Both the position numbers and the translations under genes were made by a program. The notes under the pieces were generated by a model. It saw only the letters and a program-made list of their open reading frames with translations. It made no database searches and was not told the origin of the DNA. 64,000 nucleotides of DNA, from sequence record PX915678.1. One strand, given 5' to 3'. The DNA is from a phage. Shown here one piece after another: positions 1 through 64,000 of the stretch (positions within the stretch are counted from its first letter, which is position 1; each line of letters begins with the position of its first letter).

Positions 1-2110
1 CGTTTTTTCGCTTTCCAAAATCCACCAACACCCTTTGAACCAAGTGGAGGGCAAGAAATAGCTTCACGGTCCATATGCATCAGATGCTCGCGGTTATTCA
101 TATAATCACATAACTCACGATATGCAACATCAATCATAGGTTCCATCTTTTTCTTACCAAACTGATTCATGAATTCAACTAAATCATTTTGTTCTTTAAA
201 GCGATCAAGACCTACTTTTTCAATAACTTTATCTACACAAACATATACCGAATCAGTATCACCTGCTGCGATGAAATCTTCACCATTAGTTCCACATACT
301 TTATTTAGATACTCATTAATTTTACGAGCAATCCATTGAATACCGACTTGACCGAAAATTGTGATAGCAGTAGCATTTCGCAAATCATAGTAGCGAAAAT
401 GAATATTACCAAGAGCACCATAAAGACTGTTAATAAGAATTTTACGGTTCAGCTGATTTGTGTTAGCAAGCGTAGCTGCTTTTTCACATTCTTCGATCAG
501 ACTATTAAGAACAGATTCAGTGTAATTCGATAATTCGTTTAAGAAATCATCATTGAACTTAACATATCGTTCAACTTCCGGTTTAGTTGAACAGGACCCT
601 GCACCTTTCATAATAATCTTTTTAATAGCTTCGGCATTCATTTCTTCCGCGAACATTTTCTTTTTCCAATCTTTACGCTGGAAAAATACTTTAGCGATTT
701 CCTTTGGAATGATACCTTCTTGGTGCTTATCATACATCCATCCATTCGGAGAGCAAGAATATTCATCACTTGGCTTAGGAGCTGTTCCTGCGATATATTC
801 ATGAATTGGATGAACTTTAAACTGCCCGCGAATAGTCTCAGGACTAATGTTAACCTGACGAATAATGCTAGGATACAGAGACGTCAAGTCAAAACTCATA
901 ATGTATCGACGAGCAATCGGTTTAGGTTCAAACACAAATGCACCTGGAAAACTCTGTTTAACGTGCAAACCTTGTTGAGGAATAACCTTATGTTCACCTT
1001 TCAGTGAGTTAAAAATAATAGCATCCCAAGTTTTAATAGGACTCATTACACCAGAAAAAGGCATTTTAGCGTAATAAGACATACTTAAAACTAGATCGAT
1101 AAACCCACGAATTTTATCAATTGCTTGAACTGATTCTACGTCAATGATGTTATAACTAATGTATCGTTGATGATTAGTCTCACGAAGTTTATTAATAGGA
1201 CCATCGTACGGCAATTTACCTTTTTTGGTTTCATGCTGAGCAACTGATTCCAAAGAGAACGATGGCAAATTAGTAAATGCGAATTTCTTGTACAAATCTA
1301 AATAATCAAGAATAGATACGCCATCAATAGAATAAATTTCTTTGCTACCGTACATATTTTGAATTAGTTTAGATTTTACTCGACCGATTGGAGAGAAGCG
1401 TTTCATACTGCGTTCGCCGAGAACCATTTTAACGCGATTCATGATATACGGAACGTCAAATCCCTCAATATTCCAACCGGTAAAAATAGCAGGTCGTTTC
1501 TGTTCCCAGAGATTAATATATTCCATGAGCATATCACGCTCATTATCAAATGGCATATAAATTACTCGGTCAAGAATTTCTTGAGGAACTTCATCACCAC
1601 CTTCACAGTCAAGCTTAGCAGCTAACTTTGCATCCCATTTTGATACTGAACCGTACATTGAATTCAACAAATCAAAGACGTAAAAACGATCGTCAATTGA
1701 ATCATAATGAGTGATAGCATCAATTTCATATTCTGCTTTCATTGGGTCAGGAAATTTATCACCAGTAACCTCAATGTCACAGTTAGCTACACGAACAAAT
1801 TTTCGGTCATAAACAATTTCTGAACCATATGTATCACTGATATAAGCGAGTTTAAAATCGTTCATACCGAGAGCTTCGAGACCGATGTCTTCCATTCGTT
1901 TCATCCAATCTCGTGCATCTTTCATTGATGGAAATTTTTGAGGAGCGCAATTTTTACCATAAATGTCTTTGTATTTTGACTCTTCCTTACAATGCCTAAA
2001 CATAGTCGGAAGATATTCTACTTCACGAGTACGTTCCTTTCCATTTTCATCAATATAACGCTCAACAATGTTATTTCCGACTGTTTCGATAGAGATATAA
2101 AATTCTTTCA
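1..2110 (-). CDS. 43: DNA polymerase gp43, N-terminal ~703 codons (3' end beyond window edge)
   Basis: Minus-strand ORF from ATG at 2110 reads MKEFYISIETVGNNIVERYIDENGKERTREVEY..., the T4 gp43 N-terminus; open to position 1. Confidence 0.93.
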
Positions 2111-2113
2111 TAG

Positions 2114-2150
2114 ATATTCCTTAGTTTATAGCCCGAGTTATTAGGCTCTT
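2114..2150 (-). promoter_or_regulatory. gp43 autogenous translational operator (hairpin GAGCC-UAAUAACU-CGGGCU plus SD)
   Basis: mRNA-sense GAGCCUAAUAACUCGGGCUAUAAACUAAGGAAUAUCUAUG directly 5' of gene 43 start; matches the classical T4 operator hairpin. Confidence 0.8.
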
Positions 2151-2169
2151 GATATATTATACTCCAAAT

Positions 2170-2187
2170 AAGGGGCCGAAGCCCCTT
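2170..2187 (-). terminator. GC stem-loop with UUCG tetraloop (AAGGGGC-UUCG-GCCCCUU)
   Basis: Perfect inverted repeat around cgaa between small ORF and gene 43 leader. Confidence 0.45.
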
Positions 2188-2189
2188 GC

Positions 2190-2411
2190 TTAAATTAATA
2201 CCAGTTGTCGGTGAAAAATTGTTAATCCATCTGCATTAATTGACTTAACCACTGCGGTAAAGTGTTTTTGTTCTGGGTGAACTAATTTTTGAAATTCTAC
2301 CTGAAATTTTAGTTGGAGGTTTTCTGGTAAATCAAAAAGTGTTTCTGTTGCAGAAAGATTATATTTTTCTTTAAGAGACGCCATGTATTCTTGCGGAGTT
2401 ATAGCAGTCAT
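2190..2411 (-). CDS. hypothetical small protein (~73 aa from ATG)
   Basis: ORF between regA and 43; ATG at 2409-2411 overlaps regA stop (TAATATG context). Confidence 0.4.
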   Translation of the reverse strand: MTAITPQEYMASLKEKYNLSATETLFDLPENLQLKFQVEFQKLVHPEQKHFTAVVKSINADGLTIFHRQLVLI

Positions 2412-2412
2412 A

Positions 2413-2781
2413 TTAATTACCAATCGTATATTTAGGAACGAGTTTCCATTCGTGTTTTTGTTTAAAAGAAATAACTCGGAAGTTATTGGTCAAATCTTTC
2501 ATAAAAGTTCTTTGACCAGGAACGATTTCAATCAATCCCCAATCTTCTAACAGCCACGCAATCGAATCACGACGAACTTCATCTTCTTCTGTCATTTCAA
2601 CCTGACGGCCATCCATACGAAGCATTTCTTTAAAATGAACGATATAGTATAGTCCTTTTTTCTGAAGAATGTGGCAGGACTGATATAGAACTTTATCTTT
2701 ATTATTAGCAATTCCCATACGAGTCAAAGTTTCTTTTACTTTCAGAAAATCTTCAGGTTTTTTAAGAGTAATTTCAATCAT
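2413..2781 (-). CDS. regA: translational repressor RegA
   Basis: 122-aa ORF MIEITLKKPEDFLKVKETLTRMGIANNKDKVLYQSCHILQKKGLYYIVHFKEM..., recognised as T4 RegA; position upstream of 43. Confidence 0.93.
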   Translation of the reverse strand: MIEITLKKPEDFLKVKETLTRMGIANNKDKVLYQSCHILQKKGLYYIVHFKEMLRMDGRQVEMTEEDEVRRDSIAWLLEDWGLIEIVPGQRTFMKDLTNNFRVISFKQKHEWKLVPKYTIGN

Positions 2782-2782
2782 T

Positions 2783-3346
2783 TTACCATTCCAATGCTAG
2801 TTTTTTGAGTTGTTTCTGTTCTTTTACATTCTTAGTCACTTCTTTTAAAAAATCATCCGTGACTAAACCTTTTAGTTCTTTTAATACTAAAGGAAGTTTT
2901 CCATTTTTAGTAAGAATTGATTTATAGTTAATTGCATCATTTGTATTAACTTGATACCGCTTAGCAAGTAACTTAATAATCAATACTTCAGTAGAATCTT
3001 CGACCAGTTTTGCCCATTTACCATATCTTTTACCACGAGGAACAGCAGCCATCAGATAATTAAAATGGGCTTCATCGCTTAAACCTGATCCAATTAAATT
3101 CATAGCATATACAGCTGGCATGCATTCAGGAAATTGTGATAATGCATTCTCAACCATGTATTTTGAATAATCTTTTTGAGCAATAGAGCATTTAGTTTTA
3201 TTATTAATAGCTCCAATTATTTCAAAAAATTCATTTTCAGCTTTTTCCTTAAAAGAATCAGCAGCAGATTGGACAGCTGTCCAATCTTTTGAATACCAAG
3301 CAACTTGATGCTCGTTTAATTGAATATCATCTTCAAATAAGCTCAT
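2783..3346 (-). CDS. 62: clamp-loader small subunit gp62
   Basis: 187-aa ORF between regA and 44, size and synteny as T4 gp62. Confidence 0.85.
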
Positions 3347-3347
3347 A

Positions 3348-4307
3348 TCACTTCCACTGCATTTCGCATGCTAATTGAATGAAAAGATATGCTAAATGTA
3401 ATTCAGTATTAGCCGCAATTCCGTGATACTGGTTATTTTCACCAACAATTTCATACATACGAATAATACTTTGCGGAGTTACGCGTGTATAGATTTCTTC
3501 GGCAAGTTTACCTACGAACCACGAATAATCAGCTGCATATTTTGGTGCTAAAGCTCTGAGATGTTTAACATCTTTATTTTTGAGAGACTCAAGAACATCA
3601 TCAATAGCACCACGATCGTTAGTAACCAGTGATAAAATACCAGCATCCAAAACACCTTTAGATGAATAACTATCGAGCTCACCAATAGTTTTACGAAAAT
3701 CAGGAAAATTCTTTTTAACCAAAGCTGCTACAACTTTCATATCAGCTATAGCAATTCCTTCATGCTTGCAGATTTCAGTCAATCGACGAATCATCTGCTT
3801 CATCATTTCAATTTTATCTTCATCGGTCGGCTGACCGAACGTAATAACTCGGCAGCGTGACTGAAGCGGTTTAATAATACCATCAATATTGTTAGCAGTA
3901 ATAATAATACTACAGTTTGAACTATAAGCTTCCATAAAGGAACGAAGATGTCGCTGAGACTCTGCTAACCCTGAACGGTCAAATTCATCAATAACGATTA
4001 CTTTTTGACGACCATCAAATGAAGCTGCACTAGCAAAATTAGTCAAAGGACCACGAACGAAATCAATTTTACAATCTGACCCATTCACAAACATCATATC
4101 AGCATTTACATCATGACACAATGCTTTTGCTACAGTCGTTTTACCTGTTCCTGGAGAAGGAGAATGAAGAATAATATGTGGAATCTTACCTTTACTTGTA
4201 ATAGATTTAAAGGTTTCTTTATCAAAGGCGGGAAGAATACATTCATCGATAGTAGATGGACGATATTTCTGTTCAAGAATGTGTTCTTTTTCATTTACAG
4301 TAATCAT
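3348..4307 (-). CDS. 44: clamp-loader ATPase gp44
   Basis: From internal ATG: [26 protein letters not shown]..., Walker [11 protein letters not shown], Walker B VIVIDEFD; 319 aa. Confidence 0.93.
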
Positions 4308-4337
4308 AATTTCCTCATTCAAGTTTTAGTGTAAATT

Positions 4338-4359
4338 ATAAAGGGCCGAAGCCCTTTAT
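4338..4359 (-). terminator. GC stem-loop (AAAGGGC-UUCG-GCCCUUU)
   Basis: Inverted repeat aaagggccgaagcccttt between genes 45 and 44. Confidence 0.45.
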
Positions 4360-5045
4360 TAAAAGTCGTGGGTAGAATCAGCTTCAAGAGCTACTACATA
4401 ATTCGCGTGTTCACCTTCAAATTTAGCAGCACCCTGTTTACCTTTTGCCCAGAGCAGAAGTTTATAATTTCCTGGTTGCATTTTCATATTTGCCATATTG
4501 ATAATGAAATTAAATGTATTTTCACCATCATAATCACCAAGAGTCAAAGAATATTTAACGCGAGTCAAAGCAGAATCTTCTACTTTATTAAAACCATTAA
4601 TTACGATTTTACCTTCTTTTACTGTGATAGCAATTGTATCAATCTGCAGACCACGAGATACACGCAACAGTTGTTGAAGGTCTTCAGCTTTAATTTCAGT
4701 AACAACAGATGCTACCGGGAATGGAATTGGTTTATTAGGAGCAACTACTGTACTCGGATCGGCTGCTGGCCAAAAAATTGTTGAACGAGCATCAGCAATT
4801 TTAATATTTCCATCTTCTGACTGGGAAATTTCTGCATCGTCATTAACTAGAGACAGAATACCGAGAAAACCGTTCAAATCGTAAATTGCTACATCAAAAT
4901 CAATAGTGTCAGAAATATTTGCTTCTGCATAAGTTGTACCATTAACCGCGCGAGTCATAATAAATTGACCGGATTTAAGCATAATGCCAGAGTTAATAGT
5001 AGCGAAATTTTTGAGCAGAGCAGTAGTATCTTTAGACAGTTTCAT
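4359..5045 (-). CDS. 45: sliding clamp gp45
   Basis: 228-aa ORF MKLSKDTTALLKNFATINSGIMLKSGQFIMTRAVNGTTYAEANISDTIDFDVAIYDLNGFLG..., recognised as T4 gp45. Confidence 0.93.
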   Translation of the reverse strand: MKLSKDTTALLKNFATINSGIMLKSGQFIMTRAVNGTTYAEANISDTIDFDVAIYDLNGFLGILSLVNDDAEISQSEDGNIKIADARSTIFWPAADPSTVVAPNKPIPFPVASVVTEIKAEDLQQLLRVSRGLQIDTIAITVKEGKIVINGFNKVEDSALTRVKYSLTLGDYDGENTFNFIINMANMKMQPGNYKLLLWAKGKQGAAKFEGEHANYVVALEADSTHDF

Positions 5046-5073
5046 GTAATTTCCTTCAATTCAAATGGGATTT

Positions 5074-5102
5074 AATTTTATAACTAATTTAATAAAGCAA
5101 TT
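5074..5102 (-). promoter_or_regulatory. middle (MotA-box) promoter upstream of gene 45
   Basis: mRNA-sense AATTGCTTTATTAAATTAGTTATAAAAT: MotA box TTGCTTTA about 12 nt upstream of a TATAAAAT -10. Confidence 0.5.
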
Positions 5103-5490
5103 AACGATTAAAATCGGCAGCAATTGTTTCCGCAACAAGTTGAGCAGCAACAATTAGGCGTTCATCTGCATTACCGCAATAATCGTCTTCAAGGCGTTCA
5201 CCACATGAAGTCATAATAAATTTAGCACCAGCATTTAAAGATTCTGTCGTATGTTTGCGCATTAGTTCAATCCATTTATTACTTACTTCACGATCGATAG
5301 CTTCATAATACGCATGACGAGCAGGTGCAGATTTAATTTTGTTCTGAATAACTTCCATCGCGTTATCAGAAAGAGACAAAACCCATGCTCGACGAATTTT
5401 ATTTTGGTTTTGTGGATTTGAATCAGAACGCACGTGTTTTGGCTGAATATCTTTTACATCAACAGTATAATTCACAGTAATTTTAGTCAT
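5101..5490 (-). CDS. rpbA: RNA polymerase-binding protein RpbA
   Basis: 129-aa ORF immediately upstream of gene 45, size and position as T4 rpbA. Confidence 0.75.
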
Positions 5491-5499
5491 AATACACCT

Positions 5500-5688
5500 T
5501 TAGTCATAATAATCAGTAACAGTCCAAGCTTCATTTCTGTTGGACATTATTTTCGTATATTCTGCTTTAAATGCATTCTTAAGCATAGATTCAGTAACTA
5601 TATGCTCTTCATTAGAAAAATTATTTCTCAGAATATATCGTTTTATTTCAGGAATAGTTAATAGATGCTGTCCAGTTGAATATTCCAT
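5500..5688 (-). CDS. hypothetical protein (45.2 position)
   Basis: 62-aa ORF between 46 and rpbA. Confidence 0.5.
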   Translation of the reverse strand: MEYSTGQHLLTIPEIKRYILRNNFSNEEHIVTESMLKNAFKAEYTKIMSNRNEAWTVTDYYD

Positions 5689-5743
5689 GTTTTTCCTCCA
5701 TAGAGATTATACTCTAATAAATTAAAGCATAATCTCTTATAAA

Positions 5744-7426
5744 TTAAACCATTACAGTAAATCGACCAACTTTCTTCATTTGAAGATGCTGACCATATGC
5801 TTGTGGGTCGTGGTCTCTATGTGAAATAACAAAAACATTAGTATTTTTTAAACTATCTAAAATAGTTGAAATAGCTTTTACACCTTCAACATCGGTTGCT
5901 GAATCAAAAACTTCATCGAGAATTAGTGTGTTTATTTTAACACCTGAAACTTTTTCAGCAATATCACGCCAAGTAAATAGAAGAGCAATATCAATTCGTG
6001 CTTTTTCGCCTTGACTGAATGAAGCATAACTAAAATCTTCACGACCGCGGGATTTAATTGTCTCATTAAATTCTTCATCTAATGTAAACACATAATCCGC
6101 TTCCATTATTTTAAGATAATGGTTAATCTGCTTATTAAATAATGGAATGTACTTTTTAATAATAGCACCTTTAATACCAGAATCTTTGAGCATATCAGTC
6201 AAAATTCCTCTGTGGTATTTTTCCATTACTAAATTAGTTTTTGTCTTAACAATTTTATCAAGTTCTTCTTGAAGCAGTGCTATTTCATCAGCATGGTCAA
6301 TAAACTCAGATGATGCTTTTTCTATAGCTGCTTTAACTTTTTTAGCTTTATCTACAGTCGTGATTAGAGATTGCTTTTTATTGCGAATATCATTCGCCAA
6401 CGTCTGCTGGGTTTTAATATTATCTCGGTATTCATCAACGAGAACTTTTAAATTATCACGATGTGTTGAAAGCTGTTCAAACGAATGCGTGCATTCAGAA
6501 ACTTTATCTTTAATTTTAGAAACAACTTTATCACCGGAACTTAATTGTGACAAACAGGTTGGACATAATCCACCTTCGTGATACATATTAATGACTTTAT
6601 TATACGAGTCAATTTTTGATTTAATTAAAAATGCTTCTTGGCCGATTTTATTAAATGCATCAGTCGGGTCTTCATCCAAAACAATATTAACTAATCTTTC
6701 ATTAGCTTCTTCTATTTCCGATTTTAGCGTTCTAGCTTCTTTTGCCAAATCATCATACATATTCTGTAGACGAGTAAGGTTATCACCAGTTAATTTTTTC
6801 TGGCGTTCAACGTTATCATTATATATTTTAATTTGTTGGATAATACTATCTTTTTTAACATCAAGCACTTGGTTTTGTGAATTTAATTCACGTATTAGTG
6901 CTTTATTAAGCTTATCCATTTCAGCTAATGTTCCTACCTCGAGCAGGTCTTCCACAAGCTTTCTTCGTGCAGGGGTCGACAAACCCATGAAAGGGGTATA
7001 CCCTGCTGTACCAAGGACAACAATCTGCTTGAAACTGGCATATGACATTCCGATAAGCTGTTCAAATTCTGCTTGGAAATCTTTACTGCTGGCAGATTCA
7101 TTAAGACGTGTACCGTTAACGGTGATTTCGAAAACGTTTGGTTTTTGTCCTCTTTTGATATAGTACTTTTTCTCATCATATTCCATCCACAGTTCAACTA
7201 AAAGTTCTTTCTTATTTGTGCTGTTTATTAATTGACCTTTCTTTACATCACGAAATGGCTTGCCAAAAAGCCCAAATGTGATGGCTTCTAACATAGTAGA
7301 CTTACCACCGCCATTTCGTCCAGTAATAAGAGTTTTTTGAACCTTATCTAGTTGAATGTCAATAGGATTTCCACCTACTGACATTATATTTTGATACCTA
7401 ACTCGGTTTAGTTTAAAATTCTTCAC
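5744..7426 (-). CDS. 46: recombination nuclease subunit gp46 (Rad50/SbcC-like ATPase)
   Basis: 560-aa ORF, Walker A GRNGGGKST, central coiled coil, C-terminal ATPase signature; synteny with 47. Confidence 0.9.
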   Translation of the reverse strand: MKNFKLNRVRYQNIMSVGGNPIDIQLDKVQKTLITGRNGGGKSTMLEAITFGLFGKPFRDVKKGQLINSTNKKELLVELWMEYDEKKYYIKRGQKPNVFEITVNGTRLNESASSKDFQAEFEQLIGMSYASFKQIVVLGTAGYTPFMGLSTPARRKLVEDLLEVGTLAEMDKLNKALIRELNSQNQVLDVKKDSIIQQIKIYNDNVERQKKLTGDNLTRLQNMYDDLAKEARTLKSEIEEANERLVNIVLDEDPTDAFNKIGQEAFLIKSKIDSYNKVINMYHEGGLCPTCLSQLSSGDKVVSKIKDKVSECTHSFEQLSTHRDNLKVLVDEYRDNIKTQQTLANDIRNKKQSLITTVDKAKKVKAAIEKASSEFIDHADEIALLQEELDKIVKTKTNLVMEKYHRGILTDMLKDSGIKGAIIKKYIPLFNKQINHYLKIMEADYVFTLDEEFNETIKSRGREDFSYASFSQGEKARIDIALLFTWRDIAEKVSGVKINTLILDEVFDSATDVEGVKAISTILDSLKNTNVFVISHRDHDPQAYGQHLQMKKVGRFTVMV

Positions 7427-7686
7427 AAAAGATTCCTTTTAATGTATCTTTTAGACCATTCTATCATATCATCATAATCTAAAAAGTATTCATCAAATTC
7501 AGCCATGCAAACAACACCTTGCGCTGCTTTTGATGTGATATAAATTATTCCAACATATCTAGAATCTTCTTCGGTGTAATCAATATTTGCTATGAATTCA
7601 TCGTTAATGTCAAATGTCGAAAACTTCACAATATGCATCCTTAATACAAGATACAGCCATATCTTGTAATGATTTAGGTGTGTCAT
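7423..7686 (-). CDS. hypothetical protein (46.1 position)
   Basis: 87-aa ORF overlapping neighbours; start uncertain. Confidence 0.35.
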   Translation of the reverse strand: MTHLNHYKIWLYLVLRMHIVKFSTFDINDEFIANIDYTEEDSRYVGIIYITSKAAQGVVCMAEFDEYFLDYDDMIEWSKRYIKRNLL

Positions 7687-7873
7687 TATCTAAAATGTTG
7701 AAGTTAAAAGATACAGCCCAATCAGTGCAGACCGTAACCTTTTTAATACAATTATCTTCAACCTCTAGCGGTTCAAACCAATATTCAATAATTTCTTTAT
7801 GCCCAATATCATCTTTTACTTCGCATTCAAAATGCTGACTCATCATAGCATTTTTAAATTCATCAAAAGTCAT
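7610..7873 (-). CDS. hypothetical protein (46.2 position)
   Basis: 87-aa ORF between 47 and 46. Confidence 0.45.
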   Translation of the reverse strand: MTFDEFKNAMMSQHFECEVKDDIGHKEIIEYWFEPLEVEDNCIKKVTVCTDWAVSFNFNILDNDTPKSLQDMAVSCIKDAYCEVFDI

Positions 7874-8889
7874 TGTGTTGCCTCTACATATAGCTGATTT
7901 GCATATTGAATAAGTGCTTCGCGATCAGAATCAGTGATGTCTGGAATTGCATTAATGTATTCTTCCATCAACGTCTGAAGAGATTGAACTTCAACTTCTT
8001 CACTATCATCTGACTCAACAGAGTTATCAATCTTTGACACAACTCGTAATGAATGCACAACTTTTTCTAGTTCAGATTCGAACTTCGTTAGATTTTTGTC
8101 TACTTCAGTTACTATAACACGCACTGATAGATTTGTAAAATCTTTATAGTCAATTTTTCCCTTAAATGGATATTGAATTCGACGATGCCAGGTAGTGTTG
8201 TTTGGAATAAATTCCATTCGTTCTGTTTCTGTATCAAACATCCAGAACCCGCGAGGGTCATTCTCGTCACCCGCAGTTAGTGTCCATGGTGTCCCAATAT
8301 ATCTGACATTAGCAGCCTCAGAGATAGTATGGAAGTGACCAGACCACACCTCTTTATAAGTCTTAAGGAAATCAGGTTCAAGACCGTGAGATTTCATTCC
8401 TTTATAAAAATAAAATCCATTCAGTTCCCAGTGACCAACACAAAAAGAAGCAGATGAAGTTTTGATGTGTTCAAGAATTTCACCAGTATTTTCTTCACAC
8501 ATCCAAGGAATTAAATCAATCAAACATCCGTCAAAATCTACTGTAGTAGGCTTATCATATACTTTAACATTAGGATATTTAGCCAAAAGCTCAGTAGAAG
8601 CATTTGGAGTTAAAGTATTTTTAAAGTGCATATCATGGTTTCCTACAACAGTATGTAGGGTAATACCAGCATCATCAAGCATTTGAACTATTTCACGAGC
8701 GAACTCCATAGTTTTATGTGTGATTGCTTTTCGCACATCAAAAATATCGCCGTATTGAATCCATGTAGTAATTCCATTTTTCTTAGAATATTCTATTGCT
8801 TGTTTAATTCCATCCAACTGAATGGATTGAACCCACTCATCATCGGCTTTAACACCTAAATGCCAATCACCTAAATTTAAAATTTTCAT
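7870..8889 (-). CDS. 47: recombination nuclease subunit gp47 (Mre11/SbcD-like)
   Basis: 339-aa ORF with calcineurin-type phosphoesterase motifs GDWHLG, GDIFD, GNHD. Confidence 0.9.
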   Translation of the reverse strand: MKILNLGDWHLGVKADDEWVQSIQLDGIKQAIEYSKKNGITTWIQYGDIFDVRKAITHKTMEFAREIVQMLDDAGITLHTVVGNHDMHFKNTLTPNASTELLAKYPNVKVYDKPTTVDFDGCLIDLIPWMCEENTGEILEHIKTSSASFCVGHWELNGFYFYKGMKSHGLEPDFLKTYKEVWSGHFHTISEAANVRYIGTPWTLTAGDENDPRGFWMFDTETERMEFIPNNTTWHRRIQYPFKGKIDYKDFTNLSVRVIVTEVDKNLTKFESELEKVVHSLRVVSKIDNSVESDDSEEVEVQSLQTLMEEYINAIPDITDSDREALIQYANQLYVEATQ

Positions 8890-9047
8890 ATATCAAGAAC
8901 CGTCATTGAAATGCAAAATAAAATTATTGAAATAAATCCATCTGGAGTGCTAAAGAACCCAATCCAACATGCTCTAGTGAATAGATAAAATGCGAGAAAA
9001 AGTATCACATATCCAAGAAATATCATTATATCAAACTCCGTATAAAG

Positions 9048-9069
9048 CTAAAGGGCCGAAGCCCTTTAT
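9048..9069 (-). terminator. GC stem-loop (AAAGGGC-UUCG-GCCCUUU)
   Basis: Inverted repeat overlapping a-gt stop codon. Confidence 0.45.
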
Positions 9070-10268
9070 TTTGTAATAATGTCAAACTGTTCTTTAAAGC
9101 AGAAGCTTGAATCTTGATGCTGATACAAAAATTCATAAGCTTTTTCGCGTTCACGGTCATAAAGATTTCGGTCAGATGACAGTTCTTTAATACGCTCAAA
9201 TGTTGATTCCATGTCATTTTCATCAAACCAAACGATACCGCTATCATGAGAAATTAACGGAGTATTATCAACACGGAATTTTAAATTTTCGCCAGTAGAT
9301 TTCCAAAATACTGGAATTGTTCCACACGCACCAAGCTCGAGATGAGTATATTCTAAAGAACGTTGTAGATATTTTTTATCCAACTTACTCAACTGATAAC
9401 CAAATCCGGATTTACTCATACGTTCAAGCATTTCGCTATTTACATAACGGTCAAGAATTTGCGTTGGCAAATTAGGAGCAATTTTAATTTGGTCTACTTG
9501 ATGAAGACGATAATACTCGTATGGAATTCCTTTTTCTTTAATAGGAATGAACGCTGGAGAACGTTCCAGACCTTCCATAATAGTACTTAATCCAGCAGGT
9601 TTAAGATGTTTTTCGTGAAAATCAAACATCTGATAAAAACCTTTCCATGTAGTCGTACGACCGATCCAACGGTTGACATTCATATTAATTTCAGAAACAT
9701 CTTTCCAGTAGGTTGATCGAACCTTCGCAATATCCATAGGAGGCTGAAAGTTGTATACAGTCGGTGCTTCTTCAATATCATCAAACAGAGAAACTGTTTC
9801 TGGATACCATTCTTTCATCAGAACTTTATTAAAATCACCATTATCAGAATGACTAAAAATAACATCAGCTCGGCGAACAGTTTCTTCTAATCCCAAATTT
9901 CGACGCAAAGAAAGAGAAGAATGGTCATGTTGATAAACTACAACACGAACCGAAGGTTTAATGTTATCAATAATTTTTTTATAGTTATTAATAGTGTCTT
10001 CTTCGACTGAAGTAGCAGGAACTGAATTGATAATTAGAATATCACAATCATTTACCAGCTTAAGTGTTTTATCGTATTCTTTTGCCAATAAAACCGGAAT
10101 TGAAAATGATTTATAATCATGCGCGCAATTACGGGTAAATGATTTATCTTTAGCATAAACCAAAGTTACTTCATGACCATTTTTAATAAACCAATCACGT
10201 TGCTCAAGAGAAAATTTAGTTACGCCACAACCTTCAAGACCTCGAGCCATAAAAATGCATACTTTCAT
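9066..10268 (-). CDS. a-gt: DNA alpha-glucosyltransferase
   Basis: 400-aa ORF MKVCIFMARGLEGCGVTKFSLEQRDWFIKNGHEVTLVYAKDKSF..., recognised as T4 alpha-gt. Confidence 0.9.
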   Translation of the reverse strand: MKVCIFMARGLEGCGVTKFSLEQRDWFIKNGHEVTLVYAKDKSFTRNCAHDYKSFSIPVLLAKEYDKTLKLVNDCDILIINSVPATSVEEDTINNYKKIIDNIKPSVRVVVYQHDHSSLSLRRNLGLEETVRRADVIFSHSDNGDFNKVLMKEWYPETVSLFDDIEEAPTVYNFQPPMDIAKVRSTYWKDVSEINMNVNRWIGRTTTWKGFYQMFDFHEKHLKPAGLSTIMEGLERSPAFIPIKEKGIPYEYYRLHQVDQIKIAPNLPTQILDRYVNSEMLERMSKSGFGYQLSKLDKKYLQRSLEYTHLELGACGTIPVFWKSTGENLKFRVDNTPLISHDSGIVWFDENDMESTFERIKELSSDRNLYDREREKAYEFLYQHQDSSFCFKEQFDIITK

Positions 10269-10289
10269 TTAATATCCTCATTGTTTTGG

Positions 10290-10320
10290 TTTATTTTACC
10301 AAAAATTTATAAAGCAATAT
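10290..10320 (-). promoter_or_regulatory. middle (MotA-box) promoter upstream of a-gt
   Basis: mRNA-sense ATATTGCTTTATAAATTTTTGGTAAAAT: MotA box then TAAAAT -10. Confidence 0.45.
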
Positions 10321-10338
10321 AGGAGCCGAAGCTCCTAT
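10321..10338 (-). terminator. stem-loop (AGGAGC-UUCG-GCUCCU)
   Basis: Inverted repeat aggagccgaagctcct just 3' of small ORF stop. Confidence 0.4.
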
Positions 10339-10508
10339 CCGCATAATACACCATACAGAGGCTCATTAGAGCTTCTAAATTTTATACGTTTATGTGTTAT
10401 AGTTCCTTCTGCTTTAGCTTTATCATGAGACTCTTTAAAGCGCCTCATCATTTCTACTTTAGAGGAACGAATTTTATTATAATCTATTTCACAAGTCTGG
10501 GCGTTCAT
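10335..10508 (-). CDS. hypothetical small protein (57 aa, below ORF-track cutoff)
   Basis: Manual translation MNAQTCEIDYNKIRSSKVEMMRRFKESHDKAKAEGTITHKRIKFRSSNEPLYGVLCG; fills gap between ORFs, followed by hairpin. Confidence 0.3.
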   Translation of the reverse strand: MNAQTCEIDYNKIRSSKVEMMRRFKESHDKAKAEGTITHKRIKFRSSNEPLYGVLCG

Positions 10509-10511
10509 CTT

Positions 10512-10718
10512 TCACAGTTGCCACCATTTTTTAACTTGATAAGAATCAACCCACACTTTCATATTAGGGTCTGCTCTTACAATAGGAGGATTAACTTCTT
10601 TAATTGAACTATCATGGTATTCTTTTTCAGAAATTTTCACACAAAGATGACCATTCAAAGATTCAGTAAATCCTGCATTAATTTTAAGACGCTTGAATTT
10701 TACGTGTGTAAGCATCAA
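10512..10718 (-). CDS. hypothetical protein
   Basis: 68-aa ORF, co-oriented in 55-downstream block. Confidence 0.45.
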   Translation of the reverse strand: MMLTHVKFKRLKINAGFTESLNGHLCVKISEKEYHDSSIKEVNPPIVRADPNMKVWVDSYQVKKWWQL

Positions 10719-11001
10719 TCATATCCTCAATCTGCGATCTAGTAGTCTTCCAAAGAATACTAATGAGTTCATCGTTATATGGCTGTTTTAGAATATCCCG
10801 ACTTTTCTTGATAGCATATTCGTATTGAGCAAAATTATTGTTTTCAGCTGCAATCTGAGCGTGCTTATAAAGACGGTTCAGTTCGCGTTTATTTTTAGAC
10901 AATAACTTATTTGCTTTTCTTTCTGCTTCAAGACGGTTCTTTTCTTCAATAGAAGAAATAAGCTTTTCCACTTCATCATTAATTTCGGGTTTATCAGTCA
11001 T
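10684..11001 (-). CDS. hypothetical protein (coiled-coil)
   Basis: 105-aa ORF, charged heptad-rich. Confidence 0.5.
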   Translation of the reverse strand: MTDKPEINDEVEKLISSIEEKNRLEAERKANKLLSKNKRELNRLYKHAQIAAENNNFAQYEYAIKKSRDILKQPYNDELISILWKTTRSQIEDMIDAYTRKIQAS

Positions 11002-11002
11002 A

Positions 11003-11221
11003 TTATTTCTCTAATATAAAATAAAAATCATCATCTGTTAAATGATACCGATAGTTTAATTCTACACCATTAGATTTAAAAGCGGTATCATACGGATTTT
11101 CTGGATCAATATCAATGTCAAGAGCTAAAACTTCCCTGAGATACATTTTAAGTAAATAGGGAATAGCTTCAACTTCAGGTATTTCTTCCAAGAATCCGGA
11201 GAGGTTAATCGTTAGCCTCAT
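11003..11221 (-). CDS. hypothetical protein
   Basis: 72-aa ORF immediately downstream of gene 55. Confidence 0.5.
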
Positions 11222-11762
11222 ATAAAAAATCCAAACTAGGAGAATCGTCTACAACACTTTTCTTTTCAGCCCCCGGTGTTCTATAGGTTGATTCTTCGTA
11301 ATGCGTCATTTTATCGTAGATGTCTTGAATAAAAGTTTCATCTACTAACGCAACCATATCGTCGTCACGACTGTCATAGACATTGTGAACGAAGTAACTG
11401 TATTTCTTTGCAACTTCCTTACGTTCTTTTTTAATACGTTGGACGAATGCATTAAAACAAGCTTGAGTTATATATGCATGTGGGTTTTTATATTTCGTTT
11501 CATCAAAATTATGAAGCCCCTTAATAGAAGCTTCTATACCATCTGCAATCATTTCTTGTTTCCAGGATTGGGTGTATCCTGAAAAGTTGAAACGTTTAGA
11601 TAAGCCTTCTGCAATAAGCATAATGGCTAATCCGATAGTATCATTCTGACGAACTACTTTATTTGGGTCTTTATTATTTGCTAATTCTGTTTTCCAATCA
11701 ATAATAGCTTGTAAAAGCTCTTTATTGTTTACGTAATTATATTTAGGCTTAGTTTCTGACAT
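11205..11762 (-). CDS. 55: late sigma factor gp55
   Basis: From ATG at 11762: [36 protein letters not shown]..., recognised as T4 gp55 (185 aa). Confidence 0.9.
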
Positions 11763-11840
11763 TTTCACCTCTTAGCTCAATTCATAGATCTATTATATCA
11801 TAATATTTGAAGATCTATCTTAAAGCATAGAGGATATCAG

Positions 11841-12110
11841 TTATCTAAGTAAGCAGTATGCTTGGAACACTTTTTCCATCATCTTTTTAAATTCATGAAT
11901 ATCTATATAATGACTAGTTAAATCAGCATGATATAAAAAGTCTAAAAACTTTTCATGTGTGCTAGCATATTCACTTTCATTTAATTCAGAAACATGGCTT
12001 TCCCAATATCCAACACCAGTCTTATTTGGGAAAAATGAAATTTTCATGTATTGATCAACATAGAAAATGCCATAATTTTCAATAGTAATAGAAATATTAA
12101 TAAATTTCAT
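11841..12110 (-). CDS. hypothetical protein
   Basis: 89-aa ORF upstream of 55. Confidence 0.45.
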   Translation of the reverse strand: MKFINISITIENYGIFYVDQYMKISFFPNKTGVGYWESHVSELNESEYASTHEKFLDFLYHADLTSHYIDIHEFKKMMEKVFQAYCLLR

Positions 12111-12328
12111 GCATTCATCAACTTAGCCGCTTCAAGAGCTGCATCTAGTGAATCAAACTGGTCAACGTATTCAATCAATTCGCCATAATTAGCGTATAAC
12201 CACCATTGGCTAAATTCATACTCAAGGATGAATCCATTTCCTTCAATTTGAGTTAAACCAATGCCATTTGTATTTACTTCATATCCGGCAAGACGCAAAT
12301 CGTTAATAAGAGCTTCGTTCATATTCAC
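12107..12328 (-). CDS. hypothetical protein
   Basis: 73-aa ORF with 4-nt overlap to neighbours. Confidence 0.5.
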   Translation of the reverse strand: MNMNEALINDLRLAGYEVNTNGIGLTQIEGNGFILEYEFSQWWLYANYGELIEYVDQFDSLDAALEAAKLMNA

Positions 12329-12651
12329 ACCTTAGCAATTTTCAGATCAGCAAATTTTTTCTTGCGTTGATTTTTCATACGACGAATAGTTTTATCGGAA
12401 ATTTCATGCTTTTGATAAGCTTTAGATTCTACACCAAAAGCTTTAACATCAAATTCTGACAAGATATATTGAACCAACAATTCGCGGACAGTATTGCGTC
12501 CAATCTTCTGATCGTTCTGTTTCATCGTCTGATGAAGCTCTTTTTCCCATTTATCCAAAATTTGAGGAGTTACAATATCACCTTTTTCTAGCAAAGAAAC
12601 TACTTTATCATATGCATAAGAATTGATGGCGTTTTTAATTTGAATAGTCAT
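12325..12651 (-). CDS. hypothetical protein
   Basis: 108-aa ORF, basic C-terminus. Confidence 0.5.
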   Translation of the reverse strand: MTIQIKNAINSYAYDKVVSLLEKGDIVTPQILDKWEKELHQTMKQNDQKIGRNTVRELLVQYILSEFDVKAFGVESKAYQKHEISDKTIRRMKNQRKKKFADLKIAKV

Positions 12652-12689
12652 ACATTATCCTCAATTACATTAAAATTTTATTATCCAAA

Positions 12690-12705
12690 AAGGGCCGAAG
12701 CCCTT
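12690..12705 (-). terminator. GC stem-loop (AAGGGC-UUCG-GCCCUU)
   Basis: Inverted repeat aagggccgaagccctt overlapping end of ORF 12704-12904. Confidence 0.4.
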
Positions 12706-12904
12706 AGCTAAACTGTTTGGCACCCTTCCAGCCTTCGTACATCATTGCGGCTGATATTAATATTGCTCCTGCGCATTTTGAATATTTGTGATTCCAAAAC
12801 CAGTTCAGAAAAACTTCGTCATCAATACCCTGGGCTATCATATTTTCAAAGAACTGGCGACGAGCTTCAGCAATTCGTTGCGATAATTTAGATTCAGGAT
12901 TCAT
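12704..12904 (-). CDS. hypothetical protein
   Basis: 66-aa ORF. Confidence 0.45.
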   Translation of the reverse strand: MNPESKLSQRIAEARRQFFENMIAQGIDDEVFLNWFWNHKYSKCAGAILISAAMMYEGWKGAKQFS

Positions 12905-13120
12905 TTAAATTTTCCAATTACCGTTTTCATCAATAAATTTAATCCAGTCATTTACTGACCACTTGGTCGTATCGCCTTTTGGAGCAACATTTAAAGTGTA
13001 TAATCCTTGTTTAAAAAGCATGCGTTTGATATTCATATTTTCCTCAGCTATAACGATAACACTCGTTTGATTTACGCTTAGCAACTCGTTGAGAAGTATT
13101 GTAATCAAAATCATCGTCAA
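12905..13120 (-). CDS. hypothetical protein
   Basis: 71-aa ORF. Confidence 0.45.
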   Translation of the reverse strand: MTMILITILLNELLSVNQTSVIVIAEENMNIKRMLFKQGLYTLNVAPKGDTTKWSVNDWIKFIDENGNWKI

Positions 13121-13336
13121 TGTAAACTGATTTTTTCAACTTTCTTACTTCACCACGTAATTGGCGATTTAGCTCATCTTTAACTTCTGAATCAATGCCT
13201 TTCATTCTACGCCATTTATCAGAGCGAAAAATGTTTTCGACCATATCTTTATGACTTACACCATCAGGAGCTTTACGCTTTCCGAAATAGTCATAATCAC
13301 GTACTTTTAAATCTTTACGACGATACGTTTTACCCA
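13044..13336 (-). CDS. hypothetical basic protein
   Basis: ORF probably starting MGKTYRRKDLK... (ATG overlapping upstream stop); Lys/Arg-rich. Confidence 0.45.
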
Positions 13337-13506
13337 TGGAGTTTAATTTCCTTAGCAACTGAACTAAATACAGCACGATCGCAAATCATCTGTTTATTCC
13401 ATTTAAGTACAGTATAATGAACATCTAGATCATCTACTGCTGTAACAATAACAATATGTCCGTTAACACGATAATACTGATCTCTTTTAATCTCTTTATC
13501 AACCAT
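13329..13506 (-). CDS. hypothetical small protein (58 aa, below ORF-track cutoff)
   Basis: Manual translation MVDKEIKRDQYYRVNGHIVIVTAVDDLDVHYTVLKWNKQMICDRAVFSSVAKEIKLHG; SD GAGGA; directly downstream of early promoter. Confidence 0.4.
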
Positions 13507-13534
13507 ATCAAATCCTCAAAGGCAATTCATATGT

Positions 13535-13585
13535 TAATAATACCACAGTTTGAACTTGTTGTAAACAACTTTGTGAAAATTATTT
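13535..13585 (-). promoter_or_regulatory. T4 early-type promoter
   Basis: mRNA-sense AAAATAATTTTCACAAAGTTGTTTACAACAAGTTCAAACTGTGGTATTATT: UP element, -35 GTTTAC, -10 TATTAT. Confidence 0.6.
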
Positions 13586-13586
13586 T

Positions 13587-13612
13587 AGGGAACGATAAGA
13601 AGGGAACGATAG
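13587..13612 (-). repeat. tandem direct repeat GGGAACGATA x2 (4-nt spacer)
   Basis: gggaacgataagaagggaacgata between nrdH terminator and early promoter. Confidence 0.6.
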
Positions 13613-13647
13613 CTTAGAATGGTAATATACAGAATGTGAGAAAGAAA

Positions 13648-13660
13648 GGCCCAGAGGGCC
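13648..13660 (-). terminator. stem-loop GGCCC-AGA-GGGCC followed by U-rich tract
   Basis: Directly 3' of nrdH stop; mRNA GGGCCCUCUGGGCCUUUCUUUCUC. Confidence 0.5.
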
Positions 13661-13664
13661 CGTC

Positions 13665-13973
13665 TTAATCTTCTATGATATCTCTATCATATCCAAGTGA
13701 AATGAGAGTTTCTTTGAAGTGTTTAATATTCTTTTGTCTAGAATCATTGATGAAAATGACTGGATAACGAATGTTAAGAGATGTGAATCCAGCGCGTTTA
13801 GCAAGAGATACAATCAGTGGACGATCATACTCAATCTTACCATTATTTGTAAGAACTTTATAGAAAGTAAAAGGAGCATTGAGCTCCTTTAGAAGTTTTG
13901 TAACTGATTGACATCCAGGACAACGACCTACTTCATCTGGAATTCCATAGACTTCAATCTTGTTCTGTTTCAC
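13665..13973 (-). CDS. nrdH: glutaredoxin-like protein NrdH
   Basis: 102-aa ORF with CPGC redox motif, upstream of nrdG/nrdD. Confidence 0.75.
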   Translation of the reverse strand: MKQNKIEVYGIPDEVGRCPGCQSVTKLLKELNAPFTFYKVLTNNGKIEYDRPLIVSLAKRAGFTSLNIRYPVIFINDSRQKNIKHFKETLISLGYDRDIIED

Positions 13974-13975
13974 AA

Positions 13976-14188
13976 CTATTCCTTACTAAGAGCAGAATTC
14001 AGCTTATTAGTAATTTTATCCAGACGCTCATTGAACTCGCTAGAAGACAGTCCTTTTTCTGGAGAAATCAAACTAATCACGAAAAATATAGCAATAAAAG
14101 GAATAAGGAAAATAGCTCCAACTGCCATAAACAGAAAGAATGTTACAGTTGTAAGAAAATCAGCTAAACCTTTGCGAAATTTATACAT
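13976..14188 (-). CDS. small membrane protein
   Basis: 70-aa ORF with one strongly hydrophobic segment (FFLFMAVGAIFLIPFIAIFFVISLI). Confidence 0.5.
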   Translation of the reverse strand: MYKFRKGLADFLTTVTFFLFMAVGAIFLIPFIAIFFVISLISPEKGLSSSEFNERLDKITNKLNSALSKE

Positions 14189-14303
14189 ATTTTACCCTTA
14201 ATTGATTAACCAAGCATTGATAAGCACTAAACTATATTGCGAATAAAATTCTGGACCAAAATGAAAAATCATATCATTTATAGTGTCCATAATATAATTC
14301 AAT

Positions 14304-14774
14304 TTAATCATGTTTCCACACCCCATCGGTATTTGACCAAAGTCGCTGATTATCTGATCCTCGCCACAGCTTTTTAGTCGGAAGATTTTTCTCATACTTC
14401 CCATCAATAATAACATCAACATATTTAAGCATTTCTAGTTGTTTAATATCTTCAAATTTATATCCTGTCCACAACCAAATGCTTTTATTTGGATAAAGAT
14501 TTTTTACTGTTTGAACAATGCAATGAACAACATCTCGGTTATCAGGATAGAGAGGGTCTCCTCCAGTTATAGTTAATCCTTCTATATAATCATTATTCAA
14601 ACATTCAATTAATTGTTCCAGCGTTTCACCAGTGAATGGAACACCGTTTCTAGCATTCCATGTTGATTTATTATAACATCCTTCGCATTTATGCAAACAA
14701 CCTGTAACGAAAAGAACGACCCTGCATCCAGGGCCATTCACAAAATCACAGGGATAAAATCTATCATAATTCAT
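14304..14774 (-). CDS. nrdG: anaerobic ribonucleotide reductase activase NrdG
   Basis: 156-aa ORF with radical-SAM Cys cluster CLHKCEGC; directly downstream of nrdD. Confidence 0.88.
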   Translation of the reverse strand: MNYDRFYPCDFVNGPGCRVVLFVTGCLHKCEGCYNKSTWNARNGVPFTGETLEQLIECLNNDYIEGLTITGGDPLYPDNRDVVHCIVQTVKNLYPNKSIWLWTGYKFEDIKQLEMLKYVDVIIDGKYEKNLPTKKLWRGSDNQRLWSNTDGVWKHD

Positions 14775-16588
14775 TGGTGTTTAACCCTATGCATGATTTC
14801 TTTATTTTTGCCGAGATTAAATCCGCGTTCATTCGGATTTCCCAAATAACCACAAGTTCTTCTTATTGTGTTCATCTTTTTAGGATCAGTTTCTCCACAA
14901 ATAGAACAAACAAACCCGTTTTCAGTAGGAGTCATTTCATGGGTACTTCCACACGTAAAACATTTATCTACTGGCATGTTAACACCAAAATAATCTAAAT
15001 GTTGTGCAGCATAATCCCATACAGCCTCAAGACCTTTTAGGTTATTTTTCATATCAGGAAGTTCAACATAAGAAATGTGACCACCTGTCGCAATGAAATG
15101 ATATGGAGCTTCGCGAGAAATCTTTTCAAACGGAGTAATATTTTCTTCTACTGAAACATGGAAACTATTAGTGTACCAGCCTTTATCAGTAACATCTTTT
15201 ACACTTCCATATTTTTCAGTATCAAGTTTACAGAAGCGATAACAAAGGTTTTCAGCAGGAGTAGAATACAAGCTAAAAGCAAAACCGGTTCTTTCAGTCC
15301 ACTGCTTAAGACGAGCATTCATTTTAGTTAAAATTTCCTGTCCAATATCACGACCGACAAGAATATTCAATTCGTGAATACCAATGTATCCTAGGGACAC
15401 TGAACTTCTACCGTTTTTAAATAACTCAATTATGTCGTCATCAGGTTTAAGACGAACCCCGAATGCACCTTCTTGGTAAAGAATAGGAGCAACAGTCGCT
15501 TTAACTCCTTTTAAGGAACTAATTCTACACATTAAAGCTTCAAAACATAAATCCATTCGCTCATTGAACAATTCGGCAAATTTCTGTTCATTGAATTGTG
15601 TTCCAATATAAGAATCTAACGCAATACGAGGAAGATTCAGTGTTACAACACCAAGATTATTACGTCCATCAAGAATTTCATTACCAGTCGAATCTTTCCA
15701 TACGCTTAAGAAACTACGGCAACCCATTGGAGAAACAGGAATAGATGAACCAGTGATAGCTTTATTGTTCTTAGCTGAAATAATATCAGGATACATTCTT
15801 TTGCTTGCACACTCTAGAGCAAGCTGCTTAATATCATAGTTCGGATCATCTTTATAAAGATTAACACCTTCTTCAACGAACATAACAAGCTTAGGGAAAA
15901 TAGGAGTTATCCCATCGCGACCAAGACCTTTAATACGATTTTTCAGAATTGCTTTCTGAATCATTCGTTCAGTCCAGTCAGTTCCCGTACCAAATGTAAT
16001 TGTTACAAAAGGCGTTTGTCCGTTTGAACTAAAAAGAGTATTTAGTTCATATTCATAAGCTTGGAATGCATCGTATACGTCTTTTTCTGTTTTAGATTGG
16101 GCATAATTCAACGCATCAGCGATTTGCCATTTTTCTGCATCCTCAATATGTTTTGCATAGGTGCGTTTAACATAAGGAGAAAGTACTTTATCTACATTCG
16201 CAAAAGTCGTTCCGCCATATTGATGGGAAGCAACCTGTGCAGTAATTTGTGCCATAATTGCAGTAGCAACGCCGATTGATTTAGGAGTTTCAATCTGTGC
16301 ATTGCCGAGCTTAAATCCGTTTTCAAGCATTCCTTTTAAATCTACTAAACAACAATTAGTAAATGGAAGAGCAGGGGAATAATCAATATCGTGGAAATGG
16401 ATAATTCCGCTTTCATGCGCTTTCATAATAAAAGACGGGACCATATTTTTGGCAATGTGTTTAGACACAATACCAGCCATAAGGTCCCGTTGAGTTGGAA
16501 AAACACGAGAATCTTTATTAGCATTCTCGTTTAAAAGGTCTTTATTAGTTTTATGAATCAATCCTTCAATTTCTTTTTCAATTGTCAT
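14771..16588 (-). CDS. nrdD: anaerobic ribonucleotide reductase NrdD (uninterrupted)
   Basis: 605-aa continuous ORF; C-terminal Zn-ribbon CFTCGS...CSICG and glycyl-radical motif RTCGYLG. Confidence 0.92.
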   Translation of the reverse strand: MTIEKEIEGLIHKTNKDLLNENANKDSRVFPTQRDLMAGIVSKHIAKNMVPSFIMKAHESGIIHFHDIDYSPALPFTNCCLVDLKGMLENGFKLGNAQIETPKSIGVATAIMAQITAQVASHQYGGTTFANVDKVLSPYVKRTYAKHIEDAEKWQIADALNYAQSKTEKDVYDAFQAYEYELNTLFSSNGQTPFVTITFGTGTDWTERMIQKAILKNRIKGLGRDGITPIFPKLVMFVEEGVNLYKDDPNYDIKQLALECASKRMYPDIISAKNNKAITGSSIPVSPMGCRSFLSVWKDSTGNEILDGRNNLGVVTLNLPRIALDSYIGTQFNEQKFAELFNERMDLCFEALMCRISSLKGVKATVAPILYQEGAFGVRLKPDDDIIELFKNGRSSVSLGYIGIHELNILVGRDIGQEILTKMNARLKQWTERTGFAFSLYSTPAENLCYRFCKLDTEKYGSVKDVTDKGWYTNSFHVSVEENITPFEKISREAPYHFIATGGHISYVELPDMKNNLKGLEAVWDYAAQHLDYFGVNMPVDKCFTCGSTHEMTPTENGFVCSICGETDPKKMNTIRRTCGYLGNPNERGFNLGKNKEIMHRVKHQ

Positions 16589-17058
16589 TTTAAACTCTTT
16601 CTAAGCTGCTTCTTAAATGAAGCTATTAATTGTGTTTTGGTGTCAGATTCATTATATTCAAATCCTCTTTGAAGCATCTCAGCCATCATTTCCTCTTTTC
16701 CTAAACGAGAAAATTCCTTTGATTTATCTCCAACGAAGTTAGGGTGAATATTATTTTGGGTGTAATCGGATTTTAAATAAGTAAGTAAATTTTCTAGCCA
16801 TTCAAGATAATCAACACCTTGTCCCTTTAAGCCAGAACGATTAAATTTGTGTTTCATTTGACCTTCCGCAGCATTGCAGAGATTACAGAGCAATCCACGT
16901 ACCTTTCCTGCTTTTGGTCCATTTAATTCATGGTCATGGTCGAGGTGATTAGCTTGAACATCAGGATTTAGTTCTCGTTGGCAAATTAAGCATTTACCGT
17001 TTTGTGCATTATAAAATTTTTGTTTTTCTTCTTTGTATAATTTGCCAGTCAATAACAT
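16585..17058 (-). CDS. 49: endonuclease VII (Holliday junction resolvase) gp49
   Basis: 157-aa ORF MLLTGKLYKEEKQKFYNAQNGKCLICQRELNPDVQANHLDHDHE..., Cys/His-rich; position after nrdD. Confidence 0.88.
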   Translation of the reverse strand: MLLTGKLYKEEKQKFYNAQNGKCLICQRELNPDVQANHLDHDHELNGPKAGKVRGLLCNLCNAAEGQMKHKFNRSGLKGQGVDYLEWLENLLTYLKSDYTQNNIHPNFVGDKSKEFSRLGKEEMMAEMLQRGFEYNESDTKTQLIASFKKQLRKSLK

Positions 17059-17100
17059 AATAAAACCCTTACCTTGAATAGATAAGGGTATTTATTATTT

Positions 17101-17277
17101 TCAAGTATTGTAAAACATTCGATGCAATCGCTTATATTGCCGAATCATCTTTTTAGTAGGTCGAACATAAGTTCCTACACAAGTGGTCATATTAGAGTCG
17201 GTAGGACTTCCTTTAATAAAAAGTTTCCAAACCTTACCACCATTTAACTTTTCAGTATAAATTAATTCGGTTTTCAT
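17101..17277 (-). CDS. hypothetical small protein (58 aa, below ORF-track cutoff)
   Basis: Manual translation MKTELIYTEKLNGGKVWKLFIKGSPTDSNMTTCVGTYVRPTKKMIRQYKRLHRMFYNT; start overlaps upstream stop (TAATG). Confidence 0.3.
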   Translation of the reverse strand: MKTELIYTEKLNGGKVWKLFIKGSPTDSNMTTCVGTYVRPTKKMIRQYKRLHRMFYNT

Positions 17278-17741
17278 TAAAACGCTCGGTCAGAAAAAGA
17301 ATTTTGAGTTTCAAGCCATTCAATATATTCTGCCGCAGCTTGCATTAAATTTCCTTCATAACCATCGTTATTTTCTTGTGCAGCTAATTTAGCTAATGCG
17401 TATGAAATACGTTCACCTTGAAAAGCGGCTTCAGGTTTCCGAATAACTTGACTAGTTCGTTCTACAACTTCTTCAATTTCGCCATTTTCTACTGATTCAG
17501 TATTCCACAAGCACCAATACGTAATTGGCTTATCGTAAATGTTAATAATCTTTCCATCAGAAAGTTCAATTTCAATAATTCCAGTATCAGGTTCTATATC
17601 ATCTTCGCATTCTTTTGTAAGTTCACGAACTTTAAAGACAGTACCTGCACTAAGTTCCGGCCAATAATTACACAGCCCTTTATCAGCACGATTAATTCTA
17701 AACCACTTATCTACTGTAATCATGTCCCATCTCCATATCAA
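17277..17741 (-). CDS. hypothetical protein (position of T4 pin, identity not confirmed)
   Basis: 154-aa ORF between 49 and nrdC block. Confidence 0.45.
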   Translation of the reverse strand: MIWRWDMITVDKWFRINRADKGLCNYWPELSAGTVFKVRELTKECEDDIEPDTGIIEIELSDGKIINIYDKPITYWCLWNTESVENGEIEEVVERTSQVIRKPEAAFQGERISYALAKLAAQENNDGYEGNLMQAAAEYIEWLETQNSFSDRAF

Positions 17742-17846
17742 TTAAGTCATTTATCGTTGGTTCATTATATACTGTTTCTTCATCAGTGTAAACCGGTTCT
17801 TCCGGCTCTGGCTCTACTGTTTCCCATCTAGCCGCCCACCAAGGTT

Positions 17847-18167
17847 TTATAGCGTAATCCATTCTCGTACTGTCTGAGTTACTACACGTTCACGGGGCTC
17901 GACTAGTTCAACAGTCGGAACTGCATAATACCAGTCAGAATGGTAAGAACCTGAGCGAGTTTCATTTACAGACACATGAACGTTATGTTTTGGACTAAAA
18001 TAAATGCACTGACGATATTGGCATTTACCATCTTGCACCCAGTCTTCTATTTCGATAGGTTTAAGATAATCCGAAAAATCGAAATCATAATTTTCTGAAA
18101 ATGCATCATGGTCTTCGATGATTTCACTCAGAACTGCATCAACATCTAATTTATTTTCAATAGTCAT
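17847..18167 (-). CDS. hypothetical protein
   Basis: 106-aa ORF. Confidence 0.45.
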   Translation of the reverse strand: MTIENKLDVDAVLSEIIEDHDAFSENYDFDFSDYLKPIEIEDWVQDGKCQYRQCIYFSPKHNVHVSVNETRSGSYHSDWYYAVPTVELVEPRERVVTQTVREWITL

Positions 18168-18177
18168 TTTTCACCAA

Positions 18178-18387
18178 TTAATTTCGCAATTTATTAAGTT
18201 CTTCATAATCAATCCAGGATTCTAGTCCTGATGGCAAATCAGATTCAATTTCCCAAAGAAGTTCTTCAATTTTCTGAAGACGATCTAATTCTTCAGCAGG
18301 AATAGTAACCATTGACGGAGTTCTTGATGCACTAATATCGTAAATCATATTTATCCCAATTTGACCATACAATCGCCATATTTCCAT
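18178..18387 (-). CDS. hypothetical protein
   Basis: 69-aa ORF. Confidence 0.4.
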   Translation of the reverse strand: MEIWRLYGQIGINMIYDISASRTPSMVTIPAEELDRLQKIEELLWEIESDLPSGLESWIDYEELNKLRN

Positions 18388-18566
18388 TTAGAAATAGACT
18401 TTTCACCATTAGAATAATAAACTTCAAGTTTAGCACGGTTATTTTTAATTTGAATAACCTTGGCTGTCATCAAAGTTCCATACCCATAGTAAACTGCAAC
18501 TTCATCACCTACATATACCGCGCTTCCGCGGTAGTCATGGATATAATCAGTTCCTTCGAGCATCAT
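18351..18566 (-). CDS. hypothetical protein
   Basis: 71-aa ORF overlapping nrdC start. Confidence 0.4.
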   Translation of the reverse strand: MMLEGTDYIHDYRGSAVYVGDEVAVYYGYGTLMTAKVIQIKNNRAKLEVYYSNGEKSISKWKYGDCMVKLG

Positions 18567-18826
18567 TTAAAGTATTCCCGCAATTGGTCAAATCCGCCAA
18601 TATGACTTCCACCAGGAGCAAATACTTGTGGCATCGTCAGTCCAATTTGAGTATCACGACCTAGTTTCGTTAGAAGCTCAGCGATTTTCTCATCATCAAA
18701 AACACCTTTTTCCGGCATAATGTTGATAAATTCAAATGGCTGTTTCTTTACAGTCAAAAGACGTTTTGCATTATCGCAATACACACATTTATGGATGTTG
18801 CTATCATAACCATATACTTTAAACAT
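18563..18826 (-). CDS. nrdC: thioredoxin/glutaredoxin NrdC
   Basis: 87-aa ORF MFKVYGYDSNIHKCVYCDNAKRLL... with CVYC active site. Confidence 0.9.
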   Translation of the reverse strand: MFKVYGYDSNIHKCVYCDNAKRLLTVKKQPFEFINIMPEKGVFDDEKIAELLTKLGRDTQIGLTMPQVFAPGGSHIGGFDQLREYFK

Positions 18827-18827
18827 A

Positions 18828-19070
18828 TTATTCCTTAATTCCTAGTACTTGTTTAAAAGTCTCATCGTAATCAAGACTTTGGCCCGTTTGCTCTTTATGT
18901 TTGTATATAATATCACTTACTTCTGATAGCATATTTTTATATGAACGAGTTAAAGCAGATTTAAGCACGCTGTATCTATCAGGAAATTTACCATGTTCAT
19001 TATAATACGCTATTGCTAATTCGCGGACTGCCTTTTCAGCAATCTCCATATATTCTTTACGCTTTGTCAT
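18828..19070 (-). CDS. hypothetical protein
   Basis: 80-aa ORF. Confidence 0.45.
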
Positions 19071-19072
19071 TT

Positions 19073-19462
19073 TTAATCCAAAATATTATTAGGCATTGGT
19101 TGAACACTCGCAAGTTCTTTAAAGAACTCAGTAGAGTCAGGTAATTTAACCATTTCCGGAGCATGCTTGCTAAATTTGTGTTTACAATGACGGCATTTAT
19201 ATTCAAGTTCCGGTTTACGCCAGTTAATCAATTGAACCTGTTCAGTACCGCATTCAGGACAATTAGGAACATTTTTAGAAGCCCTTTCGCGACGTTCAAC
19301 CATAGCTATAATAGCATCCCAGGCTGGAGGTTTAAAGTCTAAATCATCACAACCATGAATCTTTCCACGCATTTCTAAATCGTCTTCTTCACCAGCCATA
19401 ATAATTTTAATTAGACTGGAATTACTTGAAGCTGCAATATCTTCTAATAGACGCTTTTTCAT
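19073..19462 (-). CDS. hypothetical Zn-ribbon protein
   Basis: 129-aa ORF with CPEC...CRHC four-Cys motif. Confidence 0.5.
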
Positions 19463-20385
19463 TTCAGTACCTCAATAGCATCACGTAAACCATTTGCTTT
19501 GGCGGTTAAAGCCTTAAGAACTTTAGTATGCTCTTCAATCTGTTTTTCAACTTCAATCAAACGGGCACTGAGATATTCGCGTTCTTCTTTCATAGTATCA
19601 TTCCCATGATTGGGCTTTGGTGCAGATTTAAATTTACTAGGGTCCTTTAACTTAATAACAACTTTAGTTTCAAACAGTGAAAGACCATAATTCGTATTAT
19701 CATCAAAGGATTCAACTACGTCCATTTTAGACAATAACGTACGAAGATTATAAGTCAAAGAACGAATCGTTTTATTATGTTTATTAGCTTCACGCGGTTT
19801 CATATATGGAAGATTTTTATATATTTCATGCGGAGCACAAACAATAATTGACAATTCAAATGGTCCATTCTGTGATGATGGAATGAATTTAGCCGTAACC
19901 CAATCTTTTACATTTACATTAATAGTACGGTCATCGCCATGACAAAACAGTCTACGAGAATGCTTAAAAAGCATATTCACATTATTATTAAATTCGTGTG
20001 AAAACTCACTAGCAAATTTTTCTTTACTATTTTTAGAAAACCATTCTTCTAAATAAGTTCTTTTCACGTCATTAATAATATTAAATGTAACAACATTAGC
20101 ATTTGATACATTAGTCTCAATGTAGCTTGGATACATAAATTTTTTAACATTATTAACAGCTATCACAGAAGATAGTAATCGGGAACGTTTGAACCACTCT
20201 AGCAAAGAACCAAGAGAATGTGAATATGCATTTTGTGTATCTTTACAAATATGGTTTTCCCATCCAATATAGTCTAAAAAATCACGAAGAATATTATTGA
20301 TTACTGCTCTGTGTCCGATCTGATAATTACGGTGTTTAGTAATAAGACTGTCAAAATAATCAATATAATGTTTACGAGTTTTCAT
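19459..20385 (-). CDS. coiled-coil-tailed paralog family protein A
   Basis: 308-aa ORF, N-terminus MKTRKHYIDYFDSLI, C-terminal ~45-aa heptad-rich tail. Confidence 0.6.
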   Translation of the reverse strand: MKTRKHYIDYFDSLITKHRNYQIGHRAVINNILRDFLDYIGWENHICKDTQNAYSHSLGSLLEWFKRSRLLSSVIAVNNVKKFMYPSYIETNVSNANVVTFNIINDVKRTYLEEWFSKNSKEKFASEFSHEFNNNVNMLFKHSRRLFCHGDDRTINVNVKDWVTAKFIPSSQNGPFELSIIVCAPHEIYKNLPYMKPREANKHNKTIRSLTYNLRTLLSKMDVVESFDDNTNYGLSLFETKVVIKLKDPSKFKSAPKPNHGNDTMKEEREYLSARLIEVEKQIEEHTKVLKALTAKANGLRDAIEVLK

Positions 20386-20437
20386 GTTCTTCTCACTTGG
20401 TTAATGATTTATGCTCCGAGCCATCCTTGGCTTTAAA

Positions 20438-21439
20438 TTACTTAATTAACTGTAAAGCTTGTTCAAGACGATCCAGGCGATTAACAGATTCTTCCCAAAT
20501 CCTTTTAGCCTGCTCATATTCTTTCTGCGCTTTATTAGAAATTTCTAGAACTTCTTTATAAGCCTTTTCTAGTGCAATAACTTCTGGACGAATTTCTACA
20601 GGTTCAGGCGAATCATCAAGATTATCCATTAGTTCCTCAAGTGTAATTTCTTCTTTAGGAGTATTCACAATTTCATCACATTTTTGTTGGTAAATTTCTT
20701 TATCAGTCGGTGAGTACGCACATTTCACTTCACGAAGACTAACTACAATTTTATATCCTTCCCAACCGCATATATTCTTAAAAGGATACGTATGAATATT
20801 TTCTACTGTTTCCATACAAAGTAATGCGGTTTCTAATTGACGAGTTATAGTGCTAGCAATTGAGAAAAATTTATTAATGTTCTTTTGGTTAGTTTCTGGT
20901 GTAAAAAATCCATAATTCACAAAAATAGATACTTTATTTTTATCAAGTTCATATTCTTTTATGATAATCATATCAGAAGCCAAAGGATGAATTTGACGAT
21001 AATCGCCATAACATAATTTAGAAGCTGATTTTAGAATCTGTCCTTTGAAAAGTCTGAAATTACTAATCCAACGACGAGTAAAAATATTCTCAGGGTCTTC
21101 TTTATTATTAAGATGATAAGAATTAACATCACCGAACCAATTATATCCTACTACATCTTTGGTTCGTTTAATTTCTTTCCCAAAATTACCAAGAATATCC
21201 CGATTAACCAAATATGAAAGAAGACGAGACTCTTTAAAGGTTTTCTTGATAACATCTTTATCTACACGGCTAGAAATTTTACGAATTTCATGAATAAATT
21301 TAACAGAAGAAACAATACTTGCGTCAACACTATTGAGCCATTGATTGATAATAGAAATAACGCTATTTTGACCAAACATCGGTATAGCTTTATCATCAAT
21401 AACACTATTGAATGATTTGATATATTCGTTACGAGTCAT
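20438..21439 (-). CDS. coiled-coil-tailed paralog family protein B
   Basis: ORF from MTRNEYIKSFNSVI (333 aa), C-terminal heptad-rich tail. Confidence 0.6.
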   Translation of the reverse strand: MTRNEYIKSFNSVIDDKAIPMFGQNSVISIINQWLNSVDASIVSSVKFIHEIRKISSRVDKDVIKKTFKESRLLSYLVNRDILGNFGKEIKRTKDVVGYNWFGDVNSYHLNNKEDPENIFTRRWISNFRLFKGQILKSASKLCYGDYRQIHPLASDMIIIKEYELDKNKVSIFVNYGFFTPETNQKNINKFFSIASTITRQLETALLCMETVENIHTYPFKNICGWEGYKIVVSLREVKCAYSPTDKEIYQQKCDEIVNTPKEEITLEELMDNLDDSPEPVEIRPEVIALEKAYKEVLEISNKAQKEYEQAKRIWEESVNRLDRLEQALQLIK

Positions 21440-21496
21440 ATTAATCTCCTCAGTAGAAAGTAAGAACATTATACCACATCCTTGTGGCGAAGTAAA

Positions 21497-22519
21497 CTAG
21501 TTTAGTGCATTTAATGCATTGTTCAGTTTAGAACGTTGCTTCGTAAGATTTTTGACTTTTTCTTGAGCTTTTTCTAGTATCTTTTCAGCTTCTAGCACTT
21601 CATTAGTTGCTTTAACGAGTTCATCATCTACTGCCTTGATAGACTTCTCAATCGCATCTGCATGCCATTTTTCAACAGGTTTAAGACTCGGATTTTCAAC
21701 AGGAAGAAAATTCACTTTATTGAATTTCCATGAATCCTTATTACCTGAGCTATACATCCAAAATTTAGGATCGTTTGATGAGTAATTGGATAAATTTAAT
21801 TTATCTTGCACTTCTTGCTTTTTCTCTTGCGGGACTTCGTCCTTTCTCAAAAAATCGTATTTAAATGAAACGATCATATCAAGTTCATATGTTGTTGTGT
21901 CTAATTTAAATCGCTCAAAACGAGGTAAAATCTTAGACTGAACACTAGCAACAACATCCATATACTTAAATGCTTCTGTCAACTGTGATTTAAGGCATTC
22001 ACAAATTGAAAGAGAATTTTTTGTGTTAGGTTTAAAGCTAATTCGTGCAGTTCTATTATTTTCTTTTAATGGTCTTACTTCCATCTGAAGAGTATAACCA
22101 TCAAATTTCAGATTCTTTAAGTTAATATCAGAACCTTTTAATCGACTCGCAGTTGATAAAATTTGCTTTAATTGTTTACGGAATAGAGCAATAAATCTCC
22201 ATTCAATACGATAATGATTTGGATTGAAAAATCCAGATGATAAATCGACCTTACTTTGACCAACGCCTTGAACAAATAAAGGATTTTTATAATCAATAGT
22301 TTTACAGAAATCGGTGAGCTGCTCACGGGCCGTCATTTGTGTAATATATCCTGCTTTACTAAAATTACGCACCCATTCACTGCTATTCGTATACTTAAAG
22401 TGATGAATAACACGATTAACTTTATCAGGGTCTAAATTATTTTCACACAAAAATGTCATAACATCACGAGTATAGCTGGCATTACGAACCATATCTTCAA
22501 TTTGAGAACGAGTTTTCAT
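21497..22519 (-). CDS. coiled-coil-tailed paralog family protein C
   Basis: 340-aa ORF MKTRSQIEDMVRNAS..., motif FKYMDVVASV similar to LSKMDVVESF in A; C-terminal coiled coil. Confidence 0.6.
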   Translation of the reverse strand: MKTRSQIEDMVRNASYTRDVMTFLCENNLDPDKVNRVIHHFKYTNSSEWVRNFSKAGYITQMTAREQLTDFCKTIDYKNPLFVQGVGQSKVDLSSGFFNPNHYRIEWRFIALFRKQLKQILSTASRLKGSDINLKNLKFDGYTLQMEVRPLKENNRTARISFKPNTKNSLSICECLKSQLTEAFKYMDVVASVQSKILPRFERFKLDTTTYELDMIVSFKYDFLRKDEVPQEKKQEVQDKLNLSNYSSNDPKFWMYSSGNKDSWKFNKVNFLPVENPSLKPVEKWHADAIEKSIKAVDDELVKATNEVLEAEKILEKAQEKVKNLTKQRSKLNNALNALN

Positions 22520-22527
22520 GGTGTTCC

Positions 22528-23439
22528 TTAAGATTTAAGTAAATCAACAATTTTAATTAACTTTTCACGCTCAGATTTAGCTTTACTATTCAGTCCAGAT
22601 AGTCTGAAAATTTCATCATCATATTGTTGAATAGAAATATTCAGCTCTTCAATCTGTTTATTAAAATAATCAATTTGTTCAAAATGTTTTTCGTTACTAT
22701 GAACTGGTACAGGTTTTGTAGGCAATGTAGTTGAACTGGATTCATCCGGGCGATAAATTAAAATACAACTTGAACCAATAGGGCATTTTGCATCAGATGA
22801 ATATTCTAATGTTCCAGCTTCTTTTAAAACTTCAAAAGCTAAACAGAGATGATGACCCATATTGACATAATCTGTAGAGTGAGCTCTGATATAATAATCA
22901 TCGCCACGAGTACTAAATTTAAAGCATTTAAGGTCTTCTGTATTATTGGTCTTAAAAATCATTTGTTTATCTAGACCTTTAGCTAATCGAGCGCCTAATG
23001 CTAATAATCGTCTTTGATTTTCCCACAAATCCGCAATCATTTGATCGAATGATAATTTTGGCATTAGTCGACCATAAAGGTCATATCCTTTATTATAATT
23101 ACGAAGGATTTCACTCGCGTTAATACGAGACAATGCTCCAATTTTATTAAGGGCTTTCATAATGCGATTAGATAAACTCATTCCAGACCCATTTGTTCGC
23201 TGCAAATGTTTTTCTAATCCAAATCCAATATCAACTTTAAACTTATCTAAAATTTCTGCATGAACATCTCTGTCAATAACATTCAAATCCAAAGTTGGGT
23301 TAAATCTATGAAAAAATTTATCCGGCTCTCCACGGCGAAATACAGTCCATTCATTCATCATTTTTTTATTAACTAAAGATTTAATTACTGCATTGACATT
23401 ATTAATTACTACTGACATATTTTCCTCACTCAATTTCAA
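22528..23439 (-). CDS. coiled-coil-tailed paralog family protein D (most divergent)
   Basis: 303-aa ORF with C-terminal heptad-rich tail. Confidence 0.55.
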   Translation of the reverse strand: MKLSEENMSVVINNVNAVIKSLVNKKMMNEWTVFRRGEPDKFFHRFNPTLDLNVIDRDVHAEILDKFKVDIGFGLEKHLQRTNGSGMSLSNRIMKALNKIGALSRINASEILRNYNKGYDLYGRLMPKLSFDQMIADLWENQRRLLALGARLAKGLDKQMIFKTNNTEDLKCFKFSTRGDDYYIRAHSTDYVNMGHHLCLAFEVLKEAGTLEYSSDAKCPIGSSCILIYRPDESSSTTLPTKPVPVHSNEKHFEQIDYFNKQIEELNISIQQYDDEIFRLSGLNSKAKSEREKLIKIVDLLKS

Positions 23440-23833
23440 TTTTACTAAATATACAGAATAAGATGGAACAGACTATATAAGCACCACACACAGATTGAAC
23501 TAATACCATTCCAAAGAACCAAACAATATTATCAAACAATGTCTGTTTTACGTCGAAAGGACGTAAACTTACAGTAATATTATCACCTTTTTCTATTGAA
23601 GAATACATCTCTGGGGAAATATATTCACTAAATCTATAACCGTCTTTAAGTTCATATACGGCAATAAACGATAAACTAGACCCTTTTCCTTGTGTTCCTG
23701 TAATGGTATTAACTACAGTAACATCATAATCTTTATAATGCATATAATCATTAATTGCGTAATAACCATATGCAACTACTACACATAAACAACATATCAA
23801 TAAATTCAATCTTTTAATTATCAACTGTTTCAT
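23426..23833 (-). CDS. membrane protein (2 predicted TM segments)
   Basis: 135-aa ORF, hydrophobic N- and C-terminal segments. Confidence 0.5.
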   Translation of the reverse strand: MKQLIIKRLNLLICCLCVVVAYGYYAINDYMHYKDYDVTVVNTITGTQGKGSSLSFIAVYELKDGYRFSEYISPEMYSSIEKGDNITVSLRPFDVKQTLFDNIVWFFGMVLVQSVCGAYIVCSILFCIFSKIEIE

Positions 23834-23888
23834 AATAATCTCAATTAAAAGGGCTTAGAACCATTATACCATCCTTGGTATAAAGCGG

Positions 23889-24416
23889 TTATGCGAGTAC
23901 CGTCTTTAACCGTTCTTCAAACTTCCGAAGAGTATTTTGGCGTTCAGCTCTTTGCTTTTTGTAAGTTTCAATACGCTCTGAAATGAGAGTGTATCGTTCA
24001 TTTACCGATTCTTTCATAAAATCAGGAATTTCACGAGAAGCTTTAATCTCGTCAAATTTATCAATAACAGCTTGCTCTTCAGCAATTAAGTTATCATACA
24101 TTAAAATATCTTTCTTGATGAACTCAATATCTTCTTGAGTTACACGAGATAATTTAGATGCTTTATCCTTTTTGTACTGTTCGTTAGTATCACGAGACCA
24201 GTGCAATGTACGATTTTTATTCGTATTTTTGTAAATTTCTACAATACCGATCTCATCAATAATAACGATCCAATTCCAACGGGATTTGTAAATTTGTCCT
24301 CCATCAACAGTGATTTCACCTCCGATTGAGATGTCGTTAAAGAACTTGCTTTGCGCTTCAGATTTAAATTTACCATCGTTGTAATTTACCAAGTTGAAAA
24401 TATCTTTAGCGTTCAT
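23889..24416 (-). CDS. hypothetical protein
   Basis: 175-aa ORF MNAKDIFNL... starting 20 nt downstream of early promoter leader. Confidence 0.55.
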   Translation of the reverse strand: MNAKDIFNLVNYNDGKFKSEAQSKFFNDISIGGEITVDGGQIYKSRWNWIVIIDEIGIVEIYKNTNKNRTLHWSRDTNEQYKKDKASKLSRVTQEDIEFIKKDILMYDNLIAEEQAVIDKFDEIKASREIPDFMKESVNERYTLISERIETYKKQRAERQNTLRKFEERLKTVLA

Positions 24417-24441
24417 TTTGTGTTCCTCCGTAGTTGATAGT

Positions 24442-24476
24442 TGTATAGTACCACAGAGGAACAGTCTTGTAAACCA
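24442..24476 (-). promoter_or_regulatory. T4 early-type promoter
   Basis: mRNA-sense GGTTTACAAGACTGTTCCTCTGTGGTACTATACAACTATCAAC. Confidence 0.55.
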
Positions 24477-24791
24477 CTAAAAGAAACTTCTTTCACAATT
24501 TTTTCCACTGAACCAGGCGCTCACTGCTTTCTTAGTCTCAGGAGCAGTGTTATCCATAAACCATTCAAAGGCAGCCTTTTTATGATTCTGGAGGGCTTCT
24601 CGGGCTTTAATCTGCTCACGGTCTATTAACACTAACATATGAGCCTTTCTTGTCACCATGGGCTTCTTATGATTTTTTGAATACTCCCAGTCATTTGTCC
24701 ATCGCATTGTCGTTGCGAACTGAAATACTGCTTCTTTAATTTTAGTTTCGTAAATTTCACGAGCCTTTGAGTATAACATCACTACCTCCAT
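24477..24791 (-). CDS. hypothetical protein
   Basis: 104-aa ORF. Confidence 0.45.
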   Translation of the reverse strand: MEVVMLYSKAREIYETKIKEAVFQFATTMRWTNDWEYSKNHKKPMVTRKAHMLVLIDREQIKAREALQNHKKAAFEWFMDNTAPETKKAVSAWFSGKNCERSFF

Positions 24792-24880
24792 TCACCAGTT
24801 TAATTCTAGTCATCTTTTTAATGGCAGTCCATATAATCTATTTCTGAACTGCCTTTTTGTCGTAGAAGTCCTCTTATGAA

Positions 24881-25849
24881 TTATTTCAGAAGAGTAACCT
24901 CAGCGATTTCTTCCCAACCGTTTTTGTCGGTCATAATAAAGTCAGCAAGATAAAGAGCAGTACGCAGTGAAACATTGCGTAAACGATTAACATTAACTTT
25001 CATCCATGATAATGCTTTATAAGTTTCTTCATCAGAAAGACCGCGCTTTTGCATCATGTCAGTTGAAAGAATAACATCTTCAACCCTGACCATAATTTCT
25101 TCATTAGTGTGAACACCCAAATCTAAATAAACTGAGCGGGACACTAATGCTTGTAAATGTGGAGCAAGTTTAGTACCACGGTCTAATTCGCGGTCAATGT
25201 CAACGTTTGTGATAAAAACAATCGTTCCTTTAAATTCAAACTCACGCTCAATGCCTTTTTCTTCTAAGTAAGAAGACGCAGTGCTCCAGCAGACTTTACG
25301 GGTCTCTCCAGTGTCCAGAGCGGCTTTTAGAAGATTAAGAATGTCCATATCAGAGAAAACATCTACATCATCAATCAAAAGGACAGAATTCTCTTCACGA
25401 TTATTCCAAAGCTGCTCATAAAGACCAATACCAGAGATTTTACCATTAATGCTTTTATATTCAATGTATCCAATATCATTTGCTTTATTTAAAGCTTTAT
25501 CTAAAGAATACGTTTTACCAATACCTGCTGCGCCAGAGATAATTAATGAACGAATATTTCCGTTAATAATACCATTCGTCATCATTCCCATAACATTAAA
25601 TCTTTTATTAATGCGGGTTTTCATATCTTCATATGATTCTTTAACTTCTTCAACTTTTACACCATCATATGAAATATCTGATTTGTAAACCCAAACACCG
25701 CGACGTTTACCGTCAATTTCAACAAAAACTTTACCATCTCCTTGTGCATCTACCGGAGCATTATCTGGGAACCATTCGCCTAAGAGCTCAAAAGTTCCAG
25801 AGATTTCTTTACCGAAGTAGATACCCTTATTAATAGTTACAGTTTTCAT
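24881..25849 (-). CDS. P-loop ATPase (AAA-like)
   Basis: ORF from MKTVTINKGIYFGK (SD GGAG); Walker A GAAGIGKT, Walker B VLLIDDVD. Confidence 0.65.
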   Translation of the reverse strand: MKTVTINKGIYFGKEISGTFELLGEWFPDNAPVDAQGDGKVFVEIDGKRRGVWVYKSDISYDGVKVEEVKESYEDMKTRINKRFNVMGMMTNGIINGNIRSLIISGAAGIGKTYSLDKALNKANDIGYIEYKSINGKISGIGLYEQLWNNREENSVLLIDDVDVFSDMDILNLLKAALDTGETRKVCWSTASSYLEEKGIEREFEFKGTIVFITNVDIDRELDRGTKLAPHLQALVSRSVYLDLGVHTNEEIMVRVEDVILSTDMMQKRGLSDEETYKALSWMKVNVNRLRNVSLRTALYLADFIMTDKNGWEEIAEVTLLK

Positions 25850-25880
25850 TTTATTCTCCAAATCCGTATCAGTTGATAGT

Positions 25881-25915
25881 TGTATAGTACCATAAAGCTT
25901 TATGCTTGTAAACCG
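25881..25915 (-). promoter_or_regulatory. T4 early-type promoter
   Basis: mRNA-sense CACAAAACGGTTTACAAGCATAAAGCTTTATGGTACTATACAACTATCAAC. Confidence 0.55.
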
Positions 25916-25942
25916 TTTTGTGAAAAAATTTTGAAATAAAAA

Positions 25943-25962
25943 AGGGAGCCCGAAGGCTCCCT
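25943..25962 (-). terminator. GC stem-loop (AGGGAGCC-UUCG-GGCUCCCU)
   Basis: 8-bp inverted repeat directly after stop of nucleotidyltransferase ORF. Confidence 0.5.
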
Positions 25963-25963
25963 A

Positions 25964-26977
25964 TCATTTATAATAACTTCGATGGTTTTCAAGATAAACC
26001 CTCTCAAGGAAGTCATCCCAGAAACCCATGTCTACTTTTTGCTGCATACCGTTCTTAGAAGCTTCAATGGATGCTGCTTCTACTTGATCGACCACATCTT
26101 CCAAAAACTCTTGAACAGTTTTAAATGGATGTTTACCCAACTTCACGTCGAGAATAAATGGAGCGTCTTGAAGTGGATAGACTAAGTCACCAGTTTTGTA
26201 AATTTCCAATAGTTGGAGTCCACCACGGCAAGCATGACTCAGAGCTTTCCAGTCAATGCCCTCATTCGCTTCAGCCTTACGAGCACGTTCGCCGTATTCA
26301 GCATCAAGTTTATTCAAAGATTGCTTAAGCTCGATAAGAGAAAGCGTTGTTTGATATTTACGACCCAACACAGTGTAGAACGTTTGTGGGCCTGTTTTCT
26401 CATGATTATGGAATACCCATTCGCAGAACTCGTTCTCTGGAAGACGATGCTTAATATCTTCAACTTTAGTTCGACGCTGCTTAATGGAACCGTCTTCTTG
26501 GTAATCAACCCATTGCTCAGGGATTTGATTAACTACTTTCAATACATCACGTAATGCGGCCAAACGAGAACCTTTAACACCGTATTTAGAAGCTTGCTTG
26601 CGAACATATCCTAAGTAGGATTTCATGTTGGTCGTATAAAAACGAGAACGGTTGTCTTGAATAAACTTCCATACATCAGGCAAATCAGATTTAACTACTA
26701 GTTCCGGTGGAGTGTGGAGCATATCCAATGCTACAGTTTCACCATCTGCTGCTAATTTAAAGAAATACTTAAGACTGTATAGTTCATGGTCAATATCATC
26801 TTTAGTGTTTTTAGATGATGTGTTGTTAGTGTTTTTACTCATATGCTCTTTAACATTTCCAATAAGAATATCGCGAGCAGGAGGAACAAAGATTTCTTTA
26901 AAATCTACATCAGATTCTGGAGTAGAAGTTCCATAAAGATGACTACCAAAATAGCTTTTCATTACTGTTTTCATCAT
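25964..26977 (-). CDS. predicted nucleotidyltransferase (Pol-beta superfamily-like)
   Basis: 337-aa ORF; N-terminal motif FGSHLYGTSTPESDVDF (G[GS]x9-13Dx[DE] signature). Confidence 0.55.
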   Translation of the reverse strand: MMKTVMKSYFGSHLYGTSTPESDVDFKEIFVPPARDILIGNVKEHMSKNTNNTSSKNTKDDIDHELYSLKYFFKLAADGETVALDMLHTPPELVVKSDLPDVWKFIQDNRSRFYTTNMKSYLGYVRKQASKYGVKGSRLAALRDVLKVVNQIPEQWVDYQEDGSIKQRRTKVEDIKHRLPENEFCEWVFHNHEKTGPQTFYTVLGRKYQTTLSLIELKQSLNKLDAEYGERARKAEANEGIDWKALSHACRGGLQLLEIYKTGDLVYPLQDAPFILDVKLGKHPFKTVQEFLEDVVDQVEAASIEASKNGMQQKVDMGFWDDFLERVYLENHRSYYK

Positions 26978-27435
26978 TCAGCCTTATATTCAATAACAGG
27001 ACATACTTTAGCTTTACGCGCTTTTAAAAATTCGACGATAATAGATTTCTTGGGTTGAATAGGAGGTAAACCTTTATACGCCCTATCAATATTTTCTACA
27101 TGTAAAGCATAATCCTTTTTCCATTTATAATCTTTATATTTTTCATGCAGTTGTGCAGGAATAACAAATGAACCAATAATAAGTAAAACAAGCAAAATGG
27201 CAAGTATAAATGCTGATGGAATAAGAGTCCATAAACTACCAAAAATAAGCCATTTCTGCATGATTTCCGCACAGATAATAGTTAGACCTGCGAGTATAGT
27301 ACATCCGAAAAAAGAAACGAAAAATGTAGGGATAACAATAGACCAAAAGTATGCACACAGTGTCTTAGGTCGTTTCCATTCATCATTAAACAGTTTGAAT
27401 AATTTATAGTGCCAAGAGTTTTCATTAATAATCAT
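26974..27435 (-). CDS. membrane protein
   Basis: 153-aa ORF with 2-3 hydrophobic helices. Confidence 0.5.
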   Translation of the reverse strand: MIINENSWHYKLFKLFNDEWKRPKTLCAYFWSIVIPTFFVSFFGCTILAGLTIICAEIMQKWLIFGSLWTLIPSAFILAILLVLLIIGSFVIPAQLHEKYKDYKWKKDYALHVENIDRAYKGLPPIQPKKSIIVEFLKARKAKVCPVIEYKAE

Positions 27436-27437
27436 AA

Positions 27438-27959
27438 TTATCCTTTCATTGAAGGTGTAACAGTTGTTAAATACTTAATCATAGCTTCAGCTTCTGATTT
27501 TGATAATGAAATTTCTCCATTGTTTTGACGAATAGAAATAAAATCCGGATGACGGTCACCACCAGCTTTTAAAATACACATATAAGTATCAGTTTCATCT
27601 TCAATATCTGAAATAATTGAAGCAGTTCCACATGAATGTGGTTTTTGATAAATCAATGCAGCTTTTCTTCCACCGTTTGACTGTTCATAAACTTTTAACA
27701 CATCAAACAAATCGCTTCTTTTATCAATAGCTAAGATGTTGTTTTCATCTTCAATGTTAAATCCTTCGGATACTTCATAAAGTGTCACCCATAAATCACC
27801 TATATCGATAGTAGCATTTCCTTTTCCACGACTTTCAAGAATATGACAAATTTTCTTGATTTCGTCATAACTCATTTTAATAATATCATCTCCTTGAATA
27901 AGGAAGATGTCATTTTTAAATTCAACGCGAATTAAACCACTTCCACTTGAAATAAACAT
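27438..27959 (-). CDS. hypothetical protein, paralog pair member 1
   Basis: 173-aa ORF; C-terminus ISLSKSEAEAMIKYLTTVTPSM resembles neighbour. Confidence 0.5.
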   Translation of the reverse strand: MFISSGSGLIRVEFKNDIFLIQGDDIIKMSYDEIKKICHILESRGKGNATIDIGDLWVTLYEVSEGFNIEDENNILAIDKRSDLFDVLKVYEQSNGGRKAALIYQKPHSCGTASIISDIEDETDTYMCILKAGGDRHPDFISIRQNNGEISLSKSEAEAMIKYLTTVTPSMKG

Positions 27960-27965
27960 ATTTCC

Positions 27966-28520
27966 TCACTTTGAAATCATAGTTGGAATGACAGAATCAA
28001 GATAAGTCTTTAGCGCAATAGCTTCGTCTTTGGTAAATGTGACAATATGCGATCGAAAATCATCAATTTGACGAATAGTTAAGACATCTCCATCTTCATA
28101 ACATTTTGATACGTTTAAAACAGTTTCATCATTCTGATTGCAAGCGTTAGTAATAATAGCATTGCAATTTTTAAACCATTTTAAACTATGTTTTCTTTCA
28201 TTAGAATAATAAAAATATTTAATCTTATCTATAAAACTGTCCCAATGAATAACTGATAAACATATTGACTCGCTTTCAATATTAAATCCTGGGCATGAAG
28301 AATAAAAATGAATTTTATGCTCATCATTAATGCTTACAATTTTATCAGTATAAGGATTTTCAATTTGGGTTAAATGAATGATTTCACTAGGCGTAAAATA
28401 CATCATATCATCTTCTTGCGTCAAACGATACATATTATTTACTTTTTCTATAGCTAATTCACCAAAAAGTGAACTAACTTCTAGTACTAATCGTTTCATA
28501 TTAATCCTTTTTATTGGCAT
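27966..28520 (-). CDS. hypothetical protein, paralog pair member 2
   Basis: 184-aa ORF; C-terminus VTFTKDEAIALKTYLDSVIPTM resembles neighbour. Confidence 0.5.
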   Translation of the reverse strand: MPIKRINMKRLVLEVSSLFGELAIEKVNNMYRLTQEDDMMYFTPSEIIHLTQIENPYTDKIVSINDEHKIHFYSSCPGFNIESESICLSVIHWDSFIDKIKYFYYSNERKHSLKWFKNCNAIITNACNQNDETVLNVSKCYEDGDVLTIRQIDDFRSHIVTFTKDEAIALKTYLDSVIPTMISK

Positions 28521-28779
28521 GAATTTGTTTTAAAATTTTAGAGTATTCCTTTGTATCAGATTTACGTACAATCGATACACTATAAGGCATACTATCGGTG
28601 TCTTTTATAAAACGTTCCAAATGACACTCTAACAAAATTTCTGGGTTATAAATCGTGTACATCAAATTACCTGTTGCTCCACGATATTGACAGATTTCTA
28701 CTGATTGAGCGTCATTCCACAATTTTGTTAAGACTAAATCACCTACTTCTAATTTCGGAAAGCTCACATTATTCACCAA
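28501..28779 (-). CDS. hypothetical protein (non-ATG start in track; true start uncertain)
   Basis: 92-aa ORF; track start is TTG/GTG. Confidence 0.35.
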   Translation of the reverse strand: MVNNVSFPKLEVGDLVLTKLWNDAQSVEICQYRGATGNLMYTIYNPEILLECHLERFIKDTDSMPYSVSIVRKSDTKEYSKILKQIHANKKD

Positions 28780-28944
28780 TTAAAGTTTCAATTAATTCTC
28801 TTAACTTAAAAGCTTGTTCACTTGTCATTACATACTCCTTTGAATAATATCAATAATATTGTTCACCAGATTATAAGTAAACATTGGGTAATTATATTGA
28901 ATCATCACATACACAACAAACAAAACTTTCATTCTCTTCTCCTT

Positions 28945-28992
28945 GGCAGTTGACAAGATTACTATATCATAACCTTGCCAACTTGTAAACCA
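28945..28992 (-). promoter_or_regulatory. early-type promoter candidate
   Basis: mRNA-sense GGTTTACAAGTTGGCAAGGTTATGATATAGTAAT: -35 GTTTAC and AT-rich -10. Confidence 0.35.
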
Positions 28993-28993
28993 T

Positions 28994-29166
28994 TAAATGA
29001 CGTTTTCAATAAAATTCTGAAGCTTTGTGTGAGCATCAACCATAATTTTCATTTCTTCCTTTGCGAAAGCTGTACCTCTTTCTCGAGCAGAATACTCATA
29101 GTCAGAAACTGCATTAGCATATTCTTCAATTAGCTTCATTAAAAACATCTGCTTTTCAGTTTTCAT
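28994..29166 (-). CDS. hypothetical small protein (57 aa, below ORF-track cutoff)
   Basis: Manual translation MKTEKQMFLMKLIEEYANAVSDYEYSAREGTAFAKEEMKIMVDAHTKLQNFIENVI. Confidence 0.3.
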
Positions 29167-29350
29167 TATTCCACCTAATCATTTCAAGATATTGAACTAA
29201 CTTAGCTTTGGATTTATCCAAATCCTTTTTAGCTGCTTCTATACCATCGTATGAGTATCCTTCACAATGCTCAACTGCCAATTGGTATGAATCTATTTCA
29301 ATATCACGTGCTAATTTAATGATTTTTTCAAACTGTTCACGTGTTAGCAT
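29156..29350 (-). CDS. hypothetical protein
   Basis: 64-aa ORF. Confidence 0.45.
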   Translation of the reverse strand: MLTREQFEKIIKLARDIEIDSYQLAVEHCEGYSYDGIEAAKKDLDKSKAKLVQYLEMIRWNNEN

Positions 29351-29352
29351 AC

Positions 29353-29592
29353 TTAAACTCTCGTATTATGATCGATAATTTCATCAAGAAACATATCTAA
29401 AGCTTCTACAGCATTATCAACTTTAGCTTCAAATTTTTCAATACCTTTATTTGCAATGCCTGACGAAAACCAGGCAAAGTCACTAAGTTCCTCATCTGCT
29501 TTGCGAATTAAAGCTACCAATTCTTTAATTTTATCTGCTTGTTCAATGCTAATCATTATTCCACCACATATGAAAGAGAGAATATTGCACAC
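29353..29592 (-). CDS. hypothetical protein
   Basis: 79-aa ORF. Confidence 0.45.
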
Positions 29593-29744
29593 GCCATGTG
29601 AGTTGCAGCTTCATCACACATATCATAACGTTTCTTAAGAAGTTCTACAAGTTCTTCACTAGTAACTTCATCCATGTCGACGAAAAAATCACCATTAATG
29701 ATGACGTAGATATTTCCTTCTTGATTGAGTGCTTCAATTTTCAT
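29556..29744 (-). CDS. hypothetical protein
   Basis: ORF from [11 protein letters not shown] (SD GAGGAG) just downstream of early promoter; track ORF extends spuriously into promoter. Confidence 0.45.
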
Positions 29745-29769
29745 GATGTTCTCCTCTTTATCCGATAGT

Positions 29770-29805
29770 TGTATAGTATCACAGCACAAATGGAAAGTAA
29801 ACCGG
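29770..29805 (-). promoter_or_regulatory. T4 early-type promoter
   Basis: mRNA-sense GGTTTACTTTCCATTTGTGCTGTGATACTATACAACTATC. Confidence 0.55.
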
Positions 29806-29817
29806 TAAAATGAAAAA

Positions 29818-29835
29818 AGTCTCCCGAAGGAGACT
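29818..29835 (-). terminator. stem-loop (AGUCUCC-UUCG-GGAGACU)
   Basis: Inverted repeat directly after stop of ORF 29840-30226. Confidence 0.45.
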
Positions 29836-29839
29836 AATG

Positions 29840-30226
29840 TTATTCGAGGGAAAGAAGATATTTACTCTGGTAAAACATCCCAGTAATATCATCTATCGTG
29901 CTTTGAATGGCTGGAGGCATTTCTTTATAAATGCTGTTAGATTGGTCTAGTATGTGATCAATCATTTTAATTGTGTCAGTAGGAAGTTTACTGGCATCTG
30001 GAATAGAAGGCGTGTATTTTCTACCAGAATACCCCAAATATTGCTCACCAAATTTATCAATCAAATCTGGCAACTCAGAGAAAATAAAATCGTATGCTTT
30101 GTGTCTAGCATAACTTTTAGTTTCAAAATGTGCAGAATGAAAATAAGCTTGTGCAGCCATTAATAAACCTAAGTATTCATCTGCCTTTGAAGGTTTTCCA
30201 CTTTGTGAAAAGTCGCTGAATTTCAT
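29840..30226 (-). CDS. hypothetical protein (rI.-1 position)
   Basis: 128-aa ORF immediately downstream of rI. Confidence 0.55.
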
Positions 30227-30516
30227 TCAGTCTCCAATTTAATGTTCATAATTCTAGCGTATGATTGTGCCATCTCCGCGCCTCGCTCTATACATTCAAA
30301 ATCGGAAGAGCACGGGTCATTTTTATAAGTCGTTCGCATAAAACTATAGAACTGTTCAGATGATTCTACGCTTTTATTTTCAAAAAGCATATAAACATGT
30401 CTAATACCAGATTCCATAAATTTATCAAAATGAGGATCGACATTCGCTTCAATCGGTGGAGATAAAACAAACGCTAATCCTAGCATGGCAAATAGTGCCG
30501 TTGCTTTTAAGGCCAT
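30223..30516 (-). CDS. rI: lysis inhibition regulator RI
   Basis: 97-aa ORF MALKATALFAMLGLAFVLSPPIEANVDPHFDKFMESGIRHVYMLFENK..., recognised as T4 RI. Confidence 0.9.
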   Translation of the reverse strand: MALKATALFAMLGLAFVLSPPIEANVDPHFDKFMESGIRHVYMLFENKSVESSEQFYSFMRTTYKNDPCSSDFECIERGAEMAQSYARIMNIKLETE

Positions 30517-30528
30517 AAAGGCCTCCTA

Positions 30529-30741
30529 TCATTTTTGTCCTGTATTTACTTTATGCCGATGCACGGCCTTAACTTTATCAAGGTATTTTTCAAAATTTCG
30601 CAATCTAGTATAGTCTGCCGGAGATTGGTTGAGTGATACTTCTCGACGCAAAGCTGAAATGATATTTCCAACTTCCCTACGAATTTCATCTAATTGAAGA
30701 ACAGTAAGATTGCGAAGTTGCTTTTCAGTTAATTGTAGCAT
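30529..30741 (-). CDS. hypothetical protein (rI.1 position)
   Basis: 70-aa ORF. Confidence 0.5.
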
Positions 30742-30783
30742 ATATACCCCTTTAGTTAGATAAACCTATTTATAACTTTTGCA

Positions 30784-31365
30784 CTAACCGAGCTTTTTAG
30801 TTAATTCATTCCAGTGTTTTCTACACAAAGAAACATAAATTTCATCACCAATACAGATTTGATTACCTTCTTTAACTGGTGTTCCATCTTCCATTAATCG
30901 AGCTGTCATAATCGCTTTTTTACCACAATGACAAACTGCTTTTAGTTCAATAAGTTTATCTGCAATCGCCAAAAGTTCTTTAGAACCTTCAAATAATTTT
31001 CCAGCGAAATCAGTCCTTAGACCATAAGCCATAACAGGAACATTATATGTATCAACAATTCGGCTTAATTGATGCACCTGTTCAGTTTTTAAAAACTGAG
31101 CTTCATCTACAAATACACAATGAATATCTTTTTGTGCTTCAGCCCATTTATAGAACTCAAAAATATCCATATCATCCGTAATAATATTCGCTTCCTGTTT
31201 AATTCCAATGCGAGAAACGACTTCACAGACAGAATCGCGAGTATCAATAGCAGGCTTAAGAACTAATACACTCATTCCACGTTCTTTATAATTATGCGCA
31301 GCAGTCAAAAGAGAAGCAGATTTTCCAGCATTCATTGCTGCATAAGTAAAAATTAAACTCGCCAT
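30784..31365 (-). CDS. tk: thymidine kinase
   Basis: 193-aa ORF; P-loop YAAMNAGKSASLL, CHCG...C..C Zn motif; position after rI. Confidence 0.88.
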   Translation of the reverse strand: MASLIFTYAAMNAGKSASLLTAAHNYKERGMSVLVLKPAIDTRDSVCEVVSRIGIKQEANIITDDMDIFEFYKWAEAQKDIHCVFVDEAQFLKTEQVHQLSRIVDTYNVPVMAYGLRTDFAGKLFEGSKELLAIADKLIELKAVCHCGKKAIMTARLMEDGTPVKEGNQICIGDEIYVSLCRKHWNELTKKLG

Positions 31366-31374
31366 ATCACCTTC

Positions 31375-31560
31375 TTAAAGCGTATTCACATAAGCTATTA
31401 ATTCATTTTCTTTCTTATCAAACCGATCAGCAAATTCTTCCTGCTGTTCGGGAGATAGCGGGCCGTATTCATCATAAAAGGTGTTTGCTTCTGTATGCTC
31501 ATCTAGAAGTTCATGGATAAGCTCAAACAATTTATCTTTTTGTTCTTTACTCAGACTCAT
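31375..31560 (-). CDS. hypothetical acidic protein
   Basis: 61-aa ORF. Confidence 0.45.
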   Translation of the reverse strand: MSLSKEQKDKLFELIHELLDEHTEANTFYDEYGPLSPEQQEEFADRFDKKENELIAYVNTL

Positions 31561-31726
31561 ATATTAATTTCCAGGAGTTTTAAAATAATTCGCTTTTGCT
31601 TAAATATTTCCACAGTTAAATGATCAGTATCTTTTTGACCGATTCCAATGGCAAAACCTTTATTAACAGCGAGTTCAATTAAATTATCAAGTTCACGTAA
31701 CACTTCATATTGTAGCTCAGAACTAT

Positions 31727-31954
31727 TCATTTCGGTTTACCTTCTTTAACGAAATCAGGATAAGGATAAAATCCTGAATAAAATCCTTCACCTTTGTGAT
31801 TGGTGCATCCTTTATTAGAACAATAGCACCAATAATCGAAATCACAAGTCATTTCATCATTACATAAAGCAAAAACAACTGGCCATTCACACTTTTCGCA
31901 GTGGGCATTTTTAAGAATACTAGTTTGGCTCATAACCATGTAACCTTTAAGCAA
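31727..31954 (-). CDS. hypothetical Cys-rich protein
   Basis: 75-aa ORF with multiple Cys/His. Confidence 0.45.
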   Translation of the reverse strand: MLKGYMVMSQTSILKNAHCEKCEWPVVFALCNDEMTCDFDYWCYCSNKGCTNHKGEGFYSGFYPYPDFVKEGKPK

Positions 31955-32142
31955 TATTCTTCTACGTGCTGTTTACGACCTTTCTTATCAATAAAGGTAT
32001 ATTCAACGAATGTTCCAATATAGTCTTTATCTACATCATGCGGACTATTAATTGGGCATTTAGTACGGCAAATGCGTTCCCATTGACGAATAATTTCCAC
32101 TTTGTTTTTAGGATCAAACGGATGCGGGTAATGTACTTTCAT
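31930..32142 (-). CDS. hypothetical protein
   Basis: 70-aa ORF. Confidence 0.45.
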   Translation of the reverse strand: MKVHYPHPFDPKNKVEIIRQWERICRTKCPINSPHDVDKDYIGTFVEYTFIDKKGRKQHVEEYCLKVTWL

Positions 32143-32593
32143 AATCCACCACTATTAAATCAATATCAAGAGTAAACATGTCGATTAATTTAGAAACCTT
32201 ATCCCAATCACCACCAGCAATACCGCAACCTATGCGTGGAATGTAAATTACTGGTTTAAACAAAAGGGTTTCTGCCTGTAGATTTAATTCTATCATGCAG
32301 TTTACTAAAGCACCATAATCAAGATTAGGACCCGGTTCATATTGCGTATACAGGTTATAGCATATACCAAATCCTGTAGGATTATGTTTAAAAACAATAG
32401 ACATATCGCCTAATTTATCACGAGAACCGTACTCGGTAGTGGTTTTATCTATTTCTAAAATTTTGGGATAGGCTCTTGCTAATTGACCTGCTACGCCAGA
32501 GCCCATTGTGTGGAAGCAATTACACCCGTGCGCAATAATATTACCTTGAAGAAATAGGGCGACAATATCGCCCTTGATATATTTTACAATCAT
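32114..32593 (-). CDS. macro-domain-like protein (predicted ADP-ribose binding/processing)
   Basis: 159-aa ORF with Gly-rich motifs HGCNCFHTMGSGVAGQLA and GCGIAGGDW resembling macro-domain signatures. Confidence 0.45.
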   Translation of the reverse strand: MIVKYIKGDIVALFLQGNIIAHGCNCFHTMGSGVAGQLARAYPKILEIDKTTTEYGSRDKLGDMSIVFKHNPTGFGICYNLYTQYEPGPNLDYGALVNCMIELNLQAETLLFKPVIYIPRIGCGIAGGDWDKVSKLIDMFTLDIDLIVVDYESTLPASV

Positions 32594-32937
32594 CTAGTAC
32601 TCAATCCTCGATTATAAGAATCTACTAAACGGTCAACCATTGAATGACAAGCGGCTTTATCTTTCTCCTCCGCAACTGAACATTCTAAGGTATTCCACTT
32701 TTTAGCATATCGTTTTAACAATGTATCATTTTTGTATCTGCTTGATTTATCTCTTTCTCCGTCTTTATATGCATATATTAATTTCTGCGCAAATTCAGCT
32801 TGGCATGCTTTATTTTTCCCGCAATAATCCGCGGCAGTACGATTTACATACTCTCTAATTTCAGTATATGATGTATCTGCTGATGCAGAAGCAGAAAATG
32901 AAATTAATCCTATACATAAAACCAAAATTTTAGTCAT
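32590..32937 (-). CDS. secreted/periplasmic protein with signal peptide
   Basis: 115-aa ORF; N-terminal MTKILVLCIGLISFSASASA signal; several Cys. Confidence 0.5.
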   Translation of the reverse strand: MTKILVLCIGLISFSASASADTSYTEIREYVNRTAADYCGKNKACQAEFAQKLIYAYKDGERDKSSRYKNDTLLKRYAKKWNTLECSVAEEKDKAACHSMVDRLVDSYNRGLSTR

Positions 32938-33475
32938 TTACTATTTCCAAAAGTTTATTATTTTTAAGGTAATTAGCCTTTTCTAGGACTTCAGAAGCAT
33001 ATTTAGAACCTGCTTTAACATTCCATCCCGAATTATAAGAGGATATTGCTTTTCTTATATCGCCCTTATGTATATTTAACCAATAAGAAAGTTCAATGTA
33101 CGCCCAGGAAGCTGAATTGGACCGTTTATTCAACATTCTTTTTATTTCAGCATCGGTCATATTATAACCAAGTTCCTTAACTCTTGCTCGCATAGTTGGC
33201 AAATAATTTTGGAACATTCCATAGGCATGATGCTTTGGTTTAGATTTTAAATTAACTCCGGCAGAGCTTTCTTGCCACAAAATAGCAGCCATTATATGAC
33301 CCAATCCGCTCTTGTGGATATTTTTGTGTGTTTTATATTTTCCATCCTTAGAAAATTGTTCCCCGAATTGATATGCGTAACGCATGTTATCGAGTTGGAC
33401 ATTACTGAAAGTATGCTCGGAGCTATGCGCCATCATTGAAATGGCCAATAGACCAGCGAGTAGTGCTTTTCTCAT
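32930..33475 (-). CDS. lytic transglycosylase-like periplasmic protein
   Basis: 181-aa ORF; signal peptide MRKALLAGLLAISMMAHS; catalytic-type E-S motif ILWQESSAG and YNSGWN. Confidence 0.55.
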   Translation of the reverse strand: MRKALLAGLLAISMMAHSSEHTFSNVQLDNMRYAYQFGEQFSKDGKYKTHKNIHKSGLGHIMAAILWQESSAGVNLKSKPKHHAYGMFQNYLPTMRARVKELGYNMTDAEIKRMLNKRSNSASWAYIELSYWLNIHKGDIRKAISSYNSGWNVKAGSKYASEVLEKANYLKNNKLLEIVND

Positions 33476-33482
33476 GCTTACC

Positions 33483-33944
33483 TCATTGAGTTTTAATTAC
33501 TGCTTTAGAAGCCTTTCCTGGTAAACGACGACTGTTGATAATTGCCATCCTGCATTGAAGCGACGGGTCTTTGAACTTCGCATTAGGTTTACAAACTGTA
33601 AATCCAAGCCAAAGATTTCCATCTGTAATTTCTAAACGTCCAGGACGGTATTCAACCCCATCAATAAAATCCTCGTCAATGTCAGGACGCGGAGGCATAC
33701 TCAGGAATTCATTAACTTCTAAAACATGGTCTTTTATTTTGTGGAATAATTCAAAAACATATGTCTCATCAATCTCCCGTTGAATTGCACGATCAAGAAG
33801 ATGCTGAGAATATTTTAGATGAAACGATGAGACCCCTGCTGCTTTTGATGCCTCACGAATCTCATTGTTAATTTGACGAAACTCCGACTCAAAGTGACGA
33901 CGAAGCTTATTTCGACGGATAAAAACTTCTGTGTTGATAGTCAT
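33483..33944 (-). CDS. regB: endoribonuclease RegB
   Basis: 153-aa ORF, size and position as T4 regB; preceded by strong early promoter. Confidence 0.75.
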   Translation of the reverse strand: MTINTEVFIRRNKLRRHFESEFRQINNEIREASKAAGVSSFHLKYSQHLLDRAIQREIDETYVFELFHKIKDHVLEVNEFLSMPPRPDIDEDFIDGVEYRPGRLEITDGNLWLGFTVCKPNAKFKDPSLQCRMAIINSRRLPGKASKAVIKTQ

Positions 33945-33969
33945 GTTATTCTCCTCTTAACTGATAGAA

Positions 33970-34003
33970 AAATTATACCACAGTCAAGAGGAAAAGTAAA
34001 CAG
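33970..34003 (-). promoter_or_regulatory. T4 early-type promoter upstream of regB
   Basis: mRNA-sense GTTTACTTTTCCTCTTGACTGTGGTATAATTTTTC: -35 GTTTAC, extended -10 TGGTATAAT. Confidence 0.65.
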
Positions 34004-34282
34004 TTATTCTTTAAATCTAATCAATTTATTCATAGACTTTGAAACTTCTGCACGGACCTCATGTAGGTTTTTAAGCTGTTCAAGACGTTGCTCATAGTAA
34101 GCAATTTCATCTTCTTCAAGACAGTCCTGTGAATCTTCTTTAAGATAACGTGCATAGTCCTGGAAAGCTTTACGGACTACTTCTTGGAAGTCATCAAGAC
34201 TTTGAATTTTCTTAGGAGCAACAGATACACGACGAGGGGCAGTATAATACTCGTAACCAAACCCTGCGCTTAATTGAGCCAT
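34004..34282 (-). CDS. hypothetical protein (vs-region)
   Basis: ORF likely starting [12 protein letters not shown] (ATG overlapping upstream stop). Confidence 0.45.
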
Positions 34283-34584
34283 TAATATTTTTCCTCTGGT
34301 TGGAACACAGCACGACAAGCCCACATACTGGCTTCTTTGAGTTTCGTTTTAGCAATAGTTAACTGATCGAGGCTTTCAGCATAATTCTTCGCGAATTCGC
34401 AGTCTTCACAATTATCTAGTGCTTCCCAGAATTCGTCATATAAAGCGTCAAAGATAAGTCCTAAACGAACTTCAGCATCTTTGATAGCATTCACTTTACC
34501 AATTTTCTCTTCAGTATGTGGCTTATAACCTTTAATATCTTCAATCATATTTGACTTCCTCACCAGTACATAAATCATATTCAA
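34282..34584 (-). CDS. hypothetical protein (vs-region)
   Basis: 100-aa ORF. Confidence 0.5.
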
Positions 34585-34762
34585 CTAAACGAATAGGTTC
34601 ATGAATGCCATATCCTTGAACAGAAATTTCTGTCGTAGGATAAATTCCATCAATATCACCCATGGTCCACGCTTCATTAAATTGCTGTTCGCCTGAATTA
34701 CTAAACCACTCGGCGAAAGCATTTAACACATCTTTAGAACCTTCAATAATTATCTTTGCCAT
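34541..34762 (-). CDS. hypothetical protein (vs-region)
   Basis: 73-aa ORF. Confidence 0.45.
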   Translation of the reverse strand: MAKIIIEGSKDVLNAFAEWFSNSGEQQFNEAWTMGDIDGIYPTTEISVQGYGIHEPIRLVEYDLCTGEEVKYD

Positions 34763-35124
34763 TACAAGCTCTCAGTAAAGGTACGAGCGATAACGTCGCG
34801 CTGCTGTTCCGGTGTCAGAGAGTTAAAGCGAACTGCATAACCGGATACACGGATGGTCAGCTGCGGATATTTTTCCGGATGCTTAACTGCATCTTCCAGA
34901 GTTTCACGACGCAGAACGTTAACGTTCAGGTGTTGACCACCTTCAATTTTGACTGTAGGCTGTGATTCAATTTCAATTTCACGGGTGTGCAAACCGTAGA
35001 AAATTTCTGGGTCTACAAAAGAGTCCTCTTTAAAGGTTTTAGAAACAATAATTCGTGCTTGAATACCATCTTCAAAATAAATAGTACCTTTATGTGTGCC
35101 TTCAAGAATTTGATATGCTTTCAT
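34762..35124 (-). CDS. autonomous glycyl-radical cofactor (GrcA/YfiD-like)
   Basis: 120-aa ORF ending ...[60 protein letters not shown], with glycyl-radical motif RVSGYAV. Confidence 0.8.
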
Positions 35125-35130
35125 ATAACC

Positions 35131-35460
35131 TCAATTAGAAAATAAATTTATCCAAGACTGTTCTTTAATTAAAAATGGCTCAGAATCATATGCCATTAAA
35201 CTTTGGGTGATTAGTCCTTTAAAAGGTCCATCAATAAATTCCATGGTAAAATATGGAATTTTATTCATTAATCTTGCATTAGGAGCAGTACACAAAACTC
35301 TGCATCCTTTGAATACACCTTTTTGTAATTTGTATTGCTTAGGATAAAATTCGCTCAAGACGTTGTTATTTGCCAAAATTTCAAAATGATTCACCAATTT
35401 ATTTTTAATAGTTTTTGGCGAAAAATAAAGATATTCGAAAAGCTGTGTGTCTGTCATCAT
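35131..35460 (-). CDS. hypothetical protein
   Basis: ORF likely starting at MMTDTQLFEYL (ATGA overlap with upstream stop). Confidence 0.45.
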   Translation of the reverse strand: MMTDTQLFEYLYFSPKTIKNKLVNHFEILANNNVLSEFYPKQYKLQKGVFKGCRVLCTAPNARLMNKIPYFTMEFIDGPFKGLITQSLMAYDSEPFLIKEQSWINLFSN

Positions 35461-35996
35461 TGCATTCCGATTACGAAAAACTGCGGACGAGTAATACCAC
35501 CAGTGCAACATTTACTATTGCAACAGTATTGTACAGTTTCAATATGAATATCGTAAATTTTATCCATATCGGGAGATTTAACCGGCTCATCGATTATATA
35601 CAAAATCCGCGAAAGCGATAAACCTCTGAACTTGCTGCCTCTATTACCAACAAAACTACGGACAGAATCAGTAAATAAGCGGAATCGAATATCGTCACTA
35701 GAATAACGAGAAAATTCTTTTTTAATGTGGCCTGCAGAAATTTTAGCGTAAGCTGAAGTATTAGAAAGAACAATAACTGTTCCACCATCATACAGCCAAT
35801 TAGCAGCAAAGTTAGTCACAGCAGTTGATTTACCGGATTGACGTCCACCATCTAGTCGAAGTGTACAATATTGTTTAAGCAAGTCTTCAAATGGTGGAAT
35901 ATAATCGTTTTTACAAATTTCTTCTACTCTAGCATCAGAATGGTGTGTAAAAGCATTCATCAGGGATAGATAAGGACCAGTTAAAAATGTTCTCAT
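35457..35996 (-). CDS. small P-loop NTPase-like protein
   Basis: ORF from MRTFLTGPYL; Walker A-like GGRQSGKST and hydrophobic-D motif VIVLSN...YIIDEP. Confidence 0.45.
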   Translation of the reverse strand: MRTFLTGPYLSLMNAFTHHSDARVEEICKNDYIPPFEDLLKQYCTLRLDGGRQSGKSTAVTNFAANWLYDGGTVIVLSNTSAYAKISAGHIKKEFSRYSSDDIRFRLFTDSVRSFVGNRGSKFRGLSLSRILYIIDEPVKSPDMDKIYDIHIETVQYCCNSKCCTGGITRPQFFVIGMQ

Positions 35997-36149
35997 TTTA
36001 TTCTCTCTAAATTTGGGCCATTCCATGGCGCATGAATTGTCCATTTCTGTATTTACCCATTACCGCACTTGGGCTCGACCTTATTACAGGTTGGCGGGAA
36101 TCCCTCATAGAATCATGAGGTCCAGCTTGTTCCCATATTTCTTATTTGC

Positions 36150-36623
36150 TTATTTGAATGATTTGACGTACTGAATAGAGCCTTTGCTATTCACGAAAGC
36201 GATTTTACCATTTTTGTTATACATGGTAGCAGTACGCTGATAACCATAAGTTTGTTTACCAGATTGATAACCAACTAATGCGAAATTATCTTCACCCATT
36301 TTATTCTGCTTAGCGCGGATACGTTCATGACCGTGTGCCATAAGAACCTTAGCGTCGCCAGTTGCAATGGATCTACGAGTTTTTTCATCTTCAACTGTAT
36401 TAACAAAATCGTCAAATGAATCAAATTTAGCATGAGATTTATTATACAGTTTTCCATCTACTGCATAATTATATCCCTGTACATCCATCTCAACTTCTGT
36501 ACCATCATCCAATACAGCAGTGATTTTTTGACCTTTTTTAAATTTCAAAAGATCAGTAAAAGATTCAGCGATAATTTGAGAATTAATAGCTGCTTCAGTG
36601 ATAAATTCTTGATATGTTTTCAT
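36150..36623 (-). CDS. internal protein (IP) family member with capsid-targeting N-terminus
   Basis: 157-aa ORF beginning MKTYQEFITEAAINS (CTS-like signature ending in E); late promoter TATAAATA 35 nt upstream. Confidence 0.65.
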   Translation of the reverse strand: MKTYQEFITEAAINSQIIAESFTDLLKFKKGQKITAVLDDGTEVEMDVQGYNYAVDGKLYNKSHAKFDSFDDFVNTVEDEKTRRSIATGDAKVLMAHGHERIRAKQNKMGEDNFALVGYQSGKQTYGYQRTATMYNKNGKIAFVNSKGSIQYVKSFK

Positions 36624-36632
36624 GTGTTTCCT

Positions 36633-37049
36633 TTAAATGTAAATAGTTTTACCGTAGTATTTATACCAGTATGGCTTCATTAAAATTTTTTCATCGAGTC
36701 GTTGTTGACTCAACTTAATAGCTGATTTGCATGGATTATAATCATTTTTCCATTCTGCTGGAATATCGCTGATGTCAGGAACTTCAGTATCTTTTATACT
36801 AAACCCACGTTTTAAGCATTCCGTTATAATGTCTGATTGACGCTTTCGCAAAAATTCTAACTTATCGTAAAAGAACGTGACATGACCAGAACCTAAAATA
36901 AACTCGGAAGATATTTTAAAATCTTTAACCCGCTTACCATTTGCAACATGTTTACGAACTATACCAAAAACACGTGGCAATTCACGGTATTCTGCGATTA
37001 AATGTTGATCAGCAAGTTCAGATACTAAAGTCAAATTAATACGAGTCAT
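36633..37049 (-). CDS. denV: endonuclease V (pyrimidine-dimer DNA glycosylase)
   Basis: From ATG at 37049 (SD GGAGGG): [29 protein letters not shown]...[14 protein letters not shown], 138 aa, recognised as T4 DenV. Confidence 0.92.
36658..36665 (-). promoter_or_regulatory. late promoter (TATAAATA) for IP gene
   Basis: mRNA-sense GGTATAAATACTACGG upstream of ORF 36150-36623. Confidence 0.55.
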
Positions 37050-37054
37050 TTTAT

Positions 37055-37106
37055 CCCTCCAAGTAACTGTGAATAATACTATCACAATTCTAGGAGAAAG
37101 TAAACA
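37055..37106 (-). promoter_or_regulatory. early-type promoter upstream of denV
   Basis: mRNA-sense AAAGTTGTTTACTTTCTCCTAGAATTGTGATAGTATTATTCAC. Confidence 0.45.
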
Positions 37107-37109
37107 ACT

Positions 37110-37640
<531 letters not shown>

Positions 37641-38096
37641 TTAAAAGAGGCTGTTCATTATTCGGTAAAGTGAAGGACCCATCACATATTGCCACTGAGT
37701 ACGAGGAATAAGGGCAAAAGCATCCATCTCTGGAATCATAACACCATCTTTATTTTCAAAATAAGACTCGCAATGGCAATTTCTAAACATCTCATGCTCT
37801 ACTGGAATCGTATAATAAAATAACTGCAAGTCTTTATTACTAGAATATTTAAATACACCTAGGTCTTCTAGAAGGTCTGAATTATAATCGATAAAACCAG
37901 TCTCTTCTGAGCATTCTCTTTTTGCAGCTTCCAGTGCATTCAAATCAAAACTTTCTACACGGCCCTTTGGAATATCCCAGCGATGTGCCATCATTCCAGG
38001 TTTACGAGAACCAGTAACTCGTCCCATAAATAAATCTTTATCTTCTGTCATAAAGATAATACCAGCTGATAGTGTTTTCATTTTAATTTCCTGCAT
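37641..38096 (-). CDS. nudE: Nudix hydrolase
   Basis: 151-aa ORF with Nudix box GRVESFDLNALEAAKRECSEETGF; position next to e. Confidence 0.8.
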   Translation of the reverse strand: MQEIKMKTLSAGIIFMTEDKDLFMGRVTGSRKPGMMAHRWDIPKGRVESFDLNALEAAKRECSEETGFIDYNSDLLEDLGVFKYSSNKDLQLFYYTIPVEHEMFRNCHCESYFENKDGVMIPEMDAFALIPRTQWQYVMGPSLYRIMNSLF

Positions 38097-38566
38097 TCAG
38101 TGATAAAGTTATTTAAATTTTGGGTATATTTCTTTTCATCAAAAATCTTTTGCTGCCTACGTAACCGCCATGGCATTTCAATGAACACGCACCATATTCC
38201 TGATATTACTGCTGTTATAAAAATATTAACAAGCAGAGTAAAAAGAGTCCAATCTCCTATTCTATCCATTGGATTTTTTCCAAAGAAATAAAATACGAAT
38301 GATGACACAGGAAGACTAATGATATACCATAAAAGCATATTCTTGCCTGTAAACCAATCAGCGTTCGTTAACTTAGCACGACCGTTTTGAATACATACGA
38401 ACTTATCATCTGTTACAGTAGATGGCTTAGCTGCTTGATATCCCATTCTAAACTCCCTAATTAATCGTTTCTTTGTATCTTCAGAACAGCCGCTCCAGTC
38501 AACTCTATCAACTGAAATGCCATCGTCCCCATCATCTAAATCATACCAGCGAGTTTTTAAAATCAT
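38078..38566 (-). CDS. membrane protein, e-region paralog 1
   Basis: Hydrophobic segments; C-terminus ...NFITECRKLK shared with next two ORFs; start uncertain. Confidence 0.45.
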   Translation of the reverse strand: MILKTRWYDLDDGDDGISVDRVDWSGCSEDTKKRLIREFRMGYQAAKPSTVTDDKFVCIQNGRAKLTNADWFTGKNMLLWYIISLPVSSFVFYFFGKNPMDRIGDWTLFTLLVNIFITAVISGIWCVFIEMPWRLRRQQKIFDEKKYTQNLNNFITECRKLK

Positions 38567-38937
38567 TTGATTTTCCTGCAATCACTCACAAACTCTTTCA
38601 TTGATTCATTTTCAATATAAGATATGTAGTTATTATATTCTTTTAATTGTATTTTGTAATCCTTTTTTCTTTGCCAATTTATTTTAAAATTATCATAATG
38701 AAAATATAAAATGATACTAAAGAATGAAAATAATGAAATTGCTATAGTATAATGAAGTTCACTCCAAACTTCTATTATATCTACTATACCGCTGACGTTA
38801 CTGCGGATGTTTAAAATAATACAGTCAATCGTTAATCCAATAAGACTACCAGCAAGAGCTGCAGCCAACGCCACAGCAAAAATTAAAAATGACTCATAAA
38901 AAGAATATTTGACTTTATTTAGTTTTGGCTTTTGCAT
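38563..38937 (-). CDS. membrane protein, e-region paralog 2
   Basis: 124-aa ORF; TM segments; C-terminus ...EFVSDCRKIK. Confidence 0.5.
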   Translation of the reverse strand: MQKPKLNKVKYSFYESFLIFAVALAAALAGSLIGLTIDCIILNIRSNVSGIVDIIEVWSELHYTIAISLFSFFSIILYFHYDNFKINWQRKKDYKIQLKEYNNYISYIENESMKEFVSDCRKIK

Positions 38938-39332
38938 CGTGATTCCTTAACAAATTTCATAATTTCATCAAATTCATACGCAGCAAGTTTAAGCTGATGT
39001 TCTTTTTTAATCTTTTTGCACTGGGCTTTCCAATCACGTACACGTTTACGATAGTGTCTTCCTTGATACCAGTATCCTACCCAATTTACAGGTACTAATA
39101 AAAACGGAACTACCAATGGAAGAATTAGTGTTGCTCCAAATATTACACCAGATTCAATATCAGTCATAACGTCTATAACCATTCCAGCAATCAGCAGAAT
39201 CACAAATGATACAGCTACCACAGGACCTATTAATACATCAGTAGGAATTAGCTGACGCTTTGGTTCATACTTCACAGGTTTACTTGGAAGGTATAGTGAT
39301 GGCTTTGACATATTCTCTACATTCCTTAACAA
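38919..39332 (-). CDS. membrane protein, e-region paralog 3
   Basis: 137-aa ORF; TM segments; C-terminus ...KFVKESRCKSQN. Confidence 0.5.
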   Translation of the reverse strand: MLRNVENMSKPSLYLPSKPVKYEPKRQLIPTDVLIGPVVAVSFVILLIAGMVIDVMTDIESGVIFGATLILPLVVPFLLVPVNWVGYWYQGRHYRKRVRDWKAQCKKIKKEHQLKLAAYEFDEIMKFVKESRCKSQN

Positions 39333-39894
39333 ATTTTTCTAATAATAAATCGCTTTCAAAATTGGGATTTTCCACGAATTTATCAAAAAGATCATCAACA
39401 GTAGTTAAGATATTCTTTTTGCTAAGAATACGTTTATTTTCATGCTTTGTTTCAGAATCAACTATAAGAGTAAAGAAATATTTCTTTCCCTGAAATTTTA
39501 CCGTAGTATCAATATAGAACAAATTTGACTTTTGTAAATTACGTTTAAACCATGCATCACTTAAACTATAAACGCCAAGATAATCATAATCGTCGTTTAA
39601 ATAACAAACCGTCCATTCAGGAGAAATGAAATCAGTAAATTCAACATCAAAATCACATGTCAATGAATGAATTGATTCAATACTGTTAATGAGTATTCCA
39701 GGACGTATTAAAGACTTTTTACCTCTAGAAAATCTTCCGGAAAGGCTTTCATCAGTTTCGTATGAAGACCCCCAATAGTAATTACGTCCTTCTGCCATGC
39801 GTTTAAGAGCATTTAGTAATTGGTCTGGAACATCAACCTGTCTTTGGAACTCTTCAAACATTGAATTGAAATCACTTTGCATTTTCATTTTCAT
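39280..39894 (-). CDS. hypothetical protein
   Basis: 204-aa ORF. Confidence 0.5.
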   Translation of the reverse strand: MKMKMQSDFNSMFEEFQRQVDVPDQLLNALKRMAEGRNYYWGSSYETDESLSGRFSRGKKSLIRPGILINSIESIHSLTCDFDVEFTDFISPEWTVCYLNDDYDYLGVYSLSDAWFKRNLQKSNLFYIDTTVKFQGKKYFFTLIVDSETKHENKRILSKKNILTTVDDLFDKFVENPNFESDLLLEKFVKECREYVKAITIPSK

Positions 39895-39911
39895 TCCTAT
39901 TTACTCCAAGT

Positions 39912-39933
39912 ATAAGGGGCCGAAGCCCCTTAT
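39912..39933 (-). terminator. GC stem-loop (AUAAGGGGC-UUCG-GCCCCUUAU)
   Basis: Inverted repeat between ORFs 39936-40529 and 39280-39894. Confidence 0.45.
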
Positions 39934-39935
39934 CA

Positions 39936-40529
39936 TTATTTCAGAGAATTAATGTATTCCTGAACATCGGCAGAGGTAGTTTCAACCCCAGAAATATTAC
40001 CGTTAAAGGTTTCAACTCGAGCAAGGGTATCTTCAATATCAACCTTAGTCAGTGCTGCAATTTCAACTACATCATCGGCAGTACTAATTCCAAGGGCATT
40101 TGCTGCACGAGTTTCACGGATATATTCCAATTTAACCGCAAGTTCTTGGCGAGCATCATCTAACTCAACTACTTTCTTGGCGATTTCAATTCGCATTTCA
40201 GCATAACCGTCAGCCTTAGTAGTCAACTGCTCAGCTGTTCGACGATATAGTAAACCGAGTTTAGCATGCATTGTTACATCTTGACCTTCGGAAAGAAGTT
40301 TACGAATTTCACGCTCTTTTGATTCGGCCTGTCGATTCTTTTCGACAATAAGTTCACGAATACGTTTTTCTTCATTAATAGATTTAACAGAAGCAGTTTT
40401 TAGATCTTTAATTTTATCAAGTAGTTTTGCTGCTGCAGCAGTATACTGTTCTTCAACAGATAAATTTTTAGCCATAGCAGAACCAAGTTTAGTGCGAATA
40501 AATTCAACAATTTTCTTCAGTGTGTTCAT
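39936..40529 (-). CDS. coiled-coil protein (PspA/IM30-like architecture?)
   Basis: 197-aa ORF, almost entirely heptad-rich charged helix. Confidence 0.45.
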
Positions 40530-40571
40530 AGTATTTCCTTAGGTTGATTAAAAATAAAATCTGTGGAAGAA

Positions 40572-41117
40572 TTATATCATACTATTTAAGAGATGTAAAC
40601 TATTTTTAATTTTACAAATTCGTTCAGCTTCTTCAACGGCGGCGGCGATAATGCTTTTAGCTATAGGAGTACTAATACTAGTAGCTTTTACACTTAACAC
40701 GATTTCTTTATCTTTACTAGGCCAACCCCATGATTTTTCACCATGAGTGCCTTTAATTACAGCAGACACCTCAAGTGAGCATCCACTGTCACATGTTTTT
40801 ACATTAACAACCCAAGGGTCACTTTTCTCAACCGATTTCTCAGCCGGTTTATCCCAGTAAATATTAAGAATACGTGGGACATCAAATTTAGCAGGGCAAA
40901 TCTTAACTGTAAGACCTTCGCTTTCTAGCCAATTAATAAGAGGGCGTTCATACATGCGGCGATGTGGGCTTTGGACTCGACAAGCCTTGTGCCCATTGCT
41001 TGCGGCTTCACTAAGCTGTTCTAATACCTGTTTTTGCATTATTGATAAGATATCATCAAAAGATTTTTCGGAAGTTTCATTCAGTTCGGTATAAAGAGAC
41101 ATAACGGTTTTCCTCAA
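40572..41117 (-). CDS. hypothetical protein
   Basis: 181-aa ORF. Confidence 0.5.
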   Translation of the reverse strand: MRKTVMSLYTELNETSEKSFDDILSIMQKQVLEQLSEAASNGHKACRVQSPHRRMYERPLINWLESEGLTVKICPAKFDVPRILNIYWDKPAEKSVEKSDPWVVNVKTCDSGCSLEVSAVIKGTHGEKSWGWPSKDKEIVLSVKATSISTPIAKSIIAAAVEEAERICKIKNSLHLLNSMI

Positions 41118-41158
41118 GTTACAGGCTCATAATATCTCAATCATGAGCCTATATAAAC

Positions 41159-41422
41159 TTATTTCATATTATTGAAATATTCTTCTGCGATTTCGTCGTT
41201 ATCGTGGTAAACTTTAGAAGACAGTTTAACATAACCTTCTGCTGTGAACATATTAATCACAACCTTTACAGTATACCACTGTCCGTCTTCATTACCCATT
41301 ACTGCGTAAGTTTCAAACATCGGATGGTCAGGACCGATAACTTTAATATCATTCACTGTACGACCGAAATCTTCTGAAACGCATTTCATAAAGAAGTTGA
41401 ACAGTTCGCCGTAATTATCCAT
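41159..41422 (-). CDS. hypothetical protein
   Basis: ORF from MDNYGELFNFFMK (SD GGAGAA) downstream of early promoter; track ORF extends spuriously upstream. Confidence 0.5.
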   Translation of the reverse strand: MDNYGELFNFFMKCVSEDFGRTVNDIKVIGPDHPMFETYAVMGNEDGQWYTVKVVINMFTAEGYVKLSSKVYHDNDEIAEEYFNNMK

Positions 41423-41460
41423 TTCATTCTCCAAGTTGTTTTTCTGTATCAGTAGTTGAT

Positions 41461-41496
41461 AGTTATATAGTACCATGGAAGAACAGGGATGTAAAT
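41461..41496 (-). promoter_or_regulatory. T4 early-type promoter
   Basis: mRNA-sense CACAAAACTATTTACATCCCTGTTCTTCCATGGTACTATATAACTATCAAC. Confidence 0.5.
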
Positions 41497-41631
41497 AGTT
41501 TTGTGAAAAAATTTTTAAAAATTTTTAGGGAATTCTAGGGCAGGGAGGGGCAATTAAAAGATAGGATAATATATTATAAAGGGTATAAACTAAATGATGC
41601 CTAGAGAGGTCCAGAAAGGCCTAGATACCAA

Positions 41632-41660
41632 AAAGCCCCAACCTTTCGGCTGGGGCTAAG
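41632..41660 (-). terminator. rho-independent terminator (copy 1 of duplicated element)
   Basis: mRNA-sense CUUAGCCCCAGCCGAAAGGUUGGGGCUUUUU directly after stop of ORF 41665-42138. Confidence 0.65.
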
Positions 41661-41664
41661 AATG

Positions 41665-42138
41665 TTATTTGATTTGTTTAGCAGACCAAATGCGGTCTTT
41701 AATAATTTTTTGGATGTCTTCAACATACTCAAGAGAGTGAGCATGTGGGTTATCTTTGAAACTATAAGCACGAGCTAGCTTTTGACCTTCGGTTTTGATT
41801 ACTAAAAGCTCTTTAAGGATAGCTTCATATTTAGCGATAATTCCTTTAACGATATTTTTTTCTTGTGCAGCTTTAGGATCTGCTTTAGGAGCAGGTTTAC
41901 CCGAAGCCTTTGCAAAAGCAGCTCCAGTAGCAACTAAACTTTTCCAGGCCATACTAACTGCATTTCCCGTAAATCCTTCTGCTTTCATGTCGCGAGCAAA
42001 TTGGAATCGTGATTCGTCAGAAGCATCTTTATAGGAATATTTACCCGCTGCAATGGCTGCTTTTGCGACAGCTTGAATTTCGGTGCTAGATGCTTCATTT
42101 AACACCGCTTCATTTAAAAATTGAGCATATGATTTCAT
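41665..42138 (-). CDS. internal protein (IP) family member with capsid-targeting N-terminus
   Basis: 157-aa ORF beginning MKSYAQFLNEAVLNE; Ala/Lys-rich; own late promoter and terminator. Confidence 0.6.
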   Translation of the reverse strand: MKSYAQFLNEAVLNEASSTEIQAVAKAAIAAGKYSYKDASDESRFQFARDMKAEGFTGNAVSMAWKSLVATGAAFAKASGKPAPKADPKAAQEKNIVKGIIAKYEAILKELLVIKTEGQKLARAYSFKDNPHAHSLEYVEDIQKIIKDRIWSAKQIK

Positions 42139-42167
42139 CTTATTTCCTGTTTTAATTCGTGGATTTA

Positions 42168-42175
42168 ATATACTA
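42168..42175 (-). promoter_or_regulatory. late promoter (TATAAATA) for IP cassette
   Basis: mRNA-sense AGTATAAATATAG about 30 nt upstream of ATG at 42138. Confidence 0.55.
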
Positions 42176-42185
42176 CTATATTTAT

Positions 42186-42216
42186 ACTAAAAAGCCCCAA
42201 CCTTTCGGTCGGGGCT
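42186..42216 (-). terminator. rho-independent terminator (copy 2 of duplicated element)
   Basis: mRNA-sense CUUAGCCCCGACCGAAAGGUUGGGGCUUUUU; ends the tRNA/stable-RNA transcription unit. Confidence 0.65.
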
Positions 42217-42523
42217 AAGCCTTGCGGCAACCTTGTCGGGGTTCCACCTGCTAAGGCAAGTGTTTGTACGAAACGCCGGGATTCGAACCCGGTTATTAAG
42301 CAGTTGACGCTACTCAATATTTTTTAAAAGGCCATATCTCGACCATATCCGAACGTTCCGTCAAAAACGCTACTCGGCTTACGGCAAAGATATTTCCTCG
42401 AATCGATAATTCGGTGCGCCGTTTCAGCTGTGATAGTAAAGAACCAGAACACAGTAAAACTGTGGGAGGAACTATACTCCAGGGAGCATCAATCCGACGA
42501 CTTACCGGTAGCGACCCGGTTTC
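42217..42523 (-). ncRNA. candidate stable structured RNA(s), possibly degenerate tRNA-like
   Basis: ~300 nt without ORF, GC-richer than surroundings, bounded by ORF/tRNA array and terminator; tRNA T-arm-like CCGGGTTCGAATCCCGG (42276-42292) plus several hairpins. Confidence 0.3.
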
Positions 42524-42874
42524 TTAATATTCTTTTAAAGCATCAATCTGTTCACGGCGTTTACGCCATAAATCAATTGCTTCATACGCAGATTCAGCAT
42601 TTCGAATTAGTCGGCATTTGTGTAAAGACTTGTGATTTTGATATTGTGTAGATAACGAAATTTTATCTAAAAGGTCTTTACGTTCAAAGTATTCGTAACC
42701 ATCTAAGCCAAATGAACGATTTTTGAGAAATTGCCAATGACCATATTCGTTTTCGACATAAACATAATCCGCGTGTTGATAAAGCAAATTAATTACACGT
42801 TCAGAAATAACAGTGTCATTGTGATTAAAATAGAATGTTAAATCATGAACTACTAAATAAACATTACCTTTCAT
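42524..42874 (-). CDS. hypothetical protein
   Basis: 116-aa ORF immediately 3' of tRNA-Arg. Confidence 0.5.
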   Translation of the reverse strand: MKGNVYLVVHDLTFYFNHNDTVISERVINLLYQHADYVYVENEYGHWQFLKNRSFGLDGYEYFERKDLLDKISLSTQYQNHKSLHKCRLIRNAESAYEAIDLWRKRREQIDALKEY

Positions 42875-42890
42875 ATTTTCCTCACTTAAT

Positions 42891-42966
42891 TGGTCGAGGC
42901 AGTAGGGATCGAACCTACGACCTAGGACTTAGAAGGTCCTTGCTCTTCCTTCTGAGCTATGCCTCG
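42891..42966 (-). tRNA. tRNA-Arg (anticodon UCU)
   Basis: Cloverleaf CGAGGCA/TGCCTCG acceptor, anticodon arm AGGAC-CTTCTAA-GTCCT, T-arm GTAGG-TTCGATC-CCTAC, encoded CCA. Confidence 0.85.
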
Positions 42967-42970
42967 TATT

Positions 42971-43045
42971 TGGCGGACGTGATAGGATTCGAACCTATAA
43001 CCAATCGCTTAACAGGCGATCGCTCTGCCATTGAGCTACACATCC
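42971..43045 (-). tRNA. tRNA-Asn (anticodon GUU)
   Basis: GGATGTG acceptor, anticodon arm ATCGC-CTGTTAA-GCGAT, T-arm ATAGG-TTCGAAT-CCTAT, CCA encoded. Confidence 0.75.
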
Positions 43046-43049
43046 AAAT

Positions 43050-43136
43050 TGGTGGGGAGTGATGGAGTCGAACCACCCGAGTCGCAATGACAATGAATTT
43101 ACAGTCCACACCGCTACCTCTACGGGATAACTCCCC
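43050..43136 (-). tRNA. tRNA-Tyr (anticodon GUA), long variable arm
   Basis: GGGGAGT/ACTCCCC acceptor, anticodon loop CTGTAAA, variable arm TGTCATTGCGACTCG, T-loop TTCGACT, CCA encoded; 87 nt. Confidence 0.7.
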
Positions 43137-43149
43137 TTAATTCTTAATT

Positions 43150-43224
43150 TGGTGGCCCTGGGTGGAATTGAACCACCATCTGGCGATTATGAGTCGCTTG
43201 CTTGAACCTTCCAGCTACAGGGCC
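43150..43224 (-). tRNA. tRNA with CAU anticodon (Ile2-like; Met not excluded)
   Basis: GGCCCTG/CAGGGCC acceptor, anticodon loop CTCATAA, T-arm GGTGG-TTCAATT-CCACC. Confidence 0.75.
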
Positions 43225-43225
43225 T

Positions 43226-43301
43226 TGGTGCTGATTGACGGAATCGAACCGCCGACCTTCTCATTACAAGTGAGTTGCTCTACCTACTGAGCTAAATCAG
43301 C
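43226..43301 (-). tRNA. tRNA-Thr (anticodon UGU)
   Basis: GCTGATT acceptor, D-arm GCTC-AGTAGGTA-GAGC, anticodon loop CTTGTAA, T-loop TTCGATT. Confidence 0.8.
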
Positions 43302-43306
43302 AAAAC

Positions 43307-43396
43307 TGGCGGAGGCGATAGGATTTGAACCTATGAGTCGCCGGAGCGACTGCCGGTTTTCAAGACCGGTGCATTAAACCACTCTGCCACGCCTCC
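43307..43396 (-). tRNA. tRNA-Ser (anticodon UGA), long variable arm
   Basis: GGAGGCG acceptor, anticodon arm CCGGT-CTTGAAA-ACCGG, long variable arm, T-loop TTCAAAT. Confidence 0.85.
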
Positions 43397-43398
43397 AG

Positions 43399-43472
43399 TC
43401 TCCATACAAGGATTTGAACCTTGGACCTCCTGATCCCAAATCAGGCGCTCTACCAAACTGAGCTACACGGAG
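43399..43472 (-). tRNA. tRNA-Pro (anticodon UGG); CCA not encoded
   Basis: CTCCGTG acceptor, anticodon arm CCTGA-TTTGGGA-TCAGG, T-loop TTCAAAT; abuts tRNA-Ser 5' end (dimeric precursor). Confidence 0.8.
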
Positions 43473-43482
43473 TAAATTAAAT

Positions 43483-43556
<74 letters not shown>

Positions 43557-43561
43557 AAATT

Positions 43562-43649
43562 TGGTGCGAGAAGTGGGACTCGAACCCACAAGGAAATCAT
43601 TCCGCAGCATTTTAAGTGCTGTGCCTTTACCAATTTGACCATTCTCGCG
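43562..43649 (-). tRNA. tRNA-Leu (anticodon UAA), long variable arm
   Basis: GCGAGAA/TTCTCGC acceptor, anticodon arm CAGCA-CTTAAAA-TGCTG, T-loop TTCGAGT. Confidence 0.85.
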
Positions 43650-43723
43650 CTGGGAATAAAGGACTCGAACCTTTGCATCTAGCAGTCAAAGTGCTATGCC
43701 TTACCAACTTGGCTAATTCCCAA
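43650..43723 (-). tRNA. tRNA-Gln (anticodon UUG); CCA not encoded
   Basis: TGGGAAT/ATTCCCA acceptor, anticodon arm TAGCA-CTTTGAC-TGCTA; 3' end directly abuts tRNA-Leu 5' end. Confidence 0.85.
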
Positions 43724-43808
43724 TTATTAACAAAGGCTCTCAAACAAGAACCCTTGATGATAGAGGGTATTAATCAGTGCGATATGAGTTAATAATAACA
43801 AATAATTC

Positions 43809-44324
43809 TTAAAGCAAATTAAACATTTTAACGGTCGGCAAAACAATTTCTTCTTCGATATAAGCAAATTCTACATGTTCAACTACACGCAAGAAATCAT
43901 ATTCATAGTATTCAGAAGCATGACCAAGAATATCAATGAGGCCTTCAGATATCTTATTACCATTCACAAAGAATAAGTCAAATACACGTTCTTCATCTTC
44001 TTCGGATTTATTACCAAGGTCAACTTCTATATCAAAAACTTTTTTAATGAATTCTGGATAAAGTTGGTCTGAGAACAGTCCTTCAACCAAATATTCATAT
44101 ATAAAAAGCTCCTGCTCGCTGAACAAACCATTACCACAATAACGGTCAGCTTTAGTGCTAGAATGACGACTCTTAAACTTCTTCAAGAGATATTTAAATT
44201 GCTGGAGCTCATGCTCTTCTACACCAAATAGTGTTTTGGTTTTATAGTTGTCACCATCATTTTCATAGGTAGTGACATCAATTACGTAGCCCTTAGGAAT
44301 TGTGCTGCCTAAACGAATATACAT
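43809..44324 (-). CDS. hypothetical acidic protein
   Basis: 171-aa ORF ending just upstream of tRNA-Gln. Confidence 0.5.
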   Translation of the reverse strand: MYIRLGSTIPKGYVIDVTTYENDGDNYKTKTLFGVEEHELQQFKYLLKKFKSRHSSTKADRYCGNGLFSEQELFIYEYLVEGLFSDQLYPEFIKKVFDIEVDLGNKSEEDEERVFDLFFVNGNKISEGLIDILGHASEYYEYDFLRVVEHVEFAYIEEEIVLPTVKMFNLL

Positions 44325-44620
44325 TTGCTCACCATATTAATGTAAGTATATTTAATACATTCAAGATCCAAAGGATTCTTGAAAATATCATATTCAAGAG
44401 GACCTTTTTCTGTTTCAATAAAGAAATCAAAATTTACTGTATTAAATTTACGGTCTTCCTTTACTAATTTAACTTGAGAAGATGAACGGTCAATGTAAAC
44501 CTTTTCAACTTCAAAATATGTTAAAATACCATAATCATCAATCAAGGATTTAGCTGCTTCTTGATCATATTTATATCCATTTTCAATGGATGATACTTTC
44601 GCATAAAGAATCATTATCAA
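44309..44620 (-). CDS. hypothetical protein
   Basis: 103-aa ORF. Confidence 0.5.
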   Translation of the reverse strand: MIMILYAKVSSIENGYKYDQEAAKSLIDDYGILTYFEVEKVYIDRSSSQVKLVKEDRKFNTVNFDFFIETEKGPLEYDIFKNPLDLECIKYTYINMVSKCIFV

Positions 44621-45006
44621 CCTTCATCAACAATAGTGTGCGTATTGGCATTAACTATTTGCCACCAATCAAAGCGATTAGAACCATACATCGGTTTGTT
44701 TTCATTTTCTTTGATAATGTCACGGAGTTCATCTTCGGTAGCGGCTTTCGCTATTAAATCAGCATATCCACCACGAGGATAATAATTATCACCTGCAAAA
44801 AGTAAAAAGTTTGGTTTAATGTTATTGAACTCTTCAAGAGTAATAACTTTTCCTGACGGTTGAACAATCTCTACATATTTATATCCCAATTTTTGAGCAG
44901 CATCTACTGCTTCAAGCAAAGTATCATGAGCCCATCCAATTTGACAACCTGGCTTTTCAGATGGATTAGCCTGATAATCCGCATACACTTTATACATTCT
45001 ATTCAC
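44617..45006 (-). CDS. hypothetical protein
   Basis: 129-aa ORF. Confidence 0.5.
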   Translation of the reverse strand: MNRMYKVYADYQANPSEKPGCQIGWAHDTLLEAVDAAQKLGYKYVEIVQPSGKVITLEEFNNIKPNFLLFAGDNYYPRGGYADLIAKAATEDELRDIIKENENKPMYGSNRFDWWQIVNANTHTIVDEG

Positions 45007-45184
45007 CTTTAGAAATTTTATCCATAACGATAGCGATTAAACCAATTAAAAATGCTACTACAAGTGAAAACACATTTTCTGCTGTAGTTAATAATCCGCA
45101 TATAAATCCAACAAACATTGAAAAACTAAAAGCGGAAGCAGAAATTGCAATAGCAACATTTCGAATTAATTCACAACGTTTCAT
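44999..45184 (-). CDS. small membrane protein
   Basis: 61-aa ORF MKRCELIRNVAIAISASAFSFSMFVGFICGLL..., two hydrophobic helices; SD GAGGAG; downstream of early promoter. Confidence 0.5.
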   Translation of the reverse strand: MKRCELIRNVAIAISASAFSFSMFVGFICGLLTTAENVFSLVVAFLIGLIAIVMDKISKGE

Positions 45185-45209
45185 TTTATTCTCCTCAGTA
45201 GTTGATAGG

Positions 45210-45260
45210 GTAATAGTATCACAACTAAAACCCTATGTAAACAACTTTGTGAAATTATTT
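45210..45260 (-). promoter_or_regulatory. T4 early-type promoter
   Basis: mRNA-sense AAATAATTTCACAAAGTTGTTTACATAGGGTTTTAGTTGTGATACTATTACC. Confidence 0.6.
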
Positions 45261-45512
45261 TAAATCTTCTAATCGTTTCTTCATCTTAGAACCGTTCTTA
45301 GCGATTTCGCCTGCATCTGAGCATAATGCTAAAAGTGCTTTAACTTTAGTTTGGTCTCCTTTAAAAGATGAAGGATCGACTGCAGCAGCAAGTTCTTTAA
45401 TACGAGAGAAAAGACGCTCAGCTTCAGCTAAAGCCATTCCAAGCTTTACTTCCATACCGTGGGAAGATTCAGTGATAGTAGTTTTTGTAGCAAACTCTTT
45501 GAAAGTTTTCAT
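45255..45512 (-). CDS. internal protein, ipI-locus (capsid-targeting N-terminus)
   Basis: 85-aa ORF MKTFKEFATKTTITESSHG...; location adjacent to 57B as for T4 ipI. Confidence 0.6.
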   Translation of the reverse strand: MKTFKEFATKTTITESSHGMEVKLGMALAEAERLFSRIKELAAAVDPSSFKGDQTKVKALLALCSDAGEIAKNGSKMKKRLEDLK

Positions 45513-45539
45513 TTTATTTTCCTAATTAATTTTGATGAG

Positions 45540-46281
<742 letters not shown>

Positions 46282-46282
<1 letters not shown>

Positions 46283-46995
46283 TATAGTACCTTTAGTGTA
46301 TTTTCAATTTTAGAAAAAAGTTCTTCAAGAGAACCATCGTTTGTAATTACTAAATCGCCATCACGAATTGGCAATCCAGCTTCTGTAATATGTGTATCAT
46401 TGGATTTTTGACCAGGACGAACTACATGAATTACTGTAGCACCCATCGCCCTAGCCGCATCCATTTCATGATCTTGACGAGTATCAGGAACGATATAGTA
46501 ATCATAACCTGAGTTAAATTTATCAAGATAATCTAAAGCAAATAATTTTACCCAATACATGCGGTCGAAGTTATTAACAATCAAATCCGTACCTAGGGCT
46601 TGCATCAGACGACGGACTGACCATTGATCTTCAATATTATTTATAACGTCAGCAATCTTGTTAAATGCTACGAAATTAACTGCGTCATCAAAAACAAACA
46701 CGCCTTTAATTGGGCTTTTACTATTAAGATAGCAAAATGCTTGTTCCATAATCGTAATTACTTCTAATTTAGTCAGATTTAAATTAGTCTCACGATCATA
46801 GTCAATTCCTTCAAACTCTTTACGAGTTAAGCAAGGATAGTCAGTGCTTGCTGCAAATACACCCCATGCATAAGCCAATGCATCTTTAATAGGACCAGCA
46901 AGTTGATATTTAACTGCAGAATAATTTTCCATGATAAAATCTGCAGTAGTATCTTTTCCACTACGCTTTACACCACTTAAAAAGATTAGTTTCAT
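46282..46995 (-). CDS. 1: deoxynucleoside monophosphate kinase gp1
   Basis: 237-aa ORF with P-loop GVKRSGKDT; synteny 57A-1-3. Confidence 0.85.
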
Positions 46996-47044
46996 ATGTT
47001 TCTCCTCAAATTTAGTTAAGATTATAACACATGAAACTGAAGCA

Positions 47045-47575
47045 TTAAACTTCTGCTATAATTTTGCCATCTTTTTCTACTTGAAAATACGTATAAGGAA
47101 TCGTTGCTGTGCATACTAAGGCTGGGTCTGAATCTTCCGTGTAGCTAAATTCTACTTCAGAGAGGTCAGAAACCCAAGGCTTATAAAAATTTATTGACAT
47201 CACGATTTCAGTTTTACTATTATCTAAAATGTAAAGCGTAATGTATTCAGGACCTGTTTTTTGGGCAGTATTTTCGCCTGTAAGATAGTTACTAGTTCCT
47301 AGCATCCATTCATACATTCCTATCCATGACTTAAGCTCTTCATCAACTATAAATCTCACGATGAGTGGATCATACTCAAATGTAACTCCTGGACGCTGTG
47401 CTCGGCCTAGTCCAAACGGCCCAGTCACGGTATCAGTAACAGGTATCCTAATTCCTGGAATAGGAACTGACTGAGCATTTAAAGTAAAAGCAGATGTAGT
47501 ATTACTATGTGGTATTGATACTACAAAGTTAGTTGTATTTGCTTGGTTAAAAATTTGTTGTAGTGCTTGCGACAT
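47045..47575 (-). CDS. 3: tail sheath stabiliser/tail completion protein gp3
   Basis: ORF from MSQALQQIFNQ (176 aa, T4 gp3 size); between genes 1 and 2. Confidence 0.7.
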   Translation of the reverse strand: MSQALQQIFNQANTTNFVVSIPHSNTTSAFTLNAQSVPIPGIRIPVTDTVTGPFGLGRAQRPGVTFEYDPLIVRFIVDEELKSWIGMYEWMLGTSNYLTGENTAQKTGPEYITLYILDNSKTEIVMSINFYKPWVSDLSEVEFSYTEDSDPALVCTATIPYTYFQVEKDGKIIAEV

Positions 47576-47681
47576 ATATTCCTCATAATGCTTCATAAAT
47601 GTTGGTGGTATAATGGGTCTAAGTCCCTTCCATTCAATTCCAATTAGAACAAACAATAGAAAAGAATGGAAGATAATAGAA

Positions 47682-48356
47682 TTAATTTATTAGACTTCTT
47701 AAACGAGCAGAAGTCATAAATGGAAATTTTTCTAAAGTTGGCTTTCGCCAATATCTTGGATGACAAGTTGATTTAAAATCAAGAACAATTTTCTTTGCTT
47801 CATCAATAGTGTTAACTCCAAAGTTATCTAACATTATTTTCTTTTCTTTTTCCCACCGTTTATTAGCTAAAGCAGATTGAAGCTTTTTGTTTTTAAATGT
47901 GTCATTTTTTCTAGAATGAGTTGTGCCTTGTGTCGGACTCCATCCTCTTCCTAAAATAAATCCCTCAGGAATTATATCTCCATCATGTAATTTTATACAT
48001 CTTTTACCATTATTATAATATTTTCGTCCAGTTTGTGTATTTGAAATATTATTTGCATGTTTTCTTTTTAACCAACCATAAACTTTATTATTTCTCCTAA
48101 CATATTTAGTTGAAACCGTCATTTTTATGGCTGCATAAGATAATTTTAAAGAATTTGGGTGTATTTTTACTAATAGCTGATGTGCAACATAATGCTCTTC
48201 TGGAGTTAAATCAACCAAGTTAGAAGCATCATTACTACCGCCTAAACATTTCGGAATAATATGATGTCTTTCTTTATATCCAGTAAGGGCTCTATTGCGA
48301 GCCCTATCAATTAGTGAATTATAAATTTTTTCATAATTCATCGTACATTGCTCCAA
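47682..48356 (-). CDS. free-standing HNH homing-type endonuclease
   Basis: 224-aa ORF; HNH core [32 protein letters not shown]; basic C-terminal region; between genes 2 and 3. Confidence 0.7.
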
Positions 48357-49165
48357 ACTTTGTTTGCAGAGAAACGTTTTCCTTTGGAGTAGAAGCTTTG
48401 GAGTGGCATTAACACAACGTTCGCCCAGTCTTTCGGGGCGATTTCAACAAGGCTACCCATAATATTACCAGGTATATATGCCTTAATCATTTGGTCTGCA
48501 CCCCTAAATCCTTTCACTTGACTCCAATCAATTTTTAATTTCGTTTTATTAGTAATAGTAGGTGTATTTGAATATTGCTTTAAAAGCTCTTCTAGAAATT
48601 GCTGACGAGCTTTAGGTGGAATATAGTGCAAGTTCAATCCGTACATTAAATTATGTTTACCTAAACCAAGGTAAATTATCAAAGGAAATTTATCCCAGTA
48701 AGGAAGAGTTTCCTTGTGTTTAGCATCATAAGCAAAAGCATATATTCGTCCCGGCTGCGGGCGAACAACTTTATGTCCTTTTACTTGTTTAATAGTTTCA
48801 GCAAACCACTTTTTGGTTTTATTATTAATTGCTGCACCTTCATTACGAATTTTATCACGCAATGTTTGCCTGAATGAATTTATCATAAGCAGTTGTCTTT
48901 CTTGCTTATTGAGTTTATTCATTGGTTTTGATTCAAGCTTTTGAATCTTTTCAGCTGTTTTAATTCCTGAAGAATATTTTGACATTGCTGAAGTAAACGT
49001 AGAGTATTTGATTCCTCTTTCTTCAGCAAATTGCTTTCCTGTCATTCCTTTTGCTTTGGCCTTTTTGTATTCAAGACCTATCTGAATCCATTTCTTTTCG
49101 TTTAATGATTGCTTAACCTTTGGAACTTGGGGAGTGCTTTCATTAATTATTTGAAAAATAGCCAT
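48338..49165 (-). CDS. 2: DNA end-protector protein gp2
   Basis: 275-aa ORF between gene 4 and HNH gene; size/synteny as T4 gp2. Confidence 0.8.
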
Positions 49166-49617
49166 TATGCCCCCTTAAAGCCAAGAGCTCGTAATCCATC
49201 TTCTGTTAGAATTCTAAATTTTATTCCACGCTTTTCAGCTAAAGCTTGCGCTGCTTTCCATTTGTCAGTATTAACGGAATATGTATAAATTTCATTCATA
49301 AATCTTTTCTTCGCTGCAGTTGTTAGATGTGCCGGTTTAACTGGTGGTTGTGTTTCTTTTTTAGGTTTTATTTCAATAAAAAATTCTTGTCCAGAAGAAT
49401 CTTTCATCCAAATATCCATGAAGTATCTACGTTTTTTCCCTTCTGCATTACAAAAATAAGGAATTACTGCTGTTTCACTACCCCATGCAATAATTTCTGG
49501 ATTTTTATCTAACCATTCAAAAAAGAATTTTTCCCAATTTGATCTATACGTAATTTTTTTAGGGTCACCTCTATATTTTGATATATTTTTAGGAACCCAT
49601 TTTCCAGAATATGCCAT
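49165..49617 (-). CDS. 4: head completion protein gp4
   Basis: 150-aa ORF, divergent from gene 53, T4 gp4 size. Confidence 0.8.
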
Positions 49618-49628
49618 TGGATTCTCCT

Positions 49629-49636
49629 TATAAATA
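49629..49636 (+). promoter_or_regulatory. late promoter (TATAAATA) for gene 53
   Basis: Plus-strand TATAAATA about 29 nt upstream of gene 53 ATG; interleaved with divergent gene-4 promoter. Confidence 0.6.
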
Positions 49637-49643
49637 GATAATA

Positions 49644-49651
49644 TATTTATA
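49644..49651 (-). promoter_or_regulatory. late promoter (TATAAATA) for gene 4
   Basis: Minus-strand TATAAATA about 27 nt upstream of gene 4 ATG. Confidence 0.6.
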
Positions 49652-49664
49652 AACAGGAGGGCCC

Positions 49665-50255
49665 ATGCTCTTTACATTTTTTGATCCGATTGAATATGCG
49701 GCCAAAACGGTGAATAAAAACGCGCCGACTATTCCTATGACAGATATTTTTAGAAACTATAAAGACTATTTCAAACGTGCTCTTGCGGGATACCGCTTAC
49801 GTACTTATTATATTAAAGGTTCACCACGCCCGGAAGAATTAGCAAATGCTATATATGGAAATCCGCAGTTGTATTGGGTTTTATTGATGTGTAATGATAA
49901 TTATGATCCGTATTATGGATGGATTACTTCGCAAGAAGCTGCTTATCAAGCATCTATACAAAAATACAAAAACGTAGGTGGAGACCAAATAGTATATCAT
50001 GTGAATGAGAATGGTGAAAAATTTTATAATTTAGTATCATATGATGATAATCCATATGTTTGGTATGACAAAGGCGATAAAGCTAGAAAATATCCTCAAT
50101 ATGAAGGAGCACTTGCTGCGGTCGATACGTATGAAGCTGCTGTTCTTGAAAATGAAAAACTTCGTCAAATAAAAATAATAGCAAAATCAGACATCAATTC
50201 ATTTATGAACGACCTTATACGTATAATGGAGAAATCTTATGGAAATGATAAGTAA
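49665..50255 (+). CDS. 53: baseplate wedge protein gp53
   Basis: 196-aa ORF preceding gene 5. Confidence 0.85.
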   Translation: MLFTFFDPIEYAAKTVNKNAPTIPMTDIFRNYKDYFKRALAGYRLRTYYIKGSPRPEELANAIYGNPQLYWVLLMCNDNYDPYYGWITSQEAAYQASIQKYKNVGGDQIVYHVNENGEKFYNLVSYDDNPYVWYDKGDKARKYPQYEGALAAVDTYEAAVLENEKLRQIKIIAKSDINSFMNDLIRIMEKSYGNDK

Positions 50256-51966
50256 TAACCTTAATTGGTTTGTTGGTGTTGTTGAAGATAGAATGGACCC
50301 ATTAAAATTAGGTCGTGTTCGTGTTCGTGTGGTTGGTCTGCATCCACCTCAAAGAGCACAAGGCGACGTAATGGGTATTCCAACTGATAAATTACCATGG
50401 ATGTCAGTTATTCAACCTATAACTTCTGCAGCAATGTCTGGAATTGGAGGCTCCGTTACTGGTCCGGTAGAAGGAACTAGAGTTTATGGTCATTTTTTAG
50501 ACAAATGGAAAACTAACGGAATTGTCCTTGGCACGTATGGTGGAATAGTTCGCGAAAAACCGAATAGACTTGAAGGATTTTCTGACCCGACTGGACAGTA
50601 TCCTAGACGTCTAGGAAATGATACTAATGTATTAAACCAAGGCGGAGAAGTAGGATATGATTCGTCTTCTAATATTATCCAAGACAGTAATCTAGACACT
50701 GCGATAAATCCCGATGATAGACCGCTATCAGAGATTCCAACTGATGATAATCCAAATATGTCAATGGCTGAAATGCTTCGCCGTGATGAAGGATTAAGAC
50801 TAAAAGTTTATTGGGATACTGAAGGATATCCGACAATTGGCATTGGTCATCTTATCATGAAGCAGCCAGTTCGTGATATGACTCAAATTAATAAAGTTTT
50901 ATCAAAACAAGTTGGTCGTGAAATTACCGGAAATCCAGGTTCTATTACAATGGAAGAAGCGGTAACTTTATTTGAACGTGATTTGGCTGATATGCAACGT
51001 GACATTAAATCACATTCTAAAGTTGGCCCAGTTTGGCAAGCAGTTAATCGTTCTCGTCAAATGGCATTAGAAAATATGGCATTTCAGATGGGTGTTGGCG
51101 GTGTAGCTAAATTTAACACAATGTTAACTGCTATGTTAGCCGGAGATTGGGAAAAAGCATATAAAGCTGGTCGTGATTCATTGTGGTATCAACAAACAAA
51201 AGGCCGTGCATCCCGTGTTACCATGATTATTCTTACGGGTAATTTGGAATCATACGGTATTGAAGTGAAAACACCGGCTAGGTCTTTGTCAGCAATGGCT
51301 GCTACTGTAGCAAAGTCTTCTGATCCAGCTGACCCTCCTATTCCAAATGATTCGAGAATTTTATTTAAAGAACCTGTTTCTTCATATAAAGGCGAATATC
51401 CGTATGTTCACACAATGGAAACTGAAAGCGGTCATATTCAGGAATTTGATGATACCCCGGGGCAAGAACGATACAGATTAGTTCATCCGACTGGAACATA
51501 CGAGGAAGTATCACCGTCAGGAAGAAGAACAAGAAAAACTGTTGATAATTTGTATGATATAACAAATGCTGATGGTAATTTTTTGGTAGCCGGCGATAAA
51601 AAGACTAACGTCGGTGGATCAGAAATTTATTACAACATGGATAATCGTCTCCACCAAATAGATGGAAGCAATACAATATTTGTGCGTGGCGATGAAACTA
51701 AGACGGTTGAAGGTAATGGAACTATCCTAGTCAAAGGTAATGTTACTATTGTAGTTGAAGGTAATGCTGACATTACAGTTAAAGGAGATGCTACCACTTT
51801 AGTTGAAGGAAATCAGACTAATACAGTAAATGGAAATCTTTCTTGGAAAGTTGCTGGGACAGTTGATTGGGACGTTGGCGGTGATTGGACAGAAAAAATG
51901 GCATCTATGAGTTCTATTTCATCTGGTCAATACACAATTGATGGATCGAGGATTGACATTGGCTAA
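50239..51966 (+). CDS. 5: baseplate hub + tail lysozyme gp5
   Basis: 575-aa ORF; lysozyme domain MAEMLRRDEGLRLKVYWDTEGYPTIGIGHL (paralogous to e); C-terminal VxGxxxxx beta-helix repeats. Confidence 0.93.
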   Translation: MEMISNNLNWFVGVVEDRMDPLKLGRVRVRVVGLHPPQRAQGDVMGIPTDKLPWMSVIQPITSAAMSGIGGSVTGPVEGTRVYGHFLDKWKTNGIVLGTYGGIVREKPNRLEGFSDPTGQYPRRLGNDTNVLNQGGEVGYDSSSNIIQDSNLDTAINPDDRPLSEIPTDDNPNMSMAEMLRRDEGLRLKVYWDTEGYPTIGIGHLIMKQPVRDMTQINKVLSKQVGREITGNPGSITMEEAVTLFERDLADMQRDIKSHSKVGPVWQAVNRSRQMALENMAFQMGVGGVAKFNTMLTAMLAGDWEKAYKAGRDSLWYQQTKGRASRVTMIILTGNLESYGIEVKTPARSLSAMAATVAKSSDPADPPIPNDSRILFKEPVSSYKGEYPYVHTMETESGHIQEFDDTPGQERYRLVHPTGTYEEVSPSGRRTRKTVDNLYDITNADGNFLVAGDKKTNVGGSEIYYNMDNRLHQIDGSNTIFVRGDETKTVEGNGTILVKGNVTIVVEGNADITVKGDATTLVEGNQTNTVNGNLSWKVAGTVDWDVGGDWTEKMASMSSISSGQYTIDGSRIDIG

Positions 51967-52495
51967 TATACTTCCAATGAGCGCTGATTTAGGAGAATCC
52001 ATGGAAGGTTCTTCTATCGACGTCACCTTTACCGCTCAATTAGAAACAGGTGAAACGTTAGTATCTATAAATATAACTAGTTACGAAGAAACTCCTGGGG
52101 TTTTAGTAGAAGAAAATCGTTTATATGGAACGTATGAATCTGTGTTTGGATTTGGAAATGATGCGTTGAAATATCGTTTAGATAATGAATTTAAAACTGC
52201 TGCTTCATGGGAAGACCTTCCAACTGATTCTAATACTCAGTTATATTTATGGAAAGCTCCTCAGAACCTCCAGAAGACATTCACTTACGAAGTAACATTA
52301 ATATATGACTACCAAGAACAAAGTGAATCTGGAGGTTCTGGCAGTAATTCTAGGTCATCTTCTGATACCACTGAACCAACTAATCCTCCAGCTCCAATAA
52401 GAAAAACTCTTGTTAAAAATTATACAAAAACTATAGTTGGAAATTGGAGTCGTTGGGCTAATAAATTGAGAAGCTACGTGTATGAGAGGCCATAA
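51938..52495 (+). CDS. hypothetical baseplate-region protein (5.1 position)
   Basis: 185-aa ORF overlapping gene 5 end; start uncertain. Confidence 0.5.
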
Positions 52496-52789
52496 ATGTC
52501 AGGATTAAGTTATGATAAGTGTGTTACTGCCGGCCATGAAGCATGGCCTCCAACAGTTGTGAATGCTACACAAAGTAAAGTATTCACTGGAGGAATTGCT
52601 GTTCTCGTAGCAGGCGATCCAATTACAGAACACACAGAAATTAAAAAGCCATATGAAACACATGGCGGAGTGACACAACCTAGAACTTCTAAGGTATATG
52701 TCACTGGAAAGAAAGCTGTTCAAATGGCTGATCCAATATCATGCGGTGATACAGTGGCTCAGGCATCATCTAAAGTATTCATTAAATAG
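52496..52789 (+). CDS. 5.4: PAAR-repeat spike-tip protein gp5.4
   Basis: 97-aa [22 protein letters not shown]... immediately before gene 6. Confidence 0.8.
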
Positions 52790-52797
52790 GATTTAAA

Positions 52798-54780
52798 ATG
52801 GCAAATACCCCTGTAAATTATCAATTAACAAGAACAGCAAATGCTATTCCCGAGATATTCGTCGGGGGTACATTTGCTGAAATAAAACAAAACCTCATTG
52901 AATGGCTTAATGGCCAAAATGAATTTTTGGATTATGATTTTGAAGGCTCAAGATTAAACGTTCTGTGCGACCTTTTGGCTTATAATACATTATACATTCA
53001 GCAGTTTGGTAATGCTGCCTTGTACGAAAGCTTTATGCGTACTGCTAATTTGCGTAGTTCAGTAGTTCAAGCTGCACAAGATAATGGATATTTACCTACT
53101 TCAAAATCAGCTGCTCAAACTGAAATTATGCTAACTTGCACAGACGCATTGAATAGAAATTACATTACTATTCCTCGTGGTACTCGCTTTTTAGCATATG
53201 CAAAGGATACTTCCGTTAATCCTTACAACTTTGTATCTACCGAAGATGTTATTGCTATTCGTGATAAAAATAACCAATATTTTCCGCGTTTAAAATTAGC
53301 CCAGGGGCGTATAGTAAGAACTGAAATCATCTATGATAAATTAACACCTATTATCATTTATGACAAAAATATAGATAGAAATCAAGTTAAACTATACGTT
53401 GATGGAGCAGAATGGATTAACTGGACAAGAAAGTCAATGGTTCATGCTGGTTCTACATCGACAATTTACTACATGCGTGAAACTATTGATGGAAATACTG
53501 AGTTTTATTTTGGTGAAGGTGAGATTTCTGTTAATGCGGCAGAAGGAGCATTGACTGCTAATTATATTGGAGGTCTTAAACCTACTCAGAACTCTACGAT
53601 TGTTATTGAGTACATCAGTACTAACGGTGCGGATGCGAATGGCGCAGTCGGATTTTCATATGCAGATACATTAACAAATATAACTGTCATCAATATTAAT
53701 GAAAATCCAAACGATGACCCAGATTTTGTTGGGGCAGATGGCGGCGGTGATCCAGAAGATATTGAACGTATTCGTGAATTGGGTACTATTAAACGCGAGA
53801 CCCAGCAACGCTGCGTAACTGCGACGGATTATGATACATTCGTTTCAGAGAGATTTGGTTCTATTATTCAAGCAGTTCAGACTTTCACTGATTCTACTAA
53901 ACCTGGTTATGCATTTATTGCTGCTAAACCTAAATCAGGTCTGTATTTAACTACCGTACAGCGCGAAGATATTAAAAATTATCTCAAAGACTATAATTTA
54001 GCTCCTATTACACCATCAATTATTTCTCCTAATTATCTTTTTATTAAGACTAATTTAAAGGTCACATATGCTTTAAATAAGCTACAAGAATCTGAGCAGT
54101 GGCTCGAAGGTCAAATAATTGATAAAATTGATCGTTATTATACCGAAGATGTAGAAATTTTTAACTCATCTTTCGCTAAATCTAAGATGTTGACATATGT
54201 AGATGATGCAGATCATTCTATCATTGGCTCATCAGCGACAATTCAAATTGTTCGTGAAGTACAAAACTTCTATAAAACGCCTGAAGCAGGTATTAAATAC
54301 AATAATCAAATAAAAGATCGTTCTATGGAATCTAATACGTTTTCATTTAATTCTGGACGAAAGGTTGTAAATCATGATACTGGTTTAGAAGAAGATGTAT
54401 TATATGACGTTCGCATAGTATCAACAGACCGAGATTCTAAAGGAATTGGTAAAGTTATTATTGGTCCATTTGCTTCTGGCGATGTTACAGAAAATGAAAA
54501 CATTCAGCCATATTCAGGCAACGATTTTAACAAATTAGCAAATTCTGATGGACGCGACAAATACTATGTTATCGGTGAAATAAATTATCCAGCTGATGTG
54601 ATTTATTGGAATATCGCTAAAATTAATTTAACATCTGAAAAATTTGAAGTTCAGACTATTGAATTATATTCTGACCCAACCGATGATGTTATTTTTACTC
54701 GCGACGGTTCACTGATTGTATTTGAAAATGACTTACGTCCACAATACTTAACTATCGATTTGGAGCCTATATCACAATGA
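52798..54780 (+). CDS. 6: baseplate wedge protein gp6
   Basis: 660-aa ORF (T4 gp6 size) in 5-6-7-8 order. Confidence 0.88.
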   Translation: MANTPVNYQLTRTANAIPEIFVGGTFAEIKQNLIEWLNGQNEFLDYDFEGSRLNVLCDLLAYNTLYIQQFGNAALYESFMRTANLRSSVVQAAQDNGYLPTSKSAAQTEIMLTCTDALNRNYITIPRGTRFLAYAKDTSVNPYNFVSTEDVIAIRDKNNQYFPRLKLAQGRIVRTEIIYDKLTPIIIYDKNIDRNQVKLYVDGAEWINWTRKSMVHAGSTSTIYYMRETIDGNTEFYFGEGEISVNAAEGALTANYIGGLKPTQNSTIVIEYISTNGADANGAVGFSYADTLTNITVININENPNDDPDFVGADGGGDPEDIERIRELGTIKRETQQRCVTATDYDTFVSERFGSIIQAVQTFTDSTKPGYAFIAAKPKSGLYLTTVQREDIKNYLKDYNLAPITPSIISPNYLFIKTNLKVTYALNKLQESEQWLEGQIIDKIDRYYTEDVEIFNSSFAKSKMLTYVDDADHSIIGSSATIQIVREVQNFYKTPEAGIKYNNQIKDRSMESNTFSFNSGRKVVNHDTGLEEDVLYDVRIVSTDRDSKGIGKVIIGPFASGDVTENENIQPYSGNDFNKLANSDGRDKYYVIGEINYPADVIYWNIAKINLTSEKFEVQTIELYSDPTDDVIFTRDGSLIVFENDLRPQYLTIDLEPISQ

Positions 54781-57700
54781 CAGTAAAAGCACCTTCAGTC
54801 ACTAGTCTCAGAATTTCCAAGTTATCCGCAAATCAGGTGCAAGTACGCTGGGATGACGTTGGTGCTAATTTCTACTATTTTGTAGAAATCGCTGAGACAA
54901 AAACAAACTCGGGGGAAAATCTCCCGAGTGATCAATACCGTTGGATTAACTTAGGATATACTGCAAATAACAGCTTCTTTTTTGATGATGCTGACCCATT
55001 GACATCATATGTTATTAGAGTAGCTACAGCTGCACAAGATTTTGAGCAGTCTGATTGGATTTATACCGAAGAGTTTGAAACTTTTGCTACAAATGCTTAT
55101 ACATTTCAAAACATGATTGAAATGCAATTAGCCAATAAATTCATTCAGGAAAAATTTACTCTTAATAATTCTAACTATGTTAATTTTAATAATGACACTA
55201 TAATGGCTGCATTGATGAATGAATCGTTCCAATTCAGCCCATCATACGTTGACGTTTCATCAATAAGTAATTTTATTATTGGTGAAAATGAATATCATGA
55301 AATACAAGGTTCTATTCAGCAAGTATGTAAGGATATTAACCGAGTTTATTTGATGGAATCAGAAGGGATTCTATATCTTTTTGAGCGCTATCAGCCTGTA
55401 GTTAAAGTATCCAATGATAAAGGACAAACATGGAAAGCTGTAAAGCTCTTCAATGACCGCGTAGGATATCCTTTATCTAAGACGGTATATTACCAATCTG
55501 CGAACACAACATACGTTCTAGGATACGACAAGATTTTCTATGGCCGCAAATCTACTGATGTCAGATGGTCAGCTGACGATGTCAGATTTAGTTCGCAGGA
55601 TATAACATTCGCTAAACTTGGCGATCAATTACATTTAGGATTTGATGTAGAAATTTTTGCCACTTACGCGACTTTACCAGCGAATGTATATCGCATTGCA
55701 GAAGCTATTACTTGCACCGATGATTACATTTACGTTGTCGCCAGAGACAAAGTTAGATACATAAAAACGAGTAATGCGCCTATAGATTCTGATCCATTAT
55801 CTCCAACATATTCGGAAAGGCTTTTTGAACCTGATACTATGACTATAACTGGAAATCCTAAAGCAGTATGCTATAAAATGGATTCTATCGGTGATAAAGT
55901 TTTTGCTCTTATTATTGGTGAAGTTGAAACATTAAATGCTAATCCTAGAACATCAAAAATAATTGATTCTGCTGATAAAGGAATATATGTTTTAAATCAT
56001 GACACAAAAACGTGGAAAAGAGTTTTTGGCAATACTGAAGAAGAAAGAAGACGTATTCAACCAGGGTATGCGAATATGTCAACTGACGGTAAATTAGTTT
56101 CGCTATCTTCGAGTAATTTTAAATTTTTAAGTGATAATATTGTTAATGACCCTGAAACTGCATCAAAATACCAGTTAATCGGTGCCGTTAAATATGAATT
56201 TCCTCGTGAATGGTTAGCTGATAAGCATTATCATATGATGGCATTTATAGCAGATGAAAAATCTGATTGGGAAACTTTTACGCCTCAGCCAATGAAATAC
56301 TATGCAGAACCATTCTTTAATTGGTCTAAAAAATCTAACACACGATGTTGGATAAACAACTCTGATAGAGCTGTAGTAGTTTATGCTGATTTAAAATACA
56401 CTAAAGTTATTGAAAATTTTCCAGAAACATCTCCAGATAGATTAGTTCATGAATACTGGGATGACGGCGATTGCACTATAGTAATGCCAAATGTTAAATT
56501 CACTGGATTTAAAAAATATGCATCTGGGATGCTTTTTTATAAGTCTTCTGGTGAAATAATTTCTTACTACGATTTTAACTATCGTGTTAGAGACACTGTC
56601 GAAATTATTTGGAAGCCAACTGGAGTATTTTTAAAAGCATTTTTACAAAACCAAGAACATGAAACTCCTTGGTCGCCTGAAGAAGAGCGTGGATTAGCTG
56701 ACCCTGATTTAAGACCATTGATTGGCACAATGATGCCTGATTCTTATTTGTTACAGGATTCGAATTTTGAAGCATTTTGCGAAGCATATATTCAATATCT
56801 TTCTGATGGATATGGAACTCAGTATAATAATTTACGAAATTTAATTCGTAACAAATATCCACGAGAAGAGCATGCATGGGAATATTTGTGGTCAGAGATA
56901 TATAAAAGAAACATTTATTTAAATGCTGACAAACGTGATGCTGTTGCAAGATTTTTCGAATCACGTAGCTATGATTTTTATTCTACTAAAGGAATTGAAG
57001 CATCATACAAATTTCTTTTTAAAGTTCTTTATAATGAAGAGGTTGAAATTGAAATTGAATCTGGGGCTGGTACTGAATATGATATAATCGTTCAATCTGA
57101 TTCTTTGACTGAAGACTTAGTAGGACAAACGATTTATACAGCTACAGGAAGATGTAATGTTACTTATATAGAAAGAAGCTATTCTAATGGTAAATTGCAA
57201 TGGACCGTAACTATTCATAATCTTTTGGGAAGATTAATTGCTGGTCAAGAAGTTAAAGCAGAAAGACTTCCTAGTTTTGAAGGCGAAATTATTCGTGGAG
57301 TTAAAGGAAAGGATTTGCTTCAAAATAATATAGACTATATTAATAGAAGTCGATCATATTATGTAATGAAAATTAAATCCAATTTGCCTTCTTCCCGCTG
57401 GAAATCTGACGTTATTCGTTTTGTTCATCCAGTAGGATTTGGATTTATAGCAATTACCCTTTTAACGATGTTTATTAATGTTGGTTTAACTCTTAAACAT
57501 ACAGAGACTATAATTAATAAATACAAAAACTACAAATGGGATTCTGGATTGCCTACCGAATATGCTGATAGAGTAGCTAAATTGACTCCGACTGGTGAAA
57601 TTGAGCATGATTCGGTAACAGGCGAAGCAATTTATGAACCTGGCCCAATGGCTGGCGTAGAATATCCTCTTCCTGATGACTATAATGCTGAAAATAACAA

Positions 57701-57875
57701 TTCAATATTTCAAGGTCAATTGCCGTCTGAACGACGCAAATTAATGAGTCCTTTATTTGATGCATCTGGAACAACATTTGCACAATTTAGAGATTTAGTT
57801 AATAAACGTCTAAAAGATAATATAGGAAATCCAAGAGACCCTGAAAATCCAACACAGGTTAAAATAGATGAATGA
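54777..57875 (+). CDS. 7: baseplate wedge initiator gp7
   Basis: 1032-aa ORF (T4 gp7 size). Confidence 0.88.
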   Translation: MTVKAPSVTSLRISKLSANQVQVRWDDVGANFYYFVEIAETKTNSGENLPSDQYRWINLGYTANNSFFFDDADPLTSYVIRVATAAQDFEQSDWIYTEEFETFATNAYTFQNMIEMQLANKFIQEKFTLNNSNYVNFNNDTIMAALMNESFQFSPSYVDVSSISNFIIGENEYHEIQGSIQQVCKDINRVYLMESEGILYLFERYQPVVKVSNDKGQTWKAVKLFNDRVGYPLSKTVYYQSANTTYVLGYDKIFYGRKSTDVRWSADDVRFSSQDITFAKLGDQLHLGFDVEIFATYATLPANVYRIAEAITCTDDYIYVVARDKVRYIKTSNAPIDSDPLSPTYSERLFEPDTMTITGNPKAVCYKMDSIGDKVFALIIGEVETLNANPRTSKIIDSADKGIYVLNHDTKTWKRVFGNTEEERRRIQPGYANMSTDGKLVSLSSSNFKFLSDNIVNDPETASKYQLIGAVKYEFPREWLADKHYHMMAFIADEKSDWETFTPQPMKYYAEPFFNWSKKSNTRCWINNSDRAVVVYADLKYTKVIENFPETSPDRLVHEYWDDGDCTIVMPNVKFTGFKKYASGMLFYKSSGEIISYYDFNYRVRDTVEIIWKPTGVFLKAFLQNQEHETPWSPEEERGLADPDLRPLIGTMMPDSYLLQDSNFEAFCEAYIQYLSDGYGTQYNNLRNLIRNKYPREEHAWEYLWSEIYKRNIYLNADKRDAVARFFESRSYDFYSTKGIEASYKFLFKVLYNEEVEIEIESGAGTEYDIIVQSDSLTEDLVGQTIYTATGRCNVTYIERSYSNGKLQWTVTIHNLLGRLIAGQEVKAERLPSFEGEIIRGVKGKDLLQNNIDYINRSRSYYVMKIKSNLPSSRWKSDVIRFVHPVGFGFIAITLLTMFINVGLTLKHTETIINKYKNYKWDSGLPTEYADRVAKLTPTGEIEHDSVTGEAIYEPGPMAGVEYPLPDDYNAENNNSIFQGQLPSERRKLMSPLFDASGTTFAQFRDLVNKRLKDNIGNPRDPENPTQVKIDE

Positions 57876-58872
57876 TTCAAGTGTTATCTATCGTGCGATA
57901 GTTACTTCAAAATTTAGAACAGAAAAAATGTTGAATTTTTATAATTCAATTGGAAGTGGTTCGGATAAAAACACTATCTTTATCACATTTGGAAGATCAG
58001 AACCGTGGTCATCAAATGAAAATGAGGTGGGCTTTGCTCCACCTTATCCAACTGATTCTGTATTGGGTGTAACTGACATGTGGACTCATATGATGGGAAC
58101 TGTAAAGGTTCTTCCATCTATGCTTGATGCAGTTATTCCTCGTAGAGATTGGGGAGATACTAGATATCCGGATCCATACACATTTAGAATTAACGATATT
58201 GTAGTGTGTAACTCAGCTCCTTACAATGCTACTGAATCAGGCGCAGGCTGGTTAGTATATCGTTGTTTAGATGTTCCTGATACCGGAACGTGTTCAATAG
58301 CATCTTTAACTAATAAGGATGAATGCCTTAAGTTAGGTGGAAAATGGACTCCTTCTGTTAGGTCAATGACTCCTCCTGAAGGTCGAGGAGACGCTGAAGG
58401 AACAATCGAACCCGGCGACGGTTATGTTTGGGAATATCTTTTTGAGATTCCGCCTGATGTATCTATAAATAGATGCACGAATGAATATATCGTAGTTCCT
58501 TGGCCTGAGGAATTAAAAGAAGACCCGGCTAGATGGGGGTATGAAGATAATCTCACTTGGCAACAAGATGATTTTGGATTAATTTACCGTGTTAAGGCAA
58601 ATACTATCCGTTTTAAAGCATATTTAGATTCAGTTTACTTTCCTGATGCTGCATTACCGGGAAATAAAGGATTTAGACAAATATCAATAATCACCAATCC
58701 TCTTGAAGCTAAAGTTCATCCAAATGACCCAAACGTTAAAGCTGAAAAGGATTATTATGATCCGGAAGATTTAATGAGGCATTCGGGCGAAATGATTTAT
58801 ATGGAAAATAGGCCACCTATTATCATGGCAATGGATCAAACAGAAGAAATCAATATTCTGTTTACATTTTAA
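57868..58872 (+). CDS. 8: baseplate wedge protein gp8
   Basis: 334-aa ORF (T4 gp8 size). Confidence 0.88.
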   Translation: MNDSSVIYRAIVTSKFRTEKMLNFYNSIGSGSDKNTIFITFGRSEPWSSNENEVGFAPPYPTDSVLGVTDMWTHMMGTVKVLPSMLDAVIPRRDWGDTRYPDPYTFRINDIVVCNSAPYNATESGAGWLVYRCLDVPDTGTCSIASLTNKDECLKLGGKWTPSVRSMTPPEGRGDAEGTIEPGDGYVWEYLFEIPPDVSINRCTNEYIVVPWPEELKEDPARWGYEDNLTWQQDDFGLIYRVKANTIRFKAYLDSVYFPDAALPGNKGFRQISIITNPLEAKVHPNDPNVKAEKDYYDPEDLMRHSGEMIYMENRPPIIMAMDQTEEINILFTF

Positions 58873-58875
58873 ATT

Positions 58876-58905
58876 AAGGGAGCCCATGGGCTCCCTTTTT
58901 CTTTA
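58876..58905 (+). terminator. rho-independent terminator after gene 8
   Basis: Palindrome GGGAGCCCATGGGCTCCC followed by TTTTTCTTT. Confidence 0.7.
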
Positions 58906-58907
58906 TA
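58900..58907 (+). promoter_or_regulatory. late promoter (TATAAATA) for gene 9
   Basis: TATAAATA about 29 nt upstream of gene 9 ATG. Confidence 0.6.
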
Positions 58908-58935
58908 AATACTATAAACTCATAAGGAAACCGCT

Positions 58936-59802
58936 ATGTTCATTCAAGAACCAAAGAAATTGATTGATACCGGCGAAATTGGTAACGCTTCTACTGGTGA
59001 TATCTTATTCGACGGTGGTAATAAAATTAATAGTGATTTTAACGCAATTTATAATGCGTTTGGCGATCAACGTAAAATGGCAGTAGCAAATGGCACTGGA
59101 GCAGATGGCCAAATTATTCATGCTACTGGATATTATCAAAAACACTCTATTGCAGAGTACGCAACTCCAGTAAAAGTTGGCACTAGGCATGATATTGATA
59201 CCTCTACTGTAGGTGTTAAAGTTATCATTGAAAGAGGCGAACTTGGTGACTGCGTTGAATTTATTAACTCAAATGGATCTATATCAGTTACTAATCCTTT
59301 AACGATTCAAGCAATTGATTCAATTAAAGGTGTTTCAGGCAATTTAGTAGTAACTAGCCCATATAGTAAAGTAACTTTACGCTGTATTTCATCTGATAAT
59401 TCTACATCGGTTTGGAATTATTCTATTGAAAGTATGTTTGGACAAAAGGAATCACCAGCTGAAGGTACATGGAATATTTCTACATCCGGATCAGTTGATA
59501 TTCCATTATTTCATCGTACTGAATACAATATGGCTAAATTGCTAGTTACATGCCAGTCAGTAGATGGAAGAAAAATTAAAACAGCAGAAATAAATATTCT
59601 TGTGGATACTGTTAATTCAGAGGTAATTTCTTCTGAATATGCTGTCATGCGGGTTGGAAATGAAACCGAAGAAGACGAAATCGCTAATATTGCATTTAGT
59701 ATTAAAGAAAATTATGTAACAGCGACTGTAAGTTCTTCTACTGTTGGCATGAGAGCAGCAGTTAAAGTTATCGCTACGCAGAAAATCGGGGTGGCTCAAT
59801 AA
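58936..59802 (+). CDS. 9: baseplate wedge / long-tail-fibre socket protein gp9
   Basis: 288-aa ORF (T4 gp9 size). Confidence 0.88.
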   Translation: MFIQEPKKLIDTGEIGNASTGDILFDGGNKINSDFNAIYNAFGDQRKMAVANGTGADGQIIHATGYYQKHSIAEYATPVKVGTRHDIDTSTVGVKVIIERGELGDCVEFINSNGSISVTNPLTIQAIDSIKGVSGNLVVTSPYSKVTLRCISSDNSTSVWNYSIESMFGQKESPAEGTWNISTSGSVDIPLFHRTEYNMAKLLVTCQSVDGRKIKTAEINILVDTVNSEVISSEYAVMRVGNETEEDEIANIAFSIKENYVTATVSSSTVGMRAAVKVIATQKIGVAQ

Positions 59803-61607
59803 TGAAACAAAATATTAATATCGGTAATGTTGTAGATGATGGTACCGGTGACTACCTGCGTAAAGGTGGTATAAAAATAAATGAAAACTTTGATGAGCTT
59901 TATTATGAACTCGGTGATGGTGATGTTCCATATTCAGCCGGTGCCTGGAAAACTTATAACGCTTCATCTGGGCAAACACTAACGGCAGAATGGGGAAAAT
60001 CATACGCTATTAATACTTCGTCTGGGAGAGTAACACTACAACTTCCTAAAGGAACTGTTAATGATTATAATAAAGTAATTAGAGCTAGGGATGTATTTGC
60101 AACATGGAACATTAATCCAGTTACATTAGTAGCTGCTTCTGGCGATACGATTAAAGGGTCGTCATCATCGGTTGAAATTAATATTCAATTCAGTGATTTG
60201 GAGTTAGTTTATTGTGCTCCAGGACGCTGGGAATATGTCAAAAATAAGCAAATTGACAAAATTATCAGTTCAGACATTAGTAATGTAGCTCGTAAAGAAT
60301 TTTTAGTTGAAGTTCAAGGACAAACTGACTTTTTAGATATTTTCCGTGGAACTAGTTATAATGTCAATAACATCAGAGTAAAACATCGTGGTAACGAATT
60401 ATATTACGGTGATGTATTTAGCGAAAACAGTGACTTTGGTTCTCCAGGGGAAAATGAAGGAGAATTAATTCCTCTAGATGGATTTAATATTAGGCTAAGA
60501 CAGCCTTGTAATATTGGTGATACTGTTCAAATTGAAACATTTATGGATGGTGTATCACAATGGAGAAGTTCATATACAAGACGCCAAATAAAAGTACTAG
60601 ATTCAAAACTAACATCAAAGACTTCTTTAGAAGGAAGCATTTATGTTACTGATTTATCGGCGATGAAATCAATTCCATTTTCTGCATTTGGATTAATTCC
60701 TGGTGAACCCATTAATCCTAATTCTCTTGAGGTTCGTTTTAATGGAATTTTACAGCAGCAGGCTGGAACAGCTGGATATCCTCTGTTTTTGTGCGAAGGC
60801 GCTAATTCAGATACGCAAGAAGGATGTATATCTCTTGGTGGCGAATGGAAAGAATCAAACACCGATTATTCTATAGAATATGAAGACGGAAAACCTATCA
60901 GTCTTTTATTTGATAGAAAATTTGAATCCGGTGACATTATCGTTATAACATGGTTCAATAACGATTTAGGAACTCTTTTAGAAAAAGATGACATCATTGA
61001 ATTGACTGATGACCGTTATGTTAGTAAAGGATCATCTACTGAAGTTACTGGTGATGTGGCCTTAACAGATTTTGATAAAATCGGTTGGCCAAATGTTGAA
61101 AAAGTTGATTCTTATACTAGAACGTATAATTCAATATCATCTATTTTCGACAGCATTTATCCTGTTGGTTCAATTTATGAAAATGCTATAAACCCAAATA
61201 ATCCGGTGACTTATATGGGATTTGGTTCATGGAAATTATTTGGTAAAGGACAAGTTTTAGTAGGATGGAATGATGATGTTACGGATCCAAACTTTGCTTT
61301 AAACAATAATGATTTAGATTCTAGCGGAAATCCTTCACATACGGCAGGTGGAACGGTTGGAACAACATCAGTAACGCTTGAAAACGCAAATCTTCCTGCA
61401 ACTAAAACCGACGAAAGAGTTTTAATTGAAGACGAAAATGGATCGGTTATTATTGGAGGTTGCCAATATGACCCAGATGAAACTGGTCCTATATATACAA
61501 AATATCGTGAAGATTACGCAACAACAAACTCTTCACATACTCCTCCTGCTAATATTAGTAATATTCAACCGTCTATTACTGTATACCGTTGGATAAGGAT
61601 TGCATAA
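59802..61607 (+). CDS. 10: baseplate wedge pin protein gp10
   Basis: 601-aa ORF (T4 gp10 about 602 aa). Confidence 0.88.
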
Positions 61608-62266
61608 TGAGTTTACTTAATAATAAAGCGGGAGTTATTTCCCGCTTAGCAGATTTTCTTGGTTTTAGAACTAAGAAAAATGATATTTCGGTTATGAATA
61701 ATCAGCCAGTAGGTGCTGTAACAATTTCACAAATAGCAAAAGGGTTTTATGACCCAAATGTAGAATCTGCTATTAATGATGTTAGAAATATGGCAGAGCA
61801 ACAGGTTGGAGCTGTATTAGTTAATATAAGTGGCGTATCTCCTACTGGCGTGCAGCAAACAGACTATTGGTCATTTGAAGGAACTGTCAATGATACTTCA
61901 GCCAAACCAGGTGACCCGGTTATTGTTAACATGTTTGGCATTCCTGTTAAAGCTACTAATGGAATGACTTCAATCGAATTTACCAGTGCCGTTAGAACAG
62001 CTCTACAGGAAATGGTTGCAAAATTTATTGCAATTGATTCATTTGAAGACCATCCTACTATAGGAAATAAAATACAAGTTAAGTATTTAGATAATCAAGA
62101 ACATATCTTAGAACAATACTCTGATAAAGGAATTACTTTCAAACAAGAAATAATTTCTCCTTCTAAACCTGGGTATGGAACTTGGCAATTATTAGGTGCG
62201 CAAACTGTTACGCTAGATAGTCACACACAACCTACAGTATTTTATTATTTTGAGAGAATAGCATGA
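61607..62266 (+). CDS. 11: baseplate wedge pin protein gp11
   Basis: From ATG overlapping gene 10 stop (TAATG): [20 protein letters not shown]..., 219 aa, recognised as T4 gp11. Confidence 0.9.
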
Positions 62267-63813
62267 GTAACAATACATATCAGCACGTATCAAATGAATC
62301 AAAATATGTTAAATTCGATCCAGTAGGATCGAATTTTCCTGACACTGTCACGACAGTGCAGTCTGCATTATCAAAAATAAGTAATATCGGCGTAAATGGT
62401 ATTCCTGATGCAACTATGGAAGTTAAAGGAATAGCAATGATTGCGTCAGAGCAAGAGGTTTTAGATGGAACTAATAATTCTAAAATCGTTACACCCGCTA
62501 CATTAGCAACAAGATTATTGTATCCAAATGCTACTGAAACTAAATATGGTTTAACGCGCTATTCAACAAATGAAGAAACATTAGAAGGCTCAGATAATAA
62601 TTCATCAATAACGCCGCAAAAACTGAAATACCATACCGACGATGTGTTCCAAAATAGATATTCGTCTGAGTCATCAAATGGAGTTATTAAAATATCATCT
62701 ACACCTGCAGCTTTAGCTGGAGTTGATGATACTACGGCAATGACTCCATTAAAAACGCAAAAACTTGCAATAAAATTAATTTCACAAATAGCTCCTTCCG
62801 AAGATACTGCATCAGAATCTGTGAGAGGTGTAGTTCAATTATCTACTGTTGCGCAAACTCGTCAAGGAACTCTCCGCGAAGGATATGCAATTTCTCCGTA
62901 TACCTTTATGAATTCTGTTGCAACACAAGAATATAAGGGTGTTATACGTTTAGGAACACAATCGGAAATTAACAGTAATTTAGGAGATGTTGCAGTAACA
63001 GGTGAAACATTAAATGGTCGAGGAGCTACTGGTTCTATGCGTGGAGTAGTTAAATTAACGACGCAAGCCGGTATTGCCCCCGAGGGTGATGGCTCTGGAG
63101 CATTAGCATGGAACGCAGATGTAATTAATACTCGCGGTGGACAAACTATTAACGGTTCTTTAAATTTAGACCATCTTACAGCAAATGGAATTTGGTCACG
63201 CGGCGGTATGTGGAAAAATGGCGATCAACCTGTTGCCACTGAAAGATATGCGTCTGAAAGGGTTCCAGTTGGAACTATTATGATGTTTGCGGGTGATTCT
63301 GCACCTCCAGGTTGGATTATGTGCCATGGTGGAACCGTGTCAGGAGATCAATATCCTGATTATAGAAACACAGTTGGAACAAGATTTGGTGGTGATTGGA
63401 ATAACCCTGGCATTCCTGATATGCGAGGTCTTTTCGTCAGAGGAGCTGGCACAGGTGGTCATATTTTAAATCAACGTGGACAAGATGGTTATGGGAAGGA
63501 TAGACTTGGTGTAGGATGTGACGGAATGCATGTTGGTGGTGTTCAGGCACAACAAATGTCATACCATAAACATGCTGGTGGCTGGGGAGAATACCAAAGA
63601 CATGAAGCTCCATTTGGCGCGTCCGTTTATCAAGGATATCTTGGAACTAGAAAATATGCCGACTGGGATAATGCTTCATACTTCACTAATGATGGATTTG
63701 AATTAGGTGGACCGAGAGATGCCCTTGGTACACTTAATCGTGAAGGATTAATTGGTTATGAAACTAGACCATGGAATATATCATTAAACTATATTATTAA
63801 AATTCATTACTAA
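62263..63813 (+). CDS. 12: short tail fibre gp12
   Basis: 516-aa [23 protein letters not shown]...; C-terminal region differs in length from T4 (527 aa). Confidence 0.88.
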
Positions 63814-63822
63814 GGATTACAA

Positions 63823-64000
63823 ATGATTGAATTAAAAGAGTTACCTTTTGTTGATAGCGTTCCTGGCGAAGGTCAGGAACGTATTTCATGGATTAAAAAT
63901 GGTGAAGAAATATTAGGAGCTAGTACTAAGTATGGAAACGATGGGTCAATGAATAGACCAACTGTTTCCGTGTTTAAAAACGTCGAGGTTCTCGACGAAA
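63823..64000 (+). CDS. wac: fibritin (whisker) wac, N-terminal fragment (continues beyond window)
   Basis: MIELKELPFVDSVPGEGQERISWIKNGEEILGASTKYGNDGSMNRPTVSVFKNVEVLDE... resembles T4 fibritin N-terminus. Confidence 0.8.
   Translation, partial: MIELKELPFVDSVPGEGQERISWIKNGEEILGASTKYGNDGSMNRPTVSVFKNVEVLDE

Follow-up and report, generated by a model that had tools for sequence, protein, structure and literature searches.

Bacteria are known to defend themselves against phages by means of DarT toxins, which ADP-ribosylate DNA, and T-even phages combine several counter-measures against these toxins: AdfA, AdfN (a NADAR enzyme) and, as the latest addition, the macrodomain protein Tk.4/AdfM. Phage T4 lacking adfA and adfN was still resistant to DarTG2, from which a further factor was predicted (PMC11825919). 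A preprint of November 2025 (bioRxiv 10.1101/2025.11.20.689424) reports that tk.4 was the sole significant hit of a T4 transposon library on DarTG2-expressing E. coli (M9-glucose, 30 °C), that a clean tk.4 knockout of T4 was DarTG2-sensitive, and that T4 can dispense with the gene on plain E. coli K-12, where it became important only in the presence of DarTG2. There, the gene was renamed adfM (anti-DarT factor Macrodomain), and in the words of the authors it 'seems likely' that ADP-ribose is enzymatically removed from DNA. The name AdfM is also borne by gp104 of the chimallivirus PhiKZ, which was shown biochemically to remove DarT2-made ADP-ribose from DNA (Cell Rep 2026, PMC13309987); the text of that paper makes no mention of phage T4, Tk.4 or T-even phages.

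The bacterial macrodomain protein SCO6735 of Streptomyces coelicolor (PDB 5E3B), which does not have a Lys/Asp dyad, removes ADP-ribose from thymidine in DNA by hydrolysis and serves as a DarT antitoxin without being linked to a DarT gene (PMC9411070). Its Q85A mutant was inactive and its N27S mutant nearly so; Asn27 locks the rotamer of the Gln, and a water molecule positioned by the backbone was proposed as the catalyst (PMC9411070). A Lys-bearing mobile loop and Lys34 of SCO6735 have been implicated in the positioning of DNA. In addition, SCO6735 and TARG1-like macrodomains hydrolyse U-ADPr on ssRNA (PMC13036486).

The DNA analysed here (hereafter, the window) is a stretch of 64,000 nucleotides from a phage (sequence record PX915678.1). 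The genome is that of a Tequatrovirus: many Tequatrovirus genomes, e.g. that of Shigella phage ESh16, match the region at 98-99% identity, and in the blastn map the window aligns, with indels, to T4 coordinates 28.0-78.0 kb at ~95% identity. The 159-aa ORF that the sequence-only reading had claimed is present on the minus strand with an ATG start (Table 1). The same reading had placed it next to tk; the ORF is in fact separated from nearby tk (30784..31365) by four small ORFs (31375..32142). This ORF is tk.4 (adfM), orthologous to T4 tk.4 by both position and homology. It lies between vs and tk.3 on the same strand, in the position and orientation found in T4, and its product is homologous to T4 Tk.4 over the full length (58% identity over 155 aa, gap-free, E=3e-70). 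Relatives of tk.4 were found by tblastn in 2,769 phage records, and the labels given to the gene in public records vary from 'macro domain protein', 'phosphatase' and 'Poa1p-like family protein' to hypothetical.

Table 1. Positions of tk.4, its motifs and neighbours, and other features in the window.
Feature	Position	Strand	Description
tk.4 / adfM CDS	32114..32593	(-)	159-aa stand-alone macrodomain; ORF list, Pfam, PHROG, T4 homology, AF2, Foldseek
Loop 1 motif HGCNCFHTMGSGVAGQLA	32477..32530	(-)	residues 22-39
Strand-end motif NLYTQ	32342..32356	(-)	residues 80-84
Loop 2 motif PRIGCGIAGGDW	32204..32239	(-)	residues 119-130; predicted second Gly-rich ADP-ribose/diphosphate loop
Divergent allele cassette	32114..32560	(-)	nucleotide identity to T4 37-83% (sliding comparison)
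vs (valyl-tRNA synthetase modifier)	32590..32937	(-)	upstream neighbour; 100% aa identity to T4
ATGA overlap, vs stop TGA / tk.4 start ATG	32590..32593	(-)	GAGGA 12 nt upstream
tk.3	31930..32142	(-)	downstream neighbour; 93% aa identity to T4; start overlaps tk.4 3' end by 29 nt
Junctions of missing mobB/mobC/mobD/segB/nrdD intron	10259..10284, 14754..14774, 16050..16053, 26978..27941, 42524..43205		versus T4; blastn map
219-aa ORF with HNH-like motif (...EEHYVAH)	47682..48341	(-)	between genes 3 and 2; no T4 gene there
ORFs starting MKTYQEF / MKSYAQF / MKTFKEF	36150..36623, 41665..42138, 45255..45512	all (-)	non-T4 segments
tRNA cluster, 10 tRNAs	42266..43722	(-)	Arg, Asn, Tyr, Met-CAT, Thr, Ser, Pro, Gly, Leu, Gln; T4 has 8

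We read vs-tk.4-tk.3 as one gene string that includes tk.4. Between 30.5 and 36.5 kb, promoter-like sites were not in excess (21, as compared to 23.0±4.6 in shuffled sequence) and terminator-like sites were not enriched (6, as compared to 4.2±2.2). One terminator-like call on both strands corresponds to a perfect GC-rich hairpin of 7-8 bp (AGGGCGA...TCGCCCT, 32556..32574) in the 5' end of tk.4. According to the T4 preprint, no T4 gene was depleted more strongly than vs in minimal glucose medium (bioRxiv 10.1101/2025.11.20.689424); vs and tk.4 are translationally overlapping neighbours, each of which is conditionally important, under different conditions.

Profile searches and structure prediction both indicate that Tk.4 is a genuine macro domain of the TARG1/ALC1-like class and a predicted enzyme. 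The Pfam Macro profile (PF01661) matched over profile positions 2-117 of 118, scoring 33.1 bits where the gathering cut-off is 22 (E=5.8e-8), and PHROG 335 matched with E=5.9e-70. When the single sequence was compared with the PDB, matches were obtained to BT1257 of Bacteroides (1.6e-10), yeast Poa1p (2.8e-9), SCO6735 (8.5e-8), Mycobacterium tuberculosis DarG (3.7e-4) and human TARG1 (0.013). With a profile of 61 homologues, the E values were 1.8e-19 for BT1257, 1.2e-16 for TARG1, 8.9e-16 for SCO6735, 1.1e-14 for Poa1p and 2.2e-11 for DarG, so that BT1257, TARG1 and SCO6735 ranked ahead of DarG. DarG was the sole match in the defence library (PADLOC), and none of the NCBIfam families reached its own cut-off for Tk.4, the DarG family NF048014, which was the sole match there too, scoring 27.6 bits against 250. 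An AlphaFold2 (AF2) model built on the 61-homologue alignment (mean pLDDT 95.1, pTM 0.89) has the three-layer alpha/beta/alpha macro fold. In a Foldseek search, this model matched TARG1 (1.5e-9), BT1257 (9.6e-9), Poa1p (1.4e-8) and DarG (5.6e-8), as well as SCO6735 and SARS-CoV-2 Mac1, all with probability 1.0 and with TM scores of 0.7-0.8 across these matches; many phage macrodomains were also matched in BFVD.

Fourteen residues were invariant in the 61 homologues (down to 38% identity): H22, G23, N25, C26, G33, A35, D49, N80, Y82, Q84, P119, G122, G124 and W130. Asn25 aligns with Asn27 of SCO6735 and the conserved Asn of DarG, and G31-S-G33 is the predicted phosphate-binding Gly-rich loop. 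Both this loop and G122-C-G124-I-A-G-G align with the matching loops of all six reference macrodomains, and loop 2, PRIGCGIAGGDW, matches the PRIGCGLAGGxW of BT1257 and SCO6735. Gln84 aligns with the catalytic lysines of TARG1 (Lys84) and DarG (Lys80) and with Gln85, which SCO6735 requires; the Gln of BT1257 aligns here as well. Similarly, the P/I-T-K of DarG, TARG1 and PhiKZ gp104 falls on the Y-T-Q of both the window protein and T4 Tk.4. The equivalence of Gln84 was established by alignment of the family profile to PDB sequences and by hmmalign, which agree with the structure-based alignment of PMC9411070. Two other alignments were set aside: a MAFFT alignment with SCO6735 and BT1257, in which the Gln-bearing strand was ~5 residues out of register, and a phmmer single-sequence alignment to BT1257, which was ambiguous at that strand.

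Since Gln84 takes the place of the catalytic Lys, Tk.4 is not of the DarG type; as judged from these alignments, its active site is of the Gln type of SCO6735 and BT1257 rather than the Lys type of DarG and TARG1. The sequence-only reading had been right in proposing a macro-domain enzyme but had missed this Gln. The macro-domain resemblance that it had noticed is well beyond chance in view of the Pfam and PHROG scores; its two quoted Gly-rich motifs, HGCNCFHTMGSGVAGQLA and GCGIAGGDW (within PRIGCGIAGGDW), are present exactly, the search against the Macro profile that it had suggested gave a match above the threshold, and the ligand-loop residues are retained in the alignments. The identity of the active-site Gln and the divergence of the allele (see below) are two details that go beyond the existing annotation.

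The likeness to SCO6735 and BT1257 (PDB 2FG1/2AFC) includes, besides the Gln at the catalytic-Lys position, the Asn (N25 = N27), His22 and the loop 2 pattern PRIGCGxAGGxW. Both are stand-alone proteins with no linked DarT gene, as is the phage protein, and both are among its best PDB matches by sequence and by profile. The identity of Tk.4 to these proteins is ~25%. Tk.4 differs from SCO6735 in that Lys34 of SCO6735 is replaced by Ser32, and in that its mobile loop, which follows the Gln, is shorter by 6 residues and Lys-free. The pI is 9.7 for SCO6735 as compared to 5.0 for the phage-encoded Tk.4, although PhiKZ AdfM, which is active on DNA, is also acidic (pI 5.05). None of the bacterial homologues whose gene context was examined had an ADP-ribosyltransferase gene beside it; the Pelagimonas homologue lies among unrelated housekeeping genes, and another homologue sits on a T4-like phage contig, so that gene context offered no hint of the substrate.

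DarG, the antitoxin of DarTG2 (PDB 5M31, 5M3E and 5M3I), shares with Tk.4 the fold, the Asn of loop 1 and the presumed substrate, thymidine-linked ADP-ribose on ssDNA. However, the catalytic Lys of DarG (P-T-K) corresponds to Gln (Y-T-Q) in Tk.4, and the two are only ~20% identical. Tk.4 does not have the C-terminal DarT-binding domain (159 aa as compared to ~330 aa, with a match to positions 2-138 of 338 of NF048014 only), and no darT is found beside tk.4, its neighbours being vs and tk.3. Human TARG1 (C6orf130, PDB 4J5R) was the top structural match of Tk.4 (TM 0.73-0.82) and has in common with it the YxKGD start, the His, PRIGCG and the Trp, whereas the dyad Lys84/Asp125 of TARG1 is replaced by Gln84/Ala126 and the identity is ~20%. 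With yeast Poa1p, an ADP-ribose-1''-phosphate phosphatase (PDB 6LFQ-6LFU), Tk.4 shares an N-terminal similarity and the motif H-x-C-N-C-x(4)-G-x-G-(I/V)-A, but with the single sequence, confident alignment is mostly confined to residues 3-79, and the insert before loop 2 is longer in Poa1p. The His22 of the Poa1p-like H-x-C-N-C is also present in TARG1, SCO6735 and BT1257, and the motif is partly present in TARG1 and SCO6735.

Like Tk.4, PhiKZ gp104 is a stand-alone phage macrodomain that counters DarTG2. In contrast to Tk.4, it is of the DarG type, keeping the Lys of PTK and having M. tuberculosis DarG as its best PDB match (9.4e-25); it is 21-24% identical to the window protein and is imported into the phage nucleus. 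Because of this Lys and the low identity to Tk.4, the name AdfM appears, from sequence comparison, to cover two separate macrodomain lineages.

The anti-DarTG2 role of this gene is already known, having been reported for T4 tk.4, since the phenotype of the T4 knockout has been published and the gene family is publicly annotated. The window protein shares with T4 Tk.4 the locus (vs-tk.4-tk.3), the length class, the fold and residues H22, N25, G31/G33, N80, Y82, Q84, P119, G122, G124 and W130, and all of the family-invariant active-site residues are common to both alleles. Sensitisation to DarTG2 by loss of the gene was shown for the T4 allele only, and in the literature searched we found no experiment on a window-type allele and no enzyme assay on any Tk.4 protein. 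We infer that the window allele, 58% identical to that of T4, has the same anti-DarTG2 role, and that Tk.4 proteins act by hydrolysis of dT-ADP-ribose. During infection, expression of the vs-tk.4-tk.3 gene string would give intracellular Tk.4, which would bind the ADP-ribose that the host toxin DarT2 puts on thymidine in phage ssDNA. It would then cleave the N-glycosidic bond, giving back replicable DNA and releasing free ADP-ribose, with the outcome that the phage would be insensitive to DarTG2 defence. On the model of SCO6735, Gln84, held by Asn25, would position the distal ribose, and a backbone-bound water would do the chemistry. As a whole, this explanation, in which a Gln-type Tk.4 hydrolyses dT-ADP-ribose and so confers insensitivity to DarTG2, is in our judgement likely. 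The sequence-only reading had proposed that the protein removes defensive DarT ADP-ribosylation, and the profile match, the model, the retained loops and the T4 knockout all support it; the knockout infection of DarTG-carrying hosts that it had envisaged as a check has in fact been carried out on the T4 orthologue, deletion of tk.4 sensitising the phage to DarTG2 according to the preprint (10.1101/2025.11.20.689424). As a separate observation, the region of T4 nudE (67035..67490), annotated as encoding a Nudix hydrolase active on ADP-ribose, lies at ~37.6-38.1 kb in the window, ~5 kb from tk.4, in a block of 93% identity, as placed by offset from the T4 position in the blastn map. It is a speculative thought that the nudE product could dispose of the ADP-ribose freed by Tk.4.

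In the window, tk.4 is a discrete swapped cassette. The flanks of the cassette are 95-100% identical to T4 at the nucleotide level in vs upstream and 92-98% in tk.3 downstream. Among the encoded proteins, Vs is 100% identical to its T4 counterpart, Vs.1, RegB and Tk are 99% identical and Tk.3 is 93% identical, as compared to 58% for Tk.4 and 54% for Tk.2; tk.1 of T4 is swapped for other small ORFs. The window protein also has 4 extra C-terminal residues relative to T4 Tk.4. The two allele types are alike (~83%) only over the first ~150 nt. Phages T2, T4 and T6 all carry the T4-type allele of 155 aa, which is 57-58% identical to window Tk.4. The window-type allele was found in about 280 phage records at 90% or higher nucleotide identity and the T4-type allele in ~225, and a third allele class, with ~81% nucleotide identity to T4, was among the matches listed. 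In JS98, a phage of a different genus, the protein is 92.5% identical to window Tk.4. In loop 2, the window sequence IGCGIAGGDW is that of the family consensus, and the T4 sequence IGAGIGKGNW fits the consensus less well.

Two further observations concern the allele of T6 and the neighbouring DNA. In T6 Tk.4 (AP018814, 9132..9599), MKAG stands in place of the MGSG of T2, T4 and the window protein, so that Lys replaces Gly31 in the first Gly-rich loop. At least 90% of the family conserve this position, and the Lys may weaken or alter the T6 enzyme. Beside tk.4, a second mosaic patch replaces the tk.1-tk.2 segment of T4 (window 31365..31929). Its ORFs encode 61 aa (54% to Tk.2), 57 aa and a Cys-rich product of 70-75 aa (CEKCEW...CDFDYWCYCSNKGCTNH), the last of which has no T4 counterpart in the compared stretch.

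Some evidence points away from dT-ADP-ribose as the main substrate. The absence of Lys34 and of the Lys-bearing loop, two features of SCO6735 linked to DNA handling, and the acidic pI of Tk.4 speak against the proposed action on DNA. PHROG 335 is named 'phosphatase', the RefSeq entry of T4 reads 'phosphatase; contains A1pp phosphatase motif', and Poa1p, with which the HxCNC is shared, is a significant PDB match (E=2.8e-9). Tk.4 might therefore act mainly on a small ADP-ribose derivative, as an ADP-ribose-1''-phosphate phosphatase or O-acetyl-ADP-ribose deacetylase, destroying soluble ADPr-based defence toxins or signals. This is rather improbable in our estimation, considering that no genetic phenotype of the orthologue has been reported other than sensitivity to DarTG2, which modifies DNA, that the 'phosphatase' label originates in domain-level homology (the Poa1p similarity) rather than in an assay, that SCO6735, the closest characterised Gln-type relative, acts on dT-ADPr DNA and U-ADPr RNA, and that no KptA/Tpt1-type enzyme is found beside tk.4. 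A small-molecule activity could nevertheless coexist with the de-modification of DNA. The hydrolysis of U-ADPr on ssRNA by TARG1-like macrodomains, including the Gln-type SCO6735 (PMC13036486), and the occurrence of at least two deeply divergent alleles at one locus in otherwise near-identical genomes would fit a principal role in reversing ADP-ribosylation of RNA (uracil- or phosphate-linked) or by other systems, with the DarTG2 phenotype as a side activity and with alleles that differ in substrate range. Nevertheless, a bacterial defence based on U-ADPr RNA was not found in the literature searched, both alleles have all the family-invariant active-site residues, and allele swaps are common in this region without an implied change of function, tk.1/tk.2 being swapped too; we therefore give this role a small probability.

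The replacement of both the catalytic Lys and Asp of TARG1, by Gln84 and Ala126, raises the question of whether Tk.4 merely binds ADP-ribose, shielding or sequestering modified DNA or the toxin. The same Gln is, however, catalytically essential in the active SCO6735 (PMC9411070), and a purely non-catalytic binder is unlikely because all members of the family share Gln84, Asn25 and His22, which fits catalysis. Tk.4 also has no DarT-binding domain, only the macrodomain part of the DarG model being matched by its 159 aa, and we regard a binding-only role as having a very slim chance of being correct. Alt and Mod modify arginine. In all, T-even phages encode three ADP-ribosyltransferases (cited in PMC8120803). 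A macrodomain eraser encoded in the same genome is a plausible partner of these enzymes, and Tk.4 might erase or tune the phage's own ADP-ribosylation by Alt/ModA/ModB, as the sequence-only reading had offered as a second option, or the RNAylation of host proteins by ModB. This option found no support: no link of tk.4 to alt or mod was found here, the characterised relatives TARG1, SCO6735 and DarG act on acidic residues or on thymine/uracil and not on arginine, and the preprint describes the gene as dispensable on plain E. coli K-12 and as important only with DarTG2. It seems highly improbable to us.

Returning to the hydrolysis of dT-ADP-ribose by a Gln-type Tk.4, the present analysis finds tk.4 present and intact in another Tequatrovirus. 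Since the protein has the SCO6735-type Gln in place of the Lys of DarG and TARG1, SCO6735 rather than DarG should serve as the model for its chemistry, inhibitors and engineering. In nature, at least two very different alleles occur in otherwise near-identical Tequatrovirus backbones, a ready pair for examining anti-defence specificity, and allele specificity bears on the prediction of host range when T4-like phages are used therapeutically against E. coli and Shigella that carry DarTG. A broader proposal would be that the T-even Tk.4 is a Gln-type thymine-ADP-ribose glycohydrolase gained independently of the chimallivirus Lys-type AdfM, and that its allele cassettes (the window, T4 and third ~81% types) are under selection for the range of substrates or toxins (DarT2 variants, RNA U-ADPr) and do not reflect neutral mosaicism; we put this forward tentatively and think it doubtful.

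Several other features distinguish the window from T4. Judged from gaps in the blastn map, four homing-endonuclease genes (mobB, mobC, mobD and segB) are missing from it, as is the I-TevII-bearing nrdD intron, and mobD is replaced by two unrelated ORFs of 153 and 173 aa. The 219-aa ORF with an HNH-like motif is, from its sequence, probably a free-standing homing endonuclease. T4 ipII and ipIII are absent from the window (no match to T4 65.4-66.4 kb). We take the starts of the three ORFs MKTYQEF, MKSYAQF and MKTFKEF to resemble the capsid-targeting N-terminus of T4 internal proteins, and these ORFs may be alternative internal-protein alleles; internal proteins can be anti-restriction factors. 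Nine of the tRNAs in the cluster were confirmed by Rfam, and ARAGORN called an odd 96-nt 'tRNA-???' at 42266..42361, in a stretch that is 89% identical to the T4 rnaC/rnaD region.

Follow-up and report, generated by a model that had tools for sequence, protein, structure and literature searches.

A vs.6/Y06I-type glycyl-radical gene with a host-like 3' tract in a T4-type phage

The open reading frame (ORF) at 34762..35124 on the minus strand of the window, i.e., of the entire 64-kb stretch of DNA that was analysed, very probably represents the orthologue of phage T4 vs.6/Y06I, a phage copy of Escherichia coli GrcA/YfiD that acts by the rescue of pyruvate formate-lyase (PFL) and whose 3' part was replaced from Escherichia grcA. 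The source of the window is a T4-type phage (Tequatrovirus). An earlier note on this DNA had read the gene correctly, and its coordinates, strand and length of 120 amino acids were confirmed exactly, but the gene was already known. Having been in the literature since 2001, when the protein was characterised, and in RefSeq annotation, the spare-part finding adds no new biology. The only element not found in the readable literature was the sharply bounded, very young Escherichia-derived tract, together with its contrast with the divergence of the flanking sequence.

The vs.6-like gene and its surroundings

The gene, its radical motif and the neighbouring features were located as follows.

34762..35124, minus strand: vs.6/Y06I orthologue, GrcA-like autonomous glycyl-radical cofactor (ORF list, Pfam, NCBIfam, PDB, PHROGs, synteny)
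34840..34854, minus strand: RVSGY motif, residues 91–95 of the vs.6-like protein (alignments with 6OWR and PFL 1H16/2PFL)
35129..35132, minus strand: GAGG Shine-Dalgarno sequence, 4 nt upstream of the vs.6-like ATG and overlapping the vs.7-like stop codon (read from sequence)
35131..35511, minus strand: vs.7-like ORF, upstream of the vs.6-like gene (sequence)
35457..36044, minus strand: vs.8-like ORF (phrog_1488, unknown function)
34541..34762, minus strand: vs.5-like ORF (phrog_1986, 2.8e-43)
34282..34584, minus strand: ORF at the vs.4 position, two genes downstream of the vs.6-like gene (Pfam Acb2_Tad1_hairpin PF24729, 1.1e-19)

In the ORF list of the window, the vs.6-like frame started with ATG and encoded a protein of 13,853 Da (~13.9 kDa). 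The C-terminal glycyl-radical domain of PFL type that the earlier note had recognised was recovered by three matches: to Pfam Gly_radical (PF01228) over residues 60–101 (E = 2.3e-18, 67.1 bits, against a cutoff of 22.2 bits), to the NMR structure of E. coli GrcA (PDB 6OWR, 9e-42) and to chains of the PFL C-terminus (1H16, 2PFL and others, 4.4e-26). Residues 61–120 were 100% identical to residues 68–127 of E. coli GrcA, and residues 58–120 shared 49 of 63 positions (78%) with PflB 697–759. In these alignments, Gly95 is the predicted radical site and the counterpart of PFL Gly734. The protein thus combined two features of the spare-part family: it is small and stand-alone, with no catalytic barrel, and it carries the PFL-type C-terminal domain (PFL ~693–759) with RVSGY.

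Assignment to the T4 vs.6 group followed from a full-length match to phrog_1209, the vs.6 family (residues 1–120, 8.7e-63), and from the position of the gene between vs.7 and vs.5 homologues in the regB–denV block. Megablast matched the gene to 756 phage records, with Shigella phage pSs-1 as the best (99.2%), and many of these records were annotated as "autonomous glycyl radical cofactor GrcA". Nucleotide identity to hundreds of Tequatrovirus genomes was 97–99%. RefSeq names both the T4 vs.6 and the pSs-1 orthologue GrcA ("autonomous glycyl radical cofactor GrcA" for T4), and biochemical studies refer to T4 Vs.6 as Y06I. The NCBIfam equivalog model TIGR04365 scored the protein at 154.8 bits over residues 20–120, below its curated cutoff of 170, because the N-terminal half is shorter and diverged. 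In PHROGs v4, phrog_1209 is labelled "unknown function". Despite the biochemistry of 2001, deposited phage genomes often call the vs.6 homologue "hypothetical protein", "pyruvate formate-lyase" or "glycerol dehydratase radical", a misnaming attributed to this label and to the score below the TIGR04365 cutoff.

The vs.6-like gene sits within a tightly packed leftward gene block, in which the ATG of the vs.5-like ORF overlaps the vs.6-like stop codon by one base (TAATG). In a scan of positions 33400–37200, promoter-like sites (15 found, 13 ± 4 expected) and terminator-like sites (2 found, 2.2 expected) were about as frequent as chance would give. The match of the ORF at the vs.4 position to PF24729 (1.1e-19) marks it as a putative anti-CBASS cyclic-nucleotide sponge of the T4 Vs.4/Acb2 type. 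The vs.8-like ORF holds a Walker-A-like GGRQSGKST and weakly matched the terminase large subunit family phrog_2 (5.3e-6), which suggests an uncharacterised P-loop NTPase. Elsewhere in the window, 10 tRNA genes (Arg, Asn, Tyr, Met, Thr, Ser, Pro, Gly, Leu, Gln) were clustered at 42266..43722 on the minus strand; in addition to these, ARAGORN made one unusual call at 42266..42361, with an anticodon of 2 bases. Positions 43001–43142 matched tRNA arrays on ~87–113-kb plasmids from 255 E. coli genomes at ~84–90% identity and gave no chromosomal match in E. coli genomes.

The host-like tract and its distribution among phages

The gene consists of two parts.

34762..34946, minus strand: host-identical tract, gene nt 179–363 (codons 61–120 and the stop codon), structured glycyl-radical domain (E. 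coli comparison)
34947..35124, minus strand: 5' half, diverged and GrcA-homologous (alignment, composition, HMM)

The near-identity of the C-terminal half to the host protein, suggested in the earlier note, holds for the DNA as well: each of the 5426 complete E. coli genomes (5426/5426) has a grcA that is 97.8–98.4% identical to the 185 nt of the tract, and no other part of the gene matched grcA in these genomes. Over the last 60 codons, 3 of 180 nt differed from E. coli grcA, all three synonymously and only one of them within nt 179–353. In the 5' half, 63 of 123 aligned nt (51%) and 37% of the amino acids were identical; the difference in identity to grcA between the tract and the upstream aligned codons was significant (Fisher p = 7e-25). 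The 3' limit of the host-like tract coincided with the start of the vs.5-like ORF, which showed no homology to the sequence downstream of E. coli grcA.

Base composition and codon usage followed the same division. The 5' half was phage-typical (GC 0.33, GC3 0.22), while the tract had a GC content of 0.50, against 0.35 for the window, and a host-like GC3 of 0.45, against a window mean of 0.228. Neither value was reached by any of 1139 in-frame 180-nt intervals that were sampled across 51 large ORFs of the window. CTG encoded 5 of the 6 leucines in the tract, against 6% of leucines in phage ORFs. In a megablast search with the entire 64 kb, the locus of the tract was the sole E. coli chromosomal match, weaker hits to the paralogue pflB aside; the other matches in E. 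coli genomes were ~85% tRNA matches to ~100-kb plasmids. The grcA genes of Citrobacter amalonaticus and Salmonella differ from that of E. coli at 13 and 29 positions, respectively, so that the tract, with 3 differences, is nearer and its donor belonged to the Escherichia lineage.

Homology to GrcA extended into the diverged half of the protein. This half lacks the first 15 residues of GrcA and has an 8-residue insert, making the whole protein 7 residues shorter than GrcA. Residues 21–60 nevertheless scored 17.3 bits on an HMM of bacterial GrcA N-terminal halves built from 66 distinct sequences, against a maximum of 4.3 bits for 200 shuffles, and the phage N-terminal half is therefore homologous to the GrcA region that binds cleaved PFL. 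An unrelated phage N-terminus fused to a captured host fragment was rejected on the basis of this score, obtained with the N-terminal half alone.

The host-derived origin of the C-terminal half, suspected in the earlier note, was supported by the 3 differences in 180 nt beside a 5' half at 51%, by the host-like codon usage and by the closeness to E. coli. As judged from these alignments, the gene appears to be an old, full-length, diverged GrcA homologue of which the last ~175 nt were replaced by Escherichia grcA DNA, most likely via homologous recombination or gene conversion with host DNA. Nothing relevant to a mosaic or gene-conversion aspect of vs.6 was found in the open-access literature. 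If confirmed on a large sample, the tract would provide a clean natural marker for gene conversion from a host to a lytic phage.

At blastn sensitivity, GrcA-like genes were detected in 1516 phage records, covering several T4-like genera, T5-like Demerecviridae and jumbo phages. E. coli grcA matched 753 records among all phages, 639 of them at ≥95% identity; these matches always started at grcA nt 199–202 and never covered its 5' half. Near-identity to E. coli grcA DNA was limited to Tequatrovirus and Mosigvirus. In RB16, a Pseudotevenvirus that infects E. coli, the last 60 residues were 100% identical to GrcA, while 31 nt differed; the corresponding codons included 29 synonymous and 0 non-synonymous differences, a pattern that shows the protein to be under strong purifying selection, with synonymous sites evolving freely. 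The 3' halves of Klebsiella, Enterobacter and T5-like phages were compared with 82 bacterial grcA genes, a set that did not include those of K. pneumoniae and E. cloacae, and showed 70–89% DNA identity to the best match. The N-terminal half was well conserved among T4-like genera.

Fourteen Tequatrovirus and Mosigvirus sequences were compared between the two genera, and pSs-1 was compared with a phage locus from IMG/VR (L097).

Mean nucleotide differences between genera: 19.9 in the 5' half (nt 1–178), 3.2 in the tract (nt 179–353)
Mean synonymous codon differences between genera: 11.4 in the 5' half (nt 1–178), 3.0 in the tract (nt 179–353)
Nucleotide differences between pSs-1 and L097: 21 in the 5' half (nt 1–178), 0 in the tract (nt 179–353)

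For pSs-1 and L097, the difference between the 5' half and the tract was significant (Fisher p = 5e-7). Among the 14 sequences, the tract was 0–5 nt away from one modern E. coli allele, with exactly 0 differences in five phages of both genera. All but T4 had a non-E. coli G at nt 354, and this common G places the 3' junction around nt 345–354. These comparisons suggest that host-to-phage replacement occurred after the Tequatrovirus–Mosigvirus split: the tract would be either younger than that split or re-homogenised or exchanged since. A single event that later spread between both genera could explain the common junctions; so, equally, could the limits of usable homology.

Residues at two variable C-terminal positions were also compared. 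E. coli phages of three genera had the E. coli residues (LEDAVKH) and Klebsiella phages of two genera had Klebsiella-type residues (LLDAVEH). RB16 and the Klebsiella Slopekvirus are closely related in the 5' half (82% identity), despite their differing C-terminal residues. A universal rule by which the C-terminus tracks the host was rejected, as Krischvirus MIZ3 (E. coli) and Karamvirus KMB19 (Enterobacter) lack the residues of their hosts. In a metagenomic Tequatrovirus, L095 (IMG/VR 3300010279_000005), gene nt 282 is an A, the variant that separates grcA of E. coli O43 RM10042 from that of SK1144; this A may have been left by an independent conversion that drew on another host allele, or the agreement may be due to chance. 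A candidate for a second host-like tract in a phage, L120 (IMGVR_UViG_2706794630_000006; 91% identity to Yersinia grcA), was rejected because it encodes a full-length GrcA of bacterial type. This 19-kb contig, labelled as viral, carries a Yersiniaceae-like GrcA with the bacterial N-terminus MITGIQITKA and is probably bacterial or prophage-flanking DNA, not the site of a phage vs.6 homologue.

It is conceivable, although we consider it the less probable course, that in E. coli Tequatrovirus and Mosigvirus the radical domain of vs.6 has been overwritten by host grcA repeatedly or very recently, by homologous recombination during infection and after the split of the genera. This tentative scenario is based on the 175-nt tract that members of both genera carry, without a single difference from a modern E. 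coli allele, next to 178 nt that are ~20 nt apart, on the metagenomic phage with an E. coli polymorphism at nt 282 and on the Klebsiella-type residues of Klebsiella phages from two genera. If true, host DNA, although degraded by this strictly lytic phage, would serve it as a template that keeps one of its genes matched to the current host.

Proposed function and alternative readings

The biochemistry of PFL spare parts has been described for two proteins. PMC8683613 (Andorfer et al., 2021), citing Wagner et al. (2001; BBRC 285:456), credits Knappe and co-workers with the observation that O2-cleaved PFL regains its function through E. coli YfiD or T4 Y06I, with the radical on either protein installed by the PFL activase (PFL-AE); rescue, binding and activation were all in vitro observations. 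YfiD and Y06I are the only two validated PFL spare-part proteins named in PMC8683613. As described there, O2 cuts active PFL at Gly734, and the spare part binds the cleaved enzyme (cPFL), its C-terminal domain standing in for PFL ~696–759, after which catalysis proceeds with near-normal kinetics. Residues 61–127 of YfiD are structured and adopt the fold of PFL 693–759; residues 1–60 are disordered, yet required for measurable binding of cPFL and for efficient radical installation (PMC8683613). All 6 T4-like genomes of a comparative study from 2006 had retained vs.6, for which that study listed a match to Gly_radical (PMC1524935).

The spare-part function that the earlier note had proposed is supported by orthology with T4 vs.6/Y06I, a protein validated in vitro according to PMC8683613 and the work of Wagner et al. 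cited therein. By analogy, the variant of this phage, three amino acids away from Y06I, would receive its radical from PflA and rescue O2-cleaved PFL. In the proposed sequence of events, O2 would cleave active host PFL at its radical Gly734, and the 14-kDa phage protein would bind the truncated enzyme and insert its C-terminal domain, identical to GrcA 68–127. The host activase PflA would then place a glycyl radical on the phage protein, predictably at Gly95, and production of acetyl-CoA and formate would be regained. As the phage shuts off host gene expression, a copy of its own would sustain PFL-dependent fermentation during micro-oxic or anaerobic infection. Among stop-free stretches of at least 80 amino acids, no PflA-like activase was found in the window, where the only CX3CX2C motif was that of NrdG; the vs.6-like protein must therefore rely on host PflA, which, rather than NrdG, is its activase.

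The same window encodes an anaerobic ribonucleotide reductase and its activase.

14771..16588, minus strand: NrdD, anaerobic ribonucleotide reductase, 605 aa, uninterrupted (Pfam NRDD 1.4e-171, Gly_radical 1.3e-25)
14304..14774, minus strand: NrdG, radical-SAM activase of NrdD (Pfam Fer4_12 1.4e-48, Radical_SAM)

Both proteins had been named in the earlier note, and the glycyl-radical motif RTCGY reported for NrdD was found at its residues 577–581. In the window, nrdD directly overlaps nrdG (14304..16588, minus strand). A group I intron with I-TevII interrupts nrdD of the T4 reference, where the homing endonuclease gene mobC also lies between nrdD and nrdG; the window phage lacks both of these mobile elements.

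Presence of NrdD and NrdG in the window raises the question whether the vs.6-like protein could be a spare part for phage NrdD and form one module with the two, and a genome paper from 2006 indeed conjectured, on the basis of the common Pfam domain, that it acts in nucleotide metabolism (PMC1524935). However, the vs.6-like protein showed no significant similarity to the NrdD of the window (BLASTP best E = 2.6, with the radical motifs unpaired in the alignment), its C-terminus is of the PFL/GrcA type and 18,174 nt separate nrdDG from its gene. The accessory features of class III ribonucleotide reductases, i.e., similarity to the NrdD radical domain and linkage to nrdDG, were thus absent. This reading is highly improbable and, for want of significant NrdD similarity, close to refuted by the sequence. 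What stood of the earlier pairing of the GrcA-like gene with NrdD is that both are encoded; because of the BLASTP result and the distance of 18.2 kb, NrdD/NrdG and the vs.6-like gene have an anaerobic theme in common and are not one functional module. NrdD/NrdG would serve the same anaerobic lifestyle separately, on the deoxynucleotide side. Equally improbable is that the host-like tract is host DNA picked up by chance in recent times, or a product of faulty assembly, and has no function under selection. A sharp junction and a foreign composition would fit such an origin, but about 640 independent phage genomes share the mosaic at ≥95% identity, the reading frame, RVSGY and the one-base stop/start overlap with vs.5 were all intact, and strong purifying selection maintains this protein sequence also in lineages that lack the recent tract.

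Two further readings concern the target in the host. The protein might also, or instead, serve other host glycyl-radical enzymes of PFL type, for which TdcE (2-ketobutyrate formate-lyase), with its closely related C-terminus, is the candidate. In a more sensitive search, tdcE was a third E. coli locus matched by the 3' half of the gene (75.9% nt identity), and PMC8683613 speculates that spare parts may mend other glycyl-radical enzymes. The experimental support reported there is for PFL alone, however, and the C-terminus of the phage protein is identical to that of GrcA, whose validated partner is PflB, which makes service to TdcE unlikely. Still less probable is manipulation instead of repair, in which the phage-specific N-terminal half would compete with GrcA, titrate PflA or dock on intact PFL and thereby redirect pyruvate flux. 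Consistent with such a role, this half is only 37% identical to GrcA, with the missing first 15 residues and the insert of 8, yet conserved among T4-like genera, and in YfiD the N-terminal half governs cPFL binding and activation efficiency (PMC8683613). On the other hand, T4 Y06I restored cleaved PFL in vitro, as PMC8683613 relates from Wagner et al. (2001), and the catalytic domain was kept identical to that of the host, which fits substitution rather than interference. With repair of PFL as the preferred reading, T4-type phages would carry a repair part for a host fermentation enzyme besides anaerobic nucleotide synthesis, a combination that fits the oxygen-fluctuating gut.

Comparison with known systems

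A very close relative among known proteins is T4 Vs.6/Y06I (NP_049730.1), likewise of 120 aa and encoded between vs.7 and vs.5, with which 117 of 120 residues were identical. The host-identical 3' tract and its junction were the same in both genes, which differed at 12 nt and, from the window to T4, by the replacements T47A, S54P and R73H. At residue 73, the window protein has the E. coli-type Arg, whereas T4 Vs.6 has His. The T4 block has the order regB–vs.3–vs.4–vs.5–vs.6–vs.7–vs.8–denV, and the vs.6-like gene is syntenic with it in the window as well as in pSs-1.

Like E. coli GrcA/YfiD, the phage protein is a small stand-alone glycyl-radical protein. Outside RVSGY, the identity that the earlier note had made the touchstone of this kinship was split, complete over residues 61–120 and low (37%) in the N-terminal half, where homology is nonetheless detectable. 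Unlike E. coli grcA, which adjoins ung and eamB, the vs.6-like gene lies in a lytic phage gene block. With PflB 693–759 (2PFL, 1H16), the segment that the spare part replaces, the protein has in common the RVSGY radical loop and the C-terminal helix. Unlike PflB, it has neither the catalytic barrel nor the active-site cysteines and cannot act alone.

The two-part architecture with a highly conserved C-terminal domain recurs in other phages, namely in RB16 (Pseudotevenvirus), Jiaodavirus, Slopekvirus, Karamvirus and Krischvirus, as well as in T5-like Demerecviridae and the jumbo phages RaK2 and SE_PL. The GrcA-like genes of these other groups (RB16, Klebsiella/Enterobacter, T5-like and jumbo phages) differ from vs.6 of the window in having no recent Escherichia-derived tract, since the 82 bacterial grcA genes sampled match their 3' halves at 70–89% DNA identity at best.

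Follow-up and report, generated by a model that had tools for sequence, protein, structure and literature searches.

Internal-protein gene ip4 and its surroundings at the polymorphic e/denV/vs.8 locus of a T4-related phage

Which internal protein (IP) is encoded by the ORF that follows denV in this phage genome, and how does the locus that carries it relate to that of T4? The ORF occupies positions 36150..36623 on the minus strand of the 64,000-nucleotide stretch of phage DNA that we analysed (sequence record PX915678.1), which we call the window. Its 157-aa product, starting MKTYQEFITEAAINS..., had first been described, in an earlier note made from the sequence, as a single divergent member of the IP family lying after denV in a gene order different from that of T4. 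We assign the ORF to ip4 (ipIV), a named T-even IP gene situated in the polymorphic e/denV/vs.8 IP locus. Together with the account of a replaced module given below, we put the probability of this reading at about 85%.

Identity of the ORF and variability of the locus

The assignment of the ip4 coding sequence (157 codons plus stop) relies on sequence identity with T2 and RB32 and on family profiles. The window protein is 100% identical in amino acid sequence to both T2 ipIV and RB32 Ip4; with Ip4 of RB51 and wV7 the identity is 99.4%. Its residues 1–157 align on the 158-position Pfam profile DUF7412 with an E value of 5.7e-96 (319 bits, for a cut-off of 27), and PHROG 3155, "internal virion protein", is matched over the whole length of the protein (E=6e-102). 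In BFVD, a library of viral protein structures, the top match is Q38388, the Ip4 protein of Enterobacteria phage K3 (99% identity, TM 0.93). The 90% cluster of Ip4 contains 114 members, with source names such as "IpIV internal head protein" and "Internal head protein 4"; the terms "internal head protein" and "internal virion protein" on these matches are database annotations, not packaging tests. As a discovery the gene carries little weight, since it is already known, named and annotated in T2, RB32, RB51 and others as a distinct member of the IP class. Repoila and colleagues reportedly described the polymorphism of the IP loci in 1994 and named the genes ip4 to ip12.

Between the window and T2 copies of ip4 there are 21 nucleotide differences, each of them synonymous (0 non-synonymous): ip4 is under strong purifying selection. 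Ip4 with at least 99% amino acid identity is encoded in 291 phage records. At 60–80% identity we found 160 records, mostly T4-like phages of Klebsiella (Jiaodavirus) and Salmonella (Gelderlandvirus). A search of 5.8 billion proteins with Ip4 returned just 14 clusters, all DUF7412 and all at least 61% identical, and no distant relatives. The Ip4 family is a narrow one, confined to T4-like phages of enterobacteria.

The earlier note had named one outcome that would overturn its reading: an alignment showing the ORF to be an orthologue of T4 ipII or ipIII, in an order that is really that of T4. There are grounds for such an orthology at the 5' end of the gene, as the first ~13 residues are common to Ip4, IPII, and IPIII, and the 5' nucleotide block of ip4 is common to both T4 genes. 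Past the leader, nothing significant is left. BLASTP finds significant similarity between Ip4 and T4 IPIII only in the first 13 residues, 10 of which are identical, and for T4 IPII it finds a weak stretch of 31% identity anchored on the leader. For the body of ip4, blastn finds nothing similar in the T4 region. Likewise, the PHROGs of ipII and ipIII differ from that of ip4 and match Ip4 weakly across the leader region, and the annotated gene orders of the two phages differ. With the likeness confined to the leader and the 5' block, we rejected orthology with ipII or ipIII, to which we leave hardly any chance.

Around ip4, the sequence shares 99.1% identity with that of the Tequatrovirus pSs-1, a Shigella phage. 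All genes are on the minus strand, in the order nudE (37641-38096), e (37110-37604), denV (36633-37049), ip4, vs.8 (35457-35996), and vs.7, which comes after vs.8. The e gene encodes a lysozyme (Pfam Phage_lysozyme) and is 94.7% identical in nucleotides to T4 e. The vs.8 homologue downstream of ip4 encodes a P-loop protein, is annotated in pSs-1, and has 87% amino acid identity to T4 vs.8. In the T4 reference annotation the order is nudE, e, ipIII, ipII, denV, vs.8. The order given for T4 in the earlier note, with ipIII and ipII next to e and denV beyond them, was therefore correct, and so was the contrasting order proposed for the window, in which e is followed by denV and then by one IP-like ORF. 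The description of this ORF as a single IP gene holds for the e/denV/vs.8 locus, where ip4 is the sole one. It needs one qualification: elsewhere in the window the phage has a second IP gene, ip5 (45255-45512, minus strand), in the other IP locus, the place taken by ipI in T4.

The 2.3-kb vs.8-ip4-denV-e stretch that represents this layout is found in 304 phage records at a coverage of at least 80%, and the T4 ipIII-ipII tandem in 61 records at the same coverage. Of the many layouts known, that of the window is the most frequent in sequenced Tequatrovirus-like phages, outnumbering that of T4 in databases by about five to one, and T4 represents a minority arrangement of what is a cassette locus. 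Klebsiella phage 311F carries e, Ip4, and ipII in this order; ip4 is placed there directly after e, and Ip4 is therefore not tied to denV.

We surveyed loci around denV homologues from IMG/VR, which included 19 close relatives of T4 (L004-L022). These carry from 0 to 3 IP cassettes, on either side of denV and in many combinations, in keeping with the hypervariability of the IP locus put forward in the earlier note. One of them has no IP gene at the e/denV locus (L019), another has one IP gene after denV and is of the window type (L004), and three have one IP gene before denV (L005, L017, and L018). One IP gene before denV is combined with one or two after it in L006, L007, L009, L010, L020, and L022, and L008 carries ipIII-ipII before denV and another IP gene after. 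In L012, L013, L015, and L021, ipIII itself lies after denV, and L013 has up to three IP genes there. According to a passage of PMC12373910 citing Repoila et al. 1994, two T-even loci are highly polymorphic for IP genes. PMC3012670 also lists that study among its references. This polymorphism has been in the literature since 1994, and with a named gene in the commonest known layout the present finding is real but ordinary.

The e-proximal part of the locus deserves a separate mention. In many of the loci L005-L022 (at positions ~3140-3170), the IP gene next to e begins right at, or within, the last part of the e coding sequence (...GCATATGAAAAC...). The overlap suggests translational coupling of an IP to lysozyme in these relatives. 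In the window, the slot where the first IP gene of the relatives adjoins e holds no gene.

Boundaries of the module exchanged relative to T4

A blastn comparison delimits the part of the locus that differs from T4. Positions 35000-36138 are 92.9% identical to T4 (L002 2296-3443), and this alignment ends exactly at the start of what comes after the denV stop codon in T4 (GGGAACAA...). The body of ip4, at 36139-36591, has no T4 counterpart. It is followed by a short block, at 36592-36651, that is 91.7% identical to the 5' end and upstream region of T4 ipII and 91.5% identical to those of ipIII. The denV region (36640-37053) is 73.8% identical to T4, and from 37060 onward, beginning in the hairpin after e, identity to T4 rises again to 93.8%.

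The denV gene encodes endonuclease V, a pyrimidine-dimer glycosylase (Pfam Pyr_excise; PHROG 1183), and, according to the alignment with T4, it truly starts at the ATG that encodes M13 in the listed ORF. It is a diverged allele, with 78% amino acid and 73.6% nucleotide identity to T4 denV, whereas its neighbours e, nudE, vs.8, and vs.7 are 91–95% identical to T4 in nucleotides. To go by this far greater divergence, denV was exchanged along with the rest of a mosaic module. Among the related loci, denV is 95–99% identical to the window copy in two and 76–79% identical in most others. As read from these alignments, the ipIII-ipII-denV module of T4 is exchanged in the window for a foreign module made of a diverged denV and ip4. 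The blastn map gives limits to the replacement or rearrangement of the IP complement that had been proposed for this phage.

The junctions of the module fall in the conserved IP 5' block and in the intergenic hairpin after e. Only 60 nt, with no gene among them, separate e from denV. The hairpin there, the left junction (37045..37108, minus strand), folds as RNA with a predicted energy of -21.1 kcal/mol (z = -4.1 compared with shuffled sequences). T4 has related hairpins after e, after ipIII, and after ipII, at places that match the module junctions. The 3' arm of the window hairpin pairs with the denV ribosome-binding site GGAGGG and with the start codon, and the hairpin could mask the translation of denV from read-through transcripts. 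A similar control by a hairpin is known for T4 e.

The conserved IP 5' block with its leader codons (36592..36651, minus strand), recognized by blastn to T4 ipII and ipIII, contains the sequence ATTTACATTTAAAGGAAACAyATGAAAACATATCAAGAATTTAT, common to ip4, ipII, and ipIII. It includes the ribosome-binding site of ip4, AAGGA (36629-36633, minus strand), which overlaps the stop codon of denV (36633-36635, minus strand). The last codons and the stop of the denV allele of the window are supplied by this block, and the C-terminus of the protein is ...GKTIYI where that of T4 is ...GKAIYA. The block is a likely site of recombination. At the other end of ip4, a short spacer after the stop codon (36139..36149, minus strand) forms the right junction, and from 36138 towards lower positions the window is collinear with the T4 sequence that follows the denV stop. 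The window and T2 have this downstream junction with the vs.8 leader in common.

T2 (L003 2414-3110) aligns continuously with the window except for 36639-37059, and denV is cleanly absent in T2 between the hairpin after e and the IP 5' block. At the level of this alignment, T2 is the layout of the window minus denV. This fits the classical lack of v gene function in T2, and the breakpoint map offers a simple structural account of how T2 came to be without denV and endonuclease V.

A further observation concerns vs.8, which is annotated in T4 as a 219-aa protein. Its 5' part survives here as a separate 33-aa ORF (36007-36108, minus strand) that is in another frame than vs.8 and ends in a stop codon, within the region 35997-36108. 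The conserved part of vs.8 begins at an internal ATG at 35996, and T2 vs.8 has the same 5' interruption as the window. The N-terminal extension of vs.8 annotated in T4 is either not real or dispensable.

Leader, predicted processing sites, and putative promoter of ip4

Codons 1–10 of ip4 (36594..36623, minus strand) encode MKTYQEFITE, a predicted capsid targeting sequence similar to the leader of T4 IPIII. It ends with a motif of the prohead protease gp21, I-T-E followed by an alanine after Glu10, which conforms to the pattern of a hydrophobic residue, any residue, and Glu, then a small residue. Among 12 Ip4 homologues, M1, K2, F7, and E10 are invariant. The same motif, ITE then A, is found at the processing site of T4 IPI at residue 19: the IPI precursor is 95 aa long with ITE at residues 17–19, and its mature form has 76 aa (PMC3012670). 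From its leader, Ip4 is likely cut at Glu10 by the prohead protease.

Codons 18–20 (36564..36572, minus strand) encode I-A-E, followed by S, and might form a second protease site. E20 is invariant, every homologue having I, L, or M at P3 and S or A at P1'. In an hhalign comparison of the Ip4 family with T4 IPI, 47 N-terminal columns are aligned with a probability of 57%, and E20 is placed opposite E19 of IPI. A second cut after Glu20 is possible on the basis of this conservation. As for remote homology between Ip4 and IPI, we did not retain it, the probability of 57% being partly driven by the leader and at most suggestive. The alignment of Ip4 with IPI (L076 1092-1379) also includes KGQ-K..L.DGTEV opposite KGREGK..LVDGEEI. 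This is a hint, too weak for a claim, of common ancestry between some IP cassettes past the leader.

Mature Ip4 would be a protein of ~16.5 kDa with a pI of 9.1 and 22 Lys and Arg among 147 residues. Mature T4 IPII (pI 9.6) and IPIII (pI 9.7) are basic like Ip4. Members of the IP family are defined by their leader, MKTYQEFIxE with ~10–11 conserved residues, by the protease motif, by their placement in a polymorphic locus flanked by conserved nucleotide blocks with expression signals, by late transcription, and by presence in the mature head and injection with the DNA (Repoila et al. 1994; Mullaney and Black 1996). At the sequence level ip4 presents the first three features, and the others are predicted for it from T4 biology. 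An AlphaFold2 model built with 12 homologues is of moderate confidence (pLDDT 72, pTM 0.65) and predicts two helices at the N-terminus, then a beta-hairpin, three more helices, and a beta-sheet at the C-terminus. Foldseek found no match to this model in the PDB at E<=0.001, and a comparison of the same type with the viral structure library returned only Ip4 itself. A sequence search of the PDB gave chance-level results, the best being a designed repeat protein (E=6e-4) with no passing stretch. In comparisons of mature Ip4 with IPI*, IPII, and IPIII, we found no sequence or fold relationship.

The earlier note had also attributed to ip4 a late promoter of its own, embedded in the 3' end of denV. 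The motif is indeed present: TATAAATA, the T4 late-promoter consensus, lies at 36665..36658 on the minus strand, inside the denV codons for Tyr-Lys-Tyr and 34 nt upstream of the ip4 ATG. The window contains nine copies of TATAAATA on the minus strand and four on the plus strand for ~7–8 expected per strand from base composition, a count at chance expectation that gives no statistical support to TATAAATA as the ip4 promoter. In the same way, scans for sigma-70 promoters and terminators gave background levels. In addition, no exact TATAAATA is found within 75 nt of T2 ip4 or of ~40 other IP genes of related loci.

These data would also be expected if TATAAATA were a by-product of the codons of the conserved denV peptide W-Y-K-Y, which nearly forces the motif, ip4 being transcribed by read-through from the two late promoters that precede e, or from others located upstream. 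The same denV codons read TACAAATA in T4 and TATAAACA in other relatives, and the contact between e and the first IP gene in many relatives also agrees with read-through. Two TATAAATA motifs upstream of e, at 37638 and 37625 (minus strand), are a possible source of read-through late transcripts for ip4. Conversely, the spacing of 34 nt to the ATG is typical, the stable hairpin between e and denV could impede read-through, and TATAAATA is kept upstream of ip4 in the near-identical independent locus L004. Moreover, T4 late promoters require little more than TATAAATA. We give the by-product explanation somewhat less than an even chance, and TATAAATA inside denV is, by its sequence and position, a plausible promoter of ip4.

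Possible role of Ip4 and comparison with known internal proteins

A scheme for the role of Ip4 can be drawn from what is established for T4 (Mullaney and Black 1996; PMC3012670; PMC9391042; PMC12373910). The gene would be expressed late, from TATAAATA in denV and/or by read-through from the late promoters of e, and the leader would dock the precursor in the scaffolding core of the prohead. There, gp21 would cleave after Glu10, with a possible second cut after Glu20. The mature protein, which is basic, would stay in the head with the DNA before being injected, and would then inhibit a host defence nuclease. In T4, ~1000 internal-protein molecules per head stay with the DNA and are injected (PMC3012670).

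The anti-restriction role ascribed to the IP class in the earlier note is experimentally supported for T4 Ip1, Ip2, and Ip3, each of which blocks one particular type IV restriction enzyme of the GmrSD type and does not protect against the others' targets (PMC12373910). T4 IPI* is an injected inhibitor of GmrS/GmrD of E. coli CT596, and IPII and IPIII inhibit the GmrSD enzymes of ECOR21 and ECOR17, respectively. IPIII is active in the cytoplasm without its leader (PMC9391042). Analogy with these T4 proteins makes a specific injected anti-defence role the most likely one for Ip4. We consider it an even bet that Ip4 stoichiometrically inhibits a single, specific nuclease of host defence that attacks glucosyl-hmC DNA, as T4 Ip1, Ip2, and Ip3 each do for one GmrSD variant.

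Several points count against this overall account. Silas et al. assayed ip4-10 on GmrSD variants that act against T-even phages, with no reproducible inhibition (PMC12373910, section 10, Supplementary Fig. 9). Beyond this GmrSD screen, we found no experiment on Ip4 itself in the literature. The near-total conservation of Ip4 over ~290 phages is not as a residue-level arms race would predict. To these points are added a model with a pLDDT of 72 and no informative fold relative, and a late-promoter motif that does not stand out statistically and that T2 ip4 lacks.

Ip4 might instead be a generic basic IP, a DNA counter-ion or an aid to packaging or ejection that fills the core in phages without IPII and IPIII and has no specific target. 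Its pI and its content in Lys and Arg would suit this function, as IP lysines contact DNA phosphates in T4 heads (PMC3012670). The absence of a target in the GmrSD screen, the extreme conservation of the sequence, and the presence of just two IP genes in the window point in the same direction. However, many invariant residues of the family are non-basic, such as those of GYNY, GKLYNK, GEDNFAL, and GYQ, and suggest a specific folded surface rather than a polycation. All three T4 IPs have one specific target each (PMC12373910), and the relative L019 dispenses with any IP gene at the e/denV locus. We regard a generic function as unlikely.

The negative result with the common enterobacterial GmrSD groups could also mean that Ip4 is an injected inhibitor of a defence other than GmrSD, such as a further modification-dependent nuclease or a first-response system that is not a nuclease. 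The lack of fold or sequence likeness to IPI* past the N-terminal ~48 residues is compatible with this. However, a GmrSD subtype missed by the screen is equally likely, as no more than five extra GmrSD systems were active in it and the family is vastly diverse (PMC12373910), and there is no positive evidence for another target. Such an inhibitor seems to us rather improbable.

We tentatively suggest, as a doubtful extension, that Ip4 neutralizes a widespread enterobacterial defence outside the GmrSD classes tested, its near-invariance reflecting a conserved target surface. Should this be true and Ip4 also be cut twice, after Glu10 and after Glu20, Ser21 would be the first residue of the mature inhibitor. 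Ip4 is the commonest IP at the e/denV locus, with ~290 near-identical copies and ~160 diverged ones in T4-like phages of Klebsiella and Salmonella. As injected inhibitors of type IV restriction, IPs help to set host range (PMC12373910), and Ip4, as the most widespread IP at the locus, is a reasonable candidate for the next target hunt.

Compared with known systems, Ip4 resembles T4 IPI/IPI* by a leader of the MKT(F/Y)xEF type and by the motif ITE followed by A, IPI* being a small mature protein delivered with the DNA. It differs from it by its locus, IPI being encoded at the other IP locus, by the size of the mature form, 137–147 aa for Ip4 instead of 76 aa for IPI*, and by having no fold match in the PDB. 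Ip5 of RB15, which is also encoded in the window, is like Ip4 the product of an already named cassette, and is a small protein with a leader MKTFKEF..ITE followed by S. With 85 aa, it is encoded at a different locus and its mature sequence is unrelated to that of Ip4. T4 IPII and IPIII share with Ip4 the polymorphic locus, the leader, and the 5' block, and their mature forms are also basic. By contrast, their mature sequences are unrelated to Ip4, and their genes are placed in T4 between e and denV, a slot that is empty in the window, where the single IP gene follows denV. T2 carries ip4 directly after e, without denV and without an upstream TATAAATA, whereas in the window denV separates e from ip4 and ip4 is preceded by this motif. 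The Ip4/IpIV proteins of T2, K3, RB32, RB51, wV7, and PST are the same protein as Ip4 of the window, with the same length and the same leader.

Follow-up and report, generated by a model that had tools for sequence, protein, structure and literature searches.

PspB and PspC are the membrane partners of PspA in enterobacteria, and LiaI is the anchor of LiaH in Bacillus. In phage T4, the C-terminal tails of gp43, gp33 and gp55 bind the gp45 sliding clamp. The hyperplastic regions of T4-type phages contain cassettes termed promoter-early stem-loop (PeSL) elements (PMC2839356, PMC4122927), and PeSL crossovers have been mapped between the Shine-Dalgarno sequence (SD) and the -10 box (PMC2839356). 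A homologue of the e.6 product has been reported to match PspA (4WHE_A) at 99.9% in HHpred (PMC7862958), and the PspA likeness of this family is thus already known.

The window analyzed here, a 64,000-nucleotide stretch of phage DNA (PX915678.1), is identified by sequence as Tequatrovirus, and the three ORFs singled out in a preliminary description of it are identified in the same way as T4 genes e.2, e.3 and e.4. The T4 and window versions of e.2 to e.5 are the same genes in the same order, with no difference in kind. The genes themselves and the PspA likeness of e.6 are known; the new element is a C-terminal motif shared by e.2 to e.5, no description of which was found in the literature or in database entries. 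Literature searches by name for e.2 to e.5 also returned nothing relevant.

Layout of the e.2 to e.6 region

Comparison with T4 reveals the gene order e.6-e.5-e.4-e.3-e.2-nudE-e in the window and at the T4 locus (L004). DNA identity across this region is 94–99% to many Tequatroviruses, with values of 98.9% for pSs-1 and 93.8% for RB51, whose record annotates e.2 to e.6. The products of e.2, e.3, e.4 and e.5 match T4 orthologue groups with PHROG E-values of 7e-60 to 6e-110; the old names of these T4 genes are msp7, msp6, msp5 and msp4, respectively. All three ORFs e.2, e.3 and e.4 are carried on the minus strand, and the region contains the following features.

37641..38081, minus strand: nudE, Nudix hydrolase (PF00293, E 2.4e-12), with an ATGA overlap with e.2
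38078..38566, minus strand: e.2 coding sequence, 162 aa, tail ..LNNFITECRKLK (RB51 annotation; phrog_2203, E 2e-75)
38563..38937, minus strand: e.3 coding sequence, 124 aa, two transmembrane (TM) helices, tail ..MKEFVSDCRKIK (phrog_2330)
38919..39311, minus strand: e.4 coding sequence, 130 aa from the ATG, two TM helices, tail ..IMKFVKESRCKSQN (phrog_2604; precomputed Pfam PF26873 on homologues)
39280..39894, minus strand: e.5 coding sequence, 204 aa, soluble, tail ..LLLEKFVKECREYVKAITIPSK, a fourth motif copy (phrog_2607)
39912..39933, minus strand: GC-rich hairpin in the e.6/e.5 spacer (T4 record L13089 annotates a putative stem-loop)
39936..40529, minus strand: e.6 coding sequence, 197 aa, PspA/Vipp1 (IM30) homologue, directly upstream of the motif genes
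40571..40599, minus strand: early-type promoter match (TTTACA-17-TATAAT with TG) upstream of e.6

T4 record L13089 annotates a promoter at the place equivalent to 40571..40599. Overlaps of 32 nt (e.5/e.4), 19 nt (e.4/e.3), 4 nt (e.3/e.2) and 4 nt (e.2/nudE) join five genes into the run e.5-e.4-e.3-e.2-nudE, which nudE closes. The true start of e.2 is the ATG of the ATGA overlap. The preliminary description had extended the third ORF to 39332, an upstream TTG that lacks an SD; e.4 instead begins at the ATG at 39311, as annotated in T4 and RB51. Time-resolved proteomics of T4 assigns protein expression classes to e.2, e.3, e.4, e.5 and e.6 (PMC9697503 supplement), and the detection of all five proteins there bears out the translation of these ORFs. 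The e.2 gene is detected in 534 phage records by tblastn. In databases the e.2 to e.5 products are listed as hypothetical or as predicted membrane proteins. Comparison of these four proteins with Pfam, NCBIfam, PADLOC and PDB sequences yielded nothing informative, and a PADLOC scan of e.2 to e.6 found no defence or counter-defence families. The precomputed Pfam family for e.5 is PF26876.

The e.2, e.3 and e.4 products are early inner-membrane proteins with two TM helices each, and N-in/C-in topology is predicted because their ends are K/R-rich and the inter-TM loops are acidic.

38180..38338, minus strand: e.2 TM1 (38282-38338) and TM2 (38180-38236) with a short loop between (hydropathy and positive-inside count)
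38701..38889, minus strand: e.3 TM1 (38833-38889) and TM2 (38701-38757) with an acidic periplasmic loop between (hydropathy, positive-inside, AF2 helices)
39078..39221, minus strand: e.4 TM1 (39165-39221) and TM2 (39078-39134) (hydropathy and positive-inside count)

Hydrophobic helices are thus present as first proposed, but each protein has two rather than one or two, and the e.2 pair is not N-terminal because it spans residues 77-129, between a 76-aa cytoplasmic N-terminal domain and the tail. The cytoplasmic placement of the tails in that proposal fits both the positive-inside rule and the presence of the motif on soluble e.5. An AF2 model of e.3 (mean pLDDT 88.5) contains helices at residues 13-49 and 62-123, the latter continuous, with the motif at 116-121. 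In this model the motif caps the tip of a ~40-residue cytoplasmic helix that continues TM2, and the alignment predicts the same arrangement in e.4. A BFVD fold search with the e.3 model matched uncharacterised T4-like phage proteins only, and a homologue search with e.3 alone recovered only Tequatrovirus relatives. The AF2 model of e.5 is weak (pLDDT 58) and places its tail inside a helix at residues 180-198.

The alignments identify e.3 and e.4 as tandem paralogues over their whole length, born by tandem duplication. A jackhmmer alignment of the two spans the full length, hhalign gives a probability of 93% (E 3e-7), and both proteins have an N-terminal MxKPxL, two TM helices, a basic helix and the tail; e.2 and e.5 have only the tail in common with them. 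The earlier claim that the proteins are alike only at the extreme C-terminus does not hold for e.3 and e.4. Nor are there three different membrane anchors, as had been suggested: two of the three are paralogous, and there are more than three carriers of the tail, soluble proteins among them.

Some NCBI records name e.3 or e.4 a rhodanese-type sulfurtransferase. The Cys-Arg-Lys triplet of the tail recalls the rhodanese active-site loop, and this triplet is the sole likeness. Pfam and NCBIfam detect no rhodanese domain, and the AF2 model of e.3 is an all-helical two-TM hairpin, not an alpha/beta fold, and this assignment is rejected. The analysis flags several such unsupported database names.

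The C-terminal motif and its carriers

The three tails of the preliminary description, NFITECRKLK (e.2), EFVSDCRKIK (e.3) and ..KFVKESRCKSQN (e.4), read as claimed at the ends of consecutive minus-strand ORFs. A fourth copy, absent from that description, ends e.5 (..EKFVKECREYVKAITIPSK), which lies directly upstream of e.4. The pattern [FW][IV]xx[CS]R occurs in the last 26 residues of four of the 117 window genes, all of them consecutive; in 2000 residue shuffles of the 117 genes the mean was 0.079 and the maximum 2. The remaining 113 genes lack the C-terminal motif, although overlapping genes are common in the window. Six-frame window ORFs 50 aa or longer contain six occurrences of the pattern, and four of these are the consecutive e.2 to e.5 tails. 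A group of FIxxCR-tail proteins can be defined by [FW][IV]xxC[RK] in the last 26 residues with a hydrophobic residue at -3; e.2, e.3 and e.5 belong to it, and e.4 fits a relaxed form, FVKESRC, in which Ser stands at the usual Cys position and a Cys follows two residues later.

Comparisons across phages characterise the motif further. In extended form it reads hydrophobic-[E/D]-x-[F/W]-[I/V]-x-x-C-[R/K], and the 0-15 residues that come after it are mostly basic. Position -3, which lies outside the search pattern, is L, I, F or V in 51 of 55 non-redundant tails, and -2 is mostly E, D or N, which speaks for selection on the peptide. All 33 motif occurrences counted in 16 loci fall within the last 26 residues, and the same proteins have none elsewhere. 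The carriers form at least 12 BLAST clusters, families that have no mutual BLAST similarity. Conservation in homologues, on which the preliminary description had staked its reading, extends to Aeromonas phages, with synonymous variation of the codons. In an alignment of ten e.5 family members that reaches these phages, F188 and C192 are among just three invariant columns, and the sole invariant column of the e.3/e.4 alignment is the motif F. The canonical Cys becomes S, I or V in the e.4 lineage, and I or V takes the place of the motif Arg in CC2. The amphipathicity of the four window tails is modest (shuffle p 0.013 to 0.19). Judged from these sequences, the motif marks the C-terminus, and no other position, of at least 12 families that have nothing else in common. 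A scan of all IMG/VR contigs with a narrow pattern, FIKECRK plus a stop codon, gave eight stretches in which the only true C-termini were T4-like e.2/e.3, and so no evidence of the tail outside T4-like phages.

The carriers are also restricted in place. In 42 other T4-like loci from IMG/VR, which were centred on e.6 and chosen for holding it so that the counts cover e.6-bearing loci only, the motif ends 119 of 541 ORFs within 6 kb on the downstream side of e.6, against 0 of 596 within 6 kb on the upstream side. All 119 carriers lie on the e.6 strand, as in the window, and no motif occurs internally. A soluble carrier directly follows e.6 in 37 of the 42 loci, and each phage has one to five carriers. 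The sequences therefore indicate that carrier families in T4-like phages all lie on the e.6 strand directly downstream of e.6. The Pseudotevenviruses RB43 and leB have e.6 and no motif protein nearby. A cluster generated by tandem duplication could adjoin e.6 by history alone.

We give roughly even odds to the tip being a common docking element for one cytoplasmic partner, through which a soluble protein and several distinct membrane anchors would all bind the same molecule. The same features may instead reflect self-assembly or a cofactor site. The C-terminal helices might bundle, as homo-oligomers or among e.5, e.4, e.3 and e.2, and the Cys with its adjacent Arg might bind a metal ion or cluster or act as a redox or thiol site. 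A lone 40-residue helix is unlikely to remain monomeric, a single run of overlapping genes always expresses several carriers together, and the tails offer exactly one invariant Cys and a hydrophobic stripe at -3, 0, +1 and +4; e.6 contains no Cys, so the invariant tail Cys cannot pair with a Cys of e.6. However, with one to five carriers per phage the stoichiometry is not fixed, proteins of the e.4 lineage have no Cys at the usual place, and the motif holds no second ligand residue. We regard this alternative as unlikely.

A second alternative treats the tail as a regulatory tag that times early proteins, whether as a degron or other protease or chaperone signal, through Arg ADP-ribosylation by T4 Alt, ModA or ModB, or through Cys modification. 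The element is strictly C-terminal, with 0-15 residues past the Arg and a basic end, and the same element occurs on unrelated early proteins; a basic C-end after a hydrophobic patch can be likened to protease tags. Known C-terminal degrons, however, sit at the very end of the chain, whereas the present motif is followed by anything from 0 to 15 residues, and its conserved core lies within a helix. In T4 the carriers differ in protein class (early, middle, late) although all of their RNA is early (PMC9697503 supplement), a hint of post-transcriptional control. Taken together, a tag of this kind appears quite improbable.

Overlapping junctions and gene loss

Each tail in the window encodes the SD of the next gene inside the motif, as AAG GAA in e.5 and e.4 and as AGG AAA in e.3 and e.2, and the next ATG lies 17-26 nt past the Phe codon.

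38090..38107, minus strand: e.2 motif codons, FITECR; AGG AAA is the SD for nudE, with the ATG at 38081
38575..38592, minus strand: e.3 motif codons, FVSDCR; AGG AAA (the R-K codons) is the SD for e.2, with the ATG at 38566 in an AAATGA overlap
38934..38954, minus strand: e.4 motif codons, FVKESRC; AAG GAA is the SD for e.3, and CG ATG C holds the e.3 start at 38937
39316..39333, minus strand: e.5 motif codons, FVKECR; AAG GAA is an SD-like purine run upstream of the e.4 ATG at 39311

This arrangement raises the possibility that the motif is a by-product of overlapping genes (an SD, a spacer, an ATG and in part the next N-terminus) combined with tandem duplication, and that the peptide has no function. 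All four window tails conform to it, the e.5 and e.4 tails have 16 identical nucleotides in common, and the rare AGG Arg codon can be explained by the requirement of the SD. The codon data, however, largely refute an explanation by the SD only. The 43 motif instances compared differ in their Phe, Ile/Val and Cys codons, with both Phe and both Cys codons and all six Arg codons in use, and the SD shifts between the K-E and R-K codons with the peptide unchanged. The motif is also kept in carriers separated from the next gene, by gaps of 2-243 nt in Roth04, PG7, 44RR, CC2 and ZPAH1, including carriers whose spacers measure 29-243 nt, and it is missing from the ORFs upstream of e.6 (0/596) and from the other window genes (0/113). 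The junction RNAs are ordinary, folding no better than shuffles (z-scores of -0.2 to +1.0) and forming no stable hairpin, and an explanation by RNA structure is likewise rejected. The motif is thus selected at the protein level, and a by-product origin is very improbable.

The repeated junctions do have consequences for gene content. In T2, PP01 and JE01 e.2 is absent, and their e.3 tail is a chimera, ..SDCRK/LK. Dhakavirus CLBP2 lacks e.4, and its e.5 ends in a chimeric tail that combines those of e.5 and e.4 in pEC-M719-6WT.2, the crossover falling within SD-ATG. From these chimeric sequences, e.2 and e.4 were each lost through junction-to-junction recombination; with the SD and ATG of the following gene built into every tail, the repeated tail-SD-ATG junctions serve as crossover sites. 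Recombination between them, as read from the same sequences, deletes or adds exactly one gene, as a side effect of the repeated tails. Whatever the function of the tails, such crossovers provide a concrete route for in-frame duplication and deletion of overlapping phage genes. The idea that the junction persists chiefly as a linker for recombination, equivalent in coding DNA to the PeSL cassettes and serving in-register shuffling, duplication and loss in a hyperplastic region, has very little to commend it. PeSL-mediated shuffling is documented in T4-type phages (PMC2839356), two independent gene-precise indels cross over inside the junction (e.2 in Tequatrovirus, e.4 in Dhakavirus) and the borders of the e.3/e.4 duplication fall there. 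But selection for evolvability is weak and cannot account for a peptide that is conserved across genera when its DNA is not, the homologous stretches are only ~9-20 nt, and it is more plausible that the repeats gave rise to the indels than that they exist for their sake.

The PspA-like neighbour and comparison with known systems

The family profile of e.6 matches Vipp1/PspA chains in the PDB with E-values of 8e-5 to 2e-3, collinear over residues 1-140. PF04012 is matched by 4 of 28 e.6 family members (best E 8.9e-10); the window e.6 protein alone has no Pfam match, and the leB homologue scores 21.9 bits against PF04012, under the 33.9-bit cut-off. The N-terminal helix of e.6 (..VEFIRTK..) is faintly like the tail, a similarity too weak to use.

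If the tip is a docking element, the most economical candidate for its cytoplasmic partner is an e.6 polymer, a tentative choice and less likely than not, linked to the carriers by synteny and made by analogy, because PspA is held by PspB/PspC and LiaH by the small two-TM LiaI. A broader proposal, which we consider doubtful, is that T4-like phages run their own PspA/ESCRT-III-type membrane system, in which interchangeable two-TM anchors and the soluble adaptor e.5 would engage the e.6 polymer through the same Phe-Ile-x-x-Cys-Arg helix tip, and so recruit, position or switch it, with the anchors turned over at the tail junctions. The changeable anchor set would comprise e.2, e.3, e.4 and many analogues. 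By swapping anchors through tail-junction recombination, each lineage could tune protection or remodelling of the host inner membrane during infection. If this is true, phages would be managing the host inner membrane using their own ESCRT-III-like machinery. One C-terminal signature links a dozen unrelated ORFan families and places them beside a phage PspA homologue, and e.2 to e.6, conserved T4 early genes, move from hypothetical membrane proteins to a candidate functional module.

Three known systems can be set beside this locus. The PeSL cassettes resemble it in having a repeated border sequence and in-register gene gain and loss, and the e.2 and e.4 losses are gene-precise indels with breakpoints inside a repeated border element, as in PeSL exchange. 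However, the crossovers at e.2 to e.5 map to SD-ATG. A PeSL is an intergenic sigma-70-type early promoter plus a hairpin, whereas the junctions of the e.5-e.4-e.3-e.2-nudE run contain no intergenic DNA because the genes overlap, have neither promoter nor stable hairpin, and repeat a coding sequence that is under protein-level selection. Membership of the e.2 to e.5 junctions in the PeSL class is rejected; the sole promoter-plus-hairpin elements flank e.6.

The tails that bind the gp45 clamp offer a second comparison, one of their genes being present in the window.

11205-11762, minus strand: gp55, a window gene with a C-terminal tail, compared with the e.2 to e.5 tails

In both cases one short C-terminal peptide recurs on proteins of a single phage that are not related to each other; in the clamp system it docks them all onto a single partner. 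The clamp tails differ in sequence, and most of the e.2 to e.5 carriers are membrane proteins whose genes form one cluster.

The third comparison is with PspB, PspC and LiaI. Pfam and NCBIfam scans find no similarity of e.2, e.3 or e.4 to these families. The likeness lies in arrangement: small inner-membrane proteins encoded beside a PspA-family gene and in the same direction, with a cytoplasmic part free for contact. Unlike PspB, PspC and LiaI, e.2 to e.5 are phage-encoded, several carriers including the soluble e.5 occur per phage, and all bear one Cys-Arg tip motif, with e.6 as the candidate partner.

A C-terminal tail on consecutive early genes

A C-terminal motif, [F/W]-[I/V]-x-x-C-[R/K] (the FIxxCR tail), is selected at the protein level, occurs strictly at C-termini, and is carried by numerous early proteins that are unrelated to one another, some soluble and others with two transmembrane (TM) helices. 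All carriers share one orientation and cluster immediately behind a phage PspA homologue. The window contains the following features of this locus:

e.2: 38078-38566, minus strand, 162 aa
e.3: 38563-38937, minus strand, 124 aa
e.4: 38919-39311, minus strand, 130 aa counted from the ATG
e.5: 39280-39894, minus strand, soluble protein, upstream of e.4, C-terminus ..LLLEKFVKECREYVKAITIPSK
GC-rich hairpin: 39912-39933, minus strand, between e.6 and e.5
e.6: 39936-40529, minus strand, directly upstream of the motif genes, PspA/Vipp1 (IM30) homologue
Early promoter, near-consensus: 40571-40599, minus strand, upstream of e.6

Across the region, identity is 98.9% with Shigella phage pSs-1 and 92–95% with ~480 other Tequatrovirus genomes. 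Genes e.2 to e.6 themselves are already known T4 ORFs; in RB51, T4 and T2 the series is annotated e.6, e.5, e.4, e.3, e.2, nudE (a Nudix hydrolase gene) and e, with the older names msp3 to msp8 in an old T4 record. Overlaps are 32 nt (e.5/e.4), 19 nt (e.4/e.3) and 4 nt (both e.3/e.2 and e.2/nudE). The hairpin and early promoter resemble a promoter-early stem-loop (PeSL) pair in appearance, and a late-promoter box, TATAAATA, lies in the nudE-e spacer at about 37610-37635.

The preliminary description had quoted the tails of e.2, e.3 and e.4 correctly, and these are real and consecutive, but the set is larger, as the soluble e.5 protein carries a fourth copy. It had also extended e.4 to 39332, where a TTG lacks a ribosome-binding site (SD) and is unused in annotated relatives; the start is instead the ATG at 39311. 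The pattern [FW][IV]xx[CS]R falls within the last 26 residues of 4 of the 117 gene-like window ORFs, all four consecutive, while residue shuffles of these ORFs gave a mean of 0.079 carriers and never more than two in 2000 trials. A six-frame scan of all window ORFs ≥50 aa long gives six occurrences of the pattern, of which four are the tails described here.

Protein classes for e.2 to e.6 in the time-resolved T4 transcriptome and proteome indicate that the ORFs are translated in T4, including the three originally described, e.2, e.3 and e.4 (PMC9697503, supplementary files 4 and 6). All are early at the RNA level; the protein is early for e.4 and e.5, middle for e.2, e.6 and nudE, and late for e.3 (PMC9697503). 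Each of e.2, e.3 and e.4 has two hydrophobic helices, rather than the one or two N-terminal helices first proposed, and those of e.2 follow a 76-residue N-terminal domain. K/R-rich ends and an acidic or neutral loop between the helices predict an N-in/C-in topology, in agreement with the cytoplasmic tail originally suggested for all three.

Distribution and relationships of the carriers

Conservation of the motif in homologues is borne out by nine further T4-like groups, where several distinct small proteins terminate in the same tail, with variable codons: Klebsiella phage Roth04, Dhakavirus, Kanagawavirus, Karamvirus, Mosigvirus, Biquartavirus 44RR, Ishigurovirus (Aeromonas phages), Ceceduovirus (Aeromonas phages, with C-[IV] replacing C-R) and a further Dhakavirus-like phage. 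The strict pattern [FW][IV]xxC[RK] was counted across 16 loci with 246 ORFs: all 33 occurrences lie within the last 26 residues, and the carriers form at least 12 BLAST-unrelated clusters (16 counting relaxed variants). In 42 IMG/VR loci chosen for and centred on e.6 (6 kb to either side), the tail is present on 0 of 596 ORFs upstream of e.6 and on 119 of 541 downstream, every one on the e.6 strand, and no internal occurrence was found in the ORFs of these loci. Immediately after e.6, 37 of the 42 loci have a gene for a soluble e.5-like carrier, and then one to four more carriers, mostly 2-TM proteins. The sole in-frame FIKECRK match outside T4-like e.x genes (..ADARQFIKECRKW.., within a longer ORF of an unrelated IMG/VR contig, L066 5742-5765) is probably due to chance.

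With F/W as position 0, the consensus of 55 non-redundant tails is L/I/F/V at -3 (51/55), E/D/N at -2, F (52) or W (3) at 0, I (42) or V (13) at +1, often K at +2, C at +4, and R (51) or K (4) at +5, followed by 0–15 more residues, often basic. Positions -3 and -2 lie outside the search pattern and thus support the consensus independently; the spacing of -3, 0, +1 and +4 corresponds to one face of an alpha-helix. No description of a shared tail was found in the literature on e.2 to e.5.

As judged from their sequences, e.3 and e.4 are tandem paralogues. Iterative searches from e.3 recover e.4 over its full length through a Dhakavirus intermediate, profile-profile comparison matches the last 39 columns (93% probability, E 3e-7), and the alignment comprises a common N-terminus (MQKPKL, MSKPSL), two TM helices, a basic stretch and the tail. 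By the same kind of comparison e.2 resembles e.3 in the 14-residue tail alone (55% probability), and e.5 matches the membrane proteins over only 7–11 columns. The proposal that the extreme C-terminus alone is conserved therefore holds when e.2 or e.5 is compared with the rest but fails between e.3 and e.4. The e.5 family reaches the Aeromonas phages (93% probability, 139 columns), and alignment of 10 of its sequences leaves N100, F188 and C192 as the sole invariant columns.

Searches of e.2 to e.5 against Pfam-A (local copy), NCBIfam, PADLOC and the PDB returned no explanatory family. NCBI or submitter names, 'sulfurtransferase' for e.3/e.4 proteins (P0013, P0031, P0103, P0105, P0126, P0130) and 'DNA primase' for one e.3 (P0028), have no Pfam, NCBIfam or structure-model support; the Cys-Arg-Lys triplet may be the origin from which the former spread. 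Small soluble proteins of a second tandem family terminate in ..GWVSSSxxC or ..WYPSSC, where Cys is the last residue, and each gene is followed by TAAGGAAA-n-ATG (L006 2857-3651; L008 6022-7266; L019 3191-4213; L009 6210-7288; L010 5802-6328; L013 36-575). The members of this family are interspersed among the FIxxCR genes of Mosigvirus, Dhakavirus, Kanagawavirus, Karamvirus and Ceceduovirus.

The PspA-like neighbour and possible roles of the tail

Window e.6 alone has no match in Pfam or the PDB, and a 10-sequence profile gives weak, collinear matches to Vipp1. An exhaustive HMMER search yielded 36 representatives, from which a 28-sequence profile was built; Vipp1 and PspA chains rank top against it in the PDB (E 8e-5 to 2e-3, residues 1-140 vs 1-141). 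PF04012 (PspA_IM30) is matched by 4 of the 28 members (best E 8.9e-10), and the Cronobacter phage leB homologue matches it at E 1.5e-4 over residues 2-144, below the curated cut-off. A genome announcement reports an HHpred match of 99.9% between a homologue of T4 e.6 and E. coli PspA (PMC7862958). Together these matches identify e.6 as a PspA/Vipp1-type protein, which is already known in outline. The name 'host specificity protein (ACLAME 1259)', used in many records, is supported by none of the searches.

AlphaFold2, given aligned homologues of e.3 and e.4, produced a confident e.3 model (mean pLDDT 88.5) with helices at 13-49 and 54-59 (short) and an unbroken helix at 62-123. As modelled, TM2 would extend ~40 residues into the cytoplasm, placing the motif (116-121) at the far tip. 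A fold search of this model against viral predicted structures matched only uncharacterised T4-like phage proteins. In the weak e.5 model (pLDDT 58) the tail lies in a terminal helix, 180-198.

The helix tip could serve as a shared docking element, a reading to which we give even chances; the replacement of the Cys in the e.4 lineage counts against it. That e.6 is the partner is a more tentative suggestion, drawn by analogy with PspB/PspC-PspA and LiaI-LiaH. The link is one of synteny only, measured in loci selected for holding e.6, and the Pseudotevenviruses RB43 and leB argue against it, having e.6 but no carriers nearby. In RB43 e.6 itself is split, and the protein after e.6 (leB, L014 5124-6074; RB43, L012 5175-5897) ends in ..DLVGDLC or ..DLVGELC, a terminal Cys without FIxxCR. 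Self-assembly, or a Cys-based cofactor site, seems unlikely, and a regulatory tag or modification site less likely still.

Junctions between the genes

In all four window tails the SD of the next gene lies within the motif codons, AAG GAA (K-E) in e.5 and e.4 and AGG AAA (R-K) in e.3 and e.2, 17–26 nt separating the Phe codon from the next ATG; this accounts for codon choices, the rare AGG among them. The peptide itself is left unexplained by it, and a by-product of the SD or of dual coding is largely refuted: 43 motif instances from 13 phages use TTT/TTC for Phe, TGT/TGC for Cys and all six Arg codons; the SD sits on K-E in Mosigvirus e.3 and on R-K in Tequatrovirus e.3 with F-[IV]-x-[ED]-C-R-K in both; carriers of Roth04, PG7, 44RR, CC2 and ZPAH1 end 2–243 nt before the next gene, with no overlap; and the four junction RNAs are no more stably folded than shuffled sequences (z-scores -0.2 to +1.0).

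The repeated unit of tail, SD, ATG and first codons permits in-register loss of one gene. In T2 (L005 2850-2865), PP01 (L002 975-990) and JE01, e.2 is absent and e.3 ends ..SDCRKLK, leading directly into nudE; the DNA follows e.3 as far as TGCAGGAAA and the e.2 tail beyond, which indicates a crossover inside the repeated junction. In T4, e.2 (L004 2860-3330) is split by a frameshift into 102 aa and a remainder in the +1 frame; some lineages can thus dispense with e.2, which is decaying there. In an independent case, the e.4 of pEC-M719-6WT.2 is missing from Dhakavirus CLBP2 through recombination between the SD-ATG of the e.5/e.4 and e.4/e.3 junctions (L008 5650-5690 vs L019 2470-2500, 2820-2860); its chimeric e.5 tail, ..AKEVQ|NGTA, joins the e.5 to the e.4 tail within TAAAGRGGT..AATG (SD and ATG). 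The reverse event permits tandem duplication, which fits the origin of e.3/e.4. It is very improbable that a recombination linker is the primary function of the repeated junction.

Three known systems are close in concept. PeSL cassettes, described for T4-type phages (PMC2839356), mediate shuffling, and the window junctions work in like manner in gene loss and duplication, but they have no intergenic promoter or hairpin and are therefore not PeSLs by definition. A second parallel is the small membrane partners of PspA-family proteins, and a third the shared C-terminal clamp-binding tails of T4 gp43, gp33 and gp55. The late sigma factor gp55 is encoded in the window (11205-11762, minus strand), and its C-terminal end, the known clamp-binding tail, provides a precedent in the same phage for C-terminal docking peptides common to unrelated proteins.
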